Assembly: GCA_049521435.1 (NCBI GenBank)
Contig: JBEKOU010000007.1
Coordinates: forward strand, 63,831 to 127,830
Length of the DNA stretch: 64,000 nt
Reading direction: 5' to 3'
DNA from: Candidatus Dormibacteria bacterium
GTDB taxonomy: Bacteria; Chloroflexota; Dormibacteria; Aeolococcales; Aeolococcaceae
Position numbers and translations under genes: made by a program. This document shows, in pieces, positions 1 to 64,000 of the stretch. The notes under the pieces were generated by a model. It saw only the letters and a list, made by a program, of their open reading frames with translations, was not told the DNA's origin and searched no databases. Position 1 is the stretch's first letter; the number at the start of each line of letters is the position of its first letter.

Positions 1-115
1 GGAGCCGGAACGCGAGGTCGCGGAGCTCCCGATCGTCCCCCCGGGTGCGCCGCTCACGCGGGCGACTCAGCGCGGGGATGCACTGGAGATCGACCCGGAC
101 GAGATCCCCTTCTAG
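1..115 (+). CDS. 3' end of an upstream gene (partial) ending in an SSB-like acidic tail (...EIDPDEIPF*)
   Basis: Frame 2 is open from base 2 to TAG at 113-115, which overlaps the tlyA GTG start. The gene identity cannot be seen in this window. Confidence 0.6.
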   Translation, partial: EPEREVAELPIVPPGAPLTRATQRGDALEIDPDEIPF

Positions 116-891
116 TGACGACGACGGCGCAGCGGCTCGATCTCGTGCTCGTGGAGCGCGGCCTCGCCGCCAGTCGCGAGCGGGCCCAGGCGCTGGTGGC
201 CGCCGGGATGGTCGAGGTTGACGGCCGGCAGGCGCGTAGCGCGGCCCAGCGTGTGGGTGAGGCCGCGGAGCTCCGCATGGTGGGCGAGGCGAGCCCGTGG
301 GCGAGCCGTGCCGGCGAGAAGCTGGTGGCCGCCCTCGACGCCTTCGATGTGGACTGCCGGGGCAGGGTCTGCCTCGACGCCGGCGCCTCGACCGGGGGCT
401 TCACCGACGTGCTGCTCTCCCGGGGAGCGGCTCGCATCTACGCCGTCGACGTCGGCCACGGCCAGCTCCTCACCCGCGTCGCTCGCGACCCACGCGTCTC
501 GATCCTGGACCGGACCAACCTGCGCCACCTCGAGAGCCTCCCGGGTGAGGCGCCGACCCTCATCACCCTCGACCTCTCCTTCATCTCGCTCCGGCTCGTC
601 CTCCCGGCGATCGCCCGGCTGGCGCCCGGGGCCGAGGTGGTCGCCCTCTTCAAGCCCCAGTTCGAGCTGGGGCGGGACGCTGTCTCTCGAGGCGGGATCG
701 TCCGGGATCTGGCGGCGGCGGAGGCCGGCGCGGTGGCCCTTCTCGAATGGTGCGTGAGTGAGCTCGGTGCGTCGGAGCCGGCGGGCCCGCTTCCCGCGCC
801 CATACGCGGCACCCGGGGCAACCAGGAGCTGCTGGTCCGCTTCCGGCTGGCCGGGGCGCCGCCCGAGGGCGGCCATGGAGTGGAGAGATGA
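115..891 (+). CDS. tlyA: TlyA family rRNA 2'-O-methyltransferase (S4 + FtsJ domains)
   Basis: RLDLVLVERGLAASRERAQALV, LDAGASTGGFT, YAVDVGHGQL, DLSFISL, KPQFE, GNQE; lies upstream of nadK-recN. Confidence 0.95.
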   Translation: MTTTAQRLDLVLVERGLAASRERAQALVAAGMVEVDGRQARSAAQRVGEAAELRMVGEASPWASRAGEKLVAALDAFDVDCRGRVCLDAGASTGGFTDVLLSRGAARIYAVDVGHGQLLTRVARDPRVSILDRTNLRHLESLPGEAPTLITLDLSFISLRLVLPAIARLAPGAEVVALFKPQFELGRDAVSRGGIVRDLAAAEAGAVALLEWCVSELGASEPAGPLPAPIRGTRGNQELLVRFRLAGAPPEGGHGVER

Positions 892-1775
892 CCAGAGGCG
901 CCATCGGTTTCCTGCTGCACCCGGGGGAGAGTCCCGAGACCGTGACCGCCGCCACGGAGGCGGCCGTCCGGTGCGGTTACCGGACCTGGACGACCAAGAT
1001 TCGCCCCGTCGAGGACGTCGCCGAGCACGCCGAGGGCACTGAGCTGCTCGTGACCCTCGGGGGCGACGGGACGTTCCTCTTCGGGGCCCGGTTGGCGGCG
1101 CCGCGCGACATCCCCGTTCTCGGCGTCAACCGGGGCCGGCTCGGCTTCCTCACCGACATGGAGCTCGAGGAGCTTCCGGGCGCCATCGAGGCGTTCGCCG
1201 AGGGCCGGACCGTCCGGCAACGGCGGAGCATGCTCGCGTCGGAGATCGTGCCGGGCGAGAGGAGCGACGAGGATGCCACCGGCGAGAGCCGAGTCCTGCT
1301 GGCGCTCAACGACATCGCGATGAAGTCCCCGGAGGTGGTCCTGGTGCGTCTTCGGGTCGAGGCGGATGGCGAGCTCCTCGGGGAGTTCGACGCGGACGGA
1401 GTGATCGTCTCCACCGCCACCGGCTCCACCGGCTATGCGCTGAGCGCCGGGGGGCCTCCCATCGATCCTCGGGTGCGTGCCATCACGGTGGTCCCCCTCG
1501 CTCCGCACGCCGTCATCACCAGACCCATCGTGCTGCCCGAGATCACCGAGGTGGAGGTGACCGTGATGCACGGTCGGGTTCACGTGGCCGCCGACGGTCA
1601 ATACCAGGGCAACCTCACGGCCGGGGGCAGGGTCCGCATCGGCCCGGGGCCCGAGCTGACGGTCATCCGCTGCGCGGACTCCCCCTCGTTCCTTCGCCAG
1701 CTGCGGGACAAGGTCCACTTCGGTCTTCCGCTCAAGCCGGCCGACCGCGCCCCAGGCGGCAGGGAACGGGAGTGA
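888..1775 (+). CDS. nadK: NAD(+) kinase
   Basis: LGGDGT, GVNRGRLGFL, ALND, STATGSTGYALSAGGP motifs. Confidence 0.95.
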   Translation: MTRGAIGFLLHPGESPETVTAATEAAVRCGYRTWTTKIRPVEDVAEHAEGTELLVTLGGDGTFLFGARLAAPRDIPVLGVNRGRLGFLTDMELEELPGAIEAFAEGRTVRQRRSMLASEIVPGERSDEDATGESRVLLALNDIAMKSPEVVLVRLRVEADGELLGEFDADGVIVSTATGSTGYALSAGGPPIDPRVRAITVVPLAPHAVITRPIVLPEITEVEVTVMHGRVHVAADGQYQGNLTAGGRVRIGPGPELTVIRCADSPSFLRQLRDKVHFGLPLKPADRAPGGRERE

Positions 1776-3484
1776 CCCGGCTCCTCGAGCTCCGCCTCCG
1801 CAACTTCGCCCTGGTGCGCGACGCGCGCCTCGACTGCGATCCCGGGTTCGGAGCCCTGAGTGGAGAGACCGGGGCCGGCAAGTCGCTGTGCATCGGGGCT
1901 GTGCGCTGGGCGCTGGGCGCTCGCGTCGAGGGCGAGGCGGTGGGGGAGGGGACCTCGGTCCGAGCCGTCTTTGAGCCGAGCTCGGAGAGCGTCATCCTCC
2001 TCGCGGGGCTCGGGATCCCCGCCGACGACCTGATCACCCTCACCCGCGATGCGGGGAGCTCCGGACGCTCGACGTGCCGGGTCAACGGCGCTCTCGTCTC
2101 CCAGGCGACGCTGCGGGAGCTCGGCGAGCAGCTCGCCGACGTCACGGCGCAGGGTGCGAGCCACCGGCTGCTGCAGCGAGCCTGGCAGCGGAGAGCCCTC
2201 GACGAGTCGGGTGCCGATCCTGTCCTCCAGGCTCGCGCCGCGATGGCGGACGCCCATCGCCGCCTGCGCAGCGCTGAGGCGGCGCTCGCCGCGGGGCGTG
2301 TGGCGAGCCGCAGGACGGCGGCGGAGCTGGCCGAGGCGGAGGCGACCATCGCCCAGCTCGAGCCGCTGCGGCTGCGCGAGGGTGAGGAGGACGAGCTCGG
2401 GGCGGAGCGGTTGCGTCTCCGCCATGCCACCGGCATCGCCAGCGCCGCCACCCTGCTCGCGGAGGCCGTGACCGGCGACGAGGCGGGAGCCGCGGACCTT
2501 CTCGAACGCGCTCTGGTCGGCGTCGAGGCGCTGAGTGGGGTCGATCCGGCCCTGGCCGAGCTGGGCGCCGAGGGGACCGCGCTGGGCGCCGCGCTGCGCG
2601 ATCTCGGCCTCTCCGCCCGGCGCCTGGCTGACCGGGTGGAGGTCGACCCGGTCCGGCTGGAGGCGGTCGAGGAGCGCCTCGACCTGCTGGCCCGGGTCCG
2701 GCGCCGGCACGGCTCGATCCGCGCCGCCCTCTCGGTTCTCGAGGCGGCCGGGAGGATCTGCGACGCCGCCCGCGGTGGAGTGGACATCGCCGCCCTGGAG
2801 GGAGACGCCCGGGCCGCCCAGGCCGCCGCCGCCACGGCAGCGCGCCGGGTGAGCGCCGCCCGGCGCGAGGCGGCCCACGCGCTGGAGCAGGCCGTGGAGC
2901 GGCACCTGGCCGTGCTCGAGCTTCCGGACGCGCGCTTCCGCGTGACCCTCGGCGTGGTCGCCGACGCCGACGGTGTCGATCTGGGTGACGGCCCGCTCCG
3001 CTGCGACGCCGAGGGTGTCGACCAGGTCGAGTTCCGGCTGGCCGCCAATCGCGGCGGGGTGCCGCTGCCCCTCGACGAGGGGCCCTCCGGGGGAGAGCTC
3101 AGCCGGCTGTCCCTGGCGCTCGCCGCCGCCGGAGGAGGGGGCGGCCAGCCGCTGCTGGTCCTCGACGAGGTCGACACGGGTGTGGGCGGCGAGACGGCGG
3201 CGCGGGTCGGCGACCTCCTCGCCGATATCGGCCGGGGCCGCCAGGTCCTCGCGGTCACCCACCGCCCCGAGATCGCCTCCCGCGCCGGCTGGCACCTCCT
3301 GGTCTCCCGACTGGGAGGCGGCGACGCTGTGGAGAGCACGGTGCGCCGGGTCGAGGGCGAGGAGCGGGTGTCGGAGATCGCCCGGATGATGTCGGGGCGC
3401 ACCACCGCGGCCGCGATAGCACGCGCCGGAGAGCTGCTCCGCGAGGGCAATGCCAGCGCCGGAGCCCACCAGGGAGTCGGTTGA
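1772..3484 (+). CDS. recN: DNA repair protein RecN
   Basis: Walker A GETGAGKS, coiled coil, SGGE signature, LDEVDTG Walker B, ERVSEIARM. Confidence 0.93.
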   Translation: MTRLLELRLRNFALVRDARLDCDPGFGALSGETGAGKSLCIGAVRWALGARVEGEAVGEGTSVRAVFEPSSESVILLAGLGIPADDLITLTRDAGSSGRSTCRVNGALVSQATLRELGEQLADVTAQGASHRLLQRAWQRRALDESGADPVLQARAAMADAHRRLRSAEAALAAGRVASRRTAAELAEAEATIAQLEPLRLREGEEDELGAERLRLRHATGIASAATLLAEAVTGDEAGAADLLERALVGVEALSGVDPALAELGAEGTALGAALRDLGLSARRLADRVEVDPVRLEAVEERLDLLARVRRRHGSIRAALSVLEAAGRICDAARGGVDIAALEGDARAAQAAAATAARRVSAARREAAHALEQAVERHLAVLELPDARFRVTLGVVADADGVDLGDGPLRCDAEGVDQVEFRLAANRGGVPLPLDEGPSGGELSRLSLALAAAGGGGGQPLLVLDEVDTGVGGETAARVGDLLADIGRGRQVLAVTHRPEIASRAGWHLLVSRLGGGDAVESTVRRVEGEERVSEIARMMSGRTTAAAIARAGELLREGNASAGAHQGVG

Positions 3485-3538
3485 CGAACGTCCACCAACA
3501 ACCCCGGAGAGCCGGTATCGTCGCCCGTGTGATGGCTG

Positions 3539-5026
3539 ATGTTTGATCCCACAACCGGCGCGGGTCCGAGTCAACCCGCGACTCCTGCGATCGACGATAC
3601 GGCTCGTCTCTACCAGCAGCTCTCAGAGCTGGACTCGGCATATCGGCCAATAGACCAGGCGCAGTCTTGGGAGGGGGTGACCATTGATCCGAGGCGCTGG
3701 GATGGGCTAGTCGAAGCGATCGCGGCGTCGGGGAGAGAAGCGACGAGTGACGACCGTCGGCGCGCCATCGAGGTGGCTATGCGAGCGGCGGCCGTCGACA
3801 CGGGAGCCATCGAGGGGCTCTATGACGTCGACCGCGGGTTCACGTTCAGTGTCGCGACCCAGGCCACCGCATGGCAGGCGGCAGTCCTGGAGAAGGGTGA
3901 GAACGTACGCGAACTCATCGAGGCTCAGCTGAGTGCCTACGAACTGGCCCTGGATGTTGCCACTCGATCAATGCCGGTCACCGAGGCTTGGATAAGGCGC
4001 CTCCATGAGGAGCTTTGCCGACCGCAGCAGAACGTGCGCGTCCTGACCCCGCAAGGATGGCAGCTTCAGACGCTCCTCAAAGGTGAGTATAAGCACCAAT
4101 CCAACCACGTACTGCAGCACGACAACACGTGGTTCGCCTACGCGCCGGTGGCAGATACCCCCGTGGAAATGCACCGCCTAGTCGAGGAACTCTCCGGCTC
4201 CGTCTTCCTTGCGGAGCATCCCGTGGTCCAGGCGGCGTATGCCCACCATGCGTTCAGCAGGATCCACCCCTTCCAGGATGGGAACGGCCGCGTGGCGCGC
4301 GCTCTCGCGTCAGTCTTTCTGTACCAGGCTGCCTCTGTTCCGTTGGTCGTCTTCTCCGACGATACGCCCGAGTATCTTCGGTCTCTGCGCGCGGCCGACG
4401 CAGGCGACCGCCAGACATTCATCGACTTCATTCTCGACCGCGTGAACGACGCCGTACAGATTGTCACCGGCCAGCTCAGCGCCGCCCTTAAGGAACGTGT
4501 CGCCATGCTCGGGAACCTACTTTCGACGCCGAGCGGGCTGGCGCACGTCGAGATCGACCTCGTCGCGGCACGCCTCATCCAGGCCGTCTACGAAGCCGCA
4601 GACGACGAGGTCAAGTCACTGCAGTTGCCTCCAGGTGTCACCCTGTACACCCAGCCCAATGATCCCACCGCGCTGCCTAATCAGCCGGCCGCCCCCGACG
4701 GGTTTCGGCGGATACTTAGACAGTCCAACGTGGGCGTGTATCTCGGTGGGAACGTTCAGGGCGCGGGGCAGGCGAGCGTCGCAGTGGTCATACGCGCCTT
4801 CGTCCGCGCCGATGCACGCCCCACAGGTCTTTTCCGGCTCCTCGCGGACGGAGCCCAACCGCTGGTCGTGAACCTCGCGGATGTCAACCCATCGATGCGG
4901 TCGGCCTTCCAGATGGTGCTCAGGTCTTGGATTCGTCGCGTTCTTGACCATCTGATCGGCGAGATGACGTCCCAGGCTCAGAAGGGGCTGAGAGACGTGG
5001 GCTACCTCGGGCGGACCGAAGAGTAG
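3539..5026 (+). CDS. Fic family AMP-transferase with N-terminal inhibitory motif and C-terminal extension
   Basis: HPFQDGNGRVAR catalytic loop and TGAIEG inhibitory motif; visibly more A/T-rich than its neighbours. Confidence 0.9.
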   Translation: MFDPTTGAGPSQPATPAIDDTARLYQQLSELDSAYRPIDQAQSWEGVTIDPRRWDGLVEAIAASGREATSDDRRRAIEVAMRAAAVDTGAIEGLYDVDRGFTFSVATQATAWQAAVLEKGENVRELIEAQLSAYELALDVATRSMPVTEAWIRRLHEELCRPQQNVRVLTPQGWQLQTLLKGEYKHQSNHVLQHDNTWFAYAPVADTPVEMHRLVEELSGSVFLAEHPVVQAAYAHHAFSRIHPFQDGNGRVARALASVFLYQAASVPLVVFSDDTPEYLRSLRAADAGDRQTFIDFILDRVNDAVQIVTGQLSAALKERVAMLGNLLSTPSGLAHVEIDLVAARLIQAVYEAADDEVKSLQLPPGVTLYTQPNDPTALPNQPAAPDGFRRILRQSNVGVYLGGNVQGAGQASVAVVIRAFVRADARPTGLFRLLADGAQPLVVNLADVNPSMRSAFQMVLRSWIRRVLDHLIGEMTSQAQKGLRDVGYLGRTEE

Positions 5027-5095
5027 GCATCTTGGGCGCGGATGCACCGAGAGGCCTCCTTCGCCCGGCTGGGCGACCACGTACCATGGGCCGCC

Positions 5096-5833
5096 ATGAG
5101 TGAGAGCACGTCCTCCGGCGGCCGCACCGGATGGCCTCACCGCTTTCCCGTGGAGGTCGGTGGGTTCAGCGGCACCCTGGAGGAGCTGGTGCTCGCTGCG
5201 CAGCGCGGCGACGTCGACCTGCGTGACCTCCCGGTCGCTCAGGTGACCACGCAGGTGAGCCGCCAGCTCACCGGGAGCGAGCTGGGTGGGGACCTTCGCG
5301 ACGCAGCCGAGGCATTGTCGCTGCTGGCGCGTCTGCTCTCCATGAAGGCGGTCAAGGTCACCGAGGGCACCGCCGAGCTCGAGGAGGAGGAGGTCGTCGA
5401 GTCCGAGGCGGGGAGGCGCCTCGCCGAGTACCGGCTGTTCCGCGCGGCCATGGAGGCGCTCCTGCTCGAGCCCGCCGAGACGGGCGAGCGCAGCTTCCTC
5501 GGCCTGGTCGCCCCCGAGGTCCTCCCCCTGGAGCGGCTGCGCATCCCCCCCGACCGGCTTGCGGCCGCCTTCCGGCAGGTGCTCGAGCGGCTCCAGGACG
5601 CAGCGGCGCTGCCGGTCGGGATGGTCACCTTCTCGGTCGAGGAGAAGGTCGCATGGCTTGTCGAGCTGCTCGGCCGAGGGCCGGTGGAGTTCGAGGCGAT
5701 CTTCGCCGAGGTGACCACCCGGCTGGAGGCGGTCGCCTGCTTCCTCGCCCTGCTCGAGCTGCTGAAGCGCGGCGTGGCAGTCGTCGACCAGCCCCAGCCC
5801 TTCGGCCCCATCCGGGTGCGGACCAGTGACTGA
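5096..5833 (+). CDS. scpA: Segregation and condensation protein A
   Basis: FSGTLEELV (FxGPLDLL-like), FLALLELLK, QPQPFGPI; adjacent to scpB; ATG 5096 follows TACCAT. Confidence 0.88.
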   Translation: MSESTSSGGRTGWPHRFPVEVGGFSGTLEELVLAAQRGDVDLRDLPVAQVTTQVSRQLTGSELGGDLRDAAEALSLLARLLSMKAVKVTEGTAELEEEEVVESEAGRRLAEYRLFRAAMEALLLEPAETGERSFLGLVAPEVLPLERLRIPPDRLAAAFRQVLERLQDAAALPVGMVTFSVEEKVAWLVELLGRGPVEFEAIFAEVTTRLEAVACFLALLELLKRGVAVVDQPQPFGPIRVRTSD

Positions 5834-6674
5834 GGAGCGAACGTTCAGCGCCGTGCGCGGCGATGGTCCGGCCGAGCCGCCACTGCGCCCGGAGGAGGCG
5901 CTCGGCGAGCCGGAGGATGACCTCGACGTGGAGGCCACGGTCGACCCCGCCCACGAGGACCTCTCACCCGAGGAGGCCCTGGCGAGCCTGCCCCTCGACG
6001 GGGAGGACGACCGCGAGGAGGGCTTCACCCTCGAGCTGGACGAGATCGGCCGCCCCCGGGTGCCGGACTGGGTGGCCGGCAGCGAACCCGAGGACCTGGC
6101 CCTGGCTCTCGAGTCCGTCTGCTTCGTGCTCAACCGTCCCGTGACCGTCAGCGAGCTCTCCGAGATACTCGGACAACCCTCGCAGCGCATCGACAGGGCC
6201 GCCGAGTCGCTGGCCGGCCAGCTCCGCGGTCGCGGGCTGATGCTCCAGCGTCACCGCGACCAGGTGCAGCTGGTGACCCGCCCGGAGACGGCGTGGGCCG
6301 TCCAGCGCGCCCTCAGCCCCGAGCGTCCCGCGCGACTCAGCCGTCCGGCCCTGGAGACGCTCGCCATCGTCGCCTACCGCCAGCCGGTGACCCGCGCCCT
6401 GATCGAATCGATCCGCGGGGTCAACTGCGAGGCGGTGTTGGAGAGCTTGGAACGGCGGGGCTTGATCGCAGAGATCGGCCGTGCGAGCACCCCCGGACAG
6501 CCCCGCCTCTTCGGGACGACGCTGCGCTTCCTGCAGCTGGTCGGGTTGGAGCGTGTCGACCAGCTCCCGCCACTTCCTGGAGACATCGGACTTCCGGAGG
6601 AGCAGGAGCGGGCGTGGTCCGAAGCCCTGGCCGCGCCCTCCGAGGACGAGCCGGCGCCGGCGGACCTGATCTAG
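5826..6674 (+). CDS. scpB: Segregation and condensation protein B with acidic N-terminal extension
   Basis: LSRPALETLAIVAYRQPVTRALIESIRGVN, PRLFGTTLRFL. Confidence 0.93.
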   Translation: MTEERTFSAVRGDGPAEPPLRPEEALGEPEDDLDVEATVDPAHEDLSPEEALASLPLDGEDDREEGFTLELDEIGRPRVPDWVAGSEPEDLALALESVCFVLNRPVTVSELSEILGQPSQRIDRAAESLAGQLRGRGLMLQRHRDQVQLVTRPETAWAVQRALSPERPARLSRPALETLAIVAYRQPVTRALIESIRGVNCEAVLESLERRGLIAEIGRASTPGQPRLFGTTLRFLQLVGLERVDQLPPLPGDIGLPEEQERAWSEALAAPSEDEPAPADLI

Positions 6675-7409
6675 ATGGCGGTCACCCGAGAGCGGCTCAA
6701 TCGGTATCTCGCCCGGCGCGGCGTGGCCTCTCGACGCGGATCGGACAGCCTCATCGAGGCTGGGCGCGTCAGCGTCAACGGGACCCAGGCCGCGCTGGGC
6801 GCCACCGTCGACCCCGGTCGCGATCGAGTCTGGGTCGACGGCAGGCCGGTCGCGGGTGGGCACCGGATCGAGACCCTGATGCTCAACAAGCCGGCCGGGG
6901 TGGTCACGACCGTCCGCGATCCTCATCGCCGGCCGACCGTGATGGATCTGCTCCCCGAGCGAGTGCCCGGGCTGGTGCCGGTCGGGCGGCTCGACGCCGA
7001 CAGCCGCGGGCTGCTCCTGCTCAGCTCGGACGGAGACCTGGCCCACCGGCTCACCCACCCCCGCTACGGGGTGTCCAAGCGCTACCGCGTGGTCCTCGGG
7101 CGCGGCCTGAGCGATGCCGACATCGAGCGCTTGCTGGAGGGCGTGGAGCTGGAGGACGGGCTGGCTCGCCCGCTCGACGTCCGGCGGCCGCGCGCGGAGC
7201 GGGCAGACCTGATCGAGGTGACCATGGGCGAGGGGCGCAAGCGGGAGATCCGGCGCCTCTGCGCGGCCCTGGACGCTGCGGTGCTGGACCTGGTCAGGAT
7301 CGGCCTCGGCCCTCTCAAGCTTGGCCATCTGGCGGAGGGCCGGGTCCGGCTCCTGACCCCCGCCGAGCTCGGGGCGCTCTACACGGCGGTGGGGATGACG
7401 CCACCATGA
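6675..7409 (+). CDS. rluB: 23S rRNA pseudouridine synthase (RluB/RsuA family)
   Basis: S4 domain ERLNRYLARRGVASRR, LNKPAG, GRLDADSRGLLL, EGRKREIRR; scpAB-rluB-cmk synteny. Confidence 0.88.
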   Translation: MAVTRERLNRYLARRGVASRRGSDSLIEAGRVSVNGTQAALGATVDPGRDRVWVDGRPVAGGHRIETLMLNKPAGVVTTVRDPHRRPTVMDLLPERVPGLVPVGRLDADSRGLLLLSSDGDLAHRLTHPRYGVSKRYRVVLGRGLSDADIERLLEGVELEDGLARPLDVRRPRAERADLIEVTMGEGRKREIRRLCAALDAAVLDLVRIGLGPLKLGHLAEGRVRLLTPAELGALYTAVGMTPP

Positions 7410-8068
7410 GCCGGCCCGTCATCACCGTCGACGGGCCGGCGGGGAGCGGCAAGACCACTCTCGGACGCCGGCTGGCCCTGGCCCTCGGCCTCCCCTTCAT
7501 CGACACCGGCCTCTTCTATCGCGCCGTCATCGTGGCCGCGAACCGGGCCGGCCTCGGAGCCGGCGACCTCGGTCGCATCGCCCTTCTGGCGAGCCGCGTG
7601 GCCATCGAGGTCAACACCGCGCCCGACGACGACAGCTGGGAGGTGCGGGTGGACGGGATCGACCCCGGGGTCGAGATCCGCGATCCACGGCACGCGGCGC
7701 TCCTCACCGCGGTCAGCCAGCTCCCCGACGTTCGTCGCCATCTCCTCCCCCTGCAGCGCGCGCCCGCCGCCCGAGGGGCGGTCGCGGTGGGGCGGGACTG
7801 CGGCACCGTGGTCTTCCCGGAGGCCGCCGTCAAGCTCTATCTGCAGGCGAAGGCGTCGCTTCGCGCCGCCCGGCGCGCGGCGCAGCTCGAGCGGGAGGGG
7901 GCGTCCGTCGACCCCGACACGCTCGCGGTCGAGATCTCGGGGCGGGACAGCGGCGATGCCCCGGCGATGGGCGCGGCTCCCGACGCGGTGGTGATCGACA
8001 CCGGGACCCACGGCATCGACGAGATGGTGGAGCTGGCTCTGCGCCTCTGCCGAGCGGCCGGCCTGTGA
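7406..8068 (+). CDS. cmk: Cytidylate kinase
   Basis: ITVDGPAGSGKTT, IDTGLFYRA, GRDCGTVVFPEA; ATG 7406 overlaps the rluB stop. Confidence 0.93.
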   Translation: MSRPVITVDGPAGSGKTTLGRRLALALGLPFIDTGLFYRAVIVAANRAGLGAGDLGRIALLASRVAIEVNTAPDDDSWEVRVDGIDPGVEIRDPRHAALLTAVSQLPDVRRHLLPLQRAPAARGAVAVGRDCGTVVFPEAAVKLYLQAKASLRAARRAAQLEREGASVDPDTLAVEISGRDSGDAPAMGAAPDAVVIDTGTHGIDEMVELALRLCRAAGL

Positions 8069-8775
8069 CCCGCACCCACCTCTCGCCCGCAGGGCTCGAT
8101 CTCAACTACCGATGGATGACGGCGGTGGCGCGCCTCGTCTGCCGCGTGGTCATCGGTGATCTTCTCGACATCGCCGGCACCGAGAGGGTCCCTCCACGAG
8201 GCGGCCTGCTGGTGGTCTGCAACCACGTGGGCGGTGCGGACCCACCCGTCACCGGCGCCTACATGCCCCGCCGGGACGTCTACTTCATGGCCAAGAGCGA
8301 CTACTTTCGCTCCCCGATCAGCCGCTTCTTCATCGTCGGCTACCACGCCTTCCCGGTCGTGCGCGGCACCGCGGATCGGGCGGCGCTCCGCCAGGCGGTG
8401 GGACTGATGCGACAGGGGCATGCCGTGGTCGTCTATCCAGAGGGGCACCGCAGCCCGGACGGGGTGCTGCAGCGGCCCCACCCGGGCGCCGGGTTCCTGG
8501 CCCGGGCGGCGGGGGTGCCGATCCTCCCGGTGGGGATCTGGGGCACCGAGCGTGCCCTGCCACTCGGTTCCATCCGACCCCGCCACGCGCCGGTCCACCT
8601 CCGATTCGGACGCGCCGCGCCACTCCCCCCGGAGAACCCCGAAGGCCCGCGCCGGTCCAACCAGGAGGTCTCGGACCTGCTGATGGAGCGGATCGCGGAG
8701 GTCCTTCCGCTCTCACGCCGCGGCATCTTCGACGGGACGACGGACTACCGGGCCGTGCCTCCGCCCACCGCCTGA
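8065..8775 (+). CDS. plsC: 1-acyl-sn-glycerol-3-phosphate acyltransferase
   Basis: NHxxxxD (NHVGGAD), FMAK, YPEGHRS. Confidence 0.88.
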   Translation: MTRTHLSPAGLDLNYRWMTAVARLVCRVVIGDLLDIAGTERVPPRGGLLVVCNHVGGADPPVTGAYMPRRDVYFMAKSDYFRSPISRFFIVGYHAFPVVRGTADRAALRQAVGLMRQGHAVVVYPEGHRSPDGVLQRPHPGAGFLARAAGVPILPVGIWGTERALPLGSIRPRHAPVHLRFGRAAPLPPENPEGPRRSNQEVSDLLMERIAEVLPLSRRGIFDGTTDYRAVPPPTA

Positions 8776-11564
8776 TGACCACCGAATTCGTCTCCTTCGA
8801 CCTGGAGACCACCGGCCTGTCGCCCAGGAGTGAGCGGGTCATCGAGATCGGCGCCGTCCGTTTCGAGCAGGACGGGGTGACCCTCCGCGAGCTTCAGCTC
8901 CTCGTCGACCCCGGCATCGCGGTGCCCCTTCCCGTCCAGCGGCTGACCGGCATCACCGGCGCCGATCTGGCCGGCCAGCCGTCCCCGCTCGAGGCGATGG
9001 TCCAGCTCGCCGAGTTCTGTGAGGGGGCGGAGCTGGTGGGCCACGGGACCGGCTTCGACCTCGCCTTCTGCAGCCAGCTCCTCCCCGACACCTTTGGTCG
9101 GAGAGAGGCGATGGACACCTTGGAGCTCGGACGCATCCTGCTCCCCCTCGCGGGCAGCCACAACCTCGGGGCACTCAGCCGTCAGCTCGGGCTCCATCAC
9201 GAGCGTCCCCACCGCGCGCTGAGCGACGCGCAGGCGACCGCTGAGCTCTTCCGGTGGCTGCTGGTAGAGGCCGCCTCGCTGCGGAGGTCGACCTTCGGGG
9301 AGATGCACCGGGTCGCCTCCCAGGCGGGGACGTCGCTCGGGCACTTCTTCGACCTCGCCGCCAACGAGCGGAGCGCGCACCCCGAGAGGGAGGCCCGGCC
9401 GCACCCGGGCGGCGAGGCCGCGGCCACCCCACCCGGTCCAGCAACGGGAGCGGCGGCCCCCGGTGCGGCCGGCGCCGGGGACCCCGACCGCAGCGAGCGC
9501 GAGGCGCTCCTCTCCGGGCCGCTCGCCGGCGCCGCCGTTGCCCTGATCGGTCCGGGAGGCCCGCTCGCCGAACGCCCGGGCTACGAGTACCGGGAGACCC
9601 AGGAGCAGATGGCACGAGCCGTCGCTCAGAGCCTGGAGCGTGGCGGGCGCCTCCTCGTCGAGGCCGGCACCGGGGTCGGGAAGACACTCGGCTACCTGGC
9701 ACCGCTCGCGATCTGGATCGAGCGAGGCCGCGGCCGTGCCGTGGTCGCCACCCACACCATCACCCTCCAGGAGCAGCTCGCCACCCGGGAGCTGCCCGCC
9801 CTGCAGCCTCACCTTCCCCGTCCCCTCGGCTGGGCGATGCTCAAGGGACGCAGCCATTACATCAGCCTCCGGCGCTTCCAGCGCCACCTCCGTCACCGCG
9901 ACACCGGCCCCCGCGGTCCGGACCTCGACGTCATCAGGTTCAAGCTCAAGCTGCTCCGCTGGCTCGACCTGACCAGCACGGGAGACCGGGCGGAGCTGCG
10001 CCTCGGAGCCCTGGAGCGCGATCTCTGGCGTGCCGTCGAATCGACCGGGGATGACTGCCTGGGCAGCGCCTGCGCCAACTGGGCCAATGGCGCATGCCAC
10101 ATGGTCGCGGCCCGCAGGACGGCGGCGACGGCCGAGCTGGTGGTGACCAACCATGCGCTCCTGCTCAGCGACGAGCCCGCGGAGGGGCACCTGCTCGGCG
10201 ACTACTCGGCACTGGTCATCGACGAGGCCCACCACCTGGAGGAGCAGGCCACCCAATCGGGCGGCCACCGTCTCCGGAGCGCCGATGTCGTGCGGGCTCT
10301 CGACCGCCTCCCCGACGTCCTCGATCCCGACCTGGCCACCACCCTCGACGCGTGCCGCGAGGCCGCCAACCGGCTCTTCGGCGAGGCCAAGGGACTGCTG
10401 GCCGAGCGGCTCGGCGGGGGAGGGGGATTGCCGACCGGTAGCCTCAGCGTCACCGACGACCTGCTCGAGGAGCCGCGGCTGCAGACCCTGGTGCGGAGCG
10501 CCCATCACGCCGTCTCGACCCTCGGCCGTGCGGCCGGCGCCCTGCGCACGGCGGGCCCGGCGTGCCTGGAAACCGATCTCCTCCCCCAGCCCGACCGGGG
10601 AGAGGAGGAGCTGGGTCTGGCGGCGTCCGCCCTCGAGGGCTCGGCGGCCGCCATCGACGAGGTGCTCCTCCACCGCCGGGACGGCCACGTCGCCTGGCTG
10701 GAGCTGCGGGCCGAGCAGGCGGAGCTGCGCGACGCGCCGGTGGCGGCGGGGGCCGCTCTCGGGGAGGGGCTCCTGGATGCGGCGCGCACCGTCGTCCTGA
10801 CCTCGGCCACGCTCGCCATCGCCGGGGACTTCGGCTTCATCCGAGAGCGGCTCGGGCTGGGAGCGCGAACCGAGGAGCTGGCGCTGCCGTCGCCCTTCGA
10901 CTACCTGAACCAGGCTCTCTGCATCGTCGTCACCGACATCCCGCCCTACGACGATCCCGAATACGAGCAGGCGCTGGCGGCGATCACCGCCGGCATCGGG
11001 CGGAGGTTGGGCGGACGGACCCTCGGCCTCTTCACGGGATACGGAGCGCTCCGCCGCGTCCGCGACCTGGTGGGGCGGCGTCTTGCGGGCAGCCAGATCT
11101 CCGTCGTCGCCCAGGGCCTCGACGGGACCCGGCGTCAGCTCCTGACCTCCTTTGTCGAGAATCCGCGCACCGTGCTCCTCGGCACCAGCACCTTCTGGGA
11201 GGGGATCGACGTGCCGGGGGACGCCCTCCAGTGCGTGATCATCGCCAAGCTCCCCTTCGCGGTCCCCACCGACCCCCTGGTCCGTGCCCGCACCGCCGAG
11301 ATGCGTGATCCGTTCGGGAGTTACGTGCTCCCCGAGGCGGTCATCCGGCTGCGCCAGGGGTTCGGCCGGCTGATCCGCTCGGGCACCGATCGGGGGGTGG
11401 TGGTGATCGCCGACTCCCGCCTCCAGAGCCGGGATTACGCGCGCCGCTTCCTGGAGGCGCTGCCGCCGGCCAACGTGGCGCGCGAGCCGGTCTCGGGGGT
11501 GGTCACCCGGGTCGGCCAGTTCGTCGGCGGGACCGAGGATGGTGGAGAATCCACACCGTGGTGA
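8775..11564 (+). CDS. dinG: DinG family helicase fused to an N-terminal DnaQ-like 3'-5' exonuclease
   Basis: FDLETTG...HRALSDA exonuclease; EAGTGVGKT, IDEAHH, FWEGIDVPG, RQGFGRLIRS helicase motifs. Confidence 0.92.
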   Translation: MTTEFVSFDLETTGLSPRSERVIEIGAVRFEQDGVTLRELQLLVDPGIAVPLPVQRLTGITGADLAGQPSPLEAMVQLAEFCEGAELVGHGTGFDLAFCSQLLPDTFGRREAMDTLELGRILLPLAGSHNLGALSRQLGLHHERPHRALSDAQATAELFRWLLVEAASLRRSTFGEMHRVASQAGTSLGHFFDLAANERSAHPEREARPHPGGEAAATPPGPATGAAAPGAAGAGDPDRSEREALLSGPLAGAAVALIGPGGPLAERPGYEYRETQEQMARAVAQSLERGGRLLVEAGTGVGKTLGYLAPLAIWIERGRGRAVVATHTITLQEQLATRELPALQPHLPRPLGWAMLKGRSHYISLRRFQRHLRHRDTGPRGPDLDVIRFKLKLLRWLDLTSTGDRAELRLGALERDLWRAVESTGDDCLGSACANWANGACHMVAARRTAATAELVVTNHALLLSDEPAEGHLLGDYSALVIDEAHHLEEQATQSGGHRLRSADVVRALDRLPDVLDPDLATTLDACREAANRLFGEAKGLLAERLGGGGGLPTGSLSVTDDLLEEPRLQTLVRSAHHAVSTLGRAAGALRTAGPACLETDLLPQPDRGEEELGLAASALEGSAAAIDEVLLHRRDGHVAWLELRAEQAELRDAPVAAGAALGEGLLDAARTVVLTSATLAIAGDFGFIRERLGLGARTEELALPSPFDYLNQALCIVVTDIPPYDDPEYEQALAAITAGIGRRLGGRTLGLFTGYGALRRVRDLVGRRLAGSQISVVAQGLDGTRRQLLTSFVENPRTVLLGTSTFWEGIDVPGDALQCVIIAKLPFAVPTDPLVRARTAEMRDPFGSYVLPEAVIRLRQGFGRLIRSGTDRGVVVIADSRLQSRDYARRFLEALPPANVAREPVSGVVTRVGQFVGGTEDGGESTPW

Positions 11565-12484
11565 AGATCGAGCCCACCCCGGCCGTGGCGCCAGAGACCG
11601 GGCCGCGCAGCGACATCGTGGTCGCGCTCGCCCAGATGGCACCCCGGCTCGGCGACCTCGGCGCCAACGTCGCCCGCCACCTGGAGCTGATCAGCGCCGC
11701 CGCCGCGGGCGGTGCGGACCTGGTGGTCTTCCCCGAGCTCTCGCTCACCGGGTACTTTCTCAAGGACCTGGTCACCGAGACCGCACTGCGCCTCGACAGC
11801 CCGGAGGTCCACGCCCTTGCCGAGGCGTCACGGGGTGTGGACGCCGTGGTGGGCTGCATCCTGGAGAGCGATGACCACCGCTTCCACAACGCCGTCCTCT
11901 ACCTCTCGGGCGGCGCGGTGGTGCATCTCCATCGCAAGGTGTACCTGCCCACTTACGGCCTCTTCGACGAGGCCCGCGATCTCGCCCCCGGCAACCGGTT
12001 CCGAGCCTTCGAGGCCCCGCTCAGCTCCGCCGCACCGCGCCGCCCCTGGCGGGTGGGCGTGCTCATCTGCGAGGACCTCTGGCACCCGAGCTCCGCGTAC
12101 CTGCTCGCCCGCGCCGGCGTCGACCTGATCATCTGCCCGTCGGCGTCGCCGGGCCGTGGGGTGGGACAGGGATCCGAGCTCGGCACCGCCCAGAGCTACG
12201 ACGTCATCACCCGGACCTACGCCCAGCTCTTCACCACCTACGTCGTCTACTGCAACCGCGTCGGATACGAGGATGGGATCAACTTCTGGGGAGGCTCCCG
12301 GGTCGTCGACCCCGAGGGGCATCTGGTCGGCGAGCCCGCCGGGCGGGACGAGGCGATGCCCCTGCACCGTCTCGACCTGGCGGCCCTCCGCCGGGCCCGG
12401 ATCGCCAACCCGATGCTGCGCGACGAGCGCCATGACATCGTCGACGCCGAGTGCCGGCGGTTGCACCGCCATGAGCGTGAGTGA
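11558..12484 (+). CDS. Nitrilase-fold glutaminase subunit of a two-subunit NAD synthetase
   Basis: FPEL / [14 protein letters not shown] / ICEDLW (E-K-C triad); overlaps nadE. Confidence 0.85.
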
Positions 12485-13337
12485 GACCGCGGCCGGGCTG
12501 AGTGCCGCCGCCCCGGGCGGCGCGCTCGCGGTCGACTGCGACCTGGTCACCGAGATCCTGACCGGATTTGTCCGCGAAGAGGTGCGCAAGGTCGGCTTCG
12601 AGCGCGGGGTGGTCGGCCTCTCCGGAGGCGTCGACTCCGCGCTCACCCTGGCGGTCGTCTGCCGGGCCCTCGGTCCGGAGAACGCGGTCCCGGTGATCAT
12701 GCCGTACCGGGCGAGCAGCCCCGCCTCGGAGCGGGACGCGCGCCTGGTCGCTGCCCAGCTCGGGACCGTCCCGCTGGTCGTCGACATCTCCCCCCAGATC
12801 GACGCCTACTTCGACCGCGAGCCGGACGCCGACCGCAACCGGCGCGGCAACAAGATGGCGCGGGAGCGGATGTCGATCCTCTACGACCTCTCGCTGGCGC
12901 GAGCAGGGCTGGTGATCGGGACGTCCAACAAGACCGAGCTGCTGCTCGGCTACGGGACCATCCACGGCGACATGGCCCACGCCCTCAATCCGCTGGGCGA
13001 CCTCTACAAGACCCAGATCTTCGCCCTCGCCCGGCACCTCGGGCTGCCCGCGGCGGTGATCGAGAAGGCGCCCTCCGCCGACCTCTGGGAGGGGCAGTCG
13101 GACGAGGACGAGCTCGGCTTCGAGTACGCGGTGGTCGACCAGCTGCTCCACCAGATGATCGATGAGCGCCGCACCCGGGCCGAGCTGCACGGGCTCGGCT
13201 ACGACGATGCCTTCGTCAAGCAGATCCACCGCCGGGTCAGGGACAGCCAGTACAAGCGCCGGCCGCCGCTCATCGCCAAGGTCTCCAACCGGACCATCGA
13301 CCGCGACTTCCGCTACCCCCGCGACTGGGGCCGCTGA
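12471..13337 (+). CDS. nadE: NAD+ synthetase (synthetase subunit)
   Basis: [39 protein letters not shown]. Confidence 0.95.
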
Positions 13338-13354
13338 CGGACTCGGAGACGCCG

Positions 13355-14026
13355 ATGGGGGCGCTGCTCACGGTCCTGGCCACGCCGATCGGCAACCTGG
13401 AGGACGTCAGCCGGCGCGCCGAACGCGCGCTGCGCGACTGCGACGCCGTGGTCGCCGAGGACACCCGGCGCACCCGCATCCTGATGCGCTCGCTGGGCAT
13501 CGAGCGTCCCGTGATCTCCCTGCCCGCCTTCGACGAGGAGCGCCGCATCCCCGCCCTGCTGGCCAGGCTGGAGGCGGGCCAGCGGCTCACCCTCTGCACC
13601 GACGCCGGGACGCCCGCCATCAGCGACCCCGGCAGCCGGCTGGTCGCCGCCGCCCACCGGGCCGGGATCACGGTCACCGTGGTCCCCGGCCCCAGCGCGG
13701 TCACCGCTGCGGTGAGCGGCAGCGGGCTGGGCGGGGGCGGTGGATTCGTCTTCCTGGGCTTCCCCCCGCGCTCCCCTGGCAAGCTGCGCCGCACGGTCGA
13801 GGCGGCCCTGGCGCTGGGCGTGCCGGTGGTGCTCTTCGAGGCCGCCAACCGCCTGGCCAAGACCCTGGAGCTCCTCGAGCCGCTCCTCGGCGACCGCCCG
13901 GTCGTGATCGCCCGGGAATTGACTAAAGTCCACGAGACCTTCCACCGCGGCACCGCCCGGGAGCTGGCCGAAGAGCTACGCCGGCAGCCCCCGCGGGGCG
14001 AATGCACAGTCGTGATCGGGACATGA
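13355..14026 (+). CDS. rsmI: 16S rRNA C1402 2'-O-methyltransferase
   Basis: ATPIGNLED, AEDTRRT, DAGTPAISDPG, ARELTKVHE. Confidence 0.95.
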   Translation: MGALLTVLATPIGNLEDVSRRAERALRDCDAVVAEDTRRTRILMRSLGIERPVISLPAFDEERRIPALLARLEAGQRLTLCTDAGTPAISDPGSRLVAAAHRAGITVTVVPGPSAVTAAVSGSGLGGGGGFVFLGFPPRSPGKLRRTVEAALALGVPVVLFEAANRLAKTLELLEPLLGDRPVVIARELTKVHETFHRGTARELAEELRRQPPRGECTVVIGT

Positions 14027-15564
14027 GCAGCACCTTCTACGTCACCGCCGCCATCGACTACGTCAACGGCGACCCCCACCTCGGCCACGTCTACGAGAAG
14101 GTCGGCTGCGACGTGCTCGCCCGCCACCACCGGCTGCGTGGCGACGACGTCCGCTTCACGGTCGGGACCGACGAGCACAGCCAGTCGGTGCTCCGAGCCG
14201 CGCGTGACCGGGGCGTGAGCCCCGAGGAGTTCGTCGCCTCCCAGGCCGAGAGGTTCCGCTCCCTCTGGGCGTCGCTGGACATCGACTACACCGCCTTCGT
14301 CCGCACCAGCGGCGCCGCCAACCGGCGCAGCACCGAGCGGCTGATGCAGGCTGTCCACGACGCCGGATACGTCTACAAGGGGTGGTACCGCGCCTGGCTG
14401 TGCCCCTCCTGCGAGCGCTACTACTCCGACAAGGAGCTGGTCGCGGGGCTCTGCCCGGTCCACGAGCGCCCGGTCGAGCTGGTGGAGGAGGACAACTACT
14501 TCCTCCGGCTCAGCGACTTCCAGGAACGCCTCCTCGAGCACCTCGAGAAGCACCCCGGCTTCCTCGTCCCCGAGCCCCGGCGCAACGAGATCCTCCAGCT
14601 CATCCGAGGGGGGCTGGAGGACGTCAGCATCTCGCGCGGCTTCTCGGATTGGGGCTTCCCGCTCCCCTTCGACCCCTCCCAGGTGGTCTACGTCTGGTTC
14701 GACGCGCTGATCGCCTACATCACCGGGGTCGGCTACGCGTCCGACGACGAGGAGTTCGCGCGCTTCTGGCCGGCCGACGTCCACGTCATCGGCAAGGACA
14801 TCACCCGGTTCCACGCGGTGATGTGGCCGGCGATGCTGATGGCCGCCGGCATCCCGCTCCCCCGGCGGGTTCACTCCCATGGCTTCATGACCCTGGGCGG
14901 GGAGAAGATGAGCAAGACGCGGGGCGTCTTCGTCGAGCCCACCGCGCTCATCGAGCAGTTCGGCAGCGACGCGGTGCGCTACGTGCTGATGGCCGAGGTC
15001 CCCTTCGACCGCGACGGCGACTTCTCGATGGAGAGCTTCGTCGACCGCTACAACGCCGACCTCGCCAACGACTACGGCAACCTGGTGTCCCGCACCGAGA
15101 AGATGGTCCAGCGCTACTTCGAGGCCCGGGTGCCTGAGCGGGGAGGGGAGGAACCCATCGACGCCGAGCTGCGTGAGCTCGCCGCCACCGTGGTGCCGGA
15201 GTACGACCAGGCCATGGACGGTCTCGATTTCACCGCGGCCCTGGCGGCGGTCCGCCGGCTGGTGGCCCGAGCCAACAAGTACGTCGAGGAGACCACCCCT
15301 TGGAAGCTGAAGAACGCGGGCGACGACCGGCTGGGCACCGTCTGCGCCGAGCTGCTCGAGGCGGTTCGGGTCAGCACCGGGCTGCTCAACCCGTTCGTCC
15401 CCCGCGCCACCGCGCGGGTCGCGAGCGACCTGGGCATCGACCTGAGCGCCGACCTGACCCAGGCCGCCCAATCGTGGCCGGCGCTGCACGCGGGAGATCC
15501 GGTCGGGGTGGGTGAGATCCTCTTTCCCCGATTGGATCGTGAGGCGATCCTGGGCGGGCGATGA
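14023..15564 (+). CDS. metG: Methionine--tRNA ligase (short form, no C-terminal tRNA-binding domain)
   Basis: YVNGDPHLGH, GTDEH, YVWFDAL, GKDITRFH, KMSKT. Confidence 0.96.
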   Translation: MSSTFYVTAAIDYVNGDPHLGHVYEKVGCDVLARHHRLRGDDVRFTVGTDEHSQSVLRAARDRGVSPEEFVASQAERFRSLWASLDIDYTAFVRTSGAANRRSTERLMQAVHDAGYVYKGWYRAWLCPSCERYYSDKELVAGLCPVHERPVELVEEDNYFLRLSDFQERLLEHLEKHPGFLVPEPRRNEILQLIRGGLEDVSISRGFSDWGFPLPFDPSQVVYVWFDALIAYITGVGYASDDEEFARFWPADVHVIGKDITRFHAVMWPAMLMAAGIPLPRRVHSHGFMTLGGEKMSKTRGVFVEPTALIEQFGSDAVRYVLMAEVPFDRDGDFSMESFVDRYNADLANDYGNLVSRTEKMVQRYFEARVPERGGEEPIDAELRELAATVVPEYDQAMDGLDFTAALAAVRRLVARANKYVEETTPWKLKNAGDDRLGTVCAELLEAVRVSTGLLNPFVPRATARVASDLGIDLSADLTQAAQSWPALHAGDPVGVGEILFPRLDREAILGGR

Positions 15565-16400
15565 GCGACCCGGGCAGCGCCGCCGCGAGCCACGAACCCC
15601 TCGTCGACAGCCACTGCCACCTCCAGATCCTCGCGGAGCGGGAGGGGACCTCCGGGGTGGAGCGCGCTCTGGAGCAGGCGTCGGCGGCCGGCGTGGTGCA
15701 GATCGTCTGCCCGGGTCTCAACGTCGAGGACAGCGACCGCTGCCGGGAGGTCGCGGAAGCGCACCCGGGGGTCTTCTTCACCGTGGGCTGGCACCCCCAC
15801 GAGCGGGCCGCCCCCGATCGGGCCCAACTCCAGGCACTCGACGAGCTGCTCCGGCACCCGCTGGCGGTGGGCGTCGGCGAGGTCGGGCTCGACCAGTACT
15901 GGCGACCCGGCTACCACGAAACGCCGCTCACGGTGCAGCGTGCCGCTCTGCATCAGATGCTGGAATTGGCCCGTGCCCACTCCCTGCCGGTGGTCATCCA
16001 CGATCGCGACAGCCACGCCGAGGTGCTCGTGGCGGTGGACGCCGCTCCCGGCGTGCACGGGGTCATGCACAGCTTCACGGGCGATGCGGCGCACGCGCAG
16101 TTATGCCGGGCGCGTGGCTTCCTGGTCTCCTTCTCGGGGATCGTCACCTTCCCCCGCAGCGAGGGCATCCAGGCCGCGGCCCGCGAGGTCGACGCTGACG
16201 GGTACCTGGTGGAGACCGACACGCCCTTTCTCGCGCCCGTGCCCCACCGGGGGCGGCCCAACACCCCCGCCTTCGTGGCGGCCACCGCGGCGGCGGTCGC
16301 GGGACTGCGCGGCGTCCTGCCGGGTGTCGTCGCGGCGCAGACCACGGCCAGCGCACGGCGACTCTTCGCCCTCCCGGCGGACGGCCTCCTCCATGGGTGA
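15561..16400 (+). CDS. tatD: TatD family DNase
   Basis: DSHCH, GWHPH, GEVGLD, HDRD, ETDTPFLAP. Confidence 0.93.
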   Translation: MSDPGSAAASHEPLVDSHCHLQILAEREGTSGVERALEQASAAGVVQIVCPGLNVEDSDRCREVAEAHPGVFFTVGWHPHERAAPDRAQLQALDELLRHPLAVGVGEVGLDQYWRPGYHETPLTVQRAALHQMLELARAHSLPVVIHDRDSHAEVLVAVDAAPGVHGVMHSFTGDAAHAQLCRARGFLVSFSGIVTFPRSEGIQAAAREVDADGYLVETDTPFLAPVPHRGRPNTPAFVAATAAAVAGLRGVLPGVVAAQTTASARRLFALPADGLLHG

Positions 16401-16454
16401 TCCGGTCGCGCGCCCTGCGGGAACACGGCCACTCGGCGTCGGGAGGGGGAGAGG

Positions 16455-17309
16455 GTGAGCGCGGCCACGCGTCCGCTCGATCTCACCGACCCGGCAACGG
16501 TGACGAGGGTGGCGCGCCAGGCCGGGCTCTTCGCCAAGCGCCGGCTCGGCCAGCACTTCCTGGTGGACCGGGAAGCGCTCGACGCCATCGTGGAGGCGCT
16601 GGACCCGGCGCCCGGTGACACCGTCTGGGAGATCGGGCCGGGGATCGGGGTGCTGACTGCCGAGCTGGCCCGGCGCGCCGGGCGCGTGGTCGCCGTGGAC
16701 CTCGATCCGGCGTGCATCCGGGCCGCCCGCGTGACCCTCCGCGGTCTCGCCAACGTGGAGCTGATCGAGGCGGACGCGCTCCGGGTCGACGCGGCCGGTC
16801 TCGGCCTCCCCGACGACCATCTCGCCGCCGGCAACCTCCCCTACAACCTCACCGGGGCCCTGCTCGCGCACCTCTTCGAGGCGGCGGTCCCGCCGAGACG
16901 GGGGGTCTTCCTGGTCCAGCGCGAGGTCGCGGCGCGGATCGCCTCCCCCCCTGGGGGATGGAGCCTGGCGACGGTGGCGGTGCGGTCGGTGGCGGACGTC
17001 GAGCGGCTCCGTGACCTGCCGCCGGCGAGCTTCATGCCCGCACCGGCGGTGGCGTCTAGCATCATTCGGATGCACCCCGCCCGGCCCATGCCCGAGGCGG
17101 AGAGGAGAGATGTGCTCCGACTGGCCCGCGCTGCCTTCCAGCTGCGCCGCAAGACCCTCCGCCATGGCCTGGGCCGCGCCCTCGGCGACCGTGCCGACCT
17201 GGTCGAAGCGGTGCTGGCCCGTTGCGGCGTGGACCCGGGTCGGCGACCGGAGACCCTCGATCTGGACGAATGGCGATGCCTGGCCCGAGCCGCGGGGGAG
17301 ATGGGATGA
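16455..17309 (+). CDS. rsmA: 16S rRNA dimethyladenosine transferase KsgA
   Basis: KRRLGQHFL, EIGPGIG, NLPYN, QREVA, RRKTL. Confidence 0.95.
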   Translation: MSAATRPLDLTDPATVTRVARQAGLFAKRRLGQHFLVDREALDAIVEALDPAPGDTVWEIGPGIGVLTAELARRAGRVVAVDLDPACIRAARVTLRGLANVELIEADALRVDAAGLGLPDDHLAAGNLPYNLTGALLAHLFEAAVPPRRGVFLVQREVAARIASPPGGWSLATVAVRSVADVERLRDLPPASFMPAPAVASSIIRMHPARPMPEAERRDVLRLARAAFQLRRKTLRHGLGRALGDRADLVEAVLARCGVDPGRRPETLDLDEWRCLARAAGEMG

Positions 17310-18703
17310 GCGGGGAACGGCTGCCCGAGCCACTGCCCGAACACGTCCCGCTGCACGCGGTCCGTCCCGCACTGCCGCCTCACCCGGACGATGCCTCCGG
17401 CTTTGCCCGCGTGCTCCGCCGCCGGGACTTCCGCTTCCTCTGGGGAGCCCAATGCGGCAGCCAGCTGGCGCAGAACTTCATCCAGTTCGCGCTGCTCGTT
17501 GTTGTCTACGACCTCACCGGCCTCACCACCGCGGTGGCCGCGGTCGCGGTCGCCTTCACCTTCCCGGGGGTGCTGCTCTCCGCCCCCGCCGGGGTCTACG
17601 CCGACCGCCATGACAAGCGGTCGCTGATGATGCTCACCAACCTGCTCCGGGCCGGCCTCCTGGTGCTGATCCCGGTGAGCCAGCTGATCCCCTTCCTTCA
17701 GCACCAGGCATGGCCGCTCCTGATCATCACCTTCCTGTTCAGCTCGGTGGGTCAGGTCTTCGCTCCGGCCGAGGCGGCCAGCATCCCCTCCCTGGTGAGC
17801 CGCGAGCAGATCCAGGGTGCCATGTCCCTCTTCATGACCACGGTGATCTTGACCCTGCTGCTCGGCAGCGTGCTCGCCCCCGTGTGCCTGATCCTCTTCG
17901 GGGATCTCGTCCCCTTCTACATCGCCGCCGGCCTCTTCGCCCTGGCCGCGCTCTCCTGCTGGCGGATCGGCGCGTCGCTGCGGGCGGTGGAGGCGGGGGC
18001 GGGTCCCCAGACCCACGTCTTCCGCGAGTTCCAGGACGGCATCGGCATCCTCCGCCGGGGCCCGGCGCTGCGCTGGGGGATGATCCAGCTCGGCCTGGCG
18101 CTGATCATGGTCTTCACCATCTACGCGCTGGGAGCGCCCTACCTGCAGAAGGTGCTGCACCGCTCCCCGAACGACATCTCCATCGTCCTGGGCCCGGCCA
18201 TGGTCGGGCTGGTGGCGATGGCGGGGATCCTCGGGCAGCATCTCATCACCCTCTCCCGACGTTGGATCAGCGTCCTCGCCTTCATGACCACGGGGACCTG
18301 CCTGGTGCTGATGGGCGTCTTTCCCCCCGTCTTTCAGGACCTCGGCATCAGCGGCTGGCTCGTCCCCGCCGTGGTGTTCCTGGCCCTCGTCTTCGGCTGC
18401 GCCCTCGGAGCGATCCTGATCCCGGCCTTCACCGTCCTCCAGGAGGGCACCACCGAGGAGTCCCGGGGCCGGATCTTCGGCGGGGTCTTCACCGTCATCA
18501 ACGCGTCCATCGCCCTACCGCTCCTGGCCTTCGGCGGCGCCGTCGACCTCTTCCACTCGGTCATCGGGGTCGTCGATGTCTTCGGTGCTCTGGTGATCAC
18601 CGTCGGCCTCAGTTTCCGGCTCATCTTCTGGAGCCGGCTGGCCGTGCTGGACCACCCCGCCCCGGCGGACGCGACATCTCCTGGAGCGACTTCCAGCCGC
18701 TGA
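17306..18703 (+). CDS. MFS transporter (DHA3/macrolide-efflux-like)
   Basis: About 12 hydrophobic helices, AGVYADRHDKR motif A, ESRGRIFG. Confidence 0.88.
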   Translation: MSGERLPEPLPEHVPLHAVRPALPPHPDDASGFARVLRRRDFRFLWGAQCGSQLAQNFIQFALLVVVYDLTGLTTAVAAVAVAFTFPGVLLSAPAGVYADRHDKRSLMMLTNLLRAGLLVLIPVSQLIPFLQHQAWPLLIITFLFSSVGQVFAPAEAASIPSLVSREQIQGAMSLFMTTVILTLLLGSVLAPVCLILFGDLVPFYIAAGLFALAALSCWRIGASLRAVEAGAGPQTHVFREFQDGIGILRRGPALRWGMIQLGLALIMVFTIYALGAPYLQKVLHRSPNDISIVLGPAMVGLVAMAGILGQHLITLSRRWISVLAFMTTGTCLVLMGVFPPVFQDLGISGWLVPAVVFLALVFGCALGAILIPAFTVLQEGTTEESRGRIFGGVFTVINASIALPLLAFGGAVDLFHSVIGVVDVFGALVITVGLSFRLIFWSRLAVLDHPAPADATSPGATSSR

Positions 18704-18843
18704 CACGGCGCTGCAACGGCCAGGTCGCGGTGCCATGTCAGGTCCAGCCCGGCCCGACGCCGGTGGCAAAGTCGGGGAACTCCGCGAGAGGTGGCCGCCC
18801 AGAGGGGCGCCGGCTCGAGGAGGGTGGAGGCGCAAGGGGAGAG

Positions 18844-19050
18844 ATGCGAGCCATCGTGACGTGCGAGTGCTGTGGATATCGCCAGGCGGTGGCCCGCCCC
18901 ATCCGTCGCCCCGAGCAGTTCCACGTGATCTGCCACGGCTGCGAGGGCGTGCTCCTCGTGGAGGTCACGACCGCCGACCTGCGCCAGGCACACACCCCGG
19001 CTGGGGCCCGCGCCCCCCACGCCGCCGGCGGCGTGGGCACCCCCGTCTGA
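18844..19050 (+). CDS. Small zinc-ribbon protein (68 aa)
   Basis: AAGGGGAG SD then ATG 18844; MRAIVTCECCGY...ICHGCEG has two CxxC pairs; hidden inside a spurious longer ORF in the track. Confidence 0.65.
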   Translation: MRAIVTCECCGYRQAVARPIRRPEQFHVICHGCEGVLLVEVTTADLRQAHTPAGARAPHAAGGVGTPV

Positions 19051-19055
19051 GCGCT

Positions 19056-19211
19056 GGGGACCCCTGCACCTTCTTACAGGGGCTCGCCGTGCCCCACGGC
19101 GCAGGCGGCGCGGGACCCTCCTCTTCTCACAGGGGCTCGCCGCCCCTCGCCGGCCCGGCTCAGCCGGGCTCGGCTCACCCCGCCATCAGATTCGGCGCGG
19201 CTCAGCCGGGC
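19056..19211. repeat. REP/BIME-like mosaic palindromic repeat (left copy)
   Basis: Two copies of GGGACC...CAGGGGCTCGCCG and two of CGGCTCAGCCGGGC; 19091-19189 is the reverse complement of 22841-22941. Confidence 0.8.
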
Positions 19212-19348
19212 GCTCGCCAGTCGCCGGGTCGTGGGCCCGCCGTTCCCCCAATCGGATCCGTGTGGCCTCCCCGCATGACGAATCCGCTGCCAGATCGGCG
19301 GGGACCTCCGCTCGCGGTATCATCCCGGCCTGATCTGCGCGGACGCGC

Positions 19349-19422
19349 GGGCGCATAGCTCAGTTGGTACGAGCGCAGCGTTGACATCGCTGAGGTCTCA
19401 GGTTCGATCCCTGATGCGCCCA
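19349..19422 (+). tRNA. tRNA-Val(GAC)
   Basis: Acceptor GGGCGCA/TGCGCCC, D-arm TAGCTCAGTTGGTACGAGC, anticodon stem CAGCG-TTGACAT-CGCTG, GGTTCGATCC T-loop; CCA not encoded. Confidence 0.96.
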
Positions 19423-19712
19423 CGTCCGCCGCGGGCGACATCCGCGTCGGTGTGAGGAGCGTGATGCGACACCTTCCCGGATGCGAGGGTCCTGCTCCCG
19501 CCATCGGCGTGTTCCCGCGCATTCGCAGGACGTCACAATCATCGCACTGGATGTTGCGAAGCCCGTGTGGTGAGCACAGCGCGTTCACCGCGACTTCGTC
19601 GTGTGCCCGGGTCGGAACCCCGACCGGATGCGCAGGCAAATCGTCACAAGTGGACTTTGCGAACAGCTTTCGCACAAGCGACGAGAGGCATCGTCAGATG
19701 CGCGGTCACCGG

Positions 19713-19731
19713 TTGTCCACAGTGTGCACAC
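19713..19731. promoter_or_regulatory. DnaA box (TTGTCCACA) with an adjacent degenerate inverted box
   Basis: Exact high-GC-type DnaA box at 19713-19721, followed by TGTGCACAC. Confidence 0.45.
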
Positions 19732-19806
19732 CTCTGCCGCTTGCACCCTGCGCGCCGATCGGCGGACTCCTCACACACCTGTTCCTTGCAGACCTGAAAT
19801 GGGGTG

Positions 19807-19837
19807 TTGACAGCCAACCAGTGAGCAGTCGTAGACT
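19807..19837 (+). promoter_or_regulatory. Sigma70-type promoter
   Basis: TTGACA-N19-TAGACT (long spacer) upstream of the GGAGGT SD. Confidence 0.5.
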
Positions 19838-19859
19838 GGCCTAACTCATGGAGGTGGGT

Positions 19860-20165
19860 GTGCGACACGCGACTCAAGGTCGCCTGCCGGCGGTGCGGTT
19901 GTGCGCTCGTCGGGGGTGCGGCGAACCGGTGAAGAAGCCGACCAACAAGTACTGCAGCGTGCACTGCTGTGCCATCGACCCCGAGCGGCTCGAGCGGTTG
20001 AGGGCCCAGGCACAGCGCGGTTCGCGGCGCACCGTGCTGCCGCTCGCCCACCAGCTCTCGCTGGAGATCTGGGGCTCGTCGTTCGCCAACCCGGAGGCCG
20101 AGATCGAGCTCCTCGGCGAGAGCCGCGAGGACGTGCCGCGGGGCATGTCCCGTCTCGTCGTCTGA
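19860..20165 (+). CDS. Small Cys-rich hypothetical protein (putative Zn finger, QLSL motif)
   Basis: GGAGGT SD before GTG 19860 (alternative ATG 19848); CARRGC...KYCSVHCC; HQLSLEIW. Confidence 0.7.
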   Translation: MRHATQGRLPAVRLCARRGCGEPVKKPTNKYCSVHCCAIDPERLERLRAQAQRGSRRTVLPLAHQLSLEIWGSSFANPEAEIELLGESREDVPRGMSRLVV

Positions 20166-20277
20166 CCCTGCCGCGCGGGGGCCCTTCGCACCCCACGTCG
20201 GGTGCGGCCACCTCCGCTGAGCCGGAGGCGGCCGCGGGCGTGACCCGGAGGCGCCGCTTCCGTACAATGCGGCCACC

Positions 20278-22086
20278 ATGCCAGAGGACGTCGACGATGC
20301 CGCCGAAGCCGGGCCGCCGCTGGAGGCCCCGGTCGAGCTGACCCTGGACATCCTCCGGCACAGCGCCGCCCACCTCATGGCCGCAGCCGTCTGCGAGCTG
20401 TTCCCGGGGACGCAGTACGACGTGGGTCCGTCGATCGAGGACGGGTTCTTCTACAACTTCCTTCTCCCCGAGGACCGCCACCTCACCGACGGAGACCTGG
20501 CCGCCATCGAGGCCCGGATGGGCGAGCTGGTGAAGCGACACGTTCCGTATCACCGCGAGGTGCTGCCCCGCGACGAAGCCCGGCATCTCTTCGACGGGAT
20601 GGGGCAGGAGTTCAAGGTCGCGATCATCGACCGTCTGGCCCCGGACGTCACCGGCGTGAGCGTCTACCGCACCGGTGCCTTCGTGGACCTCTGCCGCGGG
20701 CCCCACGTCTCCGACAGTGGTGCCATCGCCGCCGTCAAGCTGCTTCGTGTCGCCGGCGTCTACTGGCGCGGCGACGAGCACAACCCCCAGCTCCAGCGCG
20801 TCTATGGGACCGCCTGGTTCAGCCCCGCCGAGCTCGACGCCTACCTGGAGCGGATCGCCGAGGCCGAGCGCCGCGACCACCGCCGCCTCGGTCGCGAGCT
20901 GGAGCTGTTCCACTTCGACGCCTCGGCGCCGGGCATGCCCTACTGGCTGCCCAACGGCGTGATCGTGCTCAACGAGCTGATCGACTTCTGGCGCAAGGAC
21001 CACCGGGCCCGCGGCTACCAGGAGGTGATGACGCCGCTCATCAACGAGAAGGCCCTCTGGGAGACGTCGGGTCACTGGGACCACTATCGCGACGACATGT
21101 TCCTCTTCCCGGTGGACGAGCAGACCACCTACGGCCTCAAGCCGATGAACTGTCCCAACGCCCACGTCATTTTCAACCTGCGCCGCCACAGCTACCGCGA
21201 GCTGCCCCTCCGCTACTCGGACATCGACCCGCTGCATCGCTTCGAGCGCTCGGGCACGTTGCACGGGCTGCTGCGGGTGCGCAAGTTCATGCAGGACGAC
21301 GCCCACATCTTCGTCACCGAGGAGCAGATCGAGGAGGAGTACGCGCGCATCCTCGAGATCACGCGCATCTACTACGGCATCTTCGACCTCGAGTACTCGC
21401 TCCGGCTCGGAACGCGGCCCGCCGACTTCATGGGCGACCCGGAGACCTGGGATCTGGCCGAGGCCGCGCTGCTGCGCATCCTGGAAGCGAACGAGGGGAT
21501 TCCCTTCACCGTCGAGGCGGGGGAGGGGGCCTTCTACGGGCCCAAGATCGACATCCTGATGAAGGACGCCATCGGCCGCTCCTGGCAGACGGGGACCATT
21601 CAGCTCGACTTCCAGCAGCCTCGCCGGTTCGGCTGCGAGTACATCGACGCCTCGGGTGGGGCGCGCACGCCGGTCACCATCCACCGCGTCATCTACGGAT
21701 CCCTGGAGCGCTTCATCGGCATCCTCCTCGAGCACTTCGCGGGCCAGCTCCCCCTCTGGCTGGCGGCCGTCCAGGTCGAGGTGGTGCCCGTGCAGGACGA
21801 CGTCGAGGCGGTCATGGACTGCGCCCGGAGCCTGGTCGATCGGCTGGGGGCGGCGGGGCTTCGCGCCGCGGTCAGCGATTCTCCGGGCAACCGGATGCAG
21901 GCGCGCATCCGCGACGCGGAGCTGCGCAAGGTGCCGTACGTGGTCGTGGTGGGCAAGCGCGACGTGGAGCGCGGTGACGACGTGGTCACGGTGCGCGACA
22001 CGCGCCGTGGCGGGACCGAGCAGCGGAGCGCACCCGACCTCATCGCCCTGCTCAACGACGAGGTCGCGAGCCGGCGGCCGAGCTGA
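20278..22086 (+). CDS. thrS: Threonine--tRNA ligase (lacks N-terminal TGS domain)
   Basis: LRHSAAHLMA, DLCRGPH, RDHRRLG, KPMNCP, GAFYGPKID, IHRVIYGSLERF. Confidence 0.97.
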   Translation: MPEDVDDAAEAGPPLEAPVELTLDILRHSAAHLMAAAVCELFPGTQYDVGPSIEDGFFYNFLLPEDRHLTDGDLAAIEARMGELVKRHVPYHREVLPRDEARHLFDGMGQEFKVAIIDRLAPDVTGVSVYRTGAFVDLCRGPHVSDSGAIAAVKLLRVAGVYWRGDEHNPQLQRVYGTAWFSPAELDAYLERIAEAERRDHRRLGRELELFHFDASAPGMPYWLPNGVIVLNELIDFWRKDHRARGYQEVMTPLINEKALWETSGHWDHYRDDMFLFPVDEQTTYGLKPMNCPNAHVIFNLRRHSYRELPLRYSDIDPLHRFERSGTLHGLLRVRKFMQDDAHIFVTEEQIEEEYARILEITRIYYGIFDLEYSLRLGTRPADFMGDPETWDLAEAALLRILEANEGIPFTVEAGEGAFYGPKIDILMKDAIGRSWQTGTIQLDFQQPRRFGCEYIDASGGARTPVTIHRVIYGSLERFIGILLEHFAGQLPLWLAAVQVEVVPVQDDVEAVMDCARSLVDRLGAAGLRAAVSDSPGNRMQARIRDAELRKVPYVVVVGKRDVERGDDVVTVRDTRRGGTEQRSAPDLIALLNDEVASRRPS

Positions 22087-22132
22087 GGGTGCGGGGCGAC
22101 CCGCGCCCGGCATCGCCGGCTTGCCGAGAGCG

Positions 22133-22855
22133 TTGACGCGGCGCCTGCGCAGGCTCACCGACCTGGTCGCCGAGCTCGACCCCACCGCCGACCCCGCCGC
22201 CCTGGTGGCGAGCGGGGAGATCGAGGTCGATGGTTTCGCCGTGATCAATCCCGAGGCCCGCGTCCCAGCCGGGGCGCAGGTGCGGCGCCGGCGTCCGGCG
22301 ACCCTGCGCGGCGAGGCCAAGCTCTCCGCCGCCCTCGCCGCGTTCGGCATCGACGTTCTGGGCCGGGTGGCCCTCGACGTCGGCGCGGCCGCCGGTGGCT
22401 TCACCCGTGTCCTCCTGGAGGCGGGTGCGCGGCGCGTCTACGCCGTCGACGCGGGTCACGGCCAGCTGCTCGGGTCGCTGCGCCAGGACCCGCGCGTGGT
22501 CAACCTGGAGGCGACCAACGTCGCCGACCTCACGCCGGTGCTGGTCCCAGATGCGGTCGAGGTGGTGAGCATCGACGTCTCCTACCTGTCGCTCAGCGTT
22601 GCCGTCGCCCAGCTGGACCGCATCCACCTCGCCCCGGGAGCCGACCTCGTCGGCCTGGTCAAGCCGATGTTCGAGCTGCGCCGGGCGACGGCTCCGAGCG
22701 ACGACGCGAGTCTGGCCGACGCCCTGGCGGTCGCCCTCGCCGGCGTGGAGGCGGCAGGTTGGCAGGTGATCGCGAACATCGCTTCTCCGGTGCTCGGGGC
22801 CCGGGGCGCGCGCGAGCTGCTCCTCCACGCGCGGCGCGCCCTGATGGCGGGGTGA
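22133..22855 (+). CDS. Second TlyA-like rRNA methyltransferase (divergent paralog)
   Basis: LRGEAKL, LDVGAAAGGFT, YAVDAGHGQL, DVSYLSL, VKPMFE; start uncertain (TTG 22121 or 22133). Confidence 0.85.
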   Translation: MTRRLRRLTDLVAELDPTADPAALVASGEIEVDGFAVINPEARVPAGAQVRRRRPATLRGEAKLSAALAAFGIDVLGRVALDVGAAAGGFTRVLLEAGARRVYAVDAGHGQLLGSLRQDPRVVNLEATNVADLTPVLVPDAVEVVSIDVSYLSLSVAVAQLDRIHLAPGADLVGLVKPMFELRRATAPSDDASLADALAVALAGVEAAGWQVIANIASPVLGARGARELLLHARRALMAG

Positions 22856-22941
22856 GGCGAGCCCGGCTGAGCCGGGCCGCCGAGGGGCGGCGAGCCCCTG
22901 TGAGAAGGAAAGGGGTCGCCGCGCCGCCTGCGGCGTGGGGC
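22841..22941. repeat. REP/MITE-like repeat (right, inverted copy)
   Basis: Reverse complement of 19091-19189 with a few mismatches and indels; contains the tlyA2 stop codon. Confidence 0.8.
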
Positions 22942-22954
22942 TCCGCCGCCCCCG

Positions 22955-23079
22955 TGGTATGCTCCGGCGCTGGACGCCTAGTGCGCCGCCAAGAGGGTCC
23001 GTGAACACGGCCCCACCTTCCGGGTCCGCCTTGAAGGTCCAGCCGACCCAGCCTGGATAGCGGAAGCTATCCGTTTTTT
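22955..23079 (+). promoter_or_regulatory. Extended -10 promoter and L20-leader-like attenuator of infC-rpmI-rplT
   Basis: TGGTATGCT at 22955-22963; CTTCCG (23017-23022) is complementary to CGGAAG (23061-23066) in the terminator hairpin. Confidence 0.65.
23055..23079 (+). terminator. Intrinsic terminator in the infC leader
   Basis: GGATAGC-GGAA-GCTATCC followed by GTTTTTT. Confidence 0.8.
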
Positions 23080-23111
23080 GTTTCAGCCGGTTTTTCGGGA
23101 GGTCCCACCCC

Positions 23112-23747
23112 ATCGCATTCCGAGAGCTGCGGGTCAACGACCAGATCCGGTTGCCCATGGTCCGACTCTTCGACGACACCACCCAAGAGGCCTTCGGCAT
23201 CGTTGCCCTGGAGCGGGCCAAGCAGCTCGCCCTCGAGCGCGAGCTGGACCTCGTGGAGGTGGCTCCCCAGGCCCAGCCCCCGGTGTGCCGGCTGATGGAC
23301 TACGGGCGGTTCAAGTTCGAGGCGCTCAAGCGGGAGAAGGAGAGTCGGCGCGAGCACAACGTCATCACCGTCAAGGAGATGAAGCTCCGGCCCAAGATCT
23401 CGGAGCACGATTTCCAGACCAAGTTCGGCTACGTGAAGCACTTCTTGGAGGACGGGGATAAGGTCAAGCTGACCATCGTCTTCCGCGGGCGCGAGCTGGT
23501 CCACCAGGAGTACGGACGCAAGCTGCTCGACCGGATGGCCGAGGAGCTGCGCAACCTGGCCGCCATCGAACGCAACGCCCTCGTCGAGGGCCGGAACATG
23601 ACCATGATCCTCAGCCCGGCCCACAAGAAGCCGAGCAAACCTGAGACCACGCGAGCGGAGGACGACCGGGACCACGAGGCCGTTGCGCCGAGTGATGAGC
23701 CGGCCGTTGAAGGGAGCCAGCCAGATGCCCAAGATTCGCAACCATAG
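23112..23747 (+). CDS. infC: Translation initiation factor IF-3 (non-canonical ATC start)
   Basis: GGAGGT SD then ATC-GCA-TTC-CGA-GAG-CTG-CGG-GTC-AAC (RELRVNDQIR); LDLVEVAP, PPVCRLMDYG, FRGRE. Confidence 0.95.
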   Translation: MAFRELRVNDQIRLPMVRLFDDTTQEAFGIVALERAKQLALERELDLVEVAPQAQPPVCRLMDYGRFKFEALKREKESRREHNVITVKEMKLRPKISEHDFQTKFGYVKHFLEDGDKVKLTIVFRGRELVHQEYGRKLLDRMAEELRNLAAIERNALVEGRNMTMILSPAHKKPSKPETTRAEDDRDHEAVAPSDEPAVEGSQPDAQDSQP

Positions 23748-23922
23748 GGGTACGAAGAAGCGCTTCCGCGTCACCCCCACCGGGAAGGTGATGCGGCGGC
23801 ATGCCAGCCAGTCGCACATCCTGGAGAAGAAGAGCCAGAAGCGGAAGCGGCTCTTTGCGGGCGAGGCGGCGGTATCCCATGCCGACCTCCGCCAGATCCA
23901 TAAGAACGCCCCGTATCTGTAA
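23725..23922 (+). CDS. rpmI: 50S ribosomal protein L35
   Basis: MPKIRNHRGTKKRFRVTPTGK...HILEKKSQKRKR. Confidence 0.95.
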   Translation: MPKIRNHRGTKKRFRVTPTGKVMRRHASQSHILEKKSQKRKRLFAGEAAVSHADLRQIHKNAPYL

Positions 23923-23934
23923 GGAGGTCCCGCC

Positions 23935-24297
23935 ATGGCCAGGGTCAAACGGGGGGTAACCCAGCGCGCTCGCCACAAGCGGGTCCTCGATCGCGCCGAG
24001 GGGATGCAGGGGAGCCGCCACCGGCTGCACAAATCTGCCAACGAGGCGGTCATGCACTCGCTGGCGTACGCCTATCGCGACCGCAAGCAGCGGAAGAGCG
24101 ACATGCGCGGCCTCTGGATCGCCCGGATCAACGCGGCCGCCCGCCAGAACGGGCTGCCCTACAACCAGCTGATGCACGGTCTGAAGTCGGCCGGTATCGA
24201 CATCGACCGCAAGCAGCTGGCCGACCTCGCCGTCACCGACACCGACGCCTTCAACCGTCTGGTTGCGGTGGCCAAGGGCGCGCTCTCCGCCGCCTGA
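23935..24297 (+). CDS. rplT: 50S ribosomal protein L20
   Basis: [36 protein letters not shown]. Confidence 0.97.
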
Positions 24298-24328
24298 CGG
24301 CGGCCCGCGCGACCAGCGGAGAGAGACG

Positions 24329-25366
24329 CTGACTGAGGGCGAGGTCACCGACGATCTGCACGAGGTCCTGGGGCGAGGACTGGAGGCGGTGCGCGCCGCC
24401 ACGGACCTGGTTGCCCTCGACCAGGCACGGGCCCGCTTCCTCGGCCGCGGCGACGGCGAGCTGACCCTGATGAGGCGTCGTATCGGCACCATCGCCGATG
24501 CCGACGCCAAGCGCCAGTACGGCATCTCGGTCAACGAGGCGTGCCGCCGGCTCGAGGAGGACGTGGAGGCCCGTCGCGCCCAGCTGGCGCGGGAGCAGCG
24601 TGAGGTCGCCGTCCTGGCCGAGGCCCTCGATCTGACCTCGCCGGCCCCGCCGCTCCGGCGCGGCCACCTCCACCCGGTGACCCGGATGACCCGGGAGATC
24701 CGCCGGGTCTTCACCCAGCTCGGGTACCTCACCCTGAGCGGCCCGGAGGTGGAGTACGACCGCTACAACTTCACCCTCGTCAACATGCCGCCGGGGCACC
24801 CGTCCCGCGACACCCAGGACACCTTCTACATCGACGACTCCCGGCTGCTTCGCACCCAGACGACGCCGGTGCAGATCCGCGCCATGGTGGCCCTCGGCGC
24901 ACCCCTCCGGGTGATCGTGCCCGGCAAGGTCTTCCGCCGTGACAATGACCCCACCCACTCGCCGGTCTTCCACCAGGTTGAGGGGCTGCTCGTCGACGAG
25001 GGGGTGACCGCGGGCGATCTCAAGGGCACCCTTGAGTTCCTCGCCCGCTCCATCTTCGGCGCGGAGCGCGCCATTCGGCTGCGGCCTCACAACTTCTCCT
25101 TCACCGAGCCCTCGCTGGAGCTGGACGTCTCCTGCATGGTGTGCGGCGGCGGCGGCTGCCGGCTCTGCAAGCACAGTGGCTGGATCGAGGTCCTGGGGAG
25201 TGGGATGGTCCACCCGGACGTGCTCCGCAACGTGGGCGTGGACCCGGAGCGCTACACGGGCTTCGCCTTCGGCTTCGGCATCGAGCGGGCCGCCCAACTC
25301 GCCTACGGGATCGACGACGTGCGCATCCTCTACGAGAACGACGTCCGCCTGGTGGGCCAGGGATGA
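24329..25366 (+). CDS. pheS: Phenylalanine--tRNA ligase alpha subunit
   Basis: GHLHPV, HPSRDTQDTFY, LRTQTTPVQ, FHQVEG, FTEPS, GFAFGFGIER; start uncertain (probable CTG 24329 after GGAGAG). Confidence 0.95.
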   Translation: MTEGEVTDDLHEVLGRGLEAVRAATDLVALDQARARFLGRGDGELTLMRRRIGTIADADAKRQYGISVNEACRRLEEDVEARRAQLAREQREVAVLAEALDLTSPAPPLRRGHLHPVTRMTREIRRVFTQLGYLTLSGPEVEYDRYNFTLVNMPPGHPSRDTQDTFYIDDSRLLRTQTTPVQIRAMVALGAPLRVIVPGKVFRRDNDPTHSPVFHQVEGLLVDEGVTAGDLKGTLEFLARSIFGAERAIRLRPHNFSFTEPSLELDVSCMVCGGGGCRLCKHSGWIEVLGSGMVHPDVLRNVGVDPERYTGFAFGFGIERAAQLAYGIDDVRILYENDVRLVGQG

Positions 25367-27825
25367 AGATCTCCCTGGAATGGCTCCGGGAGTACGCGGA
25401 TCTCGACGCTCCCGTCGATGAGCTGGTCCGCCTCCTGGTCGATACCGGCACCGAGGTCGACCGCGTCGAACGCGCCGCCGCCGGCACGATCGTGGCCCGG
25501 GTGCTGGAGCTGGCGGCGATCCCCGAGTCGACCCGCGGGGTCCGGCTCGCCGACATCGACATCGGGGACGGAAAGACGATCCGTCTCGTGACCGGCGCAC
25601 CCAATGTGAAGGTCGGGGACCTGGTCCCCTACGCGCCGCCAGGCACGGTCCTCCCCGGTTTCCCCGAACCGCTCGGGATCCGGTCGATGTTCGGCGGCAA
25701 GTACAGCTCCCCCGGCATGATGCTCTCGGCCGTCGAGTTGGGGATCGGCGAGGACGCGGCGGGGCTGCTCATCCTGGAGCGGGGCAGGCCGGGCCAGCCC
25801 CTCCACGAGGTCCTGCCCCTGGACGTGGTCCTGGACGTCGAGGTGACCACCAACCGGCCCGACTGCCTCTGCCACGTCGGGATCGCGCGCGAGCTGGCCG
25901 CCGCCCTCGGCGAAACCCTCCGCGAGCCCGCCGTCAATGTCCCCGAGGGGCTGCTCTCCGCGTCCGCATCGAGCCAGCGTGCCCGCGTGCGCATCGAGGA
26001 CCCGGTGGGCTGCCGCCGCTTCACCGCGGTGGTCATCGAGGGGGTGGCGGCGGGGGAGTCGCCGGATTGGCTCAAGCGGCGGCTGCGCGCCATCGGGCTC
26101 AGACCGATCAGCGGGTTGGTCGACGTCACCAACTATGTGACCCACGAGCTCGGCCACCCGCTCCACGCTTTCGACATCGAGCGGGTCGCCGCCCTGGATG
26201 GCGGGGGCCGCCCGGTCACTTTGACAGTGCGGCGGGCTCGCGCTGGGGAGAGCCTCGAGTGCCTCGACGGGACGACCCGCGCCCTCGACCCCGCGGACAT
26301 GATCATCGCCGCCGGCGGCGTGCCGGTCAGCCTCGCCGGGGTGATAGGCGGCACCTCGACAGCCATCGGCGACGCCACCCGCGCCGTGCTCCTGGAGGCG
26401 GCCAACTGGGAGCCGGCCGCGATCCGGGCGACCTCCCGCCGCCACTCCCTGCGGACCGACGCCTCCGCCCTCTACGACAAGGGGCTGCCCGACGACCTGG
26501 CGCCCCTGGCCCTGGGGAGGGCCGCGGCCCTGATCGCCTCCATCGCGGGGGGTCATGTGCTGAAGGACCCCATCGACGAGCATCCCTCGCCGCTCCCTCC
26601 CCTGGAGCCCATCGAGGTGACCGGCGCATGGCTCGGAGGCTTGCTCGGCTACCCGGTGGACATCCACGAGGCGTCCACGGTCCTGGCCCACCTCGGTTTC
26701 GCGGTCGAGCAGGCGGGAGACCGGCTCACCGTCCATCCGCCCTACTTCCGGCGTGACGTCCGCATCCCCGTGGACGTTGCCGAGGAGGTCGGCCGCGGGC
26801 TCGGCTACGCGCGCCTGCCGAGCACCCTGCCAGGTCACCGCACCGAGGTCCGCCAGCTGGCCGCCGAGGCCCCGATGGAGGACCGGGTGCGCGACGTCTG
26901 CGTCGGCGCCGGCTTCGACGAGGTCCTCCCCTACGTCTTTCTGCGGCCGGATGCGGCCCGCTGGCTGCCCGGTCTCGGCGAGGGCCGCCATCCGATACCG
27001 CTGCTGAACCCGCTGAGCGACGAGATGACCCATCTGCGGGTGAGCCTGCTCCCCGGTCTCTGCCAGGTGCTCGCTCTCAACCAGAGCCGCGGGGTCTCCG
27101 GCGCCGCCATCTTCGAGCTGGGACGCGCCTTCTGGGAGGGGGAGCGCGACGGACTGGCCCCCGGCTCCACACCTGACGGCGAGGACCGCAAGCTCCCCCC
27201 GCTCCCCGCGGAGCCGCTCCTCTTGGGCCTGGTGACCCACGTCGAGGGTGACGCGACGGCGGCGGCAGCCGCTCTGCGTCACTCTCAATCGCTCGTCGAA
27301 CGGCTGCTCCACGACCTGAGCGGGGAATCGGTGACCGTGGAGCCGGCCGAGATTCCCGGCCTGCGCACCGGCCGCGCCGCCTGGATACGTGCCGGCGGCG
27401 GCCGTGTCGGCATGGTCGGGGAGCTGGACGTCGATACCGCGGAGCGGTTCGAGCTGCGCGGCCGCATCGCCGTTGCCGAGCTCCACCTCGAGGAGCTCGC
27501 CAACCAGGCCCACCGCCCCGCCCAATACCGGCCCGTCCCGCGATTCCCGGCCGTCACCCACGATCTCTCGGTCACCGTCCCCATCCTCCAGCGGGCCGGC
27601 GACGCGCTGTTGGTGGTGCGGGAGGCGGGAGGACCCCTCCTCGAGGCGGTCGAGCTGCGTGACGAGTTCCGTGGGGCGCAGCTGGGGGAGGGGCGCAAGG
27701 GATGGACCTTCCGGCTCACCTTCCGCAGCCCCGAGCGAACCCTCACCACCGAGGAGGCGCAGGAGTGGCAGGAGGCCGTCATGCTCGCGCTGCGCACCCG
27801 CTGCACCGCCGAGCTGCGCACGTAG
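25363..27825 (+). CDS. pheT: Phenylalanine--tRNA ligase beta subunit
   Basis: MKISLEWLREY, TTNRPDCL, VDVTNYV, DVAEEVGR, RFPAVTHDL, FRSPERTLT. Confidence 0.96.
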   Translation: MKISLEWLREYADLDAPVDELVRLLVDTGTEVDRVERAAAGTIVARVLELAAIPESTRGVRLADIDIGDGKTIRLVTGAPNVKVGDLVPYAPPGTVLPGFPEPLGIRSMFGGKYSSPGMMLSAVELGIGEDAAGLLILERGRPGQPLHEVLPLDVVLDVEVTTNRPDCLCHVGIARELAAALGETLREPAVNVPEGLLSASASSQRARVRIEDPVGCRRFTAVVIEGVAAGESPDWLKRRLRAIGLRPISGLVDVTNYVTHELGHPLHAFDIERVAALDGGGRPVTLTVRRARAGESLECLDGTTRALDPADMIIAAGGVPVSLAGVIGGTSTAIGDATRAVLLEAANWEPAAIRATSRRHSLRTDASALYDKGLPDDLAPLALGRAAALIASIAGGHVLKDPIDEHPSPLPPLEPIEVTGAWLGGLLGYPVDIHEASTVLAHLGFAVEQAGDRLTVHPPYFRRDVRIPVDVAEEVGRGLGYARLPSTLPGHRTEVRQLAAEAPMEDRVRDVCVGAGFDEVLPYVFLRPDAARWLPGLGEGRHPIPLLNPLSDEMTHLRVSLLPGLCQVLALNQSRGVSGAAIFELGRAFWEGERDGLAPGSTPDGEDRKLPPLPAEPLLLGLVTHVEGDATAAAAALRHSQSLVERLLHDLSGESVTVEPAEIPGLRTGRAAWIRAGGGRVGMVGELDVDTAERFELRGRIAVAELHLEELANQAHRPAQYRPVPRFPAVTHDLSVTVPILQRAGDALLVVREAGGPLLEAVELRDEFRGAQLGEGRKGWTFRLTFRSPERTLTTEEAQEWQEAVMLALRTRCTAELRT

Positions 27826-27850
27826 CAACGGCTCGCGGGCGACCGTTGCC

Positions 27851-28276
27851 GTGACCCGCGCGACCGAGGAGTCCAACCGGCGGCTGCTGCGCGCTCGCGA
27901 CGCCATGGATCGCGCCTACCCAGAGGTGCTGGACGTGCCGGCGCTGGCGGCCATCGCGGTCATGTCGGAGGCGCACTTCATCCGCTCCTTCCGGGCCGCC
28001 TTCGGCGAGACCCCGCACCGATACCTGCAGCGACGCCGTGTCGAACGCGCCATGTACCTGCTCCGCCGGACGGACCGCAGCGTTACCGACGTCTGCCTCG
28101 ACGTCGGCTTCGCCAGCCTGGGGACGTTCAGCCGAACCTTCCGCCAGGTGGTCGGACTGACCCCGTCGGAGTACCGGGATGCGGGACGTGCGGATCGACA
28201 CCGTCAGGCGGCTTCCGCGGTGCCCACCTGCTTCGCGATGGCCTGGGGTCGGCCCAGCAGTTTTGGAGAAGCGTAG
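27851..28276 (+). CDS. Short AraC family transcriptional regulator (DNA-binding domain only)
   Basis: LLRARDAMD, HFIRSFRAAFGETPH, VGFASLGTFSRTF. Confidence 0.9.
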   Translation: MTRATEESNRRLLRARDAMDRAYPEVLDVPALAAIAVMSEAHFIRSFRAAFGETPHRYLQRRRVERAMYLLRRTDRSVTDVCLDVGFASLGTFSRTFRQVVGLTPSEYRDAGRADRHRQAASAVPTCFAMAWGRPSSFGEA

Positions 28277-28336
28277 CCGCGCGGCGTCCGATACCCTGGC
28301 GACATCGGTCCACACCGCTCGACGGGGAGGCAGCAG

Positions 28337-28765
28337 GTGCTCAGCTCGCTCAGGATCTCGCAGATCTACGTGCTCGACCAGGATCAGGCCCTCGACTTCT
28401 ATGTGGGCAAGCTCGGTCTGGAGGTCAACACCGACGCCGACCTTGGCTTCATGCGCTTCCTCACCGTCAACGTGCCCGGGGCACCCGACCGCCAGATCTT
28501 CCTGGAGAAGCCCGGGCCGCCCATGCTCGACCCGGCCACGACCGAGCAGGTCCGCGACCTGCTGACCAAGGGGCGCAGCGGGGGCCACCTCTTCTTCACC
28601 ACCGACGATGCCGCGCGCAGCTGCGAGGAGCTGCGCGGCAGGGGTGTCGACATCACCCAGGAGCCCACCGAACAGGCCTATGGGATCGATTTCGGACTGC
28701 GCGATCCGTTCGGCAACCACATCAGGGTCGCCCAGATGCGTGAGGCGGACGTGGCGGCGGGCTGA
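28337..28765 (+). CDS. VOC (glyoxalase/bleomycin resistance) family protein
   Basis: VLDQDQALDFYVGKLG, EPTEQAYGIDFGLRDPFGN. Confidence 0.9.
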   Translation: MLSSLRISQIYVLDQDQALDFYVGKLGLEVNTDADLGFMRFLTVNVPGAPDRQIFLEKPGPPMLDPATTEQVRDLLTKGRSGGHLFFTTDDAARSCEELRGRGVDITQEPTEQAYGIDFGLRDPFGNHIRVAQMREADVAAG

Positions 28766-28882
28766 GCCGGGGCCCGGTCACGGGGGTGCTGACGGAGTCG
28801 GGAACGGCCGCGGCAGCGCCCCCGCACCGCGGCGGGGCGCGATCGCCGGCATCGGGCGTCATGTCCTAAGCTGACACTCATC

Positions 28883-29569
28883 GTGAGCGAGACCGTCGAG
28901 ACGAGATCCCTGCGCAAGGCCCCCGCCACGGGCGTCAACGCCCAGCTGCAGCGCATCCGCGACCTGATGCTGACCATGGGGGACGAGGTCGACCGGGCCA
29001 TGACCCGCGCCACCCTCGGCCTGGTCGAGCGCGACGTCGACATCTGCGCCGCGGTCATCCACGACGACGCCCGCGTCAACGCCCTTCTGGTCGAGGTGCG
29101 GACGCTCACCTTCGTCGCGCTAGCCCACCCCACGGCACCCTCACAGCTTCGCGAGGCGCTCGGCCTCCTCCACATGGCCAGCGAGCTGGAGCGGATGGCC
29201 GATCACTGCGCCAGCATCGCCAAGAGCGGCCGCGAGCTGGCCAACCTGCCGCCCCTCTCGAGCCACGTCGACCTCCCGCAGCTCTCCGAGGCGTGCCAGG
29301 CGCAGGTGCGGGACATCCTCGCGGCCCTGATCGCCCGCGACGTCGACAGGGCTCGTGCCATTGCCGCACGCGACGACCGCGTGAACCGGATCCACCACCG
29401 CATCGTCGACGACCTCATCCAGCTCATGACCGAGGACGGCGACGCCGTCTTCCGCGGCACCAAGCTGATCATGGTGGCTCAGAACTTCGAGCGGATCGGC
29501 GACCGGGTCACCAACCTCGCCGAGGACCTGATCTTCCTGGAGAGCGGCCGGATCGAGGAGCTGGGCTGA
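28883..29569 (+). CDS. phoU: Phosphate signalling protein PhoU
   Basis: Two PhoU repeats (ELERMADH and NFERIGDRVTNLAE); near pst genes. Confidence 0.93.
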   Translation: MSETVETRSLRKAPATGVNAQLQRIRDLMLTMGDEVDRAMTRATLGLVERDVDICAAVIHDDARVNALLVEVRTLTFVALAHPTAPSQLREALGLLHMASELERMADHCASIAKSGRELANLPPLSSHVDLPQLSEACQAQVRDILAALIARDVDRARAIAARDDRVNRIHHRIVDDLIQLMTEDGDAVFRGTKLIMVAQNFERIGDRVTNLAEDLIFLESGRIEELG

Positions 29570-29661
29570 TCGTCCCCCGTGCCCGCTCAGGTTTCTCGAA
29601 CCGTGGTCCCGCCGGGACGAGAGGTAGGCATCGCCGGGAGTGGGCCGCGGCCGGCGAGGCT

Positions 29662-30477
29662 GTGGGCCGCGGGCTGGAGCTTGCGCTCAGCCGGACCGGC
29701 GCGGACGACATCCGCTCCAAGGGCGGCCGTGATCTGGTGACGGCTGCCGACATTGTGGTCGAAGAGACGGTTCGGTCGGTGCTGACGGGAGCATTCGACT
29801 TCCCGGTCATCGGCGAGGAAGGTGGGGGACAGGCCGAGCCCGGCACGCCGTACTGGCTGGTGGATCCTATCTGTGGAACGACGAATTACGCTTTTGGCAT
29901 CCCACTTTTCGCTGTCAACGTGGCACTCGTTGAGGACGGACAGGTCGTGATCGGTGCTGTTGGGGATGGCTCGACGGGAGAGATCCTCGTTGCTGAGCGT
30001 GGCCAGGGTGCCTTCGTCGCAACGGACGGCGATTGGCGCCCGGTGGCCGCCAACGCACAGAGCAAGCTGCTTGTGTTTGAAGGGTGGCCGCGCGACGGGG
30101 CGGAGCGCGCGAAGGCCGCGCGCTGGGCCATGGAGGCCCTACGCGCCGACAGGTGGGACGTCCGATCCTTCGGCACCACCCTAACGCTTGCGCATCTGGC
30201 GGCCGGGCGGGTGGCTGCGTGCATCTTCTTCTCGGCTCCAACGCTCCATGTCGCAGCCGGTATCGCTCTTGCCTGCGAGGCGGGCGCGACGGTGACCGAC
30301 AGGGAAGGCCTGCCCTGGACTGTGAGCTCTGATTCGGTCATTGCAGCGGCGGAGCCGCAGCTTCACCGCGAACTGTGCGAGATGGTGAGTGACACCCCGG
30401 TCATCCCGTCTGCCCAGCTGCCGCCACGCCGCCCTGGATCTCCGCCGGGTCGAGGGAGCGCCCCGCGGGTGAGTTAG
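29662..30477 (+). CDS. Atypical inositol monophosphatase family protein
   Basis: DLVTAAD, GEE, WLVDPICGTTNY, LHVAAG, EAGATVTD; start uncertain; more A/T-rich than neighbours. Confidence 0.8.
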   Translation: MGRGLELALSRTGADDIRSKGGRDLVTAADIVVEETVRSVLTGAFDFPVIGEEGGGQAEPGTPYWLVDPICGTTNYAFGIPLFAVNVALVEDGQVVIGAVGDGSTGEILVAERGQGAFVATDGDWRPVAANAQSKLLVFEGWPRDGAERAKAARWAMEALRADRWDVRSFGTTLTLAHLAAGRVAACIFFSAPTLHVAAGIALACEAGATVTDREGLPWTVSSDSVIAAAEPQLHRELCEMVSDTPVIPSAQLPPRRPGSPPGRGSAPRVS

Positions 30478-30505
30478 GCCGTTACTGTTGCGGTCACCCG
30501 CCCGG

Positions 30506-31390
30506 CTAGACGTCCAGGCGGGCCACCATCTTCCGCGAGCGGGCCGTGATCATGCGGCCTCCGAAGATCAGCAGCAGGATCAGCAGGATGGTGACCCCGG
30601 CCGCGGCGCTGGCCAGGGCCTGGTTCTGAGCGCCGGGCAGCTGGACGTAGTAGTAGGTCACGTAGGTGAGGTACCCGATCGGGTTGTGGAACAGGCCGGC
30701 GCTGGGGTTGCTCTGGCTGAAGCTGGCCGTGTACAGGAGCGGAGCGGTCTCGCCGGTGGAGATGGCCAGCGCGATCACCATCCCGGAGATGATGCCCGGC
30801 AGGGCCGGGGGCAGCAGCACCTTGCGGATGGTGGTGATCCGGGAGAGACCGAGCGCAATGGCGGCCTCGCGCAGGGTGCGCGGCACCTGAGCTAGGGAAA
30901 CCTCGGTGGTCTTGACGATGTACGGGAGGGTCAGCAGGGAGAGCGCGATGATGGCGCTGAGGACCGAGAAGCCCCAGTGCAACGACACGACCAGGGCGGT
31001 GTAGGCGACCAGGCCGATGACGATCGAGGGCACACCGGCGAGTACCTCCGAGAAGAAGCGCAGCGTGCCGCCGAGACGCTTCGGTGCGAACTCAGCGAGG
31101 TAGATGCCGCCAAGGATCCCGATCGGACCGGCCACCACCACCACGCCGAGGCTGAGCACCAGGGTGCCGAGGATGGCGTTCTGCAGGCCCGGGTTCGTGG
31201 CGTTCTGGGTGGTGTTGGTGAGCAGGGTCCACTTGAGGGCGGGGGCGGCCTTGACCAGCACGCTGATAACAACGGCAAGCGCCGGGGTGATGATCGCCAC
31301 CAGCGCGAAGCCGCAGAGGATCCAGAACACGATCCCGCGAATGTGGCGGAGGCGGGGGGCTCTAGACTCCACGGCCCACCGGGAGAGCAT
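30506..31390 (-). CDS. pstA: Phosphate ABC transporter permease PstA
   Basis: LAGVPSIVIG, LREAAIALG, GETAPLL. Confidence 0.93.
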   Translation of the reverse strand: MLSRWAVESRAPRLRHIRGIVFWILCGFALVAIITPALAVVISVLVKAAPALKWTLLTNTTQNATNPGLQNAILGTLVLSLGVVVVAGPIGILGGIYLAEFAPKRLGGTLRFFSEVLAGVPSIVIGLVAYTALVVSLHWGFSVLSAIIALSLLTLPYIVKTTEVSLAQVPRTLREAAIALGLSRITTIRKVLLPPALPGIISGMVIALAISTGETAPLLYTASFSQSNPSAGLFHNPIGYLTYVTYYYVQLPGAQNQALASAAAGVTILLILLLIFGGRMITARSRKMVARLDV

Positions 31391-32426
31391 CGGAGCTGAT
31401 GCGGCGCACGATCAGCCGGCCGGTGAGGTTGGTGATCAGGCTCATGGTCAGGAGCAGCAGGCCCAGCATCGCCATGGCGCGCACCGCCATCCCGGTGCCA
31501 TCGCTGAGGGCGCTGTCCAGTTCGTCGGCGATCGTCGAGGCGAGCGTCGAGGTGGTGCCGTAGATGTTGACCGGCGGGTTGTTCGCCATCCCGATGATCA
31601 GCAGCACGGCGATGGTCTCACCGAGCGCGCGCCCCCAGCCGAGCAGGGCCGAGGCGATGATGCCGGTCCGCACATATGGGATGGTGACCACGCGGACCAT
31701 CTCGTACTTGGTCATGCCCAGCGCCAGGGCGCCCTCGCTGGCCAGCACCGGCACCCGCTTGACCAGCTGCCGCGTGGTCGAGGCGATGATCGGGATGATC
31801 ATGAGGGTGAGGACCAGTGAGGCGGTGAGCAATCCCTGGCCGTTGTAGGCCCACGATCCCTTGAAGAAGGGGAGGACCACCCCGAGGTGGGAGAGCGCCG
31901 GAAAGACGTGCGCGCCGAGGAACGGCCCGAAGACCGTGAGACCCCAGAAGCCGAAGACCACGCTGGGGATTCCGGCGAGGAGCTCGAGGAAGGTGGAGAG
32001 CGGTCCCTCCAGCTGCCGCGGGATCCACTCCGAGAGCATCAGCACTCCGCCCACCGAGATCGGCACCGCCAGCACCAATGCGATCAGCGAGCTGGAGAGG
32101 GTCCCGATGATGAAGGTGAGCGCCCCGTAATTGGCGCCGTAGGGCGCCACAACGCCGTTGACCGACGAGAAGTTGGGGTTGTAGAAGTTGCCGATGAAGA
32201 ACTTGTCGCTGGTGAAGACGGTGAAACCGCTGTAGATGATGGCGGGGATTGCCCACACCACCAGGATGGTGGTGATGAAGAGGATCCCCGCCAGCGGGAT
32301 CGTGGCCGCAATCCCGGATACCCACTGGAGGACGCGGTCTCCGGGGGTCAACTCGTGAGTGCGGGTCCGAGCGACCCGGGCCGGGCCGGTGGGCACTCCA
32401 CCGGCCCGGCGACGGACCAGGATCAT
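31362..32426 (-). CDS. pstC: Phosphate ABC transporter permease PstC
   Basis: ELLAGIPSVVFG, EGALALGMT, GRALGETIA. Confidence 0.93.
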   Translation of the reverse strand: MILVRRRAGGVPTGPARVARTRTHELTPGDRVLQWVSGIAATIPLAGILFITTILVVWAIPAIIYSGFTVFTSDKFFIGNFYNPNFSSVNGVVAPYGANYGALTFIIGTLSSSLIALVLAVPISVGGVLMLSEWIPRQLEGPLSTFLELLAGIPSVVFGFWGLTVFGPFLGAHVFPALSHLGVVLPFFKGSWAYNGQGLLTASLVLTLMIIPIIASTTRQLVKRVPVLASEGALALGMTKYEMVRVVTIPYVRTGIIASALLGWGRALGETIAVLLIIGMANNPPVNIYGTTSTLASTIADELDSALSDGTGMAVRAMAMLGLLLLTMSLITNLTGRLIVRRISSDALPVGRGV

Positions 32427-32427
32427 G

Positions 32428-33585
32428 TTAGCCGGTGATCTGGGCGACCGCTGTGTTGACCAGCGGGATCACGTTGCTGGGAAGGGGCACGAATTGCACG
32501 GCGCTCAGGTTGTCCGCGGTGGCGCCTCCGGTCGGGGAGATGGCCCACTCGATGAAGGTGCGGATCGCGAGAGCGGTGTCCGAGGAGGTGATCTTCGACG
32601 GGTTGATGATCAGGTACTCGAAGTTGACGATCGGGTAGGCCTGTGCCCCCGTCTCGTAGATCAGGGACGCTGCGAGGCTGGCCGGAACGTTGGTGGCACC
32701 GGCGGTCACCGCGGCGGTGATCGTGGTCGAATCCGGCTGGACGTAGCTGCCCGAGGCGTTCTCCAGCTCGGCCTCACCGAGACCGTCCACCAGGGCGGCG
32801 CCCTCGACGCTGATCCCGACGTAGGCGATGCCGCCCGGGGTGCTGTGCAAGGTGTCGACCATGGCCGGGTTGCCGGCCGCGGTCAGCTCGCTGGCGACGG
32901 TTGGCCAGCTCACCGTGGTCCCGAAGCTGGGGCCACTCGACCAGGTGGGATTGGTGGCGCTGAGGAAGGAGGTGAAGATGAACGTGTCACCCGAGGAGTC
33001 GGAGCGCCGGATCGGGATGATCGGCGTCGCCGGCAGGGTCGCGCCGGTGTTGAGGGCGGCGATGGCTGGGTCGTTCCACACCTTGATCGTGCCCTGGTAG
33101 ATCTGGGCGAGCACGGTACCGCTCAGCTTGAGGTTGGGGAACCCGGCGAGGTTGTAGTTGACCGCCTGAGCCGAGACGGCGATCGGGATGTTGAGTGCCC
33201 CGGGGTTGGCCGAGACCTGGGCCGCGCTCAGGTAGGCGTCGGAGCCGCCCATGTCGATGGTCCCGCTGAGGGCCTCAGACTGGCCCGTGCCCGAGCCGCC
33301 CGCGGCGGGGGTCAGCGTGATGTTGGCAAACGCGGAGTTGATGCCCGGGGCCAGCTTCTGCAGGTACGGGTAGAGCAGGCTCGACCCGGCCTCCGAGAGG
33401 GTCTGCGGGCCGGCCGGGTTGCCCGTTTGCACCGCCATTGCGGTGGGACTGCTGCTCGCGCTCGCGCTCGAGCTGCTGGGCGCGCTCGTGGCGGGCGCCA
33501 CCGTGCTCGTGGAGCCGCAGGCACTCACCAGGACCGCCCCGGCGATCACCGCAAACCCGATGGACGCGTGACGACGAACGTTCAT
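32428..33585 (-). CDS. pstS: Phosphate-binding lipoprotein PstS
   Basis: Lipobox VSAC, AGSS, GGSGTG, RSDSSGDT, YPI. Confidence 0.93.
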   Translation of the reverse strand: MNVRRHASIGFAVIAGAVLVSACGSTSTVAPATSAPSSSSASASSSPTAMAVQTGNPAGPQTLSEAGSSLLYPYLQKLAPGINSAFANITLTPAAGGSGTGQSEALSGTIDMGGSDAYLSAAQVSANPGALNIPIAVSAQAVNYNLAGFPNLKLSGTVLAQIYQGTIKVWNDPAIAALNTGATLPATPIIPIRRSDSSGDTFIFTSFLSATNPTWSSGPSFGTTVSWPTVASELTAAGNPAMVDTLHSTPGGIAYVGISVEGAALVDGLGEAELENASGSYVQPDSTTITAAVTAGATNVPASLAASLIYETGAQAYPIVNFEYLIINPSKITSSDTALAIRTFIEWAISPTGGATADNLSAVQFVPLPSNVIPLVNTAVAQITG

Positions 33586-33643
33586 GAGACCTCCCCTTCG
33601 AAGGATGAATGTGACGATTGTGATGAGGGTCGCTTGTGCGATC

Positions 33644-34570
33644 TCATCCGATCCGACCGCTGACGTAGGCCCGGCTCCTGTCGTCCGCCGGGTCGTGGAA
33701 GAAGGTCCTCGCCGACGTCGCCTCGACCACGCTGCCCTTCATGAGGAAGAGCACGTTGTCGCTGATGCGGCTCGCCTGGGCGAGGTTGTGGGTGACGATG
33801 AGAACGGTCATGCGCTCCGAGAGCCCTTTCATGAGCGACTCGATGTGATCGGTGGTGTCGGGATCGAGCGCCGAGGTGGGCTCGTCGAGCAGGATCACAT
33901 CGGGCGAGAGCGCCAGGGTGCGGGCCAGGCAGAGGAGCTGCTGCTGGCCGCCGGAAAGCCCAAAGGGCGACCCGTGCAGCCGGCTGCTCACCGCGTCCCA
34001 GAGGCCGACCCTGGTGAGGTTCTCCTGGACCAGCTCCCGCACGTTGCTGCGGTTGGCGAGACCGTGAGCCCGTGGAGCGAGCCCCACGTTCTCGGCGATG
34101 CTGCGGGGGAAGGGGTTGGGCCGCTGGAAGAGCATCCCGACCCGGCGTCTCACCTCGCGGACGTTGACGTCCGCACCGTACACATTCACGCCCTCGACGA
34201 CCACCTTCCCGCTCACCTGCATGCCGGTGACGTGGTCGTGCATGCGGTTGATGGAGCGCAGCAGCGTCGTCTTGCCGCAGCCGGTGGGACCGACGATGGC
34301 GGTGACCTTGTTCGGCTCGAAGAGGTTGCTGATGCTGTCGATCAGCGGCGTGCCACGGAACTTGACGGTGAGCCCCTCGACGGCGACGCCCGCCGAGACC
34401 TCCTCGCTGGTGGCGACATTGACCCCGGCTAGCTGCATGGAATCGGTGACCACGCTTCGAGAGTAGGGAGGGGCGGATTGTGGCCGGGTTTCAGGCTGGT
34501 TAAGAACCGGTGAAGAGCCCGGCTCCGCATCTCGGGGGTCACCCTGCGCCGGCGGGTCCGCGGAGCTCAT
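33644..34570 (-). CDS. pstB: Phosphate ABC transporter ATPase PstB
   Basis: GPTGCGKT, FQRPNPFP, LSGGQQQ, LDEPTSALDP, YVSGRIG. Confidence 0.95.
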   Translation of the reverse strand: MSSADPPAQGDPRDAEPGSSPVLNQPETRPQSAPPYSRSVVTDSMQLAGVNVATSEEVSAGVAVEGLTVKFRGTPLIDSISNLFEPNKVTAIVGPTGCGKTTLLRSINRMHDHVTGMQVSGKVVVEGVNVYGADVNVREVRRRVGMLFQRPNPFPRSIAENVGLAPRAHGLANRSNVRELVQENLTRVGLWDAVSSRLHGSPFGLSGGQQQLLCLARTLALSPDVILLDEPTSALDPDTTDHIESLMKGLSERMTVLIVTHNLAQASRISDNVLFLMKGSVVEATSARTFFHDPADDRSRAYVSGRIG

Positions 34571-35649
34571 CCCTGCTCCATCTCCGCCGCCACGCGGGGA
34601 GCCGCGGGCAGCTCGACGATGAAGGTGGCCCCGCGGCGCGGCTCGGACACCACCCGAATCGATCCGCCATGCGCCTCCACCACGTGACGGGCGATCGCCA
34701 GACCGAGCCCGGAGCCCTCGCCGTCCCGCTGACGGGAGCTGTCGGCCTTCCAGAAGCGCTCGAAGATCCGCGGGAGGTCCTCGGGACGGATGCCGATGCC
34801 GGTGTCGCGGACCACCAGCTCGACGCGGCTCTGTTCGAGGAGCGGGCGGGCGCTGACGGTGATCCTGCCCTCCGGCGGGGTGAACTTGATCGCGTTGTGA
34901 ACCAGGTTGCGCAACACCTGACCGAGCCGCCGGGGATCACCGAGAAGGGGAGGCGTGGCGGGGTCCAGGTCGACCGTCACCTCGATCAGGCGTTCCTCGG
35001 CGAGCGGCAGCAGCCGATCGACGGTGCGGACCAGGTCGACCACTGGGACCGGCTCCATCTTCATGGTCTGGCGCCCGGACTCGATGGTGCTCAGCTCGAG
35101 CAGCTCCTCGACCATCTGCGCCATGTGGCCGACCTCCAGCGCGATGCGGTGCACGAAGCCCGCGGCGACCTCGGGCTCCTCCAACGCCCCCTTCTGCAGG
35201 GTCTCGACCAGTAGCCGGATCGCGGTGATCGGGGTGCGCAGCTCGTGGGAGACGTTGGTGACGAAATCGCGGCGCACCCGCTCCAGCCGGCGCAGGCGGG
35301 TCTCGTCGCGCACCAGGACGATCACGGCGATCGTCTGGTTCTGCACCGGAAAGGCTCGCACCACGATCACTTCGCGCGCGCTCGCGATCTCTCGCTCCAC
35401 CGCCGCCTCGGCGTCAAGGCAGGCGGTGATCACGCGCAGCAGCCGGAAGTCCGCACCCAGCTCGGCGAGCGTATGACCCTCGCCCTCGCCGGAGAGGTCG
35501 AGGAGGCGGCAGGCCTCCTCCGTCGCGAGCAGGATCCGCCCGCTCTTGTCCACCGCTATCAGCCCGTGGCCCCCCTCCAGCTGCTCACCGACTGATCGCA
35601 GCAGGGAGAGCGTGTGGTTTGCCGACGGAGACGATGTGGAGCGTTTCAT
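34567..35649 (-). CDS. phoR: Phosphate sensor histidine kinase, apparently without transmembrane segments
   Basis: RRDFVTNVSHELRTP, NAIKF, DTGIGI, FERFWK, GSGLGLAI. Confidence 0.85.
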   Translation of the reverse strand: MKRSTSSPSANHTLSLLRSVGEQLEGGHGLIAVDKSGRILLATEEACRLLDLSGEGEGHTLAELGADFRLLRVITACLDAEAAVEREIASAREVIVVRAFPVQNQTIAVIVLVRDETRLRRLERVRRDFVTNVSHELRTPITAIRLLVETLQKGALEEPEVAAGFVHRIALEVGHMAQMVEELLELSTIESGRQTMKMEPVPVVDLVRTVDRLLPLAEERLIEVTVDLDPATPPLLGDPRRLGQVLRNLVHNAIKFTPPEGRITVSARPLLEQSRVELVVRDTGIGIRPEDLPRIFERFWKADSSRQRDGEGSGLGLAIARHVVEAHGGSIRVVSEPRRGATFIVELPAAPRVAAEMEQG

Positions 35650-35776
35650 CGGAGTCAGCCCGGTGCGGGGACGGACGCGGTCGGTGGCCAAGTGATGAGA
35701 TGTTATCGGTCTCCGATGACGATGGTGTTGGCAACACCGCACCGCAGCAGCGCGTTAGTGATCCGACAACCTGCGC

Positions 35777-35838
35777 TTAATCTTCCGATAATGTTGTGGG
35801 CCTTGCGCCCCTCGGCGTTAACGTTGCGATAATGTTTC
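35777..35838. promoter_or_regulatory. Putative Pho-box-like direct repeats between phoR and phoB
   Basis: TTAATCTTCCG-ATAATGTT and TTAACGTTGCG-ATAATGTT, each with 11-bp half-site spacing, in an AT-rich island. Confidence 0.5.
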
Positions 35839-35955
35839 GTGGCCCCGCGCACGCCGGCTCCGCGCCGCGCATCGACGGAGGGGCATAATGATCTCGCCGA
35901 TGAGTCGCGCGATCGCTCTCACCACGTCATCCCCGCCGGCGGCGGAGTCCGTTTG

Positions 35956-36672
35956 GTGACCGCGCCCGCCAAACACGTTCTCATCGTCGAGGATGAGGAC
36001 TCGATCCGGCAGACGCTCCGCTACAACTTGAGCCAGGAAGGCTTCGTCATCAGCGAGGCGAGCACCGGTACCGAGGCTCTGACGGCGGCGCGCCGCCAGC
36101 GGCCCGACCTCATCCTTCTCGACCTGATGCTCCCCGAGCTGTCGGGGCTCGAGGTGTGCCGGATCCTCCGTCAGGAGATGACGGTCCCCATCATCATGCT
36201 CACCGCCAAGGGCAGCGAGCTCGACAAGGTGGTGGGTCTGCACGTCGGTGCCGACGACTACGTCACCAAGCCGTTCTCGCTCAACGAGCTGCTGGCGCGC
36301 GTGTCGGCGACGCTGCGCCGCGCGGAGATGACCGGCAAGGAGCGCGTCGACGCGCGCGAGATCGAGGAGCTGGACAACTTTCGGATCGACCGCGGCGCCC
36401 GCACGGTGCACGTCGACAGCGAGGAGCTGCACCTCGCGCCCAAGGAGTTCGACCTCCTCTCCCTGCTCCTCCTCAATGCGGGCAAGGTGCAGTCCCGCCA
36501 GGTCATCATCCAGCGGATCTGGGGAAGCAAGTTCTACGGCGACCACAAGACCGTGGACGTCCACGTGCGCTGGCTGAGGGAGAAGTTCGAGCGCTTCGAC
36601 CGGCTGCCCTTCCGGATCACCACCGTGTTCGGCGTGGGCTACCGGATCGACCGGCTCGACCAGCCGGCCTGA
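35956..36672 (+). CDS. phoB: OmpR/PhoB family response regulator
   Basis: IVEDE, LDLMLP, MLTAK, GADDYVTKPF, VDVHVRWLREK; divergent from phoR. Confidence 0.85.
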   Translation: MTAPAKHVLIVEDEDSIRQTLRYNLSQEGFVISEASTGTEALTAARRQRPDLILLDLMLPELSGLEVCRILRQEMTVPIIMLTAKGSELDKVVGLHVGADDYVTKPFSLNELLARVSATLRRAEMTGKERVDAREIEELDNFRIDRGARTVHVDSEELHLAPKEFDLLSLLLLNAGKVQSRQVIIQRIWGSKFYGDHKTVDVHVRWLREKFERFDRLPFRITTVFGVGYRIDRLDQPA

Positions 36673-36702
36673 GCGCCCGCGGGCGCACCTACCATGGGGC
36701 CG

Positions 36703-37344
36703 ATGGGCTCCACGGGCACCGCCGAAGCCGCGAATTCGCGGAACGCTCCGGCACTCGATCGGGGATTCTTCGCCGGGCCGACCATCGACGTGGCCGCTGC
36801 TCTGATCGGGTCGCGGCTGGTCTGCGACCCGGGGACCGCCGAGGAGGTCCGCGCTCGGGTCGTCGAGGTGGAGGCCTACCTGGGGATGGAGGACCCGGCC
36901 TCCCACGCCCACCGGGGCCCCACCCCGCGAGCGGCCATCATGTTCGGGCCCCCCGCTCACCTCTACGTCTACCTCTCCTACGGCATGCACTTCTGCGCCA
37001 ACGTCGTCTGCGAGCCCGAGGGCGTCGCCGGCGCGGTCCTGCTCCGCGCCGCCGCGCTCGAGGTGGGGGAGGAGGTGGTCCGCGCCCGGCGAGCCCGGGG
37101 AGGCCGGCCGCTGGCCCTCGCCAAGCTCCTCCGCGGCCCCGGCAACCTCGGCGCGGCCCTCGGCCTCACCCTGGCGGACAACGGTCTCGACCTCTGCGAC
37201 CCGGGCTCGCGCCTGCGGATCCTGGAGAGGGAGACGGAGGTTCCCCTCGCCATCGCCCCCCGCGTGGGGATCACGCGGGCCGCCGATCGGCCGCTCCGCT
37301 TCGCCTGGGCGGGCCACCCCGCCGTCAGCCGCCCTGCCCCCTGA
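36703..37344 (+). CDS. mpg: 3-methyladenine DNA glycosylase (AAG/MPG family)
   Basis: VEVEAYLG, YVYLSYGMHFC, AVLLRA, GPGNL, PRVGI. Confidence 0.93.
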   Translation: MGSTGTAEAANSRNAPALDRGFFAGPTIDVAAALIGSRLVCDPGTAEEVRARVVEVEAYLGMEDPASHAHRGPTPRAAIMFGPPAHLYVYLSYGMHFCANVVCEPEGVAGAVLLRAAALEVGEEVVRARRARGGRPLALAKLLRGPGNLGAALGLTLADNGLDLCDPGSRLRILERETEVPLAIAPRVGITRAADRPLRFAWAGHPAVSRPAP

Positions 37345-37349
37345 CGCAC

Positions 37350-37380
37350 ATAAAGAAGGGGCCGGCGGTGCCGGCCCCTC
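37350..37380 (-). terminator. Intrinsic terminator (minus strand; may also stop mpg)
   Basis: Minus strand GAGGGGCCGGC-ACC-GCCGGCCCCTT then CTTTAT. Confidence 0.75.
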
Positions 37381-37670
37381 AAATTCATTTGCCGATATTC
37401 GGCAGCCCGACGAAAAGCCGGGCCTTGTGCGGCACCATCCGGTGCCAGGTGGTCTGCCCGGGGCGTCTCGCCTCGTCACCTGCGATCCCGCAGCGCTCTT
37501 GCAATCGACCTACTTGCCGGACCACCTCGAGGGCGGTCTCACGGTGGCGCACGCCGGGTGAGATGGCGAGGGCCCGCGCCGGGCCTCACCTCTCGGCCCG
37601 AGTGGCCCTCAGGAACTCGTATACACCACGCATCGAAGCCCTACCTCCATATGGAACGCGGATGGCTTCT
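37350..37670 (-). ncRNA. Candidate structured RNA (~320 nt) carrying a 15-aa sORF
   Basis: Own promoter and terminator; many perfect helices; no known family recognised. Confidence 0.5.
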
Positions 37671-37676
37671 GTGAGT

Positions 37677-37704
37677 AGGGTACCCCGGCGGACCGGTCTG
37701 TCAA
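37677..37704 (-). promoter_or_regulatory. Sigma70 promoter of the candidate RNA
   Basis: Minus strand TTGACA-N16-TACCCT. Confidence 0.55.
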
Positions 37705-37801
37705 CCGTGTTGTGCGTGACAAGGATCTGGCGCAATCGCATCGAATCGCCCGCCAACCCAGCCATGTGCGCGCCTCGTAGACTGAGAGGCCGGATACAGC
37801 C

Positions 37802-37822
37802 TAGAATCTGAACGTCCGTTCG
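37802..37822 (+). promoter_or_regulatory. -10 element and LexA (SOS) box for yebC-ruvCAB
   Basis: TAGAAT at 37802-37807; GAAC-GTCC-GTTC at 37810-37821. Confidence 0.7.
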
Positions 37823-37836
37823 TCGCCGGAGGCAGC

Positions 37837-38598
37837 ATGTCCGGGCACAGCAAGTGGGCTGGGATCAAGCACAAGAAGGCGATCGTCGACGCCAAGCGCG
37901 GCCAGGCATTCACCAAGGTGACCGCCGAGCTCTCCGTGTCGGCGCGAGAGGGCGGTGCCGACCCCGTCGGAAACTTCCGGCTCCGCCTGGCCATCCAGAA
38001 GGCTCGCGAGGTCAACATGCCCGCGGACAACATCGAGCGGGCGATCCAGCGGGGCGCCGGCGGCAAGGACGGGGTCAAGCTGGAGGAGGTCCGCTACGAG
38101 GGCTACGGGCCCCACGGGGTGGCCGTGATGCTGGATGTCCTCACCGACAACCGCAACCGCACCGTGGCCGCGATCCGCAACCTGTTCACCCGCTCGGGCG
38201 GCTCGCTGGGGGAGTCCAACAGCGTCGCCTGGATGTTCTCCAACCAGGGGATCATCCGGATCGAGACCGGCCAGCGCGACCCCGAGGAGATCGAGCTGGA
38301 GCTGCTCGACCTGCTCGACGTGGGCGCCGACGGGGACATCGCCGTCGACGGCTCTTCCGTCCAGGTGTCGCTGGCGCCACATCTGTTCGAGGAAGCGCGG
38401 CGGCAGGTGGAGGCGGCCGGATACGCGGTGGAGGCGGCCGAGGTGACCATGAACCCGGTCACCTCGGTCACCCTCGACGCCCCCCAGGCCCGGCAGGTCC
38501 TGCGCCTGCTCGACAGCCTCGAGGAGCTGGACGATGTCCAGCAGGTCTACGCCAACGCGGAGATCCCCGACGAAGTCCTCGAGTCGGTCACTTCCTGA
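37837..38598 (+). CDS. yebC: YebC/PmpR family protein
   Basis: MSGHSKWAGIKHKK, YEGYGPHG, TDNRNRT, DDVQQVYAN. Confidence 0.96.
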   Translation: MSGHSKWAGIKHKKAIVDAKRGQAFTKVTAELSVSAREGGADPVGNFRLRLAIQKAREVNMPADNIERAIQRGAGGKDGVKLEEVRYEGYGPHGVAVMLDVLTDNRNRTVAAIRNLFTRSGGSLGESNSVAWMFSNQGIIRIETGQRDPEEIELELLDLLDVGADGDIAVDGSSVQVSLAPHLFEEARRQVEAAGYAVEAAEVTMNPVTSVTLDAPQARQVLRLLDSLEELDDVQQVYANAEIPDEVLESVTS

Positions 38599-38768
38599 TG
38601 CGGGCACCGGAGCCTCGGTGAACAGGTCGTGGCAGGCCCCCGCCAGGGGGCCGGTCTGGGCCCCGAGGCCAAGGAAGGGGTGGCCCGATGAGGAGCGCAC
38701 CGACGTGCGTGACGACGAAGGGACGGGGCCTCTGACGCCGGCATCGGTGTCCAGAGCCGCGAACTGAC

Positions 38769-39392
38769 GTGAGGGTGCTCGGCGTCGACCCCGGCCTGGG
38801 GCGCACCGGCGTTGCCCTGGTGGAGGGCCACCCCGGCTCGCTGCGGCTGGTCCACGCCGAGTGCATCGAGACCGGAGCCGAGGCTGCCGACGGCCCCCGT
38901 CTCCTGGAGCTCTCCCTACTCCTGGCTCAATCAGCCGGGTCTCTCCATCCCGATGTGGCGGCCGTGGAGCGGCTCTTCTTCTCGACCAACCGGCAGACCG
39001 CCATGCGGGTCAGCCAGGCACGGGGCGTCATCCTCTGCACCCTGGCCGCAGCCGGGATCCCGGTCGCCGAGTACACCCCGAACGAGATCAAGGAATCCAT
39101 CGCCGGCTACGGGGGCGCCACCAAGCGCCAGGTGCTCCGGATGTGCGAGGCAATGCTGGGCGTCGAGCAGATCCCGGGGCCCGACGACACCGCCGACGCC
39201 TGCGCCGCCGCCATCTGCCACCACCACCGTGCTGGGCTCCAGCCTCCGGTCGCGAGCGCTCCGGCCTCTCGGGTCAGCCCGGCGCTGGAGCTGGCCATCG
39301 CCGCCGCGCGGGAGCGCGCCGGCGGCGCCGGCGCGGCACCCCGTCCCGCCCCGCGGGCCGGGGCGGCCACCACCCCGGCCGGACCCCGATGA
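38769..39392 (+). CDS. ruvC: Holliday junction resolvase RuvC
   Basis: LGVDPG, VERLFF, EYTPNEIK, PDDTADA. Confidence 0.95.
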   Translation: MRVLGVDPGLGRTGVALVEGHPGSLRLVHAECIETGAEAADGPRLLELSLLLAQSAGSLHPDVAAVERLFFSTNRQTAMRVSQARGVILCTLAAAGIPVAEYTPNEIKESIAGYGGATKRQVLRMCEAMLGVEQIPGPDDTADACAAAICHHHRAGLQPPVASAPASRVSPALELAIAAARERAGGAGAAPRPAPRAGAATTPAGPR

Positions 39393-40003
39393 TCGCCCGG
39401 CTCCGTGGCCAGGTCGTGATCGCGGACGCCGACCACGTGGTCCTGGAGACCGGCGGGGTCGGCTACCAGGTCCAGTGCCATCTCCGCACCCTCGCCGCGC
39501 TCCACGAGATGGGGGAGCGGGAGGTGACCCTCCACATCCACACCTCGGTGAGCGACGACGCGATCCGTCTCTACGGCTTCCTCGCCCGGGACGAGCTGCG
39601 CCTCTTCCGCCTCCTCATCGGGGTGGAGCGCATCGGCCCGAAGGCCGCGCTCTCGATCCTCGGCCGGGCCGAGCTGCCCACCATGGTGCGGGCCATCCGG
39701 GACGGCGACGTCGCCCTGGTCGCGACCGTGCCCGGCGTCGGCCGGCGCACGGCGGAACGGGTCGTGCTGGAGCTGAGCGACCGTCTCGGCGACCTCGCGC
39801 TCACCCTGGGGCCGGCGGTGCCGACGGCTGCCGCGCAGGCCGTGGAGGCTGCCGTGGCCGGGCTGGTGGGGCTCGGCTACCGCGAATCGGAGGCCCGCCC
39901 CGCGGTCCGGGCCGCGCTCGCGGCGTCTGGAGAGGCGGACGGAGACGTCACGGCCCTGGTGGGTCGGGCGCTGCGGCTCCTCGACGTCGGAGCCGCGACA
40001 TGA
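39389..40003 (+). CDS. ruvA: Holliday junction DNA-binding protein RuvA
   Basis: MIARLRG, GGVGY, LYGF, IGPKAAL, PGVGRRTAERVVLEL. Confidence 0.95.
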   Translation: MIARLRGQVVIADADHVVLETGGVGYQVQCHLRTLAALHEMGEREVTLHIHTSVSDDAIRLYGFLARDELRLFRLLIGVERIGPKAALSILGRAELPTMVRAIRDGDVALVATVPGVGRRTAERVVLELSDRLGDLALTLGPAVPTAAAQAVEAAVAGLVGLGYRESEARPAVRAALAASGEADGDVTALVGRALRLLDVGAAT

Positions 40004-41049
40004 CCGACAGCCGGGTGGTCAGCCCCGGGGAACTCGACGAGGAGAGGGCGGCCGACTCCATCCTCCGCCCCCGCCGGCTCGAGGATTTCGTGGGCCAGCC
40101 CACCATCCGCGAGCAGGTTCGCATCCTCATCGAGGCCGCCAGCGCCCGCTCCGAGCCGGTCGACCACGTCCTCCTCTACGGCCCTCCCGGCCTCGGGAAG
40201 ACCACCCTGGCTCAGATCATCGCCAACGAGATGGGCGTTCAGGCCCGCCTCACCAGCGGTCCGGCACTGGAGCACCAGGGGATGCTGGCCTCCATCCTCA
40301 CCGCCCTCGAGGAGCGGGACGTCTTCTTCATCGACGAGATCCACCGCCTCAATCGTGCCGTGGAGGAGGCGCTCTACCCGGCCATGGAGGACCTCGCCTT
40401 CGACTTCGTGGCCGGCAAGGGGGCGGGGGCCCAGACGCTCCGATTGAGCCTGAAGCCGTTCACCGTGATCGGGGCGACCACGCGGGCCGGGGCCCTGGGC
40501 GGTCCGCTGCGCGACCGCTTCGGAGTGACCTTCCGGCTCGACTACTACGCCGCTGAGGAGCTGACCGCGATCATCGTCCGCTCGGCGCGGCTGCTCGGGG
40601 TGGAGATCACCCCGGCGGGGGCGAACCTGCTGGCCGGGCGCGCCCGCGGCACGCCCCGGGTCGCCAACCGGCTGCTCCGGCGCGCCCGCGACTACGCCCA
40701 GGTCCGGGCCGGGGGGAGCATCGACGAGGAGGTCGCCGTGGCCGCCCTGGGGATTCTCGGCATCGACGAGCTGGGCCTCGACGAGATGGACCGGCGGGTC
40801 GTCAGCACCCTCTGCGGGGCCCTCTCCGGGCACCCGTCGGGGGTCCAGACCATCGCCGTCTCGGTCCAGGAGGAGCCCGAGACCATCGAGGACGTCGTCG
40901 AGCCCTATCTGATCCGGCTCGGGCTGGTGGTCCGCACCCCGCGCGGGCGGCTGGCCACCGCGGCCGCCTACCGCCACCTCGGACTCACCCCTCCATCGAG
41001 CGCCCCAGGCGCGGGAAGCGGGGGCCAGGAGGTCCTCTTCGGGGCATGA
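40000..41049 (+). CDS. ruvB: Holliday junction branch migration ATPase RuvB
   Basis: LRPRRLEDFVGQ, GPPGLGKTT, FIDEIHR, GATTRAG, RGTPRVANRLL. Confidence 0.97.
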   Translation: MTDSRVVSPGELDEERAADSILRPRRLEDFVGQPTIREQVRILIEAASARSEPVDHVLLYGPPGLGKTTLAQIIANEMGVQARLTSGPALEHQGMLASILTALEERDVFFIDEIHRLNRAVEEALYPAMEDLAFDFVAGKGAGAQTLRLSLKPFTVIGATTRAGALGGPLRDRFGVTFRLDYYAAEELTAIIVRSARLLGVEITPAGANLLAGRARGTPRVANRLLRRARDYAQVRAGGSIDEEVAVAALGILGIDELGLDEMDRRVVSTLCGALSGHPSGVQTIAVSVQEEPETIEDVVEPYLIRLGLVVRTPRGRLATAAAYRHLGLTPPSSAPGAGSGGQEVLFGA

Positions 41050-41188
41050 GGGAGCCGGGAGAGGAGATCCGCCGCACCCGCCCCGGGATCGCCCGCGGTC
41101 TGCCGGCCGTACTCGCGGCCCTCCCCGGCGACCCCTTGCGTGAACTCGACACCGAGAGCGGTGACCCGCTCGGCTACACTTCGCCGTC

Positions 41189-43636
41189 GTGAACTGGCTG
41201 CGGGTCACCAAGTGGAAGGTGGCGACGATCTTCGTCGTCCTGATCGTCGCCGTCGTGGTCGACGTCTTCAACTTGAACGTGCTCGGCTACAACATCACCC
41301 TCCACAAGGGGCTGGACATCGTCGGCGGCTCAGAGCTGACCATCGCCGTCTGCCAGGGCCCGAACCTCCCCGCGGACGCCAACCCGCCCTGCCGCTCCGG
41401 ACCCCGCAACGGGGTCAGCGTGTCGGCGGCCCAGGCCGACACCATCCCGGTGCTTCAGAACCGGGTCAACTCGCTCGGCGTCTCGGAGGCGAGTGTCCAG
41501 CCGGTCGGCAGCGACGAGATCTCGGTCGAGCTCCCCGGGGTCTCGCTGGCCAAGGCCGAGAGCGTCCTGGGCAGCACCTATCTGATCCGCTTCGCCACCG
41601 CCGCGTCGGGGGCTCCGCCGGCGGGGGCCGCCAAGAGCAACAGCTACTGCATCGACAACCCGAGCGACGGGTTCTGCGTGGACCAGGAGGACCTCTACCA
41701 GCCCTCTCAGCTCAACGAGACCGAGTTCTATCCGTCCGGGTACCACTGGAAGATCGACAGCAAGCTTCCGGCCGCCGACATCTCCAGCTCCAGCCTCGGC
41801 ACCGACTCGAACGGCAACCCGGCCGTCGATATCACCTTCAACGGGCCCGGGGCCAGCGAGTGGAGCAACATCACCGGGGCCGCCTACAAGGTGTACAGCG
41901 CCGACGGTTGCTCCCCCGACACCAGCTGTGCTGCGGGTTCCATGGTCGCGATCTTCCTGGACAACCAGGTGGTCAGCGCCCCGGTGGTCGAGGGCCAGTC
42001 GAGCAGCAGCACGCAGATCACCGGTGTCACCCTCGGCGAGGCGCAGCTCCTCCAGTCGCAGATCAACTCGGGAGCCCTCCCCGCCGAGATCGGCACCGTC
42101 GAGCAGGACACGGTGGGCGCGACCCTGGGCGCTCAGACCGTGACCGCGACCCTGCTCGCCGGCGCTGTCGGCCTCCTCGTCGTGATCCTCTTCATGATCG
42201 GCTACTACCGCTTCCCCGGCGTGCTGGCGAGCATCGCCCTGATCCTCTACAGCATCATGAACCTGGCCGCCTACAAGCTCCTCGGGGTCACGGTGAGCCT
42301 GGCCGGCCTGGCCGGTTTCGTGTTATCGGTGGGCATGGCCGTCGACGCCAACGTGCTCATCTTTGAACGCACGCGCGACGAGCTGCGCCACGGGCGCTCG
42401 GTGGGCGCCGCCATCGAGCTGGGCTTCCGGCGTGCCTTCCCCGCCATCCGCGACAGCAACATCTCGACCGAGATCGTCTGCGTCATCCTCGCCGTCTTCG
42501 GCTCGGACATCGTCAAGGGCTTCGCCATCACCCTGGGCATCGGCGTCGCCATCAGCTTCTTCAGCGCGGTCCTGATCACTCAGTCCCTGCTCGGCGTGAT
42601 GCTCCGCTGGAGGATCGGGCGCAATCCGACCCTCTACACCGAGATCCACCCCGAGTACCAGGAGCAGCACCGGACGGGGCGGTTCGACATCGTCCGCAAC
42701 CGCAACTGGTTCTTCCTCGCCTCGCTCGCCATCATCATCCCCGGCATCGTGGCCATCATCGGATGGGGGTTCCGGCTGGGCATCGACTTCGCGGGCGGCG
42801 ACCAGATCCAGGCCGCCTACACAACCCCGGTCACCTCGGCGGAGCTGGTGAGCACGGTCAACAGCACCGTGCCTGGCCTGCAGCCGACCGTCCAGAGCTT
42901 CGGCAAGGACAAGGCCGGCAATGACGTGTACATGATCCAGACCCTCCCCACCGGCGAGGTGCAGGCCGTGTACAATGCCCTCGACGCCGCCTACCACTTC
43001 GAGGCGGGCAGCGAGAGCGTCAACACCGTCGGTCAGACCATCGCCAACAGCGCGGTGGGCCAGGCGATCGCCCTGGTGCTCATCTCCTCGCTGATGATCG
43101 CCTTCTACCTGGCCTACCAGTTTGGCAAGCAGCGCCAGGTCAATCGCTGGCGGTTCGCGGCATGCACCTTCTTCAAGCTCCTCCACGACATCTTCGTGCT
43201 CGCCGGGATCTGGGCGATCCTGGGTCACTTCAGTTCGCTGGGCCAGGTCGACAACTACTTCATCACCGCCGTGCTGACCGGCGTGGCGTTCTCCATCCAC
43301 GACACCATCGTGGTGTTCGACAGGATCCGGGAGAACCTCCGGGTCGGGCCGCGCTTCACCTTCGACCAGATCGTCAACCTCTCGACGGTGCAGACCATGG
43401 CCCGCTCGCTCAACACCTCGTTGACCGTCATCTTCGTGCTGCTCGCCCTCGTGCTCTTCGGCGGGTCGTCGATCCAGGGCTTCGTGCTGGCCCTCCTGAT
43501 CGGCATCATCACCGGCACCTACAGCTCGATCTTCAACGCCTCCACCCTCCTCGTCGCCTGGAACAAGGCACGCCCGGAGAAGACCGCCGGCCGCCCCCAG
43601 CGCGGCGTGGTCGCGCGACCCGTACGCGTCAGCTGA
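41189..43636 (+). CDS. secDF: Fused protein translocase subunit SecDF
   Basis: GLDIVGG, RVNSLGVSE, GALP, GMAVDANVLIFER, GIDFAGG, DTIVVFDRIRE, GTYSSIF. Confidence 0.95.
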   Translation: MNWLRVTKWKVATIFVVLIVAVVVDVFNLNVLGYNITLHKGLDIVGGSELTIAVCQGPNLPADANPPCRSGPRNGVSVSAAQADTIPVLQNRVNSLGVSEASVQPVGSDEISVELPGVSLAKAESVLGSTYLIRFATAASGAPPAGAAKSNSYCIDNPSDGFCVDQEDLYQPSQLNETEFYPSGYHWKIDSKLPAADISSSSLGTDSNGNPAVDITFNGPGASEWSNITGAAYKVYSADGCSPDTSCAAGSMVAIFLDNQVVSAPVVEGQSSSSTQITGVTLGEAQLLQSQINSGALPAEIGTVEQDTVGATLGAQTVTATLLAGAVGLLVVILFMIGYYRFPGVLASIALILYSIMNLAAYKLLGVTVSLAGLAGFVLSVGMAVDANVLIFERTRDELRHGRSVGAAIELGFRRAFPAIRDSNISTEIVCVILAVFGSDIVKGFAITLGIGVAISFFSAVLITQSLLGVMLRWRIGRNPTLYTEIHPEYQEQHRTGRFDIVRNRNWFFLASLAIIIPGIVAIIGWGFRLGIDFAGGDQIQAAYTTPVTSAELVSTVNSTVPGLQPTVQSFGKDKAGNDVYMIQTLPTGEVQAVYNALDAAYHFEAGSESVNTVGQTIANSAVGQAIALVLISSLMIAFYLAYQFGKQRQVNRWRFAACTFFKLLHDIFVLAGIWAILGHFSSLGQVDNYFITAVLTGVAFSIHDTIVVFDRIRENLRVGPRFTFDQIVNLSTVQTMARSLNTSLTVIFVLLALVLFGGSSIQGFVLALLIGIITGTYSSIFNASTLLVAWNKARPEKTAGRPQRGVVARPVRVS

Positions 43637-43700
43637 CGAGCGTCGCCCTCGCCCCCGGCATGCTCGCTGAGGGGACCCACCCGATACGATCGTCCCAGCC

Positions 43701-44177
43701 GTGTCGATGAGCCGTCCCGACGTCACCGCCCTCGCCGACCTGCTCCGCCCCGCCCTCCAGCAGTCCGGGGTCGAGCTGGTCGAGGTGCAATGGAAGGGGA
43801 GCGGACCGGGGAGCGTGCTCCGGCTGGTGGTCGACCGGCCGGGCGGGGTCGGCCTCGACGACTGCGAGCGCGCGTCGATGACCGCCAGCGCCATCCTCGA
43901 TGCCTACGACCCGATCGAGACCCGCTACTCGTTGGAGGTCTCCTCCCCAGGGGCGGAGCGACCGATCCGGACCGACGAGGAGTGGCGAGCCGCCCTCGGC
44001 CGCCGGGTGCACCTCCGGGTCCGGACTGGCGACGCCGAGCGTGTGGTGGAGGGCCGGTTGATCGCGGCCGGCGGGCCCACGGTGGAGATCGAGGCGCGCA
44101 CCGGGCGGGGCCGTCCCCGGCCGCTGACCATCGTGGCGGCGGACATCCTCGCGGCACGCACCGCGGTGGACATCTGA
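43701..44177 (+). CDS. rimP: Ribosome maturation factor RimP
   Basis: GVGLDDCER, YSLEVSSPGAERP; first gene of the rimP-nusA-infB cluster. Confidence 0.93.
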   Translation: MSMSRPDVTALADLLRPALQQSGVELVEVQWKGSGPGSVLRLVVDRPGGVGLDDCERASMTASAILDAYDPIETRYSLEVSSPGAERPIRTDEEWRAALGRRVHLRVRTGDAERVVEGRLIAAGGPTVEIEARTGRGRPRPLTIVAADILAARTAVDI

Positions 44178-45196
44178 TGCCCCCTCGTGGCCGCCCGCCC
44201 GCCGTCCGCCCTGGCGACGGCGACATCCTGGAGGCCGTGGCCGAGCTCGCCGCCAACGCGGGCATCAGCGAGGACGAGCTGACCGAGATCGTCGGGCGGG
44301 CGATCGTCGAGACGTACCGCCGCCTCGTCGTCGACGATCCCGGCCTCACCGCCCGCGTCGACTTCCGGAGCGGCGTGCATGACGTGCTCCGCCCCGACCC
44401 CGCGGGCGGGGAGACGGTGATGGCGCCGCTCGCCGGCGACGCCGCCCGCCAGGCGGCCCAGGCCGTCCGGAGCGCAGTCCTCGACCGCCTCCGCAACGCC
44501 GGGGCGGATCGGGTGATCAGCGAGGCCACGACTCACCGCGGCGAGCTGATCGATGCGATCGTGGAGAGTCCCGCGGGCGGCAGCTGGTACCTGCGGGCGG
44601 GGGACACCACGGTGGTCCTGCCGCCGGAGGAGCAGGCGGCGGGGGAGGAGCTCGAACCGCGCCAGCACCTCAAGGTGGTCATCCTCGAGGGCCGGCGGCG
44701 CGCCCGCGACGCCGTGGTGGTGGCCTCCCGGTCCCATCCCCAGCTGGTCCGGCTCCTCCTCGAGCAGGAGGTGCCCGAGCTGGGGCGGGGACAGATCATC
44801 ATCCGCGCCATCGCCCGCGAGGCGGGCCGCCGCACCAAGGTGGCGGTGGAGGCGATCGATCCCGACATCGACCCCCAGGGGGCCTGCATCGGGCCTCACG
44901 GGATGCGGCACCGCGCCATCACCTCTCAGCTCGGCACCGAACAGTTGCAGATCGTCCGCTTCGATCCCGAGCCCGCCCACTACGTGGCCAACGCGCTCAT
45001 CCCGGCGCCGGTGGTCGGGGTGGAGCTGGACACCGAGACCCGGACCGCCCACGTGACCGTCGACCCCACCAAGCTCTCCCTCGCCATCGGCCGGGGAGGG
45101 GAGAACGCCCGTCTCGCCGCCCGCCTCACCGGATGGCGGATCGACATCACGGCCGCGGGGCCAGCGGCGGAGGCGGCCGCGGAGGAGCCGTCGTGA
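44177..45196 (+). CDS. nusA: Transcription termination factor NusA
   Basis: SRSHP, EVPEL, AREAGRRTKVAV, SLAIGRGGENARLAARLTGWRIDI. Confidence 0.93.
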   Translation: MPPRGRPPAVRPGDGDILEAVAELAANAGISEDELTEIVGRAIVETYRRLVVDDPGLTARVDFRSGVHDVLRPDPAGGETVMAPLAGDAARQAAQAVRSAVLDRLRNAGADRVISEATTHRGELIDAIVESPAGGSWYLRAGDTTVVLPPEEQAAGEELEPRQHLKVVILEGRRRARDAVVVASRSHPQLVRLLLEQEVPELGRGQIIIRAIAREAGRRTKVAVEAIDPDIDPQGACIGPHGMRHRAITSQLGTEQLQIVRFDPEPAHYVANALIPAPVVGVELDTETRTAHVTVDPTKLSLAIGRGGENARLAARLTGWRIDITAAGPAAEAAAEEPS

Positions 45197-45267
45197 CCCC
45201 TCCGGCGACTGCAGACGGGACGAACGCAGTCGTGACCCCTCCGGCGACTGCAGACGGGGCGAACGCA
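45190..45267 (+). repeat. 39-bp tandem duplication (2 copies, 1 mismatch)
   Basis: GTCGTGACCCCTCCGGCGACTGCAGACGGG(A/G)CGAACGCA x2. Confidence 0.9.
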
Positions 45268-45561
45268 GCAGAGAGGGCTCCGATGCGCACCTGTGTGGGG
45301 TGCAAGCGCCGGCGGCCGCGCCCCGAACTGGTCCGTCTGGTCGCCGGGGCATCGGGAGCGGTTATCCTGGACATCCCCGCCCGTGCGCCCGGCCGCGGCG
45401 CCTATCTCTGCCGGGATTCCGGCATGGCCTGCCTGCGGATCGCCCAGCGGCGCCGCAGCCTGAGCCGATCCCTGCGGGTAGGGGAGAATGTCATCGACCC
45501 CGAGGCACTGGGCCATCAGCTCAGCGAGCTCGCCGAGGAGGAACCACCGTCGCCACGATGA
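45193..45561 (+). CDS. ylxR: YlxR/RnpM family RNA-binding protein
   Basis: PMRTCVGC, ELVRLV, GRGAYLC; between nusA and infB. Confidence 0.9.
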   Translation: MTPPATADGTNAVVTPPATADGANAAERAPMRTCVGCKRRRPRPELVRLVAGASGAVILDIPARAPGRGAYLCRDSGMACLRIAQRRRSLSRSLRVGENVIDPEALGHQLSELAEEEPPSPR

Positions 45562-47342
45562 AGAAGATCAGACTGCCGGCCAGTCTCACCGTCAAGGAGC
45601 TGGCCGAGCGGCTCGGCGTGTCCGGCGCCCAGCTCATCACCTACCTGATGCAGAACGGGGTGATGGCCGCCCTGAACCAGTCGGTCGACTTCGACACGGC
45701 CGCGCTGGCCGCGGACAACTTCGGCTTCGAGGCGGAGTCGGAGGAGGCCCTCGCCAAGGAGGCGGCGACCGCCTCCGCCACCGGCGCGCTGCGACCGCGC
45801 CACCCCCTCCTCGACCTCTCCGGCGAGGACCCGGCCAAGCTGGTTCCGCGTCCCCCCGTGGTCGCCGTCCTGGGACACGTCGACCACGGCAAGACCTCGA
45901 TCCTCGACAAGATCCGGACCACCAGCGTGGCCGCCGGCGAGGCCGGAGGCATCACCCAGCGGATCGGCGCCTACCAGGTGGAGCGCCAGGGCCGGCTGAT
46001 CACCTTCATCGACACCCCGGGCCACGAGGCGTTCAGCGCGATGCGCGCCCGCGGGGCGGATGTCACCGACATCGCGATCCTGGTGGTCGCCGCCGACGAC
46101 GGGGTCATGCCTCAGACCGAGGAGGCGATCCACCACATCCGGAGCGCCGGGGTGCCGCTGGTCGTGGCCCTCAACAAGTCGGACAAGGACGGGGCGAACC
46201 CCGATCGCGTCCTCCAGCAGCTCGCCGAGCACCAGGTCCTCCCCGAGAGCTATGGCGGCGACGTGCCCACGGTGGCGACCAGCGCCGTCACCGGCCAGGG
46301 GATCGAGGACCTCCTGGACACCATCCTGCTGGTGAGCGACGTGGTGAGCCCGCCGCGGGCAAATCCCGACCGCCTCGCGGTCGGCACCGTCATCGACTCC
46401 GAGCTGGAGCGGGGGAGGGGCCCGGTGGCGACCGTCCTGGTCCAGAACGGCACCCTCCGCATCGGGGACAACGTGGTGGTGGGCCGGGTCTACGGCAAGA
46501 TCCGGGCGCTCACCGACGACGCCGGTCGCCGGGTCAAGGAGGCAGGTCCCAGCAAGCCGGTCCTGATCAGCGGACTCACCGACGTCGCCACCGCCGGCGA
46601 CGTCCTCCAGGTGATGGAGACCGAGAAGGCGGCGCGGGCTCTGGCCGAGCTGCGCACCAATGAGCAGCGGGCAAAGATCGCCCAGCCGGTCCGCCGGATC
46701 ACCCTCTCGGACTTCGCCGCGGTGCAGGGCGAGACCAAGACCATGACGCTCGTCCTCAAGGCCGAGGCCAACGGCTCGCTGGAAGCTCTCCGCAGCCAGG
46801 TTACCAAGCTGGAGGACCCCAACGTCACCATCAAGATCGTCGGTGAGGGGGTCGGCGCGGTGGGAGAGGCGGACGTCAACCTCGCCGCCGTCTCCGGGGC
46901 CATCGTGATCGGCTTCAACGTGCATCCCGACGAACGCGCCAAGGCCGCCGCCGAGGAGCTGGGCGTTGACGTCCGCTTCTACGACGTCGTCTACCAGGTC
47001 ACCGACGACATCGTGAAGTCGATCCGGGGAATGTACGAGCCGTCCTTCGTCGAGGTCTACCAGGGCCGTGCCGAGGTCCGCAAGGTCTTCAGCGTCGACG
47101 GTCGCCCGGCGATCGCCGGCTGCCAGGTGGTGGACGGGAAGATCACCCGCGCCGCCACGTGCACGGTGCGCCGCGACGGCCGCGAGGTCGGCCGGGGCAA
47201 GATCGACGCCCTCAAGCGTTTCCGGGACGACGTTCGTGAGGTTGCCCGCGGCTACGAATGCGGGATCACCCTCGACGGCTTCGCCGACTTCGCAGAGGGC
47301 GACGTCCTCGAGGCACACGTCACCGAGCAGCAGAACATCTGA
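45558..47342 (+). CDS. infB: Translation initiation factor IF-2 (short form)
   Basis: [32 protein letters not shown]. Confidence 0.97.
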
Positions 47343-47356
47343 CCGTGCCGGCGTTC

Positions 47357-47815
47357 ATGCCTCACGCCAAGAGCAGAGGTCGCCCCGGAGATCCTGGCGC
47401 ATCCCGATTCCAGCCGGTGCTCAGCCCGTCCTCCCGGCCGCCGCGGCCCGAGCGGATCGCCGAGCAGCTCCGCCAGGAGCTCTCCTCGCTGATGCTCACC
47501 GAGATGAAGGACCCGCGGGTCCACCTCGCCTCCGTGTCACGGGTGAGCATCTCTCCCGACCTGCGCACCGCCACCGTGATGATCTCGGCGGTCGGGGACG
47601 ATCCGGAGCGCCGAGCCGTGGTGGATGCCATGCGCCACGCCGAGGGCTACCTCCGCGCCCAGCTCGGCCACCGGCTGGAGAACCTGAAGAGCGCGCCGCA
47701 CCTCCAGTTTCAGCTCGACGAGTCGATCGCCTACTCGGTGCGGATGAGCAGCATGCTGCGGGAGCTCGATCCGGGCACGCCCGCCGATGAAGGCCCCGGC
47801 GAGGAGCCCTCATGA
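47357..47815 (+). CDS. rbfA: Ribosome-binding factor A
   Basis: RPERIAEQLRQEL, MKDPRV, SPDLRTA, PHLQFQLDESI. Confidence 0.93.
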   Translation: MPHAKSRGRPGDPGASRFQPVLSPSSRPPRPERIAEQLRQELSSLMLTEMKDPRVHLASVSRVSISPDLRTATVMISAVGDDPERRAVVDAMRHAEGYLRAQLGHRLENLKSAPHLQFQLDESIAYSVRMSSMLRELDPGTPADEGPGEEPS

Positions 47816-48807
47816 CCGTGGCGGAGCGCCGCTTCCGAGAGGTCGCCGACGCCGCGAGCGACATCCAGCGCCTCATCGAAGACGCGCGCGAGATCGGCTG
47901 CCTCGCCCACAAGGACGCCGACGCCGACAGCCTCGGCTCGGCCCTCGCATTCGCTGAGGCGCTGCGTGAGATGGGCAAGAGCGTCCATACCGTGGTGCCC
48001 AGCCCGCTCCCCCGGGCCCTGACCTACCTTCCCGGGTACGCGACGATCGTCGAAGATCCACCCGCTCTCGACCTCCTCTTCACCTTCGACTGCGCCACCG
48101 TCCACCGCTTCGGGGACAAGGCGGAGCTGGTCGAGCGCGTCGCCCACGTGATCAACGTCGACCACCACGCGAGCAACGACGGGTTCGGGGAGATCAACGT
48201 CGTCGACACCGCGGCGAGCGCCACCGGTCAGGTCGTCTATCGCCTGCTCCGGGCGATGGGCTGCCCGATCTCGCCGGAGACCGCCACCAACCTCTACGCC
48301 GCGCTTCTCACCGACACCGGTGGTTTCCGCCATGAGAACACCACCGAAGCCGCGCTCCGGCTCGGCGCCGACCTTGTCGGGCTGGGGGCCGACGCGGGCT
48401 GGATCGCGCTCAAGAGCTACAAGTCGCGCACCGTCGCCCAGCTCCACCTCGAGGGTATGGCCGTCGCGCGGAGCCAGACAGAGAGCGGCGGCCGCCTCAT
48501 CTGGTCGGAGATCACCACCGCCATGCTCGAGGAGACCGGGACCACCCTTCAGGAGGCGGAGGGGGTGATCGACCAACTCCAGACGGTCGAACCGATGAAG
48601 GTCGCCGTCCTCTTCAAGGAGGCCGGCCCTCAACTGACCAAGATCTCGGTCCGCAGCCGCGATGAGATCGACGCCACCCGGGTGTGCACCCCCTTCGGCG
48701 GCGGTGGTCACCGGCGCGCCGCCGGCGCCGAGCTGTGCGAGCCTCTGGAGACGGCCCGCGAGCGGGTCCTCGACGTGGCCCGGGCCCTGCTGGGCTCGTC
48801 CAGCTAG
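47812..48807 (+). CDS. nrnA: DHH/DHHA1 phosphoesterase (NrnA-like)
   Basis: HKDADADSLGS, DHH, TDTGGF, GGGGHRRAAG. Confidence 0.88.
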   Translation: MTVAERRFREVADAASDIQRLIEDAREIGCLAHKDADADSLGSALAFAEALREMGKSVHTVVPSPLPRALTYLPGYATIVEDPPALDLLFTFDCATVHRFGDKAELVERVAHVINVDHHASNDGFGEINVVDTAASATGQVVYRLLRAMGCPISPETATNLYAALLTDTGGFRHENTTEAALRLGADLVGLGADAGWIALKSYKSRTVAQLHLEGMAVARSQTESGGRLIWSEITTAMLEETGTTLQEAEGVIDQLQTVEPMKVAVLFKEAGPQLTKISVRSRDEIDATRVCTPFGGGGHRRAAGAELCEPLETARERVLDVARALLGSSS

Positions 48808-48809
48808 CC

Positions 48810-49733
48810 GTGGAAGCCTCCCCCGCGGCCCCGCCCCGCCGGGGCGCCCTGAGCGCCGTGCTGGCTCTCAACAAGCAGATGGGCCAGACCTCCTTCGACT
48901 GCATCCGCCAGGTGCGCCGGATCTACGGGGAGCGCCGGGTCGGCCACGCCGGCACCCTCGACCCCATGGCGCAGGGCCTGCTCCCCGTCTGCCTGGGGGG
49001 AGCCACCCGGCTCATCGACCACTTCCACCGGCAGACCAAGACCTACCGCTGCACCGTCCGGCTCGGTGAGCGTTCCGAGACGCTCGACACCGAGGGCAGC
49101 GTCACCCCAGGCGGCGACGCCCGCGGGCTGGACGCGGATCAGGTGCGCGCCGCGCTGCGGCAGTTCGTCGGCGAGATCTCCCAGATCCCGCCGATGCACT
49201 CCGCCGTCCGTCACGAGGGCGAGCACCTCTACGACCTGGCCCGGCGTGGGGAGCACGTCGAGCGCCAGCCACGGACCGCCCTGATCGTGAGCGCCGAGCT
49301 GACCGGCTTCCGGCCCGGCGCCGTCGCCGAGGCCGACCTCGAGGTCGAGTGCGGGAAGGGGACCTTCATGCGGGTCCTCGCCAGCGACCTCGGCGACGCG
49401 CTCGAGGTGGGGGGCCTGCTGAGCTGGCTGGAGCGCACGCGGTACGGATCACTGGAGATCACCGACGCGCACACCATCGAGGAGCTGAGGGAGCTCGACG
49501 ACCCCACCACCGCGCTTCTCCCCACCTGGGTCGCGGTCAGCTTCCTGCCCCAGGTCTTCCTCGGACCGCCGGCGGTTGCGCTGGTCCGCAACGGGCAGGC
49601 CGTCTTTCTCCCCCGGGTGGCCGCCGGCCTGCCCCAGGGCGAGACGCGGGCTCACTCCCCCTCCGGCGACCTGGTCGCCGTCGGCGAGGTCACCGGCTTC
49701 CGCTTCCGGCCGACGAAGGTCATGGCCGGCTGA
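48810..49733 (+). CDS. truB: tRNA pseudouridine(55) synthase
   Basis: GHAGTLDPMAQG, QIPPMHSAV, CGKGTFMR. Confidence 0.95.
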   Translation: MEASPAAPPRRGALSAVLALNKQMGQTSFDCIRQVRRIYGERRVGHAGTLDPMAQGLLPVCLGGATRLIDHFHRQTKTYRCTVRLGERSETLDTEGSVTPGGDARGLDADQVRAALRQFVGEISQIPPMHSAVRHEGEHLYDLARRGEHVERQPRTALIVSAELTGFRPGAVAEADLEVECGKGTFMRVLASDLGDALEVGGLLSWLERTRYGSLEITDAHTIEELRELDDPTTALLPTWVAVSFLPQVFLGPPAVALVRNGQAVFLPRVAAGLPQGETRAHSPSGDLVAVGEVTGFRFRPTKVMAG

Positions 49734-49768
49734 CCGGGAGCTGAGATGCGGGGGATGAACCGTTGTCG

Positions 49769-50716
49769 ATGACCCTGGAGCACTCCCTCGGCCCGGAGCG
49801 CGGACCGTCGCCGCCTCCAGCGGCCTGCACCATCGGGGTGTTCGACGGCGTCCACCGCGGCCACCAGCAGCTGCTGGCGCGCACGGTGGCAGCGGCCCGC
49901 GAGATCGGCGGCATCGCCGTGGCGGTCACCTTCGAGCCCCATCCCAGCGCTGTCCTCGACCCCGGCAACGTCCCGCCCGAGCTGACCACCCTCGACGAGA
50001 AGCGCGAGCGGCTCATCGCCGCCGGCATCGATCGGGTGGTGGTGGTCAACTTCACCCGCGAGGTGAGCCAGTGGAGCGCCGAGCGCTTCTGCGAGCGGTT
50101 GCTCGACCGCTTCGATCTCCGGCACCTGGTGGTCGGAGCCGGCTTCGCCCTCGGGCGTGCCCGCCGTGGCGACGTCGACTTCCTCCGCGGCTTCGGGGCC
50201 GTGCACGGCTTCACGGTGGAGACCGTCGAGTCGGTGGCCGAGGACGGGGAGACGATCTCCTCCACCCGGGTGCGCTCCGCGCTCGTCTCCGGCGACGTCG
50301 AGACGGCCGCGCAGCTGCTCGGCCACCCCTACTTCCTGGACGGCACCGTGGAGCACGGCGATCGGGTGGGGTGGAGGCTGGGGTTCCCCACCGCCAACGT
50401 GGGGGTCGAGCCCGGCAAGTGCCTGCCCGAGATGGGCATCTACAGCAGCTGGATCCGCGCCCGGGGGGTGTGGCTCCCCGCCGCCTCGAGCATCGGCTAC
50501 CGGCCCACCTTCGGCGGCGACCGCCTCACCGTCGAGGCCCATCTCCTCGACTTCGACGGCGACCTCTACGGCGAGCGGGTCCGCCTCGCGTTCCTGCACC
50601 GGCTGCGCGAGGAGCGCTGGTACCCGGACGAGGCCGCCCTCATCGCCCAGATGCGCCTGGACGTCGCCGAGACACGGCGCCTGCTGGAGCCGGCGGCGCC
50701 GCCTGCGGAGCTGTAG
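49769..50716 (+). CDS. ribF: Bifunctional riboflavin kinase/FAD synthetase
   Basis: GVFDGVHRGH, TFEPHP, ISSTRVR, GFPTAN, GYRPTF, VEAHLLDF. Confidence 0.95.
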   Translation: MTLEHSLGPERGPSPPPAACTIGVFDGVHRGHQQLLARTVAAAREIGGIAVAVTFEPHPSAVLDPGNVPPELTTLDEKRERLIAAGIDRVVVVNFTREVSQWSAERFCERLLDRFDLRHLVVGAGFALGRARRGDVDFLRGFGAVHGFTVETVESVAEDGETISSTRVRSALVSGDVETAAQLLGHPYFLDGTVEHGDRVGWRLGFPTANVGVEPGKCLPEMGIYSSWIRARGVWLPAASSIGYRPTFGGDRLTVEAHLLDFDGDLYGERVRLAFLHRLREERWYPDEAALIAQMRLDVAETRRLLEPAAPPAEL

Positions 50717-50754
50717 CGCGTAAACCGGCTCGGCCCCTCGGGGGTTGTCACTGC

Positions 50755-51267
50755 ATGGTCCAATCAGCGACCGTGGAGGGTGCCCGGGTCGACGAGCGGG
50801 ACGAGCAGGCCTTCGAGGCGGTGGCCCGGCGCGAGGCCAGGCGCCTCTTCGGGATCGCCTACACCATCCTCCGCGACCCGGCCGAGGCCGAGGACGCCGT
50901 CCAGGACGTCATGGTGCGTGCCTGGAGGGCCTGGCACCGCACCCAGGGCTTCGGCGACCAGGGCCCCTGGCTCACCCGCATCTGCATCAACCGGTGCCTG
51001 AGCCACCGCGTCCGGCTGCGCCTGCGCAGCACCCGCGAGACAGCGCTGGATGGGCGGGTGGGGGTCACCGGTGCCCCTGCTTCCGATCCCGAGCTGGCCC
51101 GGGCGTTCGACCGCCTCTCGCCGCGGCAGCGTGCGGTGGTCCTGCTCCACTACTACGCCGGTTACTCCCTCGACGAGTGCGCCGAGCTGCTGGGCTGCCG
51201 CCCCGGCACCGCGCGCAGCCATCTGCATCGCGCCCTGGCGGCGCTGCGAGAGGTGATGAGCCAATGA
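50755..51267 (+). CDS. ECF RNA polymerase sigma factor
   Basis: AEDAVQDV, WLTRICIN (region 2); LSPRQRAVVLLHY...GTARSHLHRAL (region 4). Confidence 0.92.
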   Translation: MVQSATVEGARVDERDEQAFEAVARREARRLFGIAYTILRDPAEAEDAVQDVMVRAWRAWHRTQGFGDQGPWLTRICINRCLSHRVRLRLRSTRETALDGRVGVTGAPASDPELARAFDRLSPRQRAVVLLHYYAGYSLDECAELLGCRPGTARSHLHRALAALREVMSQ

Positions 51268-52715
51268 CCCCCGACGAGCTCGACCAGAAAGACCGCGAGC
51301 GGCTCCACCGCTTCCTCGACGAGTCCGCGCACCGCCCGATCCCCGACGGCTTCGAGAGCCGCGTGGTGCCGCACTCCCGGCGTCTCCGTCCCCTCGGCCG
51401 GATGTTGGGCGCGGTGGTGGTGTTCGCGGCGGTGGCGGTGTCGACCGCGGCGGCGGTGTTCTCGTCGGACACCGGCCCGTTGCACCAGCACGCATCACCG
51501 CAGGGGAGCACCGGCCAGCCCACCACCACGCCGCTCCCGTCCCTGCCGATCGAGGTCTTGCCGGGCGAGTCGCTGCCGGGGCTCGGCGGCGCGATCGAGG
51601 GGCTGAGCGGCGGCGTCTGGAGCGCGATCAGCGCGCCCGTCCCCTCAGCATTGCCTGGCTCCAGTGAATCGCAGGGGGTGGGCCTGGCCGGCATCGCCTG
51701 TCCGAGCAGCGACGACTGCTGGGCCGTGGGAGCGGGATACGGGGGGAGCGGCGGCCTCATCGAGCACTACGACGGCAGCGCCTGGAGCATCGTCGGGCAG
51801 CCCGCGGAACCGCTCACGGCGGTCGCCTGCGACAGCGACACAGACTGCTGGGCGGTGGGCGGTGTCTCCGGCTACCTTGCCCAGCCGGTCTTCGAGCACT
51901 ACGCGGGCGGAGCGTGGGAGGTCGTGCAGGGCCCGGCCCTCAGCGACGGCGGCACGCTCTCCGGCGTCAGCTGCCCCGATGCCGATCACTGCTGGGCGGT
52001 GGGCAGCGGCGCATCTGACACGGGGTCGACCGACGCAACCACCGCGCCCCTGATCGAGGCGTACACGGGCGGCGTCTGGACCGTGGTCGCCGATCCTGCC
52101 GCCGCCACGGGAAGCGGTGGTGACTCTTTCCTCAGTGCCGTGACCTGTCTCAGTGCGGCCGATTGCTGGGCGGTGGGGGAGGACGCCTCGACCGGCGGCG
52201 GCCTCATCGAGCACGGTGACGGCGCGGGGTGGACCGTGGTCCCCGGTCCGAACGCGCCCGGCCTGGTGGCGGTGAGCTGCGCCGGCGCGGACGACTGCTG
52301 GGCCGTGGGTGGGGACAGCGCCGAGCACTACCAGGGCACGGCGTGGACGCTGGTCACCGGCCTGCTCAGCGGCGTCGCCAGCAGCCTGCAGTCGGTCAGC
52401 TGCGTCGCGCCCGACGCCTGCTGGGTCGTGGGTGCGGAGGAGACCGGTTCTGAGCGCGCGGCGAACCAGGCGGGCCTCGTCTACCAGCTGCTGATCGAGG
52501 GGTGGCAGCAGGGGAGCGGATGGACCGCGGTGTCGTCTCTCCCCAGCGGGGTCGATCTCGAAGGGGTGGCGTGCTTGGGAGAGGACAGCTGCTGGGCGGT
52601 GGGGTCCGTCGTCGGCGGAGCCAGGTTCATCTTCACGAGCCCGAGCCCCTCGCCCGGCACAGCGCCACTCGAATCCTCCCCCGCCACGCCGGGCGCCGCC
52701 TCACCCGCCGCCTGA
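51264..52715 (+). CDS. Membrane-anchored putative anti-sigma factor with 7 Cx5CWAVG repeats
   Basis: ATGA overlap with the sigma gene; short cytoplasmic N-terminus, one TM helix, repeated extracellular domain. Confidence 0.8.
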   Translation: MTPDELDQKDRERLHRFLDESAHRPIPDGFESRVVPHSRRLRPLGRMLGAVVVFAAVAVSTAAAVFSSDTGPLHQHASPQGSTGQPTTTPLPSLPIEVLPGESLPGLGGAIEGLSGGVWSAISAPVPSALPGSSESQGVGLAGIACPSSDDCWAVGAGYGGSGGLIEHYDGSAWSIVGQPAEPLTAVACDSDTDCWAVGGVSGYLAQPVFEHYAGGAWEVVQGPALSDGGTLSGVSCPDADHCWAVGSGASDTGSTDATTAPLIEAYTGGVWTVVADPAAATGSGGDSFLSAVTCLSAADCWAVGEDASTGGGLIEHGDGAGWTVVPGPNAPGLVAVSCAGADDCWAVGGDSAEHYQGTAWTLVTGLLSGVASSLQSVSCVAPDACWVVGAEETGSERAANQAGLVYQLLIEGWQQGSGWTAVSSLPSGVDLEGVACLGEDSCWAVGSVVGGARFIFTSPSPSPGTAPLESSPATPGAASPAA

Positions 52716-52766
52716 CCTCGCCGAGCCGCCCAGCACCGCCGGCCCGGCGAGCGCCGTCCTTCGCCC

Positions 52767-53105
52767 TCAGCGACCGCCGGTGCGGGCGGTGAGGTCGCGC
52801 CGCACTCTCAGCCCGGCGATCCCCAGGACCACGGCTCCGGCGCAGAGGGCCACCAGGAGCCCGCCCAGCAGCGGGGACGCGAGGGTCACCGCGATGGCGA
52901 AAGGCAGCAGCACGGCGCAGATCCCGCACAGGCACGCGGCCCACGCCGCTCGGGGCCGGCCCCGCATCGACGCGCTGACCGCCATGGCGAGCAGGAGCAT
53001 GGCGAGCAGAAGTCCGACCGTCGGGAAGATGTACACGACGAAGCCACCGACCAACCCGACGAGCAGCCACATCTCGGTGGATACCGACCTGGTGCCGCCT
53101 GCCAT
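52767..53105 (-). CDS. Small integral membrane protein
   Basis: About 112 aa with 3-4 hydrophobic segments; TAGTCT 7 nt upstream of the ATG. Confidence 0.65.
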   Translation of the reverse strand: MAGGTRSVSTEMWLLVGLVGGFVVYIFPTVGLLLAMLLLAMAVSASMRGRPRAAWAACLCGICAVLLPFAIAVTLASPLLGGLLVALCAGAVVLGIAGLRVRRDLTARTGGR

Positions 53106-53165
53106 CACCCCAAGACTAGCGCGCCATTCCGGAGCCCGCCCGGTCCCCGATGGCGATCGCCGGCG

Positions 53166-55598
53166 CTAGGAGAGGACGACCTCCACGACCACGCGCTCGG
53201 TCCCCAGCGGAGGCCGCGGCACCACGTCGCCGTCGATGTCCACCCCGTCCACGGTCAGCGCAACGTCGTTGCCCGGCCCCTCACGGCGGACCGTGATCTC
53301 GTACCAGGTGTCGCGGAAGAGGCGCTTCGCCGCGTATCCCGGCCAGGCGGTGGGCAGCACCGGCGCCACCTTCAGCCCGCGGTGGGTGGGGCGGATGCCC
53401 AGGATCCACTGGGTGGCGGCGACGTAGGTCCAGGCCGCCGCGCCGGTGAGCCACGCGTTCCTCCCCAGGCCGTACTGGGGGTGCGCCGGGCCGCAGATGT
53501 TCTGGCAGTAGACGTAGGGCTCGACCGCGGCCAGCACGACGTCGGCGCGGGCGAGCGGCAGCAGCTGGCGGTAGTACTCGTAGGCCCGGTCACCGTCGCC
53601 GAGCTGCGCCGCGGCGATGATCGACCAGGCGGCGGCGTGGCAGAAGATGCCGCCGTTCTCCTTGGCGCCCGGTGGGTAGGTGGCGGTGCCGTTGACCCGA
53701 GGATCGCCGCCGTCATACGGGGGCCAGAGCGCGCTGAGGCCGTACGGGGTGTCCAGCAGGTCGTGCGCCGACCTCATGGCGATCTCGGCCCGCTCGGGAG
53801 GCGCGACCTCACCGATCACCGACCAGCTCTGAGGGACGAGGTTGATCCGGTGGCGCACCTCCGAGGCCACCCCGATCGGACGTCCCTCGTCGTCGAAGGC
53901 GCGCGCGTACCAGGCGCCGTCCCAGGCGGAGGCGTTGACCGCGGCGGCCATCTCCGCGTGGAGCCGCCGGAACCGGACCGCGTCCTCGGAGCGGTGGAGG
54001 TGGTCGCAGAGGGCGGTGAGGTCGAGGGTGGCGCGGCAGAACTGCATGGCACACCAGACGCTCTCCGCCCGGCCCGACCCGTGGTCGACGTTCATGGTGT
54101 CGTCCCAGTCGGCGTAGCCGGCGCGGGGGAGGCCATGGGGACCGCGATGGGCGAGGACGAAGTCGATGGCCGCCGTCATGTGGCCCCAGACGGTGTCGTC
54201 CGCGTCCTCAGGGGGGAGGCCGTCCGGCCCCGGCTGGTACGGCACCAGCCGGTGGATCATGTCGCAGTCCCCGGTCTCGCGCAGGTAGGCGCAGGTGGCG
54301 ATGACCAGCCAGAGGTGGTCGTCGCTGAACCACTGCGGCCAGGCCGGCCGCTCCGCGGCGAGCCCCGGCCCACCCTCGCCGGTGAGCGGGAGGAACTGGT
54401 GCCAGGCGTGCCCGTCGACGAACTGGAGCGCCCAGAGCTGCTCCAGGCGCGCCTCGGCCAGGTCAGGCTCGACATGGGAGGTGGCCAAGGTGTCCTGGGC
54501 GCTGTCGCGCGTCCCCATGCCCCGTCCCAGGCCCGTCTCGTAGCCGGAGACAAAGCGCGACCAGTACAGCGTGGTGCGGCACTGGACCGGGTTCCAGAGG
54601 TTGAGCGTCGCGTCGGTGTCGGCATCCGGGGTGTGCACCGTGAAGCTGCCCAGGTACCTCTCCCAGTCGGAGCGCAGCGCCGTGAAGGCGCGGCTGACCG
54701 CTCCGGCGTCCGACCAGCGCGCCACCACCCCGGGGATCGCCGGGGGAGTCTCGGTGATCCCCAGCATGTGGACGATCCGTGCGCTCTCGCCGGGCTCGAG
54801 CGCCACCTCGTGGCAGAACGAGCCGATGGCGTTGCCGCGCGGGGAGGCGGTGCCGGTCGGGGAGCCCGCCTCCACCACGGCGGGGCTCTCCAGCCCCCGG
54901 TACGGGCCGACGAACGCCTCCCGGCTGCAGTCGGCACCGACCGGCGTCCGGTCGGAGGCGAAGAAGGTGGTGGTGGGGCGAAATCGGGTGGTGGCTAGGA
55001 TGGCCCGCAGCTCCGGGTCGTGCCGGGCGCTCACCACATGGCCTGTCCAGTCGATGTTGTGCAGGTCACCCATGGCATCGGGGAAGCTCAGCTCCACGTA
55101 GCTGAAGGTGCGCAGCACGACCGGCCGGTCCCCGGTGTTGGTCAGCCGCAGCTCCCACAGCTCGACCGGGCAGGGGTCCTCCGGCCCGCCCGGGGGTACG
55201 AAGTAGAGGGTCTCCGCCCGCACCCCGCTGCGCTCCGTGGTGATCCGGGTGTAGCCGGCGCCGTGGCGGCACTCGTAGTGATCGAGCGCCCCCCGGACCG
55301 GCTGCCAGGTGGCCCCCCAGAACTCGCCGGTGTCCTGGCGCCTCAGGTAGATGTAGCGCCCGGGCTGGTCCTCGGGGACCGCGTTGTACCGGTAGCGGCT
55401 GACCCGGCGGTTGCGCGGATCGCGGTCAAAGGAGAATCCGCCACCGGTGTTGGAGACGATCCCGCCGTAGCGACCCTCGCCCAGGTAGTTGATCCAGGGG
55501 GTGGGGGTGTCGGGCCGGGTGATGACGAACTCGGCCGCGGCGGGGTCGAAGTAGCCGAAGTCGCTCTCCGCCAGCCGCACGTTCACCGCGCTCACCAC
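53166..55598 (-). CDS. GH94 glycoside phosphorylase (cellobiose/chitobiose phosphorylase-like)
   Basis: GYFD...FVITRPDTPTPWINYLG, GMGTRDSAQD, ADWDD, KENGGIFCH, EPYVYCQ, WLTG; AGGAG SD before GTG 55598/55595. Confidence 0.92.
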   Translation of the reverse strand: MVSAVNVRLAESDFGYFDPAAAEFVITRPDTPTPWINYLGEGRYGGIVSNTGGGFSFDRDPRNRRVSRYRYNAVPEDQPGRYIYLRRQDTGEFWGATWQPVRGALDHYECRHGAGYTRITTERSGVRAETLYFVPPGGPEDPCPVELWELRLTNTGDRPVVLRTFSYVELSFPDAMGDLHNIDWTGHVVSARHDPELRAILATTRFRPTTTFFASDRTPVGADCSREAFVGPYRGLESPAVVEAGSPTGTASPRGNAIGSFCHEVALEPGESARIVHMLGITETPPAIPGVVARWSDAGAVSRAFTALRSDWERYLGSFTVHTPDADTDATLNLWNPVQCRTTLYWSRFVSGYETGLGRGMGTRDSAQDTLATSHVEPDLAEARLEQLWALQFVDGHAWHQFLPLTGEGGPGLAAERPAWPQWFSDDHLWLVIATCAYLRETGDCDMIHRLVPYQPGPDGLPPEDADDTVWGHMTAAIDFVLAHRGPHGLPRAGYADWDDTMNVDHGSGRAESVWCAMQFCRATLDLTALCDHLHRSEDAVRFRRLHAEMAAAVNASAWDGAWYARAFDDEGRPIGVASEVRHRINLVPQSWSVIGEVAPPERAEIAMRSAHDLLDTPYGLSALWPPYDGGDPRVNGTATYPPGAKENGGIFCHAAAWSIIAAAQLGDGDRAYEYYRQLLPLARADVVLAAVEPYVYCQNICGPAHPQYGLGRNAWLTGAAAWTYVAATQWILGIRPTHRGLKVAPVLPTAWPGYAAKRLFRDTWYEITVRREGPGNDVALTVDGVDIDGDVVPRPPLGTERVVVEVVLS

Positions 55599-55784
55599 CA
55601 GGACGCTCCTGCTCCGTTCGTTCCCGCGGCGGCGACCATAGCACACGCACGTACGCCGATCCCGACCCCGGTCACGAGATCGCACGCGGCCGCGGCGCCA
55701 TGCCGGACCCCGTCGCCGCGGCCGCGACGGCCACTCAACCCCGCTCACGGAGGACAATGCCGCGACGCCGTCCCGCACACGGAG

Positions 55785-57227
55785 ATGCCGACCGTGCCCA
55801 TCGACCAGCCGTCCCGCAGGTTCCCCGAGGGTTTCCTCTTCGGGACCAAGACCTCCGCATACCAGCTGGAGGGCTCGGTCCACGCCGATGGCCGGGGGGT
55901 CTCGATCTGGGACACGTACAGCCACACCCCGGGCGCCACCCACCACGACGACAACGCGGACGTCACCTCCGATCACTACCGCCGTCTGGACGAGGACCTC
56001 GACCTGGCCGCCGACCTGGGCGTCCCCGCCTACTGCTTCTCGGTGGCCTGGCCGCGGATCCAGCCCACCGGCAGCGGGCCCGCCAACCAGCGGGGTCTCG
56101 ACTTCTACCGCCGGATGGTCGAGGGGCTGCACCGGCGGGGGATCACCCCGGTCGCCACCCTCTTTCACTGGGACCTGCCGCAGCCTCTCGAGGACGCCGG
56201 CGGCTGGCCGGCACGGGACACGGCGGGCCGCTTCGCCGACTACGCCGCCCTCGTCGCCGGGGCGCTCGGCGGCGAGGTGGAGATGTGGGTCACCCACAAC
56301 GAGCCGTGGTGCCCTGCCTGGCTCGGCTACGCCAAGGGCCAGCACGCCCCGGGGCGCCAGGACGTCGGGCTGGCGGTGGCCGCCACCCACCACCTCCTGC
56401 TCGCCCACGGGTGGGCGGTGCAGGCCATCCGGGCGGCCGTGCCCGGTGCGCGGGTGGGCATCGACCTCAACCTCCAGCCGACCCGGGCGGCGAGCCAGCA
56501 CCCCGACGATCTCGCCGCCGCACGCCGGGCGGACGGCAACCTCAACCGCCTCTTCCTCGACCCGGTGCTCCGCGGCGAGTATCCCGCCGACATGGTGGCC
56601 CACTACGCGGGCTTCACGCCGGGCTTCTCCGTGGTGCGGGACGGCGACCTCCGGGTCATCGCCGAGCCCACGGACTTCCTCGGGGTCAACTTCTACGAAC
56701 CCCGGATGGTCTGCGCCACCAGCCGGATGGCAGAGGCGCGGGCGGCCGGGTACTGGGTGCCGGTGTCCCCTGCGACTGACGCGTTCGGTGCCGACCTCGA
56801 CGCTGTGGAGGTCCACCGTCCCGACTGGGAGCGCACCACCATGGGGTGGGAGATCGAGCCGGCCGCGCTCACCGAGCTGCTCCTCCGGGTCCGGGACGAC
56901 TACGGTCCCCGCTCCCTCTACGTGCTCGAGAACGGCATGGCGAACGACGACTACGTCACCCCCGACGGTGAGGTGCGCGATCCCGAGCGCATCGCCTACA
57001 TCAGCAGCCATCTCGGCGCGGTCCTGGACGCGATCGGTGCCGGCGTCGACGTGCGCGGCTACTTCGTCTGGACGCTGCTCGACAACTTCGAGTGGTCGTA
57101 CGGCTTCTCGAAGCGCTTCGGTCTCACCTGGGTCGACTACCCGGGCGGCGCTCGCATCCCCAAGTCGAGCTTCGCCTGGTACCGGGACACGATCCGAGCC
57201 CACGCTCTGACCTGGATCGGTGAGTAA
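55785..57227 (+). CDS. GH1 beta-glucosidase
   Basis: SAYQLEG, FSVAWPRI, TLFHWDLP, HNEP (acid/base), LENG (nucleophile), LLDNFEW. Confidence 0.93.
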   Translation: MPTVPIDQPSRRFPEGFLFGTKTSAYQLEGSVHADGRGVSIWDTYSHTPGATHHDDNADVTSDHYRRLDEDLDLAADLGVPAYCFSVAWPRIQPTGSGPANQRGLDFYRRMVEGLHRRGITPVATLFHWDLPQPLEDAGGWPARDTAGRFADYAALVAGALGGEVEMWVTHNEPWCPAWLGYAKGQHAPGRQDVGLAVAATHHLLLAHGWAVQAIRAAVPGARVGIDLNLQPTRAASQHPDDLAAARRADGNLNRLFLDPVLRGEYPADMVAHYAGFTPGFSVVRDGDLRVIAEPTDFLGVNFYEPRMVCATSRMAEARAAGYWVPVSPATDAFGADLDAVEVHRPDWERTTMGWEIEPAALTELLLRVRDDYGPRSLYVLENGMANDDYVTPDGEVRDPERIAYISSHLGAVLDAIGAGVDVRGYFVWTLLDNFEWSYGFSKRFGLTWVDYPGGARIPKSSFAWYRDTIRAHALTWIGE

Positions 57228-58215
57228 CCGGCTGCCCACCGATCCATGCCCTGACCCCGTGACCATCGACACCTCCACCCTGGTGGTGGTCAACCCGGTG
57301 AGCGCCGGGGGTCAGACCCTGCGGCGCTGGCCCCAGATCCGGACAGCACTCCGGGAGGCCGGCATCGAGATCCACTCCCACCTGACCACCGGCCGGGGCG
57401 ACGCGACCGCGGTGACCCGCCGGGAGCTCACCGGGAAGGCGCCGGTGCGCCGGGTGGTCGCCGTGGGGGGTGACGGCACCCTCAACGAGGTGGTCAACGG
57501 CTGCTTCGACGAGCGGGGTGCCCCGCTCGCGCGCGACCTCACCGTCGGCCTGATCCCGAGCGGCACCGGCAGCGATATCCGTCGCACCCTCGGACTGCCC
57601 ACCGACCCCCACGCCGCCGCCCGCCTCCTGGCCGGTGGGACCACCCGGACCATCGACGTGGGCAGGATCGTCTTCGCCGACGGCAGCCACCGGCTCTTCG
57701 CCAACGTGGCCGACTGCGGGCTGGGCGGCGAGGTCGTCACCAGGATCAATCGCAGCCGCCAGAAACGCGCGGGCCTGCTCGGCAGCGCCGCCTTCCTGGG
57801 GGTCTCGGTCACCGAGCTGATGAGCTTCCGCAACCGCGACGTGCTCCTCACCATCGACGGGGTGACCACGCGGCAGCGGGTGCAGCAGGTGGTCATCGCC
57901 AACGGCCGCTGTTTCGGCGGGGGGATGCGCATCGCCCCCGGCGCCGACCCGGCCGACGGCCTGCTGGACGTGGTGGTGGTCGGGGACATCTCCCGTTTCG
58001 GGGCCCTCCTGGCCGTCCCGCGCCTCTTCCGGGGCACCCACCTCGGCCTCGCGGCCGTCTCCTCCCACCGAGCGCGCTCGATCGGCATCGCCGTCGCCGA
58101 CGGGGAGAGCCCCCCGCGCTTCGACGTGGACGGGGAGCAGGTGGGGAGCGCTCCCGCCGAGATCACGGTCCTGCCCCAGGCGCTCCGCTTCGCGGCCCCG
58201 CCCCTGGTATGCTGA
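57220..58215 (+). CDS. Diacylglycerol/lipid kinase family protein (YegS/DgkB-like)
   Basis: VNPVSA, GGDGTLNEV, PSGTGSD, GGGM, DGLLD, VDGE. Confidence 0.9.
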   Translation: MSNRLPTDPCPDPVTIDTSTLVVVNPVSAGGQTLRRWPQIRTALREAGIEIHSHLTTGRGDATAVTRRELTGKAPVRRVVAVGGDGTLNEVVNGCFDERGAPLARDLTVGLIPSGTGSDIRRTLGLPTDPHAAARLLAGGTTRTIDVGRIVFADGSHRLFANVADCGLGGEVVTRINRSRQKRAGLLGSAAFLGVSVTELMSFRNRDVLLTIDGVTTRQRVQQVVIANGRCFGGGMRIAPGADPADGLLDVVVVGDISRFGALLAVPRLFRGTHLGLAAVSSHRARSIGIAVADGESPPRFDVDGEQVGSAPAEITVLPQALRFAAPPLVC

Positions 58216-58320
58216 CCCGGACCGACAGAGGGCCCGGCCCAGGGACGGGCACGCCCGCTCCCCGAGCCCCGCTCTCGGTCCGGCGACTGGCCCACCCGGG
58301 CCCACTGGAGAGGCCACCCC
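58205..58320 (+). promoter_or_regulatory. rpsO promoter and structured leader (S15-leader candidate)
   Basis: TGGTATGCT extended -10; GGACCGACAGAG / CTCTCGGTCC stem ahead of GGAG SD and TTG start. Confidence 0.45.
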
Positions 58321-58587
58321 TTGCCTGAGCTTCGCGCCAAGACCGACATCATCGCCGAGCACCGGCGTCACGACACCGACACCGGATCGCCCGAAGTCCA
58401 GATCGCGGTCCTCAGCGAGCGCATCGTCGGCCTCACCGAGCACCTGCGCGAGCACACCAAGGATCACGCCTCGCGGCGCGGGCTGCTCAAGATGGTCGGC
58501 CGGCGCCGCCGCCTGCTCGACTACCTCTCCCGCACCGACGTGGAGCGGTATCGCGCCATCATCGCCCGGCTCGGGCTCCGGCGATAA
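58321..58587 (+). CDS. rpsO: 30S ribosomal protein S15
   Basis: [33 protein letters not shown]. Confidence 0.97.
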
Positions 58588-58774
58588 GTGACCCTCGTGT
58601 CACCGCGATCCGGGCTGAGGAGAGATCAGAGCGCCCTTCTCCCCGCCGGTGCCGGCCGCCCCCACGCCTCTGTGGCGGGTGCTGACCTGGCAACCTGGCA
58701 GCTCACGACCCCACCCGACAGGAGGGCTCTCCCGCACCTTCCCTGAGCCACTCGGCTCACCCGTATTCATCAAC

Positions 58775-58935
58775 GGCCACCTCCACAACGTACGGCGATC
58801 GAAACGAGCCGGCGAGACGTTGGGGACTGCGCGCCAGGGTGACGCAGCCGCCGCGCGGCGCGAACCCATGACGCGGCCCGCAGCCTCCAACAGCCTCGCC
58901 TTCGGACACCACCGCCGCCCGTCACGGCAGTGGCC
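58775..58935 (+). promoter_or_regulatory. pnp leader long hairpin (likely RNase III/PNPase autoregulatory site)
   Basis: GGCGAG-AC-GTTGGGG-A-CTGCG pairs with CGCAG-C-CTCCAAC-AGC-CTCGCC; outer pair GGCCAC/GTGGCC. Confidence 0.55.
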
Positions 58936-58950
58936 ACTTCCGGAGCACAC

Positions 58951-61101
58951 ATGGCTGACAAAGAACCCACGACCTTCACCACTGACTACGGCGGCCAGAC
59001 CCTCACCGTAGAGACCGGCCACATCGCCGAACAGGCCAACGGCGCCCTCTTCATCCGCTGCCGCGACACCGTGGTGCTGGTCACCGCGGTGGCGAGCAAG
59101 GCACCGCGCGAGGGCATCGACTTCTTCCCGCTCACCTGCGACTACGAGGAGAAGCTCTACGCGGCGGGGCGCATCCCGGGCAGCTTCCCCCGCCGCGAGG
59201 GGAGGCCGACCGAGGCGGCCATCATCGCCTGCCGGATGATCGACCGCCCGATGCGGCCGCTCTTTCCCAAGGACTTCCGCAACGACGTCCAGCTGGTCGC
59301 CACCGTCGTCTCGGCCGACCAGGAGCAGGACCCGACCACCCTGGCGGTGACCGGCGCCTCGCTCGCGCTGCAGATCAGCGACATCCCCCACGCGGGGCCG
59401 GTCGGCTGCGTGCGCGTGGGGATGCTGGACGGCAAATTGATCCTCAACCCGACCCTGCAGCAGCTCCAGGAATCCGACCTCGACCTGGTGGTCGCCGGCA
59501 CCGCCGACGCCATCACCATGGTGGAGGCGGGCGCCAGCCAGATCCCCGAGAGCACCGTGCTCGAGGCGCTGCGCCTGGCCCACGACGAGATCAAACGGCT
59601 GGTCGAGTTCCAGCTCCACGTCCGCGAGACCCTCGGCGCCAAGCCGCCGATGGACTATCCGAAGTGGGGGATCGCCCCCGAGATCGCCGAGGCGGTCCAC
59701 GAGGCCGTCGCCGGGAAGGCCACCGCGGCCGCCCGCAACGCCGACAAGGCCGCCCGCGAGGACCAGATCGACGCGCTCAAGCAGCAGGTCGCCGGCCAGC
59801 TCGCCGAGCGCTTCCCCGCCAGTGGGGGCGAGATCGGGCGCGCCTTCGACTCCGAGATCAAGAAGGCGGTGCGCAACGCCATCCTGACCGAGGGCATCCG
59901 CCCCGACGGGCGCCGCACCGACGAGATCCGGCAGATCTGGTGCAAGGTCGGCGTCCTGCCCCGCACCCACGGCAGCGCCCTCTTCACCCGTGGCCAGACC
60001 CAGGCGCTCTCCGTGGTCACCCTCGGCTCCGGCCAGGACCAGCAGAAGCTGGACGGGCTCGGGCTCGAGCAGTTCAAGCGCTACATGCACCACTACAACT
60101 TCCCGCCCTTCTCGGTGGGTGAGGCGAGGCCGCTGCGCTCCCCGGGCCGTCGCGAGATCGGTCACGGAGCCCTCGCCGAGCGGGCCGTGCACAACGTGAT
60201 GCCCGACGACGAGGCGTTCCCCTACGTGGTGCGCATCGTCACCGAGATCCTGAGCAGCAACGGCTCGACGTCGATGGCATCCGTCTGCGGCTCGACGCTC
60301 GCCCTGATGGACGCCGGGGTGCCCCTCCGGGCACCGGTGGCGGGCATCGCCATGGGCCTGATCAGCGCCGACGACGGCAGCAGCGCCGCGATCCTGAGCG
60401 ACATCCAGGGGATGGAGGATGCCCTCGGCGACATGGACTTCAAGGTCGCCGGCTCGGCGGCCGGGATCACCGGTCTGCAGATGGACATCAAGATCCGGGG
60501 CCTCAAGTGGGAGCTCCTGGAGCGTGCCCTCGAGCAGGCCCGCGTCGGTCGCCTCCACATCCTCGGCAAGATGGCCGAGGCGCTGGCGGAGCCGCGTGCC
60601 GAGATGAGCCCGTGGGCGCCGAGGATCGACACCATCCAGATCAACCCGGACAAGATCCGCGAGATCATCGGCCCAGGGGGCAAGACCATCCGCCGCATCG
60701 TCGAGGAGACGGGTGCTCAGATCGACGTCGAGGACGACGGCCGGGTGTTCATCTCCAGCGCCAACGCGGCGTCCCGCCAGCAGGCACTCGACATGATCCG
60801 CGACCTCACCGACGACATCGAGATCGGCCGCATCTACAAGGGCAAGGTCTCCCGCCTGATGGGCTTCGGAGCCTTCGTCGAGATCGCGCCCAAGAAGGAG
60901 GGGCTGGTCCGCATCGGCCACCTCGCCGAGCACCGGGTCGAGAAGGTCGAGGACGTGGTCGCCGTGGGCGACGAGATCATGGTCAAGGTCATCGAGATCG
61001 ACGACCGCGGCCGGGTCAACCTCTCCCGACGCGAGGCCATCCGCGACCTCGCCAAGGGTCAGGCCGACGCCCAAGAATCGGGGTCGGGCAGCCCGGCCTA
61101 G
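58951..61101 (+). CDS. pnp: Polyribonucleotide nucleotidyltransferase
   Basis: DFFPLT, RREGRP, HGSALFTRGQTQ, SNGSTSMASVC, GDMDFK, KH and S1 domains. Confidence 0.97.
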   Translation: MADKEPTTFTTDYGGQTLTVETGHIAEQANGALFIRCRDTVVLVTAVASKAPREGIDFFPLTCDYEEKLYAAGRIPGSFPRREGRPTEAAIIACRMIDRPMRPLFPKDFRNDVQLVATVVSADQEQDPTTLAVTGASLALQISDIPHAGPVGCVRVGMLDGKLILNPTLQQLQESDLDLVVAGTADAITMVEAGASQIPESTVLEALRLAHDEIKRLVEFQLHVRETLGAKPPMDYPKWGIAPEIAEAVHEAVAGKATAAARNADKAAREDQIDALKQQVAGQLAERFPASGGEIGRAFDSEIKKAVRNAILTEGIRPDGRRTDEIRQIWCKVGVLPRTHGSALFTRGQTQALSVVTLGSGQDQQKLDGLGLEQFKRYMHHYNFPPFSVGEARPLRSPGRREIGHGALAERAVHNVMPDDEAFPYVVRIVTEILSSNGSTSMASVCGSTLALMDAGVPLRAPVAGIAMGLISADDGSSAAILSDIQGMEDALGDMDFKVAGSAAGITGLQMDIKIRGLKWELLERALEQARVGRLHILGKMAEALAEPRAEMSPWAPRIDTIQINPDKIREIIGPGGKTIRRIVEETGAQIDVEDDGRVFISSANAASRQQALDMIRDLTDDIEIGRIYKGKVSRLMGFGAFVEIAPKKEGLVRIGHLAEHRVEKVEDVVAVGDEIMVKVIEIDDRGRVNLSRREAIRDLAKGQADAQESGSGSPA

Positions 61102-61125
61102 TCATCCAGGAGGCTCAATCTAAAC

Positions 61126-62136
61126 GTGACGTCGTCCGCCCCATCCGTCGCCCTCGTCGGTGCCACCGGAGCCGCCGGTTCCACGGTCCTGCAGGTCCTC
61201 GAGGACCGCAAGTTCCCGCTGCGGGAGCTGCGGGCGCTCGCATCTCCGCGCAGCGCCGGCAGGACGGTGAGCTTCCGCGGTGAGGCGCTGACGGTTGCGG
61301 CGGTGGACGCGGCGCGCCTCGAGGGCTGCGACATCGTCTTCTTCGCGGCCGGCGGGGCCACGTCCAGAGAGTACGCCCCCCTGGTCGCCGCCGGGGGCGG
61401 CGTCGCCGTCGACAAGTCGAGCTACTTCCGGATGGACCCGCAGGTCCCCCTGGTGGTCCCCGAGGTCAACGGCGAGAAGGTGCGTGAGCACCACGGGATC
61501 ATCGCCAACCCCAACTGCGTCGCCACCCCGCTGGCGGTGGCGCTGGCGCCGCTGCACCGCGCCTTTGGCCTCCGCCACGTCACCGTCGCCACGTACCAGG
61601 CGGCCACCGGGGCGGGGCGGGCGCTCCGCGAGGAGATGGAGGAACAGGCGCGCCAGGACGTCGCGGGAGAGGTCCCGGCCCACCACGTCTACCCTCACGT
61701 CCTTCACGGCAACGTCATCCCCGGTGGCTGGAAGATGTACGGCGACGACACTGAGGAGGAGGTCAAGGTCGTCCAGGAGGTCCGCCGCATCCTCGACCTC
61801 CCCGACCTCGGGGTCGGCATCACCACGGTGCGGGTGCCGGTGGCGATCGGCCACGCCCAGGCGGTGTGGGTCGAGCTGGAGACCGAGGCCGCCCCGGCCG
61901 AGGCTCGCCGCATCCTGGAGGGCGCCGCCGGGGTCAGGGTCGTCGACGATCCCGCCTCCCAGGTGTACCCGACCCCGCGTGAGGTGGCCGGTTCGGACGA
62001 GGTCCACGTCGGCCGCATTCGCCGCGACCCGAGCCGCGAGCACGGCCTGGCCCTCTTCGTGGTCGCCGACAACCTCCGCAAGGGGGCGGCGACCAACGCG
62101 GTGCAGGTGGCCGAGCTGGTCCTGGAGTACCGCTAG
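61126..62136 (+). CDS. asd: Aspartate-semialdehyde dehydrogenase
   Basis: VGATGA, VVPEVN, ANPNC, VRVPV, DNLRKGAATNAVQ. Confidence 0.95.
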   Translation: MTSSAPSVALVGATGAAGSTVLQVLEDRKFPLRELRALASPRSAGRTVSFRGEALTVAAVDAARLEGCDIVFFAAGGATSREYAPLVAAGGGVAVDKSSYFRMDPQVPLVVPEVNGEKVREHHGIIANPNCVATPLAVALAPLHRAFGLRHVTVATYQAATGAGRALREEMEEQARQDVAGEVPAHHVYPHVLHGNVIPGGWKMYGDDTEEEVKVVQEVRRILDLPDLGVGITTVRVPVAIGHAQAVWVELETEAAPAEARRILEGAAGVRVVDDPASQVYPTPREVAGSDEVHVGRIRRDPSREHGLALFVVADNLRKGAATNAVQVAELVLEYR

Positions 62137-62177
62137 CCGATCCGGTAGCGACGAGAGGGGAGAGGAGGGAGCGCGGC

Positions 62178-62537
62178 ATGCACTTCGACCACTACACAGT
62201 GACCCTGCTGATCCTCCGTTCCGACGCTCCGCCTCTCGACGACGCGGCGCTGGACGACCTCCAGGATCGGCACATGGCGCACCTCGCCGATCTGCACGAG
62301 GCGGGCCACCTGCTCGCCGCCGGGCCCCTCCTGGGCGCGCCCGATCGGGCCTTCCGCGGGCTCAGCATCTGGCGGGGAGACGCCGGCGAGGTGGGCCGGA
62401 TGCTCGCCGAGCACCCCGATCCCGCGGTCATCGCCGGCCGGTTCGGGGAGGAGATCCTCCCCTGGATGGTGCCGGGCGGGACGCTCCAGTTCTCGCTGGT
62501 CCGATTCCCTCGCTCGATGGCGGAGGCGGACGCCTGA
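62178..62537 (+). CDS. YciI family protein
   Basis: HMAHLADL...AAGP, DPAVIAG. Confidence 0.8.
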   Translation: MHFDHYTVTLLILRSDAPPLDDAALDDLQDRHMAHLADLHEAGHLLAAGPLLGAPDRAFRGLSIWRGDAGEVGRMLAEHPDPAVIAGRFGEEILPWMVPGGTLQFSLVRFPRSMAEADA

Positions 62538-62587
62538 GGAGGGGTCCCCGGGGTAGCTGCGAGGTGAGACGTCGCACCGGCCGGTGG

Positions 62588-62724
62588 TGAGAGGCGCGGG
62601 GGCGGTGCTTCGCTGCGGCACGGCCGTCCGATCGCCCTGACTGGCGCTCGGCGGCCTTCGCTCGGCGGCATTGCATCTGCCGCCTGCGCAAAGCCTTCGC
62701 TGCGCACCACCCCCACGCCTCTCA
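62588..62724. mobile_element. 137-bp element bounded by 21-bp inverted repeats (MITE/REPIN-like)
   Basis: TGAGAGGCGCGGGGGCGGTGC ... GCACCACCCCCACGCCTCTCA; internal CTTCGCT x3 and GGCGGCA/TGCCGCC hairpin. Confidence 0.5.
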
Positions 62725-62769
62725 GAACGCCTCCAGTGCCGTTCGAGGGCGGCGCCGTATCATGCCGCG

Positions 62770-64000
62770 ATCGACCGGCTGAGATCCGTCCCCTGGCTGC
62801 GCGTCGCGCGCGTCCTGTTTGCGCTCTACCTGGTGGGCGCGCTCATCAGCGTCTGGCTGCCCGGGGATTGGCGGCAGGCGGATGTGGCGCTGTATCGCAC
62901 CGACGCGCTGGCCTTCTGGGGGCACCTCTCGCATCCGTCGCTCCCTCACGAGTACCCGCCGCTCGCGGTCATCCCCTTTGCCCTGGCGCTGATCGGGCCG
63001 AAGTCCGTGGGCCAGGATTGCTTCGCCCTCGGCATGGCGGCCCTCTTCGTCCTCGGCTTCGTGGCCATCCGGCGGTGGAAGGGCGCGTCCCGCGCCTGGA
63101 CCTACGGCGCCTACGCCCTGGCCGCCGGCCCGGCGACGCTTCTCTTCCGCTACGACATCCTGCCTGCCCTGATGGCGCTGGGCTGCCTATGGCTGGTCGA
63201 AAGGCGGCGCTTCGGTCCCGCCTACACCGTGATCGGCGTCGGCACACTGGTCAAGCTCTTCCCCCTCGTCCTGCTCCCCGTCACCCTCATCGCCCACGCC
63301 CGCACCGCACGGGGCAGGGGCGCTTCTGTGCTCGTCCGCGGGCTGGCCGCCGGCCTGGTCGTCTGCACGGTCATCGTGGCAGGCGGATTCGCCCTGGCCC
63401 ACGTCGTCGATCCGGCCCACGGGTGGGGCGCGATCACGTACAACCTCGGCCGCCCGGTGCAGGTCGAGTCGGTGCCGGCCACCCTCATGTGGCTGGCGTC
63501 GCTGGTCGGCGTTCCCGCTCACCCGGCCTATGCCTCTGTCTCCTACGATCTCGTCAGTCGCCTGAGTGGGGTCGCCTCCGCGGCCGGGGATATCGGCCTG
63601 GCGGTGGGGATGCTCTGGGTGTGGTGGAGGCAGCTCACCGGGCGGATGGACACGGGTCACGCCGTGGTGGGCGCCCTGCTCGTGCTCCTCTGCACCAGCA
63701 GTGTGCTGAGCACCCAGTACCTGCTCTGGGTGGCACCGGTGCTCGCCGTCGTGGAGGGCTTCCGCTACCGCTGGCTGGCCGTCTTCCTGCTCACCGCGCT
63801 GATCTTCCCGGTGCTCTACCAGGTGGCGGTCGAGTATTCGCCCGTGCTGCGGTACTCCGGGTGGTTCCTGGCCGGGATCGGTGTCCGCAATGTGCTGCTG
63901 GTCGTCTGCACGGTCTGGTTCCTGGCCGGCAGCGGCAGGGTGCCCGCCGCCCAACCGGCGCCGACCGGCGACGCCGGCCGCGTGCCCCCGCCGGATCGCG
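62770..64000 (+). CDS. GT87/DUF2029-like polyprenyl-phosphate glycosyltransferase (runs off window end)
   Basis: Frame 1 open to the end: DVALY, HEYPPLA, RYDILPA, KLFP, QVES, STQYLLW, many TM segments; start uncertain. Confidence 0.8.
   Translation, partial: MDRLRSVPWLRVARVLFALYLVGALISVWLPGDWRQADVALYRTDALAFWGHLSHPSLPHEYPPLAVIPFALALIGPKSVGQDCFALGMAALFVLGFVAIRRWKGASRAWTYGAYALAAGPATLLFRYDILPALMALGCLWLVERRRFGPAYTVIGVGTLVKLFPLVLLPVTLIAHARTARGRGASVLVRGLAAGLVVCTVIVAGGFALAHVVDPAHGWGAITYNLGRPVQVESVPATLMWLASLVGVPAHPAYASVSYDLVSRLSGVASAAGDIGLAVGMLWVWWRQLTGRMDTGHAVVGALLVLLCTSSVLSTQYLLWVAPVLAVVEGFRYRWLAVFLLTALIFPVLYQVAVEYSPVLRYSGWFLAGIGVRNVLLVVCTVWFLAGSGRVPAAQPAPTGDAGRVPPPDR

Follow-up and report, generated by a model that had tools for sequence, protein, structure and literature searches.

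The window analysed here, a stretch of 64,000 nucleotides from a Candidatus Dormibacteria genome, carries mpg and yebC on its plus strand, separated by a gap of 492 bp. As read from the sequence, the minus strand of this gap holds a promoter, a Shine-Dalgarno (SD) sequence, a short open reading frame (ORF), a folded tail and a terminator. An earlier note on this DNA had proposed an unannotated, independent minus-strand unit between the two genes; with a promoter and a terminator of its own, and with flanking genes that Pfam identifies as MPG and YebC, the proposal is borne out. The elements of the locus are as follows:

36694-37344, plus strand: mpg (Pfam Pur_DNA_glyco)
37837-38598, plus strand: yebC (Pfam TACO1/YebC)
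37704-37350, minus strand: the whole unit, a gene of ~320 nt, from promoter through terminator
37677..37704, minus strand: promoter, with -35 element TTGACA (37704-37699), 16-nt spacer and -10 element TACCCT (37682-37677)
37635..37669, minus strand: 5' leader hairpin GAAGCC/GGCTTC, arms 37669-37664 and 37640-37635, with the SD sequence GGAGG inside
37648-37644, minus strand: SD sequence GGAGG, within the 5' leader hairpin
37586..37633, minus strand: short ORF of 15 codons plus stop, ATG at 37633, TGA ending at 37586, encoding MRGVYEFLRATRAER
37447..37591, minus strand: rod domain (RNAalifold consensus), its base formed by AGGU (37591-37588) with ACCU (37450-37447)
37584-37575 with 37465-37456, minus strand: helix P1, GGCCCGG.CGG, the first helix right after the stop codon
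37431..37446, minus strand: hairpin P2, GGCACC-GGAU-GGUGCC, invariant in 16 of 16 sequences
37405..37423, minus strand: hairpin P3, GCCCGGC-loop-GUCGGGC, the loop in relatives being ...AUCC or ...UUCC
37390..37404, minus strand: hairpin P4, UGCCGA-AUA-UCGGCA, 96.9% paired
37389-37381, minus strand: A/U-rich linker after P4
37350..37380, minus strand: intrinsic terminator, an 11-bp G+C-rich stem (37380-37356) followed by a U-rich tail

The promoter (TTGACA-N16-TACCCT), the GAAGCC...GGCTTC hairpin over the SD sequence, the 15-codon ORF, the three 3' hairpins (GGCACC-GGAT-GGTGCC, GCCCGGC/GTCGGGC and TGCCGA/TCGGCA) and the strong terminator had all been listed in the earlier note, and each of them can be read at the positions given above. 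Transcription is expected to run along the minus strand between the ends listed, starting near 37672-37670. Both TTGACA and the -10 element are kept throughout the genus, and TTGAC[ATGC]-N16-TANNNT occurs at the matching place in 38 of 65 distinct homologous loci, the remaining loci having promoter variants such as TTGTGG...TATGGT. GGAGG is invariant in alignments of 19 sequences, and across 65 sequences its first, second and last G are invariant. Within the genus, the leader helix is paired in 92.7–95% of cells; in the wider set of 68 sequences, the pairing around the SD sequence showed no change on both sides and hence no covariation support. A LexA-type box by the yebC promoter had likewise been noted, and we read it as GAAC-N4-GTTC at 37810-37822, directly downstream of the yebC -10 element.

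Downstream of the ORF, the folded tail comprises about 205–235 nt and consists of G+C-rich helices. The predicted fold of the 331-nt RNA has a free energy of -162.7 kcal/mol (z = -2.97), which none of 100 shuffled sequences equalled, in agreement with the heavy base-pairing that had been described. The terminator ends the unit 12 nt past the stop codon of the convergent mpg gene, with which it is perhaps shared bidirectionally. By script, a terminator was found in 62 of 67 homologous units, 130–263 nt past the Glu codon, with stem sequences that differ between genera.

Known RNA families did not account for the unit. At the gathering score, Rfam 15 found only one tRNA (19349-19422) in the whole window, and at E <= 10 it gave five chance-level matches in the region, of 14–18 bits against thresholds of 41–70. 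SRP RNA, RNase P RNA and tmRNA were considered as identities and rejected, since the genome has its own copies of these genes on another contig and the unit can therefore be none of them. This agrees with the absence of RNase P, SRP, tmRNA and 6S hallmarks remarked upon earlier, and with no family reaching the gathering score the description as a candidate new RNA family stands.

BLAST recovered the whole intergenic region from 15 of 15 congeneric genomes at 76–90% identity and a part of it from one other genus, a tally in which unpublished genomes are included, so that the check across related genomes called for in the earlier note came out in favour of conservation. Of 39 pattern matches, 19 were identified as true homologues by nhmmer. 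The unit is single-copy in its own genome. Two models were used for wider searches. The first (R1), a covariance model of the RNA without the terminator, matched once each in 111 of 151 genomes searched within the order (104 of 144 when seven unpublished genomes are subtracted), with 88 of 106 in family f1 and 22 of 44 in family f2; the matches in f2 and in some f1 genera were only 185–210 nt long. At the level of the phylum, R1, which is biased to the rod as found in the genus, matched only in family f1 and gave one partial, weak match besides. The second (R2), a sequence-only model of the SD sequence and the ORF, matched in all 48 other genomes of the order that were sampled (f1, 33 of 33; f2, 15 of 15; 31 of 31 and 12 of 12 without five unpublished genomes).

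Beyond the order, R2 also matched in family f5, a member of a second order within the class Dormibacteria, where 4 of 11 genomes gave a match and an ORF could be read in all four. Weak R2 matches in families f3 and f4 were discarded, as six of the nine were read and all six lacked the ORF. Outside the class, R2 gave only matches of 17–20 bits; the four that were read lay inside longer ORFs or had no ORF, and these too were dismissed. Larger genomes carry two or three paralogues (three in G046, three in G069 and two in G016). Second-site BLAST matches to the apex of the rod (at L021 and L018) had no Rfam match and were set aside, the one at L021 being taken as chance because it lies in what appears to be G+C-rich coding sequence.

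Across 68 aligned homologues, all drawn from published genomes, the best-conserved block is ACGGAGGU together with the short ORF, rather than the central helices. The family consensus of the encoded peptide is M-R-T-V-[WFY]-x-x-[LYF]-R-[HAQ]-[TGS]-R-A-E-x, with a length of 14–16 residues and a few natural variants extended to 20–29 residues. Within the genus, none of 17 sequences has an insertion or deletion in the ORF, which ends in TGA, TAA or TAG depending on the sequence. Among 60 distinct cores, codon 9 always specifies Arg (AGG 38, CGG 18, CGA 4), codon 12 always Arg, through five different codons, and codon 13 always Ala (GCC 30, GCG 29, GCT 1); codon 2 specifies Arg in 54 of the 60, through six codons, and residue 5 is aromatic in all of them (W 35, F 14, Y 11). 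In the 60 cores, the mean column entropy is 0.70 bits for first, 0.58 for second and 1.07 for third codon positions; read in the other two frames, 38 and 5 of the cores are interrupted by stops. The synonymous exchange of Arg and Ala codons and the distribution of entropy are the pattern of a translated gene. Besides this turnover of codons, the strong SD sequence, the conserved frame and the occurrence of all three stop codons argue for translation, and we infer that the peptide is actually made. Judged by the same conservation, the peptide appears to be the oldest and most constrained component of the unit. The start codon is replaced in three homologues, by ACG in one and by ATA in two.

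The peptide is short, hydrophilic, strongly basic and arginine-rich and has no hydrophobic stretch. If it were helical, with 100 degrees per residue, R2, the aromatic residue 5, R9, R12 and A13 would come to lie on one face, and V4 and L8 would lie on the face opposite R9/R12. Short basic peptides are known from arginine-rich RNA-binding motifs, such as the N-terminal motif of phage lambda N, and from the very small basic ribosomal proteins bTHX, bS22 and bL37. The Dormibacteria peptide would resemble these in its size and charge and in having its arginines and aromatic residue on a shared helical face, a likeness that is only compositional and geometric. Sequence searches of Pfam, NCBIfam and the PDB with four of the longer natural variants (20–29 residues) gave no match. 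The N-terminus of bL34 was considered as a relative and dropped, as the genome's own bL34 aligns only with several gaps.

For the tail, the earlier note had drawn a set of nested central helices, and we compared this drawing with an RNAalifold consensus on a structure-blind MAFFT alignment of 16 sequences. The consensus, a long-range rod, has 97.1% of its cells paired and 25 cells changed on both sides, as against 87.3% and 5 for the nested drawing. In shuffled alignments, 9.7 +/- 2.6 cells changed on both sides, and none of 500 reached the consensus value; the covariation score of the rod is 0.107, compared with 0.016–0.055 when the partners are slid. Covarying pairs of the rod are columns 105:210 (UA 7 / CG 7), 113:202 (UA 6 / GC 6) and 144:153, the first two of which, situated higher up than P1, covary cleanly. 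Among the helices of the nested drawing, GAGGGC/GCCCTC is paired in only 58–60% of cells in the 16 sequences, TCTCAC/GTGAGA in 73% and AGGTGGTC/GACCACCT in 80%, and the outer part of GGTGAG.../...CTCGCC is broken in 7–8 of the 16. Compensatory changes above the shuffled level thus support the rod rather than the nested helices; the earlier central map is specific to its own genome and is contradicted by covariation.

Beyond P1, the rod continues with further helices up to an apical hairpin and has a loop of ~17 nt on one strand. At its base, AGGU, made up of the final sense codon and the stop codon's first base, is paired with ACCU. The alignment of the 68 homologues was fitted to the model and leans to structure; in it, 88.6% of cells are paired, compared with 75.1% after shuffling, and changes on both sides occur in 52 of 67 pairs, where shuffles give 35.4 +/- 2.8. 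In this same model-fitted alignment, P1 is 98% paired, P2 is 99.4% paired and shows changes on both sides in 5 of its 6 pairs, and P3 has 93.8% of its cells paired with 7 of 8 pairs changed on both sides. P3 is present in all forms of the order that we looked at, with stem variants GUCCGAC/GUCGGAC and AUCCGGC/GCCGGAU and a recurrent ...AUCC/UUCC loop. Other parts are more plastic. In f2, P2 is absent at the corresponding place, a different hairpin (GGUGC-CAAG-GCACC) follows P3 in place of P4, and the rod is replaced throughout by a much shorter segment; the rod is also short or missing in several f1 genera, and in f5 the ORF is followed by no more than a hairpin. The rod can therefore not be essential for the role of the peptide. 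Of the two GGAU loops pointed out in the earlier note, one is kept within the genus and the other is not, and neither is kept beyond a few genera.

The tail is nevertheless under selection as well. Among ten congeners, its mean pairwise identity (0.845 for the 3' part) exceeds that of yebC third codon positions (0.783) and of the intergenic spacer (0.740). Moreover, loop and unpaired sequences are kept across genera, namely the ...AUCC/UUCC loop of P3 and, in the rod, CCGUGAGA and GGUCCGG. The tail appears to be the younger and more plastic half of the unit, and the peptide looks older than the fold.

By tblastn, mpg is convergent with the unit and lies directly past its terminator in 67 of 68 loci. 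The yebC-ruvC genes are divergent and upstream of the unit in most of f1, and not in f2. In one genome (G127) the unit is inverted in place, the paralogues and the f5 copies lie away from mpg, and the f5 copies are found between ABC-transporter genes and, in two cases, a same-strand alpha/beta hydrolase gene. As the unit keeps its parts when inverted or moved, we regard it as autonomous, and its link to mpg looks like inherited synteny. A promoter and a terminator of its own, both conserved, and contigs from RNA libraries that extend across 37378-37655 likewise mark it as an independent transcription unit.

These contigs come from Logan assemblies of four metatranscriptomic RNA runs from four studies of peat and wetland, which we placed on 36600-38700; twenty further runs with small shares do not enter into the figures. 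In the four metatranscriptomes, contig depths on the RNA amount to hundreds to thousands, as against 2–13 on yebC. Two contigs of run X2 match the window without a difference, at 37378-37575 and 37546-37655, and reach word depths of 4270 and 8499; the three yebC contigs of this run, of which two likewise match without a difference, reach 13.4, 7.3 and 8.3. In run X8, a contig with five differences (37412-37619) has a depth of 7573, compared with 5.1 for a yebC/ruvC contig that is identical to the window. Runs X5 (1305–1603) and X1 (148–250) show the same trend, compared with 2–10, but their pieces are shorter and match less exactly. The RNA appears to be hundreds of times more abundant than the mRNAs of its neighbours, a ratio to be taken as a rough sign since each contig has a single depth and comes without strand or ends. 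Positions 37665-37806 and most of mpg had no contig in the four runs, and the contig method gives no evidence on the ends of the RNA. In X2, adapter sequence abuts 37378, which hints, weakly at best, that fragments often end there.

Based on these results, we suggest, with a probability of roughly 0.7, that the locus is an autonomous, strongly expressed minus-strand gene of ~320 nt whose RNA has two selected parts, the mRNA of a micro-protein and a structured domain. The 5' third would serve as the mRNA, with a near-consensus promoter, GGAGG and an ORF of 14–16 codons for an arginine-rich peptide (MRTVWQxLRHxRAEx). The 3' two-thirds would form the conserved fold, made up of a rod that begins at the stop codon, two or three hairpins, the A/U-rich linker and the terminator. 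Because the stop codon lies within the base of the rod, a terminating ribosome would have to melt that base, so that translation and the folded state would alternate. The fold may protect the RNA and so make it very abundant, and it may also bind a partner, possibly the unit's own peptide. Among the labels offered in the earlier note, dual-function RNA fits best; a standalone non-coding RNA, also offered there, is at odds with the clear protein-coding substitution pattern of the ORF.

A possible reading, though one we favour less, is that the unit is only the mRNA of a small protein and that its long 3' fold has no role beyond termination and protection from exonucleases. The peptide is indeed the universal part, and the rod is variable and has been lost repeatedly, down to the single hairpin after the ORF in f5. 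This explanation comes near to the best one; the two part only over whether the fold has a function in itself. Three observations speak against it: in the order, the stretch from the ORF to the end of the terminator never falls below about 130 nt; unpaired and loop sequences are kept across genera, which a mere stabiliser would not need; and the tail is more conserved than the third codon positions of yebC.

It is improbable that the RNA itself is the effector, as a 6S-like or Ms1-like RNA, a protein sponge or a base-pairing small RNA, with an ORF that is incidental or serves for tuning. The very high contig depth is typical of stable structured RNAs, and like 6S RNA (RF00013) and the actinobacterial Ms1 the RNA appears abundant and mostly double-stranded, with a rod-like fold and an internal loop. 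Rfam found no 6S RNA in the genome, but its 6S model matches only 5 of 14 control genomes, so that this absence says little. However, constraints on an RNA cannot explain the conservation of the ORF at the level of amino acids, and the ORF is common to all homologues, whereas the rod is the part that is lost. As to 6S RNA in particular, we rejected it as the identity of the unit: RF00013 has no match in the region at E <= 10 or in the genome, the 5' and 3' ends form no closing stem, the loop is one-sided instead of forming a two-sided central bubble, selection acts on the ORF at the protein level, and many lineages do without the rod. The same features set the unit apart from Ms1.

Quite improbable, too, is a cis-acting leader in which the conserved peptide acts as a sensor (arrest) peptide and a ribosome at the stop codon remodels the helices downstream, thereby controlling read-through of the terminator, for example antisense transcription into mpg. 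Nascent regulatory peptides (SecM, TnaC, RAPP-type) are also conserved at the amino-acid level, which counts in favour of such a leader, as do the stop codon that abuts the first helix and the convergent mpg gene downstream in 67 of the 68 loci. Yet the unit's own strand carries no gene downstream, the orientation is reversed in G127, its paralogues and f5 homologues do not lie beside mpg, and the terminators are strong. We found no convincing antiterminator or other alternative pairing common to f1 and f2; an attenuator-like reuse of the P1 and P3 arms (GCCCGG/CCGGGC) is present in the genus and absent in f2 and was dropped. Leader and attenuator were accordingly rejected as identities of the unit.

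Finally, the earlier note had also raised a type I toxin-like mRNA and a protein-sequestering RNA. A type I toxin-antitoxin-like locus, or an RNA of the CsrB/RsmZ type that sequesters CsrA/RsmA, would fit a short ORF whose SD sequence lies inside a hairpin in the own genome, and one hairpin with a GGA loop. Both are very improbable and already contradicted, since the peptide is strongly basic, hydrophilic and arginine-rich and lacks a hydrophobic stretch, the unit is universal in the order (48 of 48 genomes) and mostly single-copy, unlike accessory toxin loci, only one GGA loop is conserved, and that in some genera only, and CsrA (PF02599) was found in none of 41 genomes of the order (unpublished ones included), 20 of them at least 90% complete, nor in the own genome (89% complete).

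Returning to an mRNA fused to a selected fold, we mention one extension of this reading, which we consider doubtful: the peptide and its own RNA might form a self-encoded, very abundant ribonucleoprotein, or the peptide might be a lineage-specific micro-subunit of the ribosome or of RNA polymerase, with each round of translation opening the rod and the RNA passing between a messenger state and a folded-particle state. If true, Dormibacteria would possess a housekeeping system of their own, with perhaps one of the shortest universally conserved bacterial proteins at its centre.

The unit can be compared with several known dual-function RNAs. RNAIII, SgrS, SR1, AzuCR and VcdRP each carry a short ORF in a long, highly structured regulatory RNA that is abundant and runs from a promoter to a terminator of its own, and they have demonstrated base-pairing targets. 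The Dormibacteria unit likewise has a short ORF in an abundant structured RNA with its own promoter and terminator; unlike in these cases, an activity of the RNA itself is suggested by conservation alone. Its peptide is shorter than most peptides of this set and is the more conserved half. Dual-function RNAs, a group that includes RNAIII/delta-haemolysin, SgrS/SgrT, SR1/SR1P, AzuCR/AzuC and VcdRP, are the subject of two reviews (PMC12310071, PMC12612679). Spot 42 RNA of Escherichia coli, according to PMC8916003, is also the mRNA of a 15-amino-acid protein, SpfP. On that account, Spot 42 and the present unit would both be small independent transcripts that are at once a structured RNA and the mRNA of a 15-residue protein. 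They differ in that there is no sequence or Rfam relation between them, the Dormibacteria RNA is about three times longer and has its ORF 5' of the fold, no base-pairing target is known here, and a search of the own genome (one genome, 89% complete) did not find an hfq gene. With none of the named dual-function RNAs does the unit share homology, and it stands apart from all of them in having the ORF first, a rod that is closed at the stop codon and a peptide that looks older than the fold.

To our knowledge, Dormibacteria (formerly AD3) have no cultured, genetically tractable member, and their RNA biology is almost unstudied; a full-text literature search for Dormibacterota together with 'small RNA' found nothing. 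Most likely, the unit is a new dual-function-type RNA, in which the mRNA of a conserved arginine-rich micro-protein is fused to a selected structured domain that, on its conservation, may have an activity of its own. The undescribed locus thereby gives a new RNA family and a new family of 14–16-residue proteins that is invisible to gene callers, and both families appear to be conserved throughout the order. The transcript is abundant enough in peat and wetland metatranscriptomes for direct study from environmental RNA. For the dual-function field, it offers a clean natural example of coding versus folding in one short transcript, and of the question which of the two parts came first.

The RNA unit is neither fixed in orientation nor confined to its place between mpg and yebC. 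At one locus (L114, genome G127) the entire unit is inverted between the two genes and thereby faces yebC, and diverged paralogues of the sORF unit, two to three per genome, occur at unrelated loci in larger genomes of two genera (G046, L167–L169; G069; G016, L170–L171).

The start codon of the sORF is ATG, GTG or TTG except in a few homologues: ATA occupies the position in two members of f5, a family of another order of Dormibacteria (L162, L163), and ACG in one member of f1, a family of the source order (L077/L039). In these homologues the remainder of the sORF is conserved with synonymous changes, and ATA and ACG may be non-canonical start codons.

On the mpg side, a 464-nt contig of the metatranscriptomic run X5, with a word depth of 2119, is an exact match to 36600–36712, from the 3' end of the response-regulator gene into the beginning of mpg. 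It passes into adapter at 36712, which may mark another abundant RNA end.

The spacer between the back-to-back RNA and yebC promoters contains a block, GGCGATTCGATGCGATYGCRCC (about 37735–37757), which is conserved in most genomes of the source genus and may bind a regulator that acts on either promoter or on both. In one congener (G010) about 176 bp are inserted in the spacer (L006, 1325–1500); in G005 it is broken by N, an assembly gap.

Two elements were located on the yebC side, around 37802–37822:

ends at 37807, plus strand: yebC promoter, TAGACT-18-TAGAAT, read from the sequence
37810–37822, plus strand: GAAC-N4-GTTC box CGAACGGACGTTC, immediately 3' of the yebC promoter

This box fits the LexA-type consensus of Gram-positive bacteria. 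Among 17 sequences, all eight bases of its GAAC and GTTC half-sites are invariant or nearly so. Given such conservation of a LexA-type box at the yebC promoter, yebC-ruvC(AB) is probably under SOS regulation.
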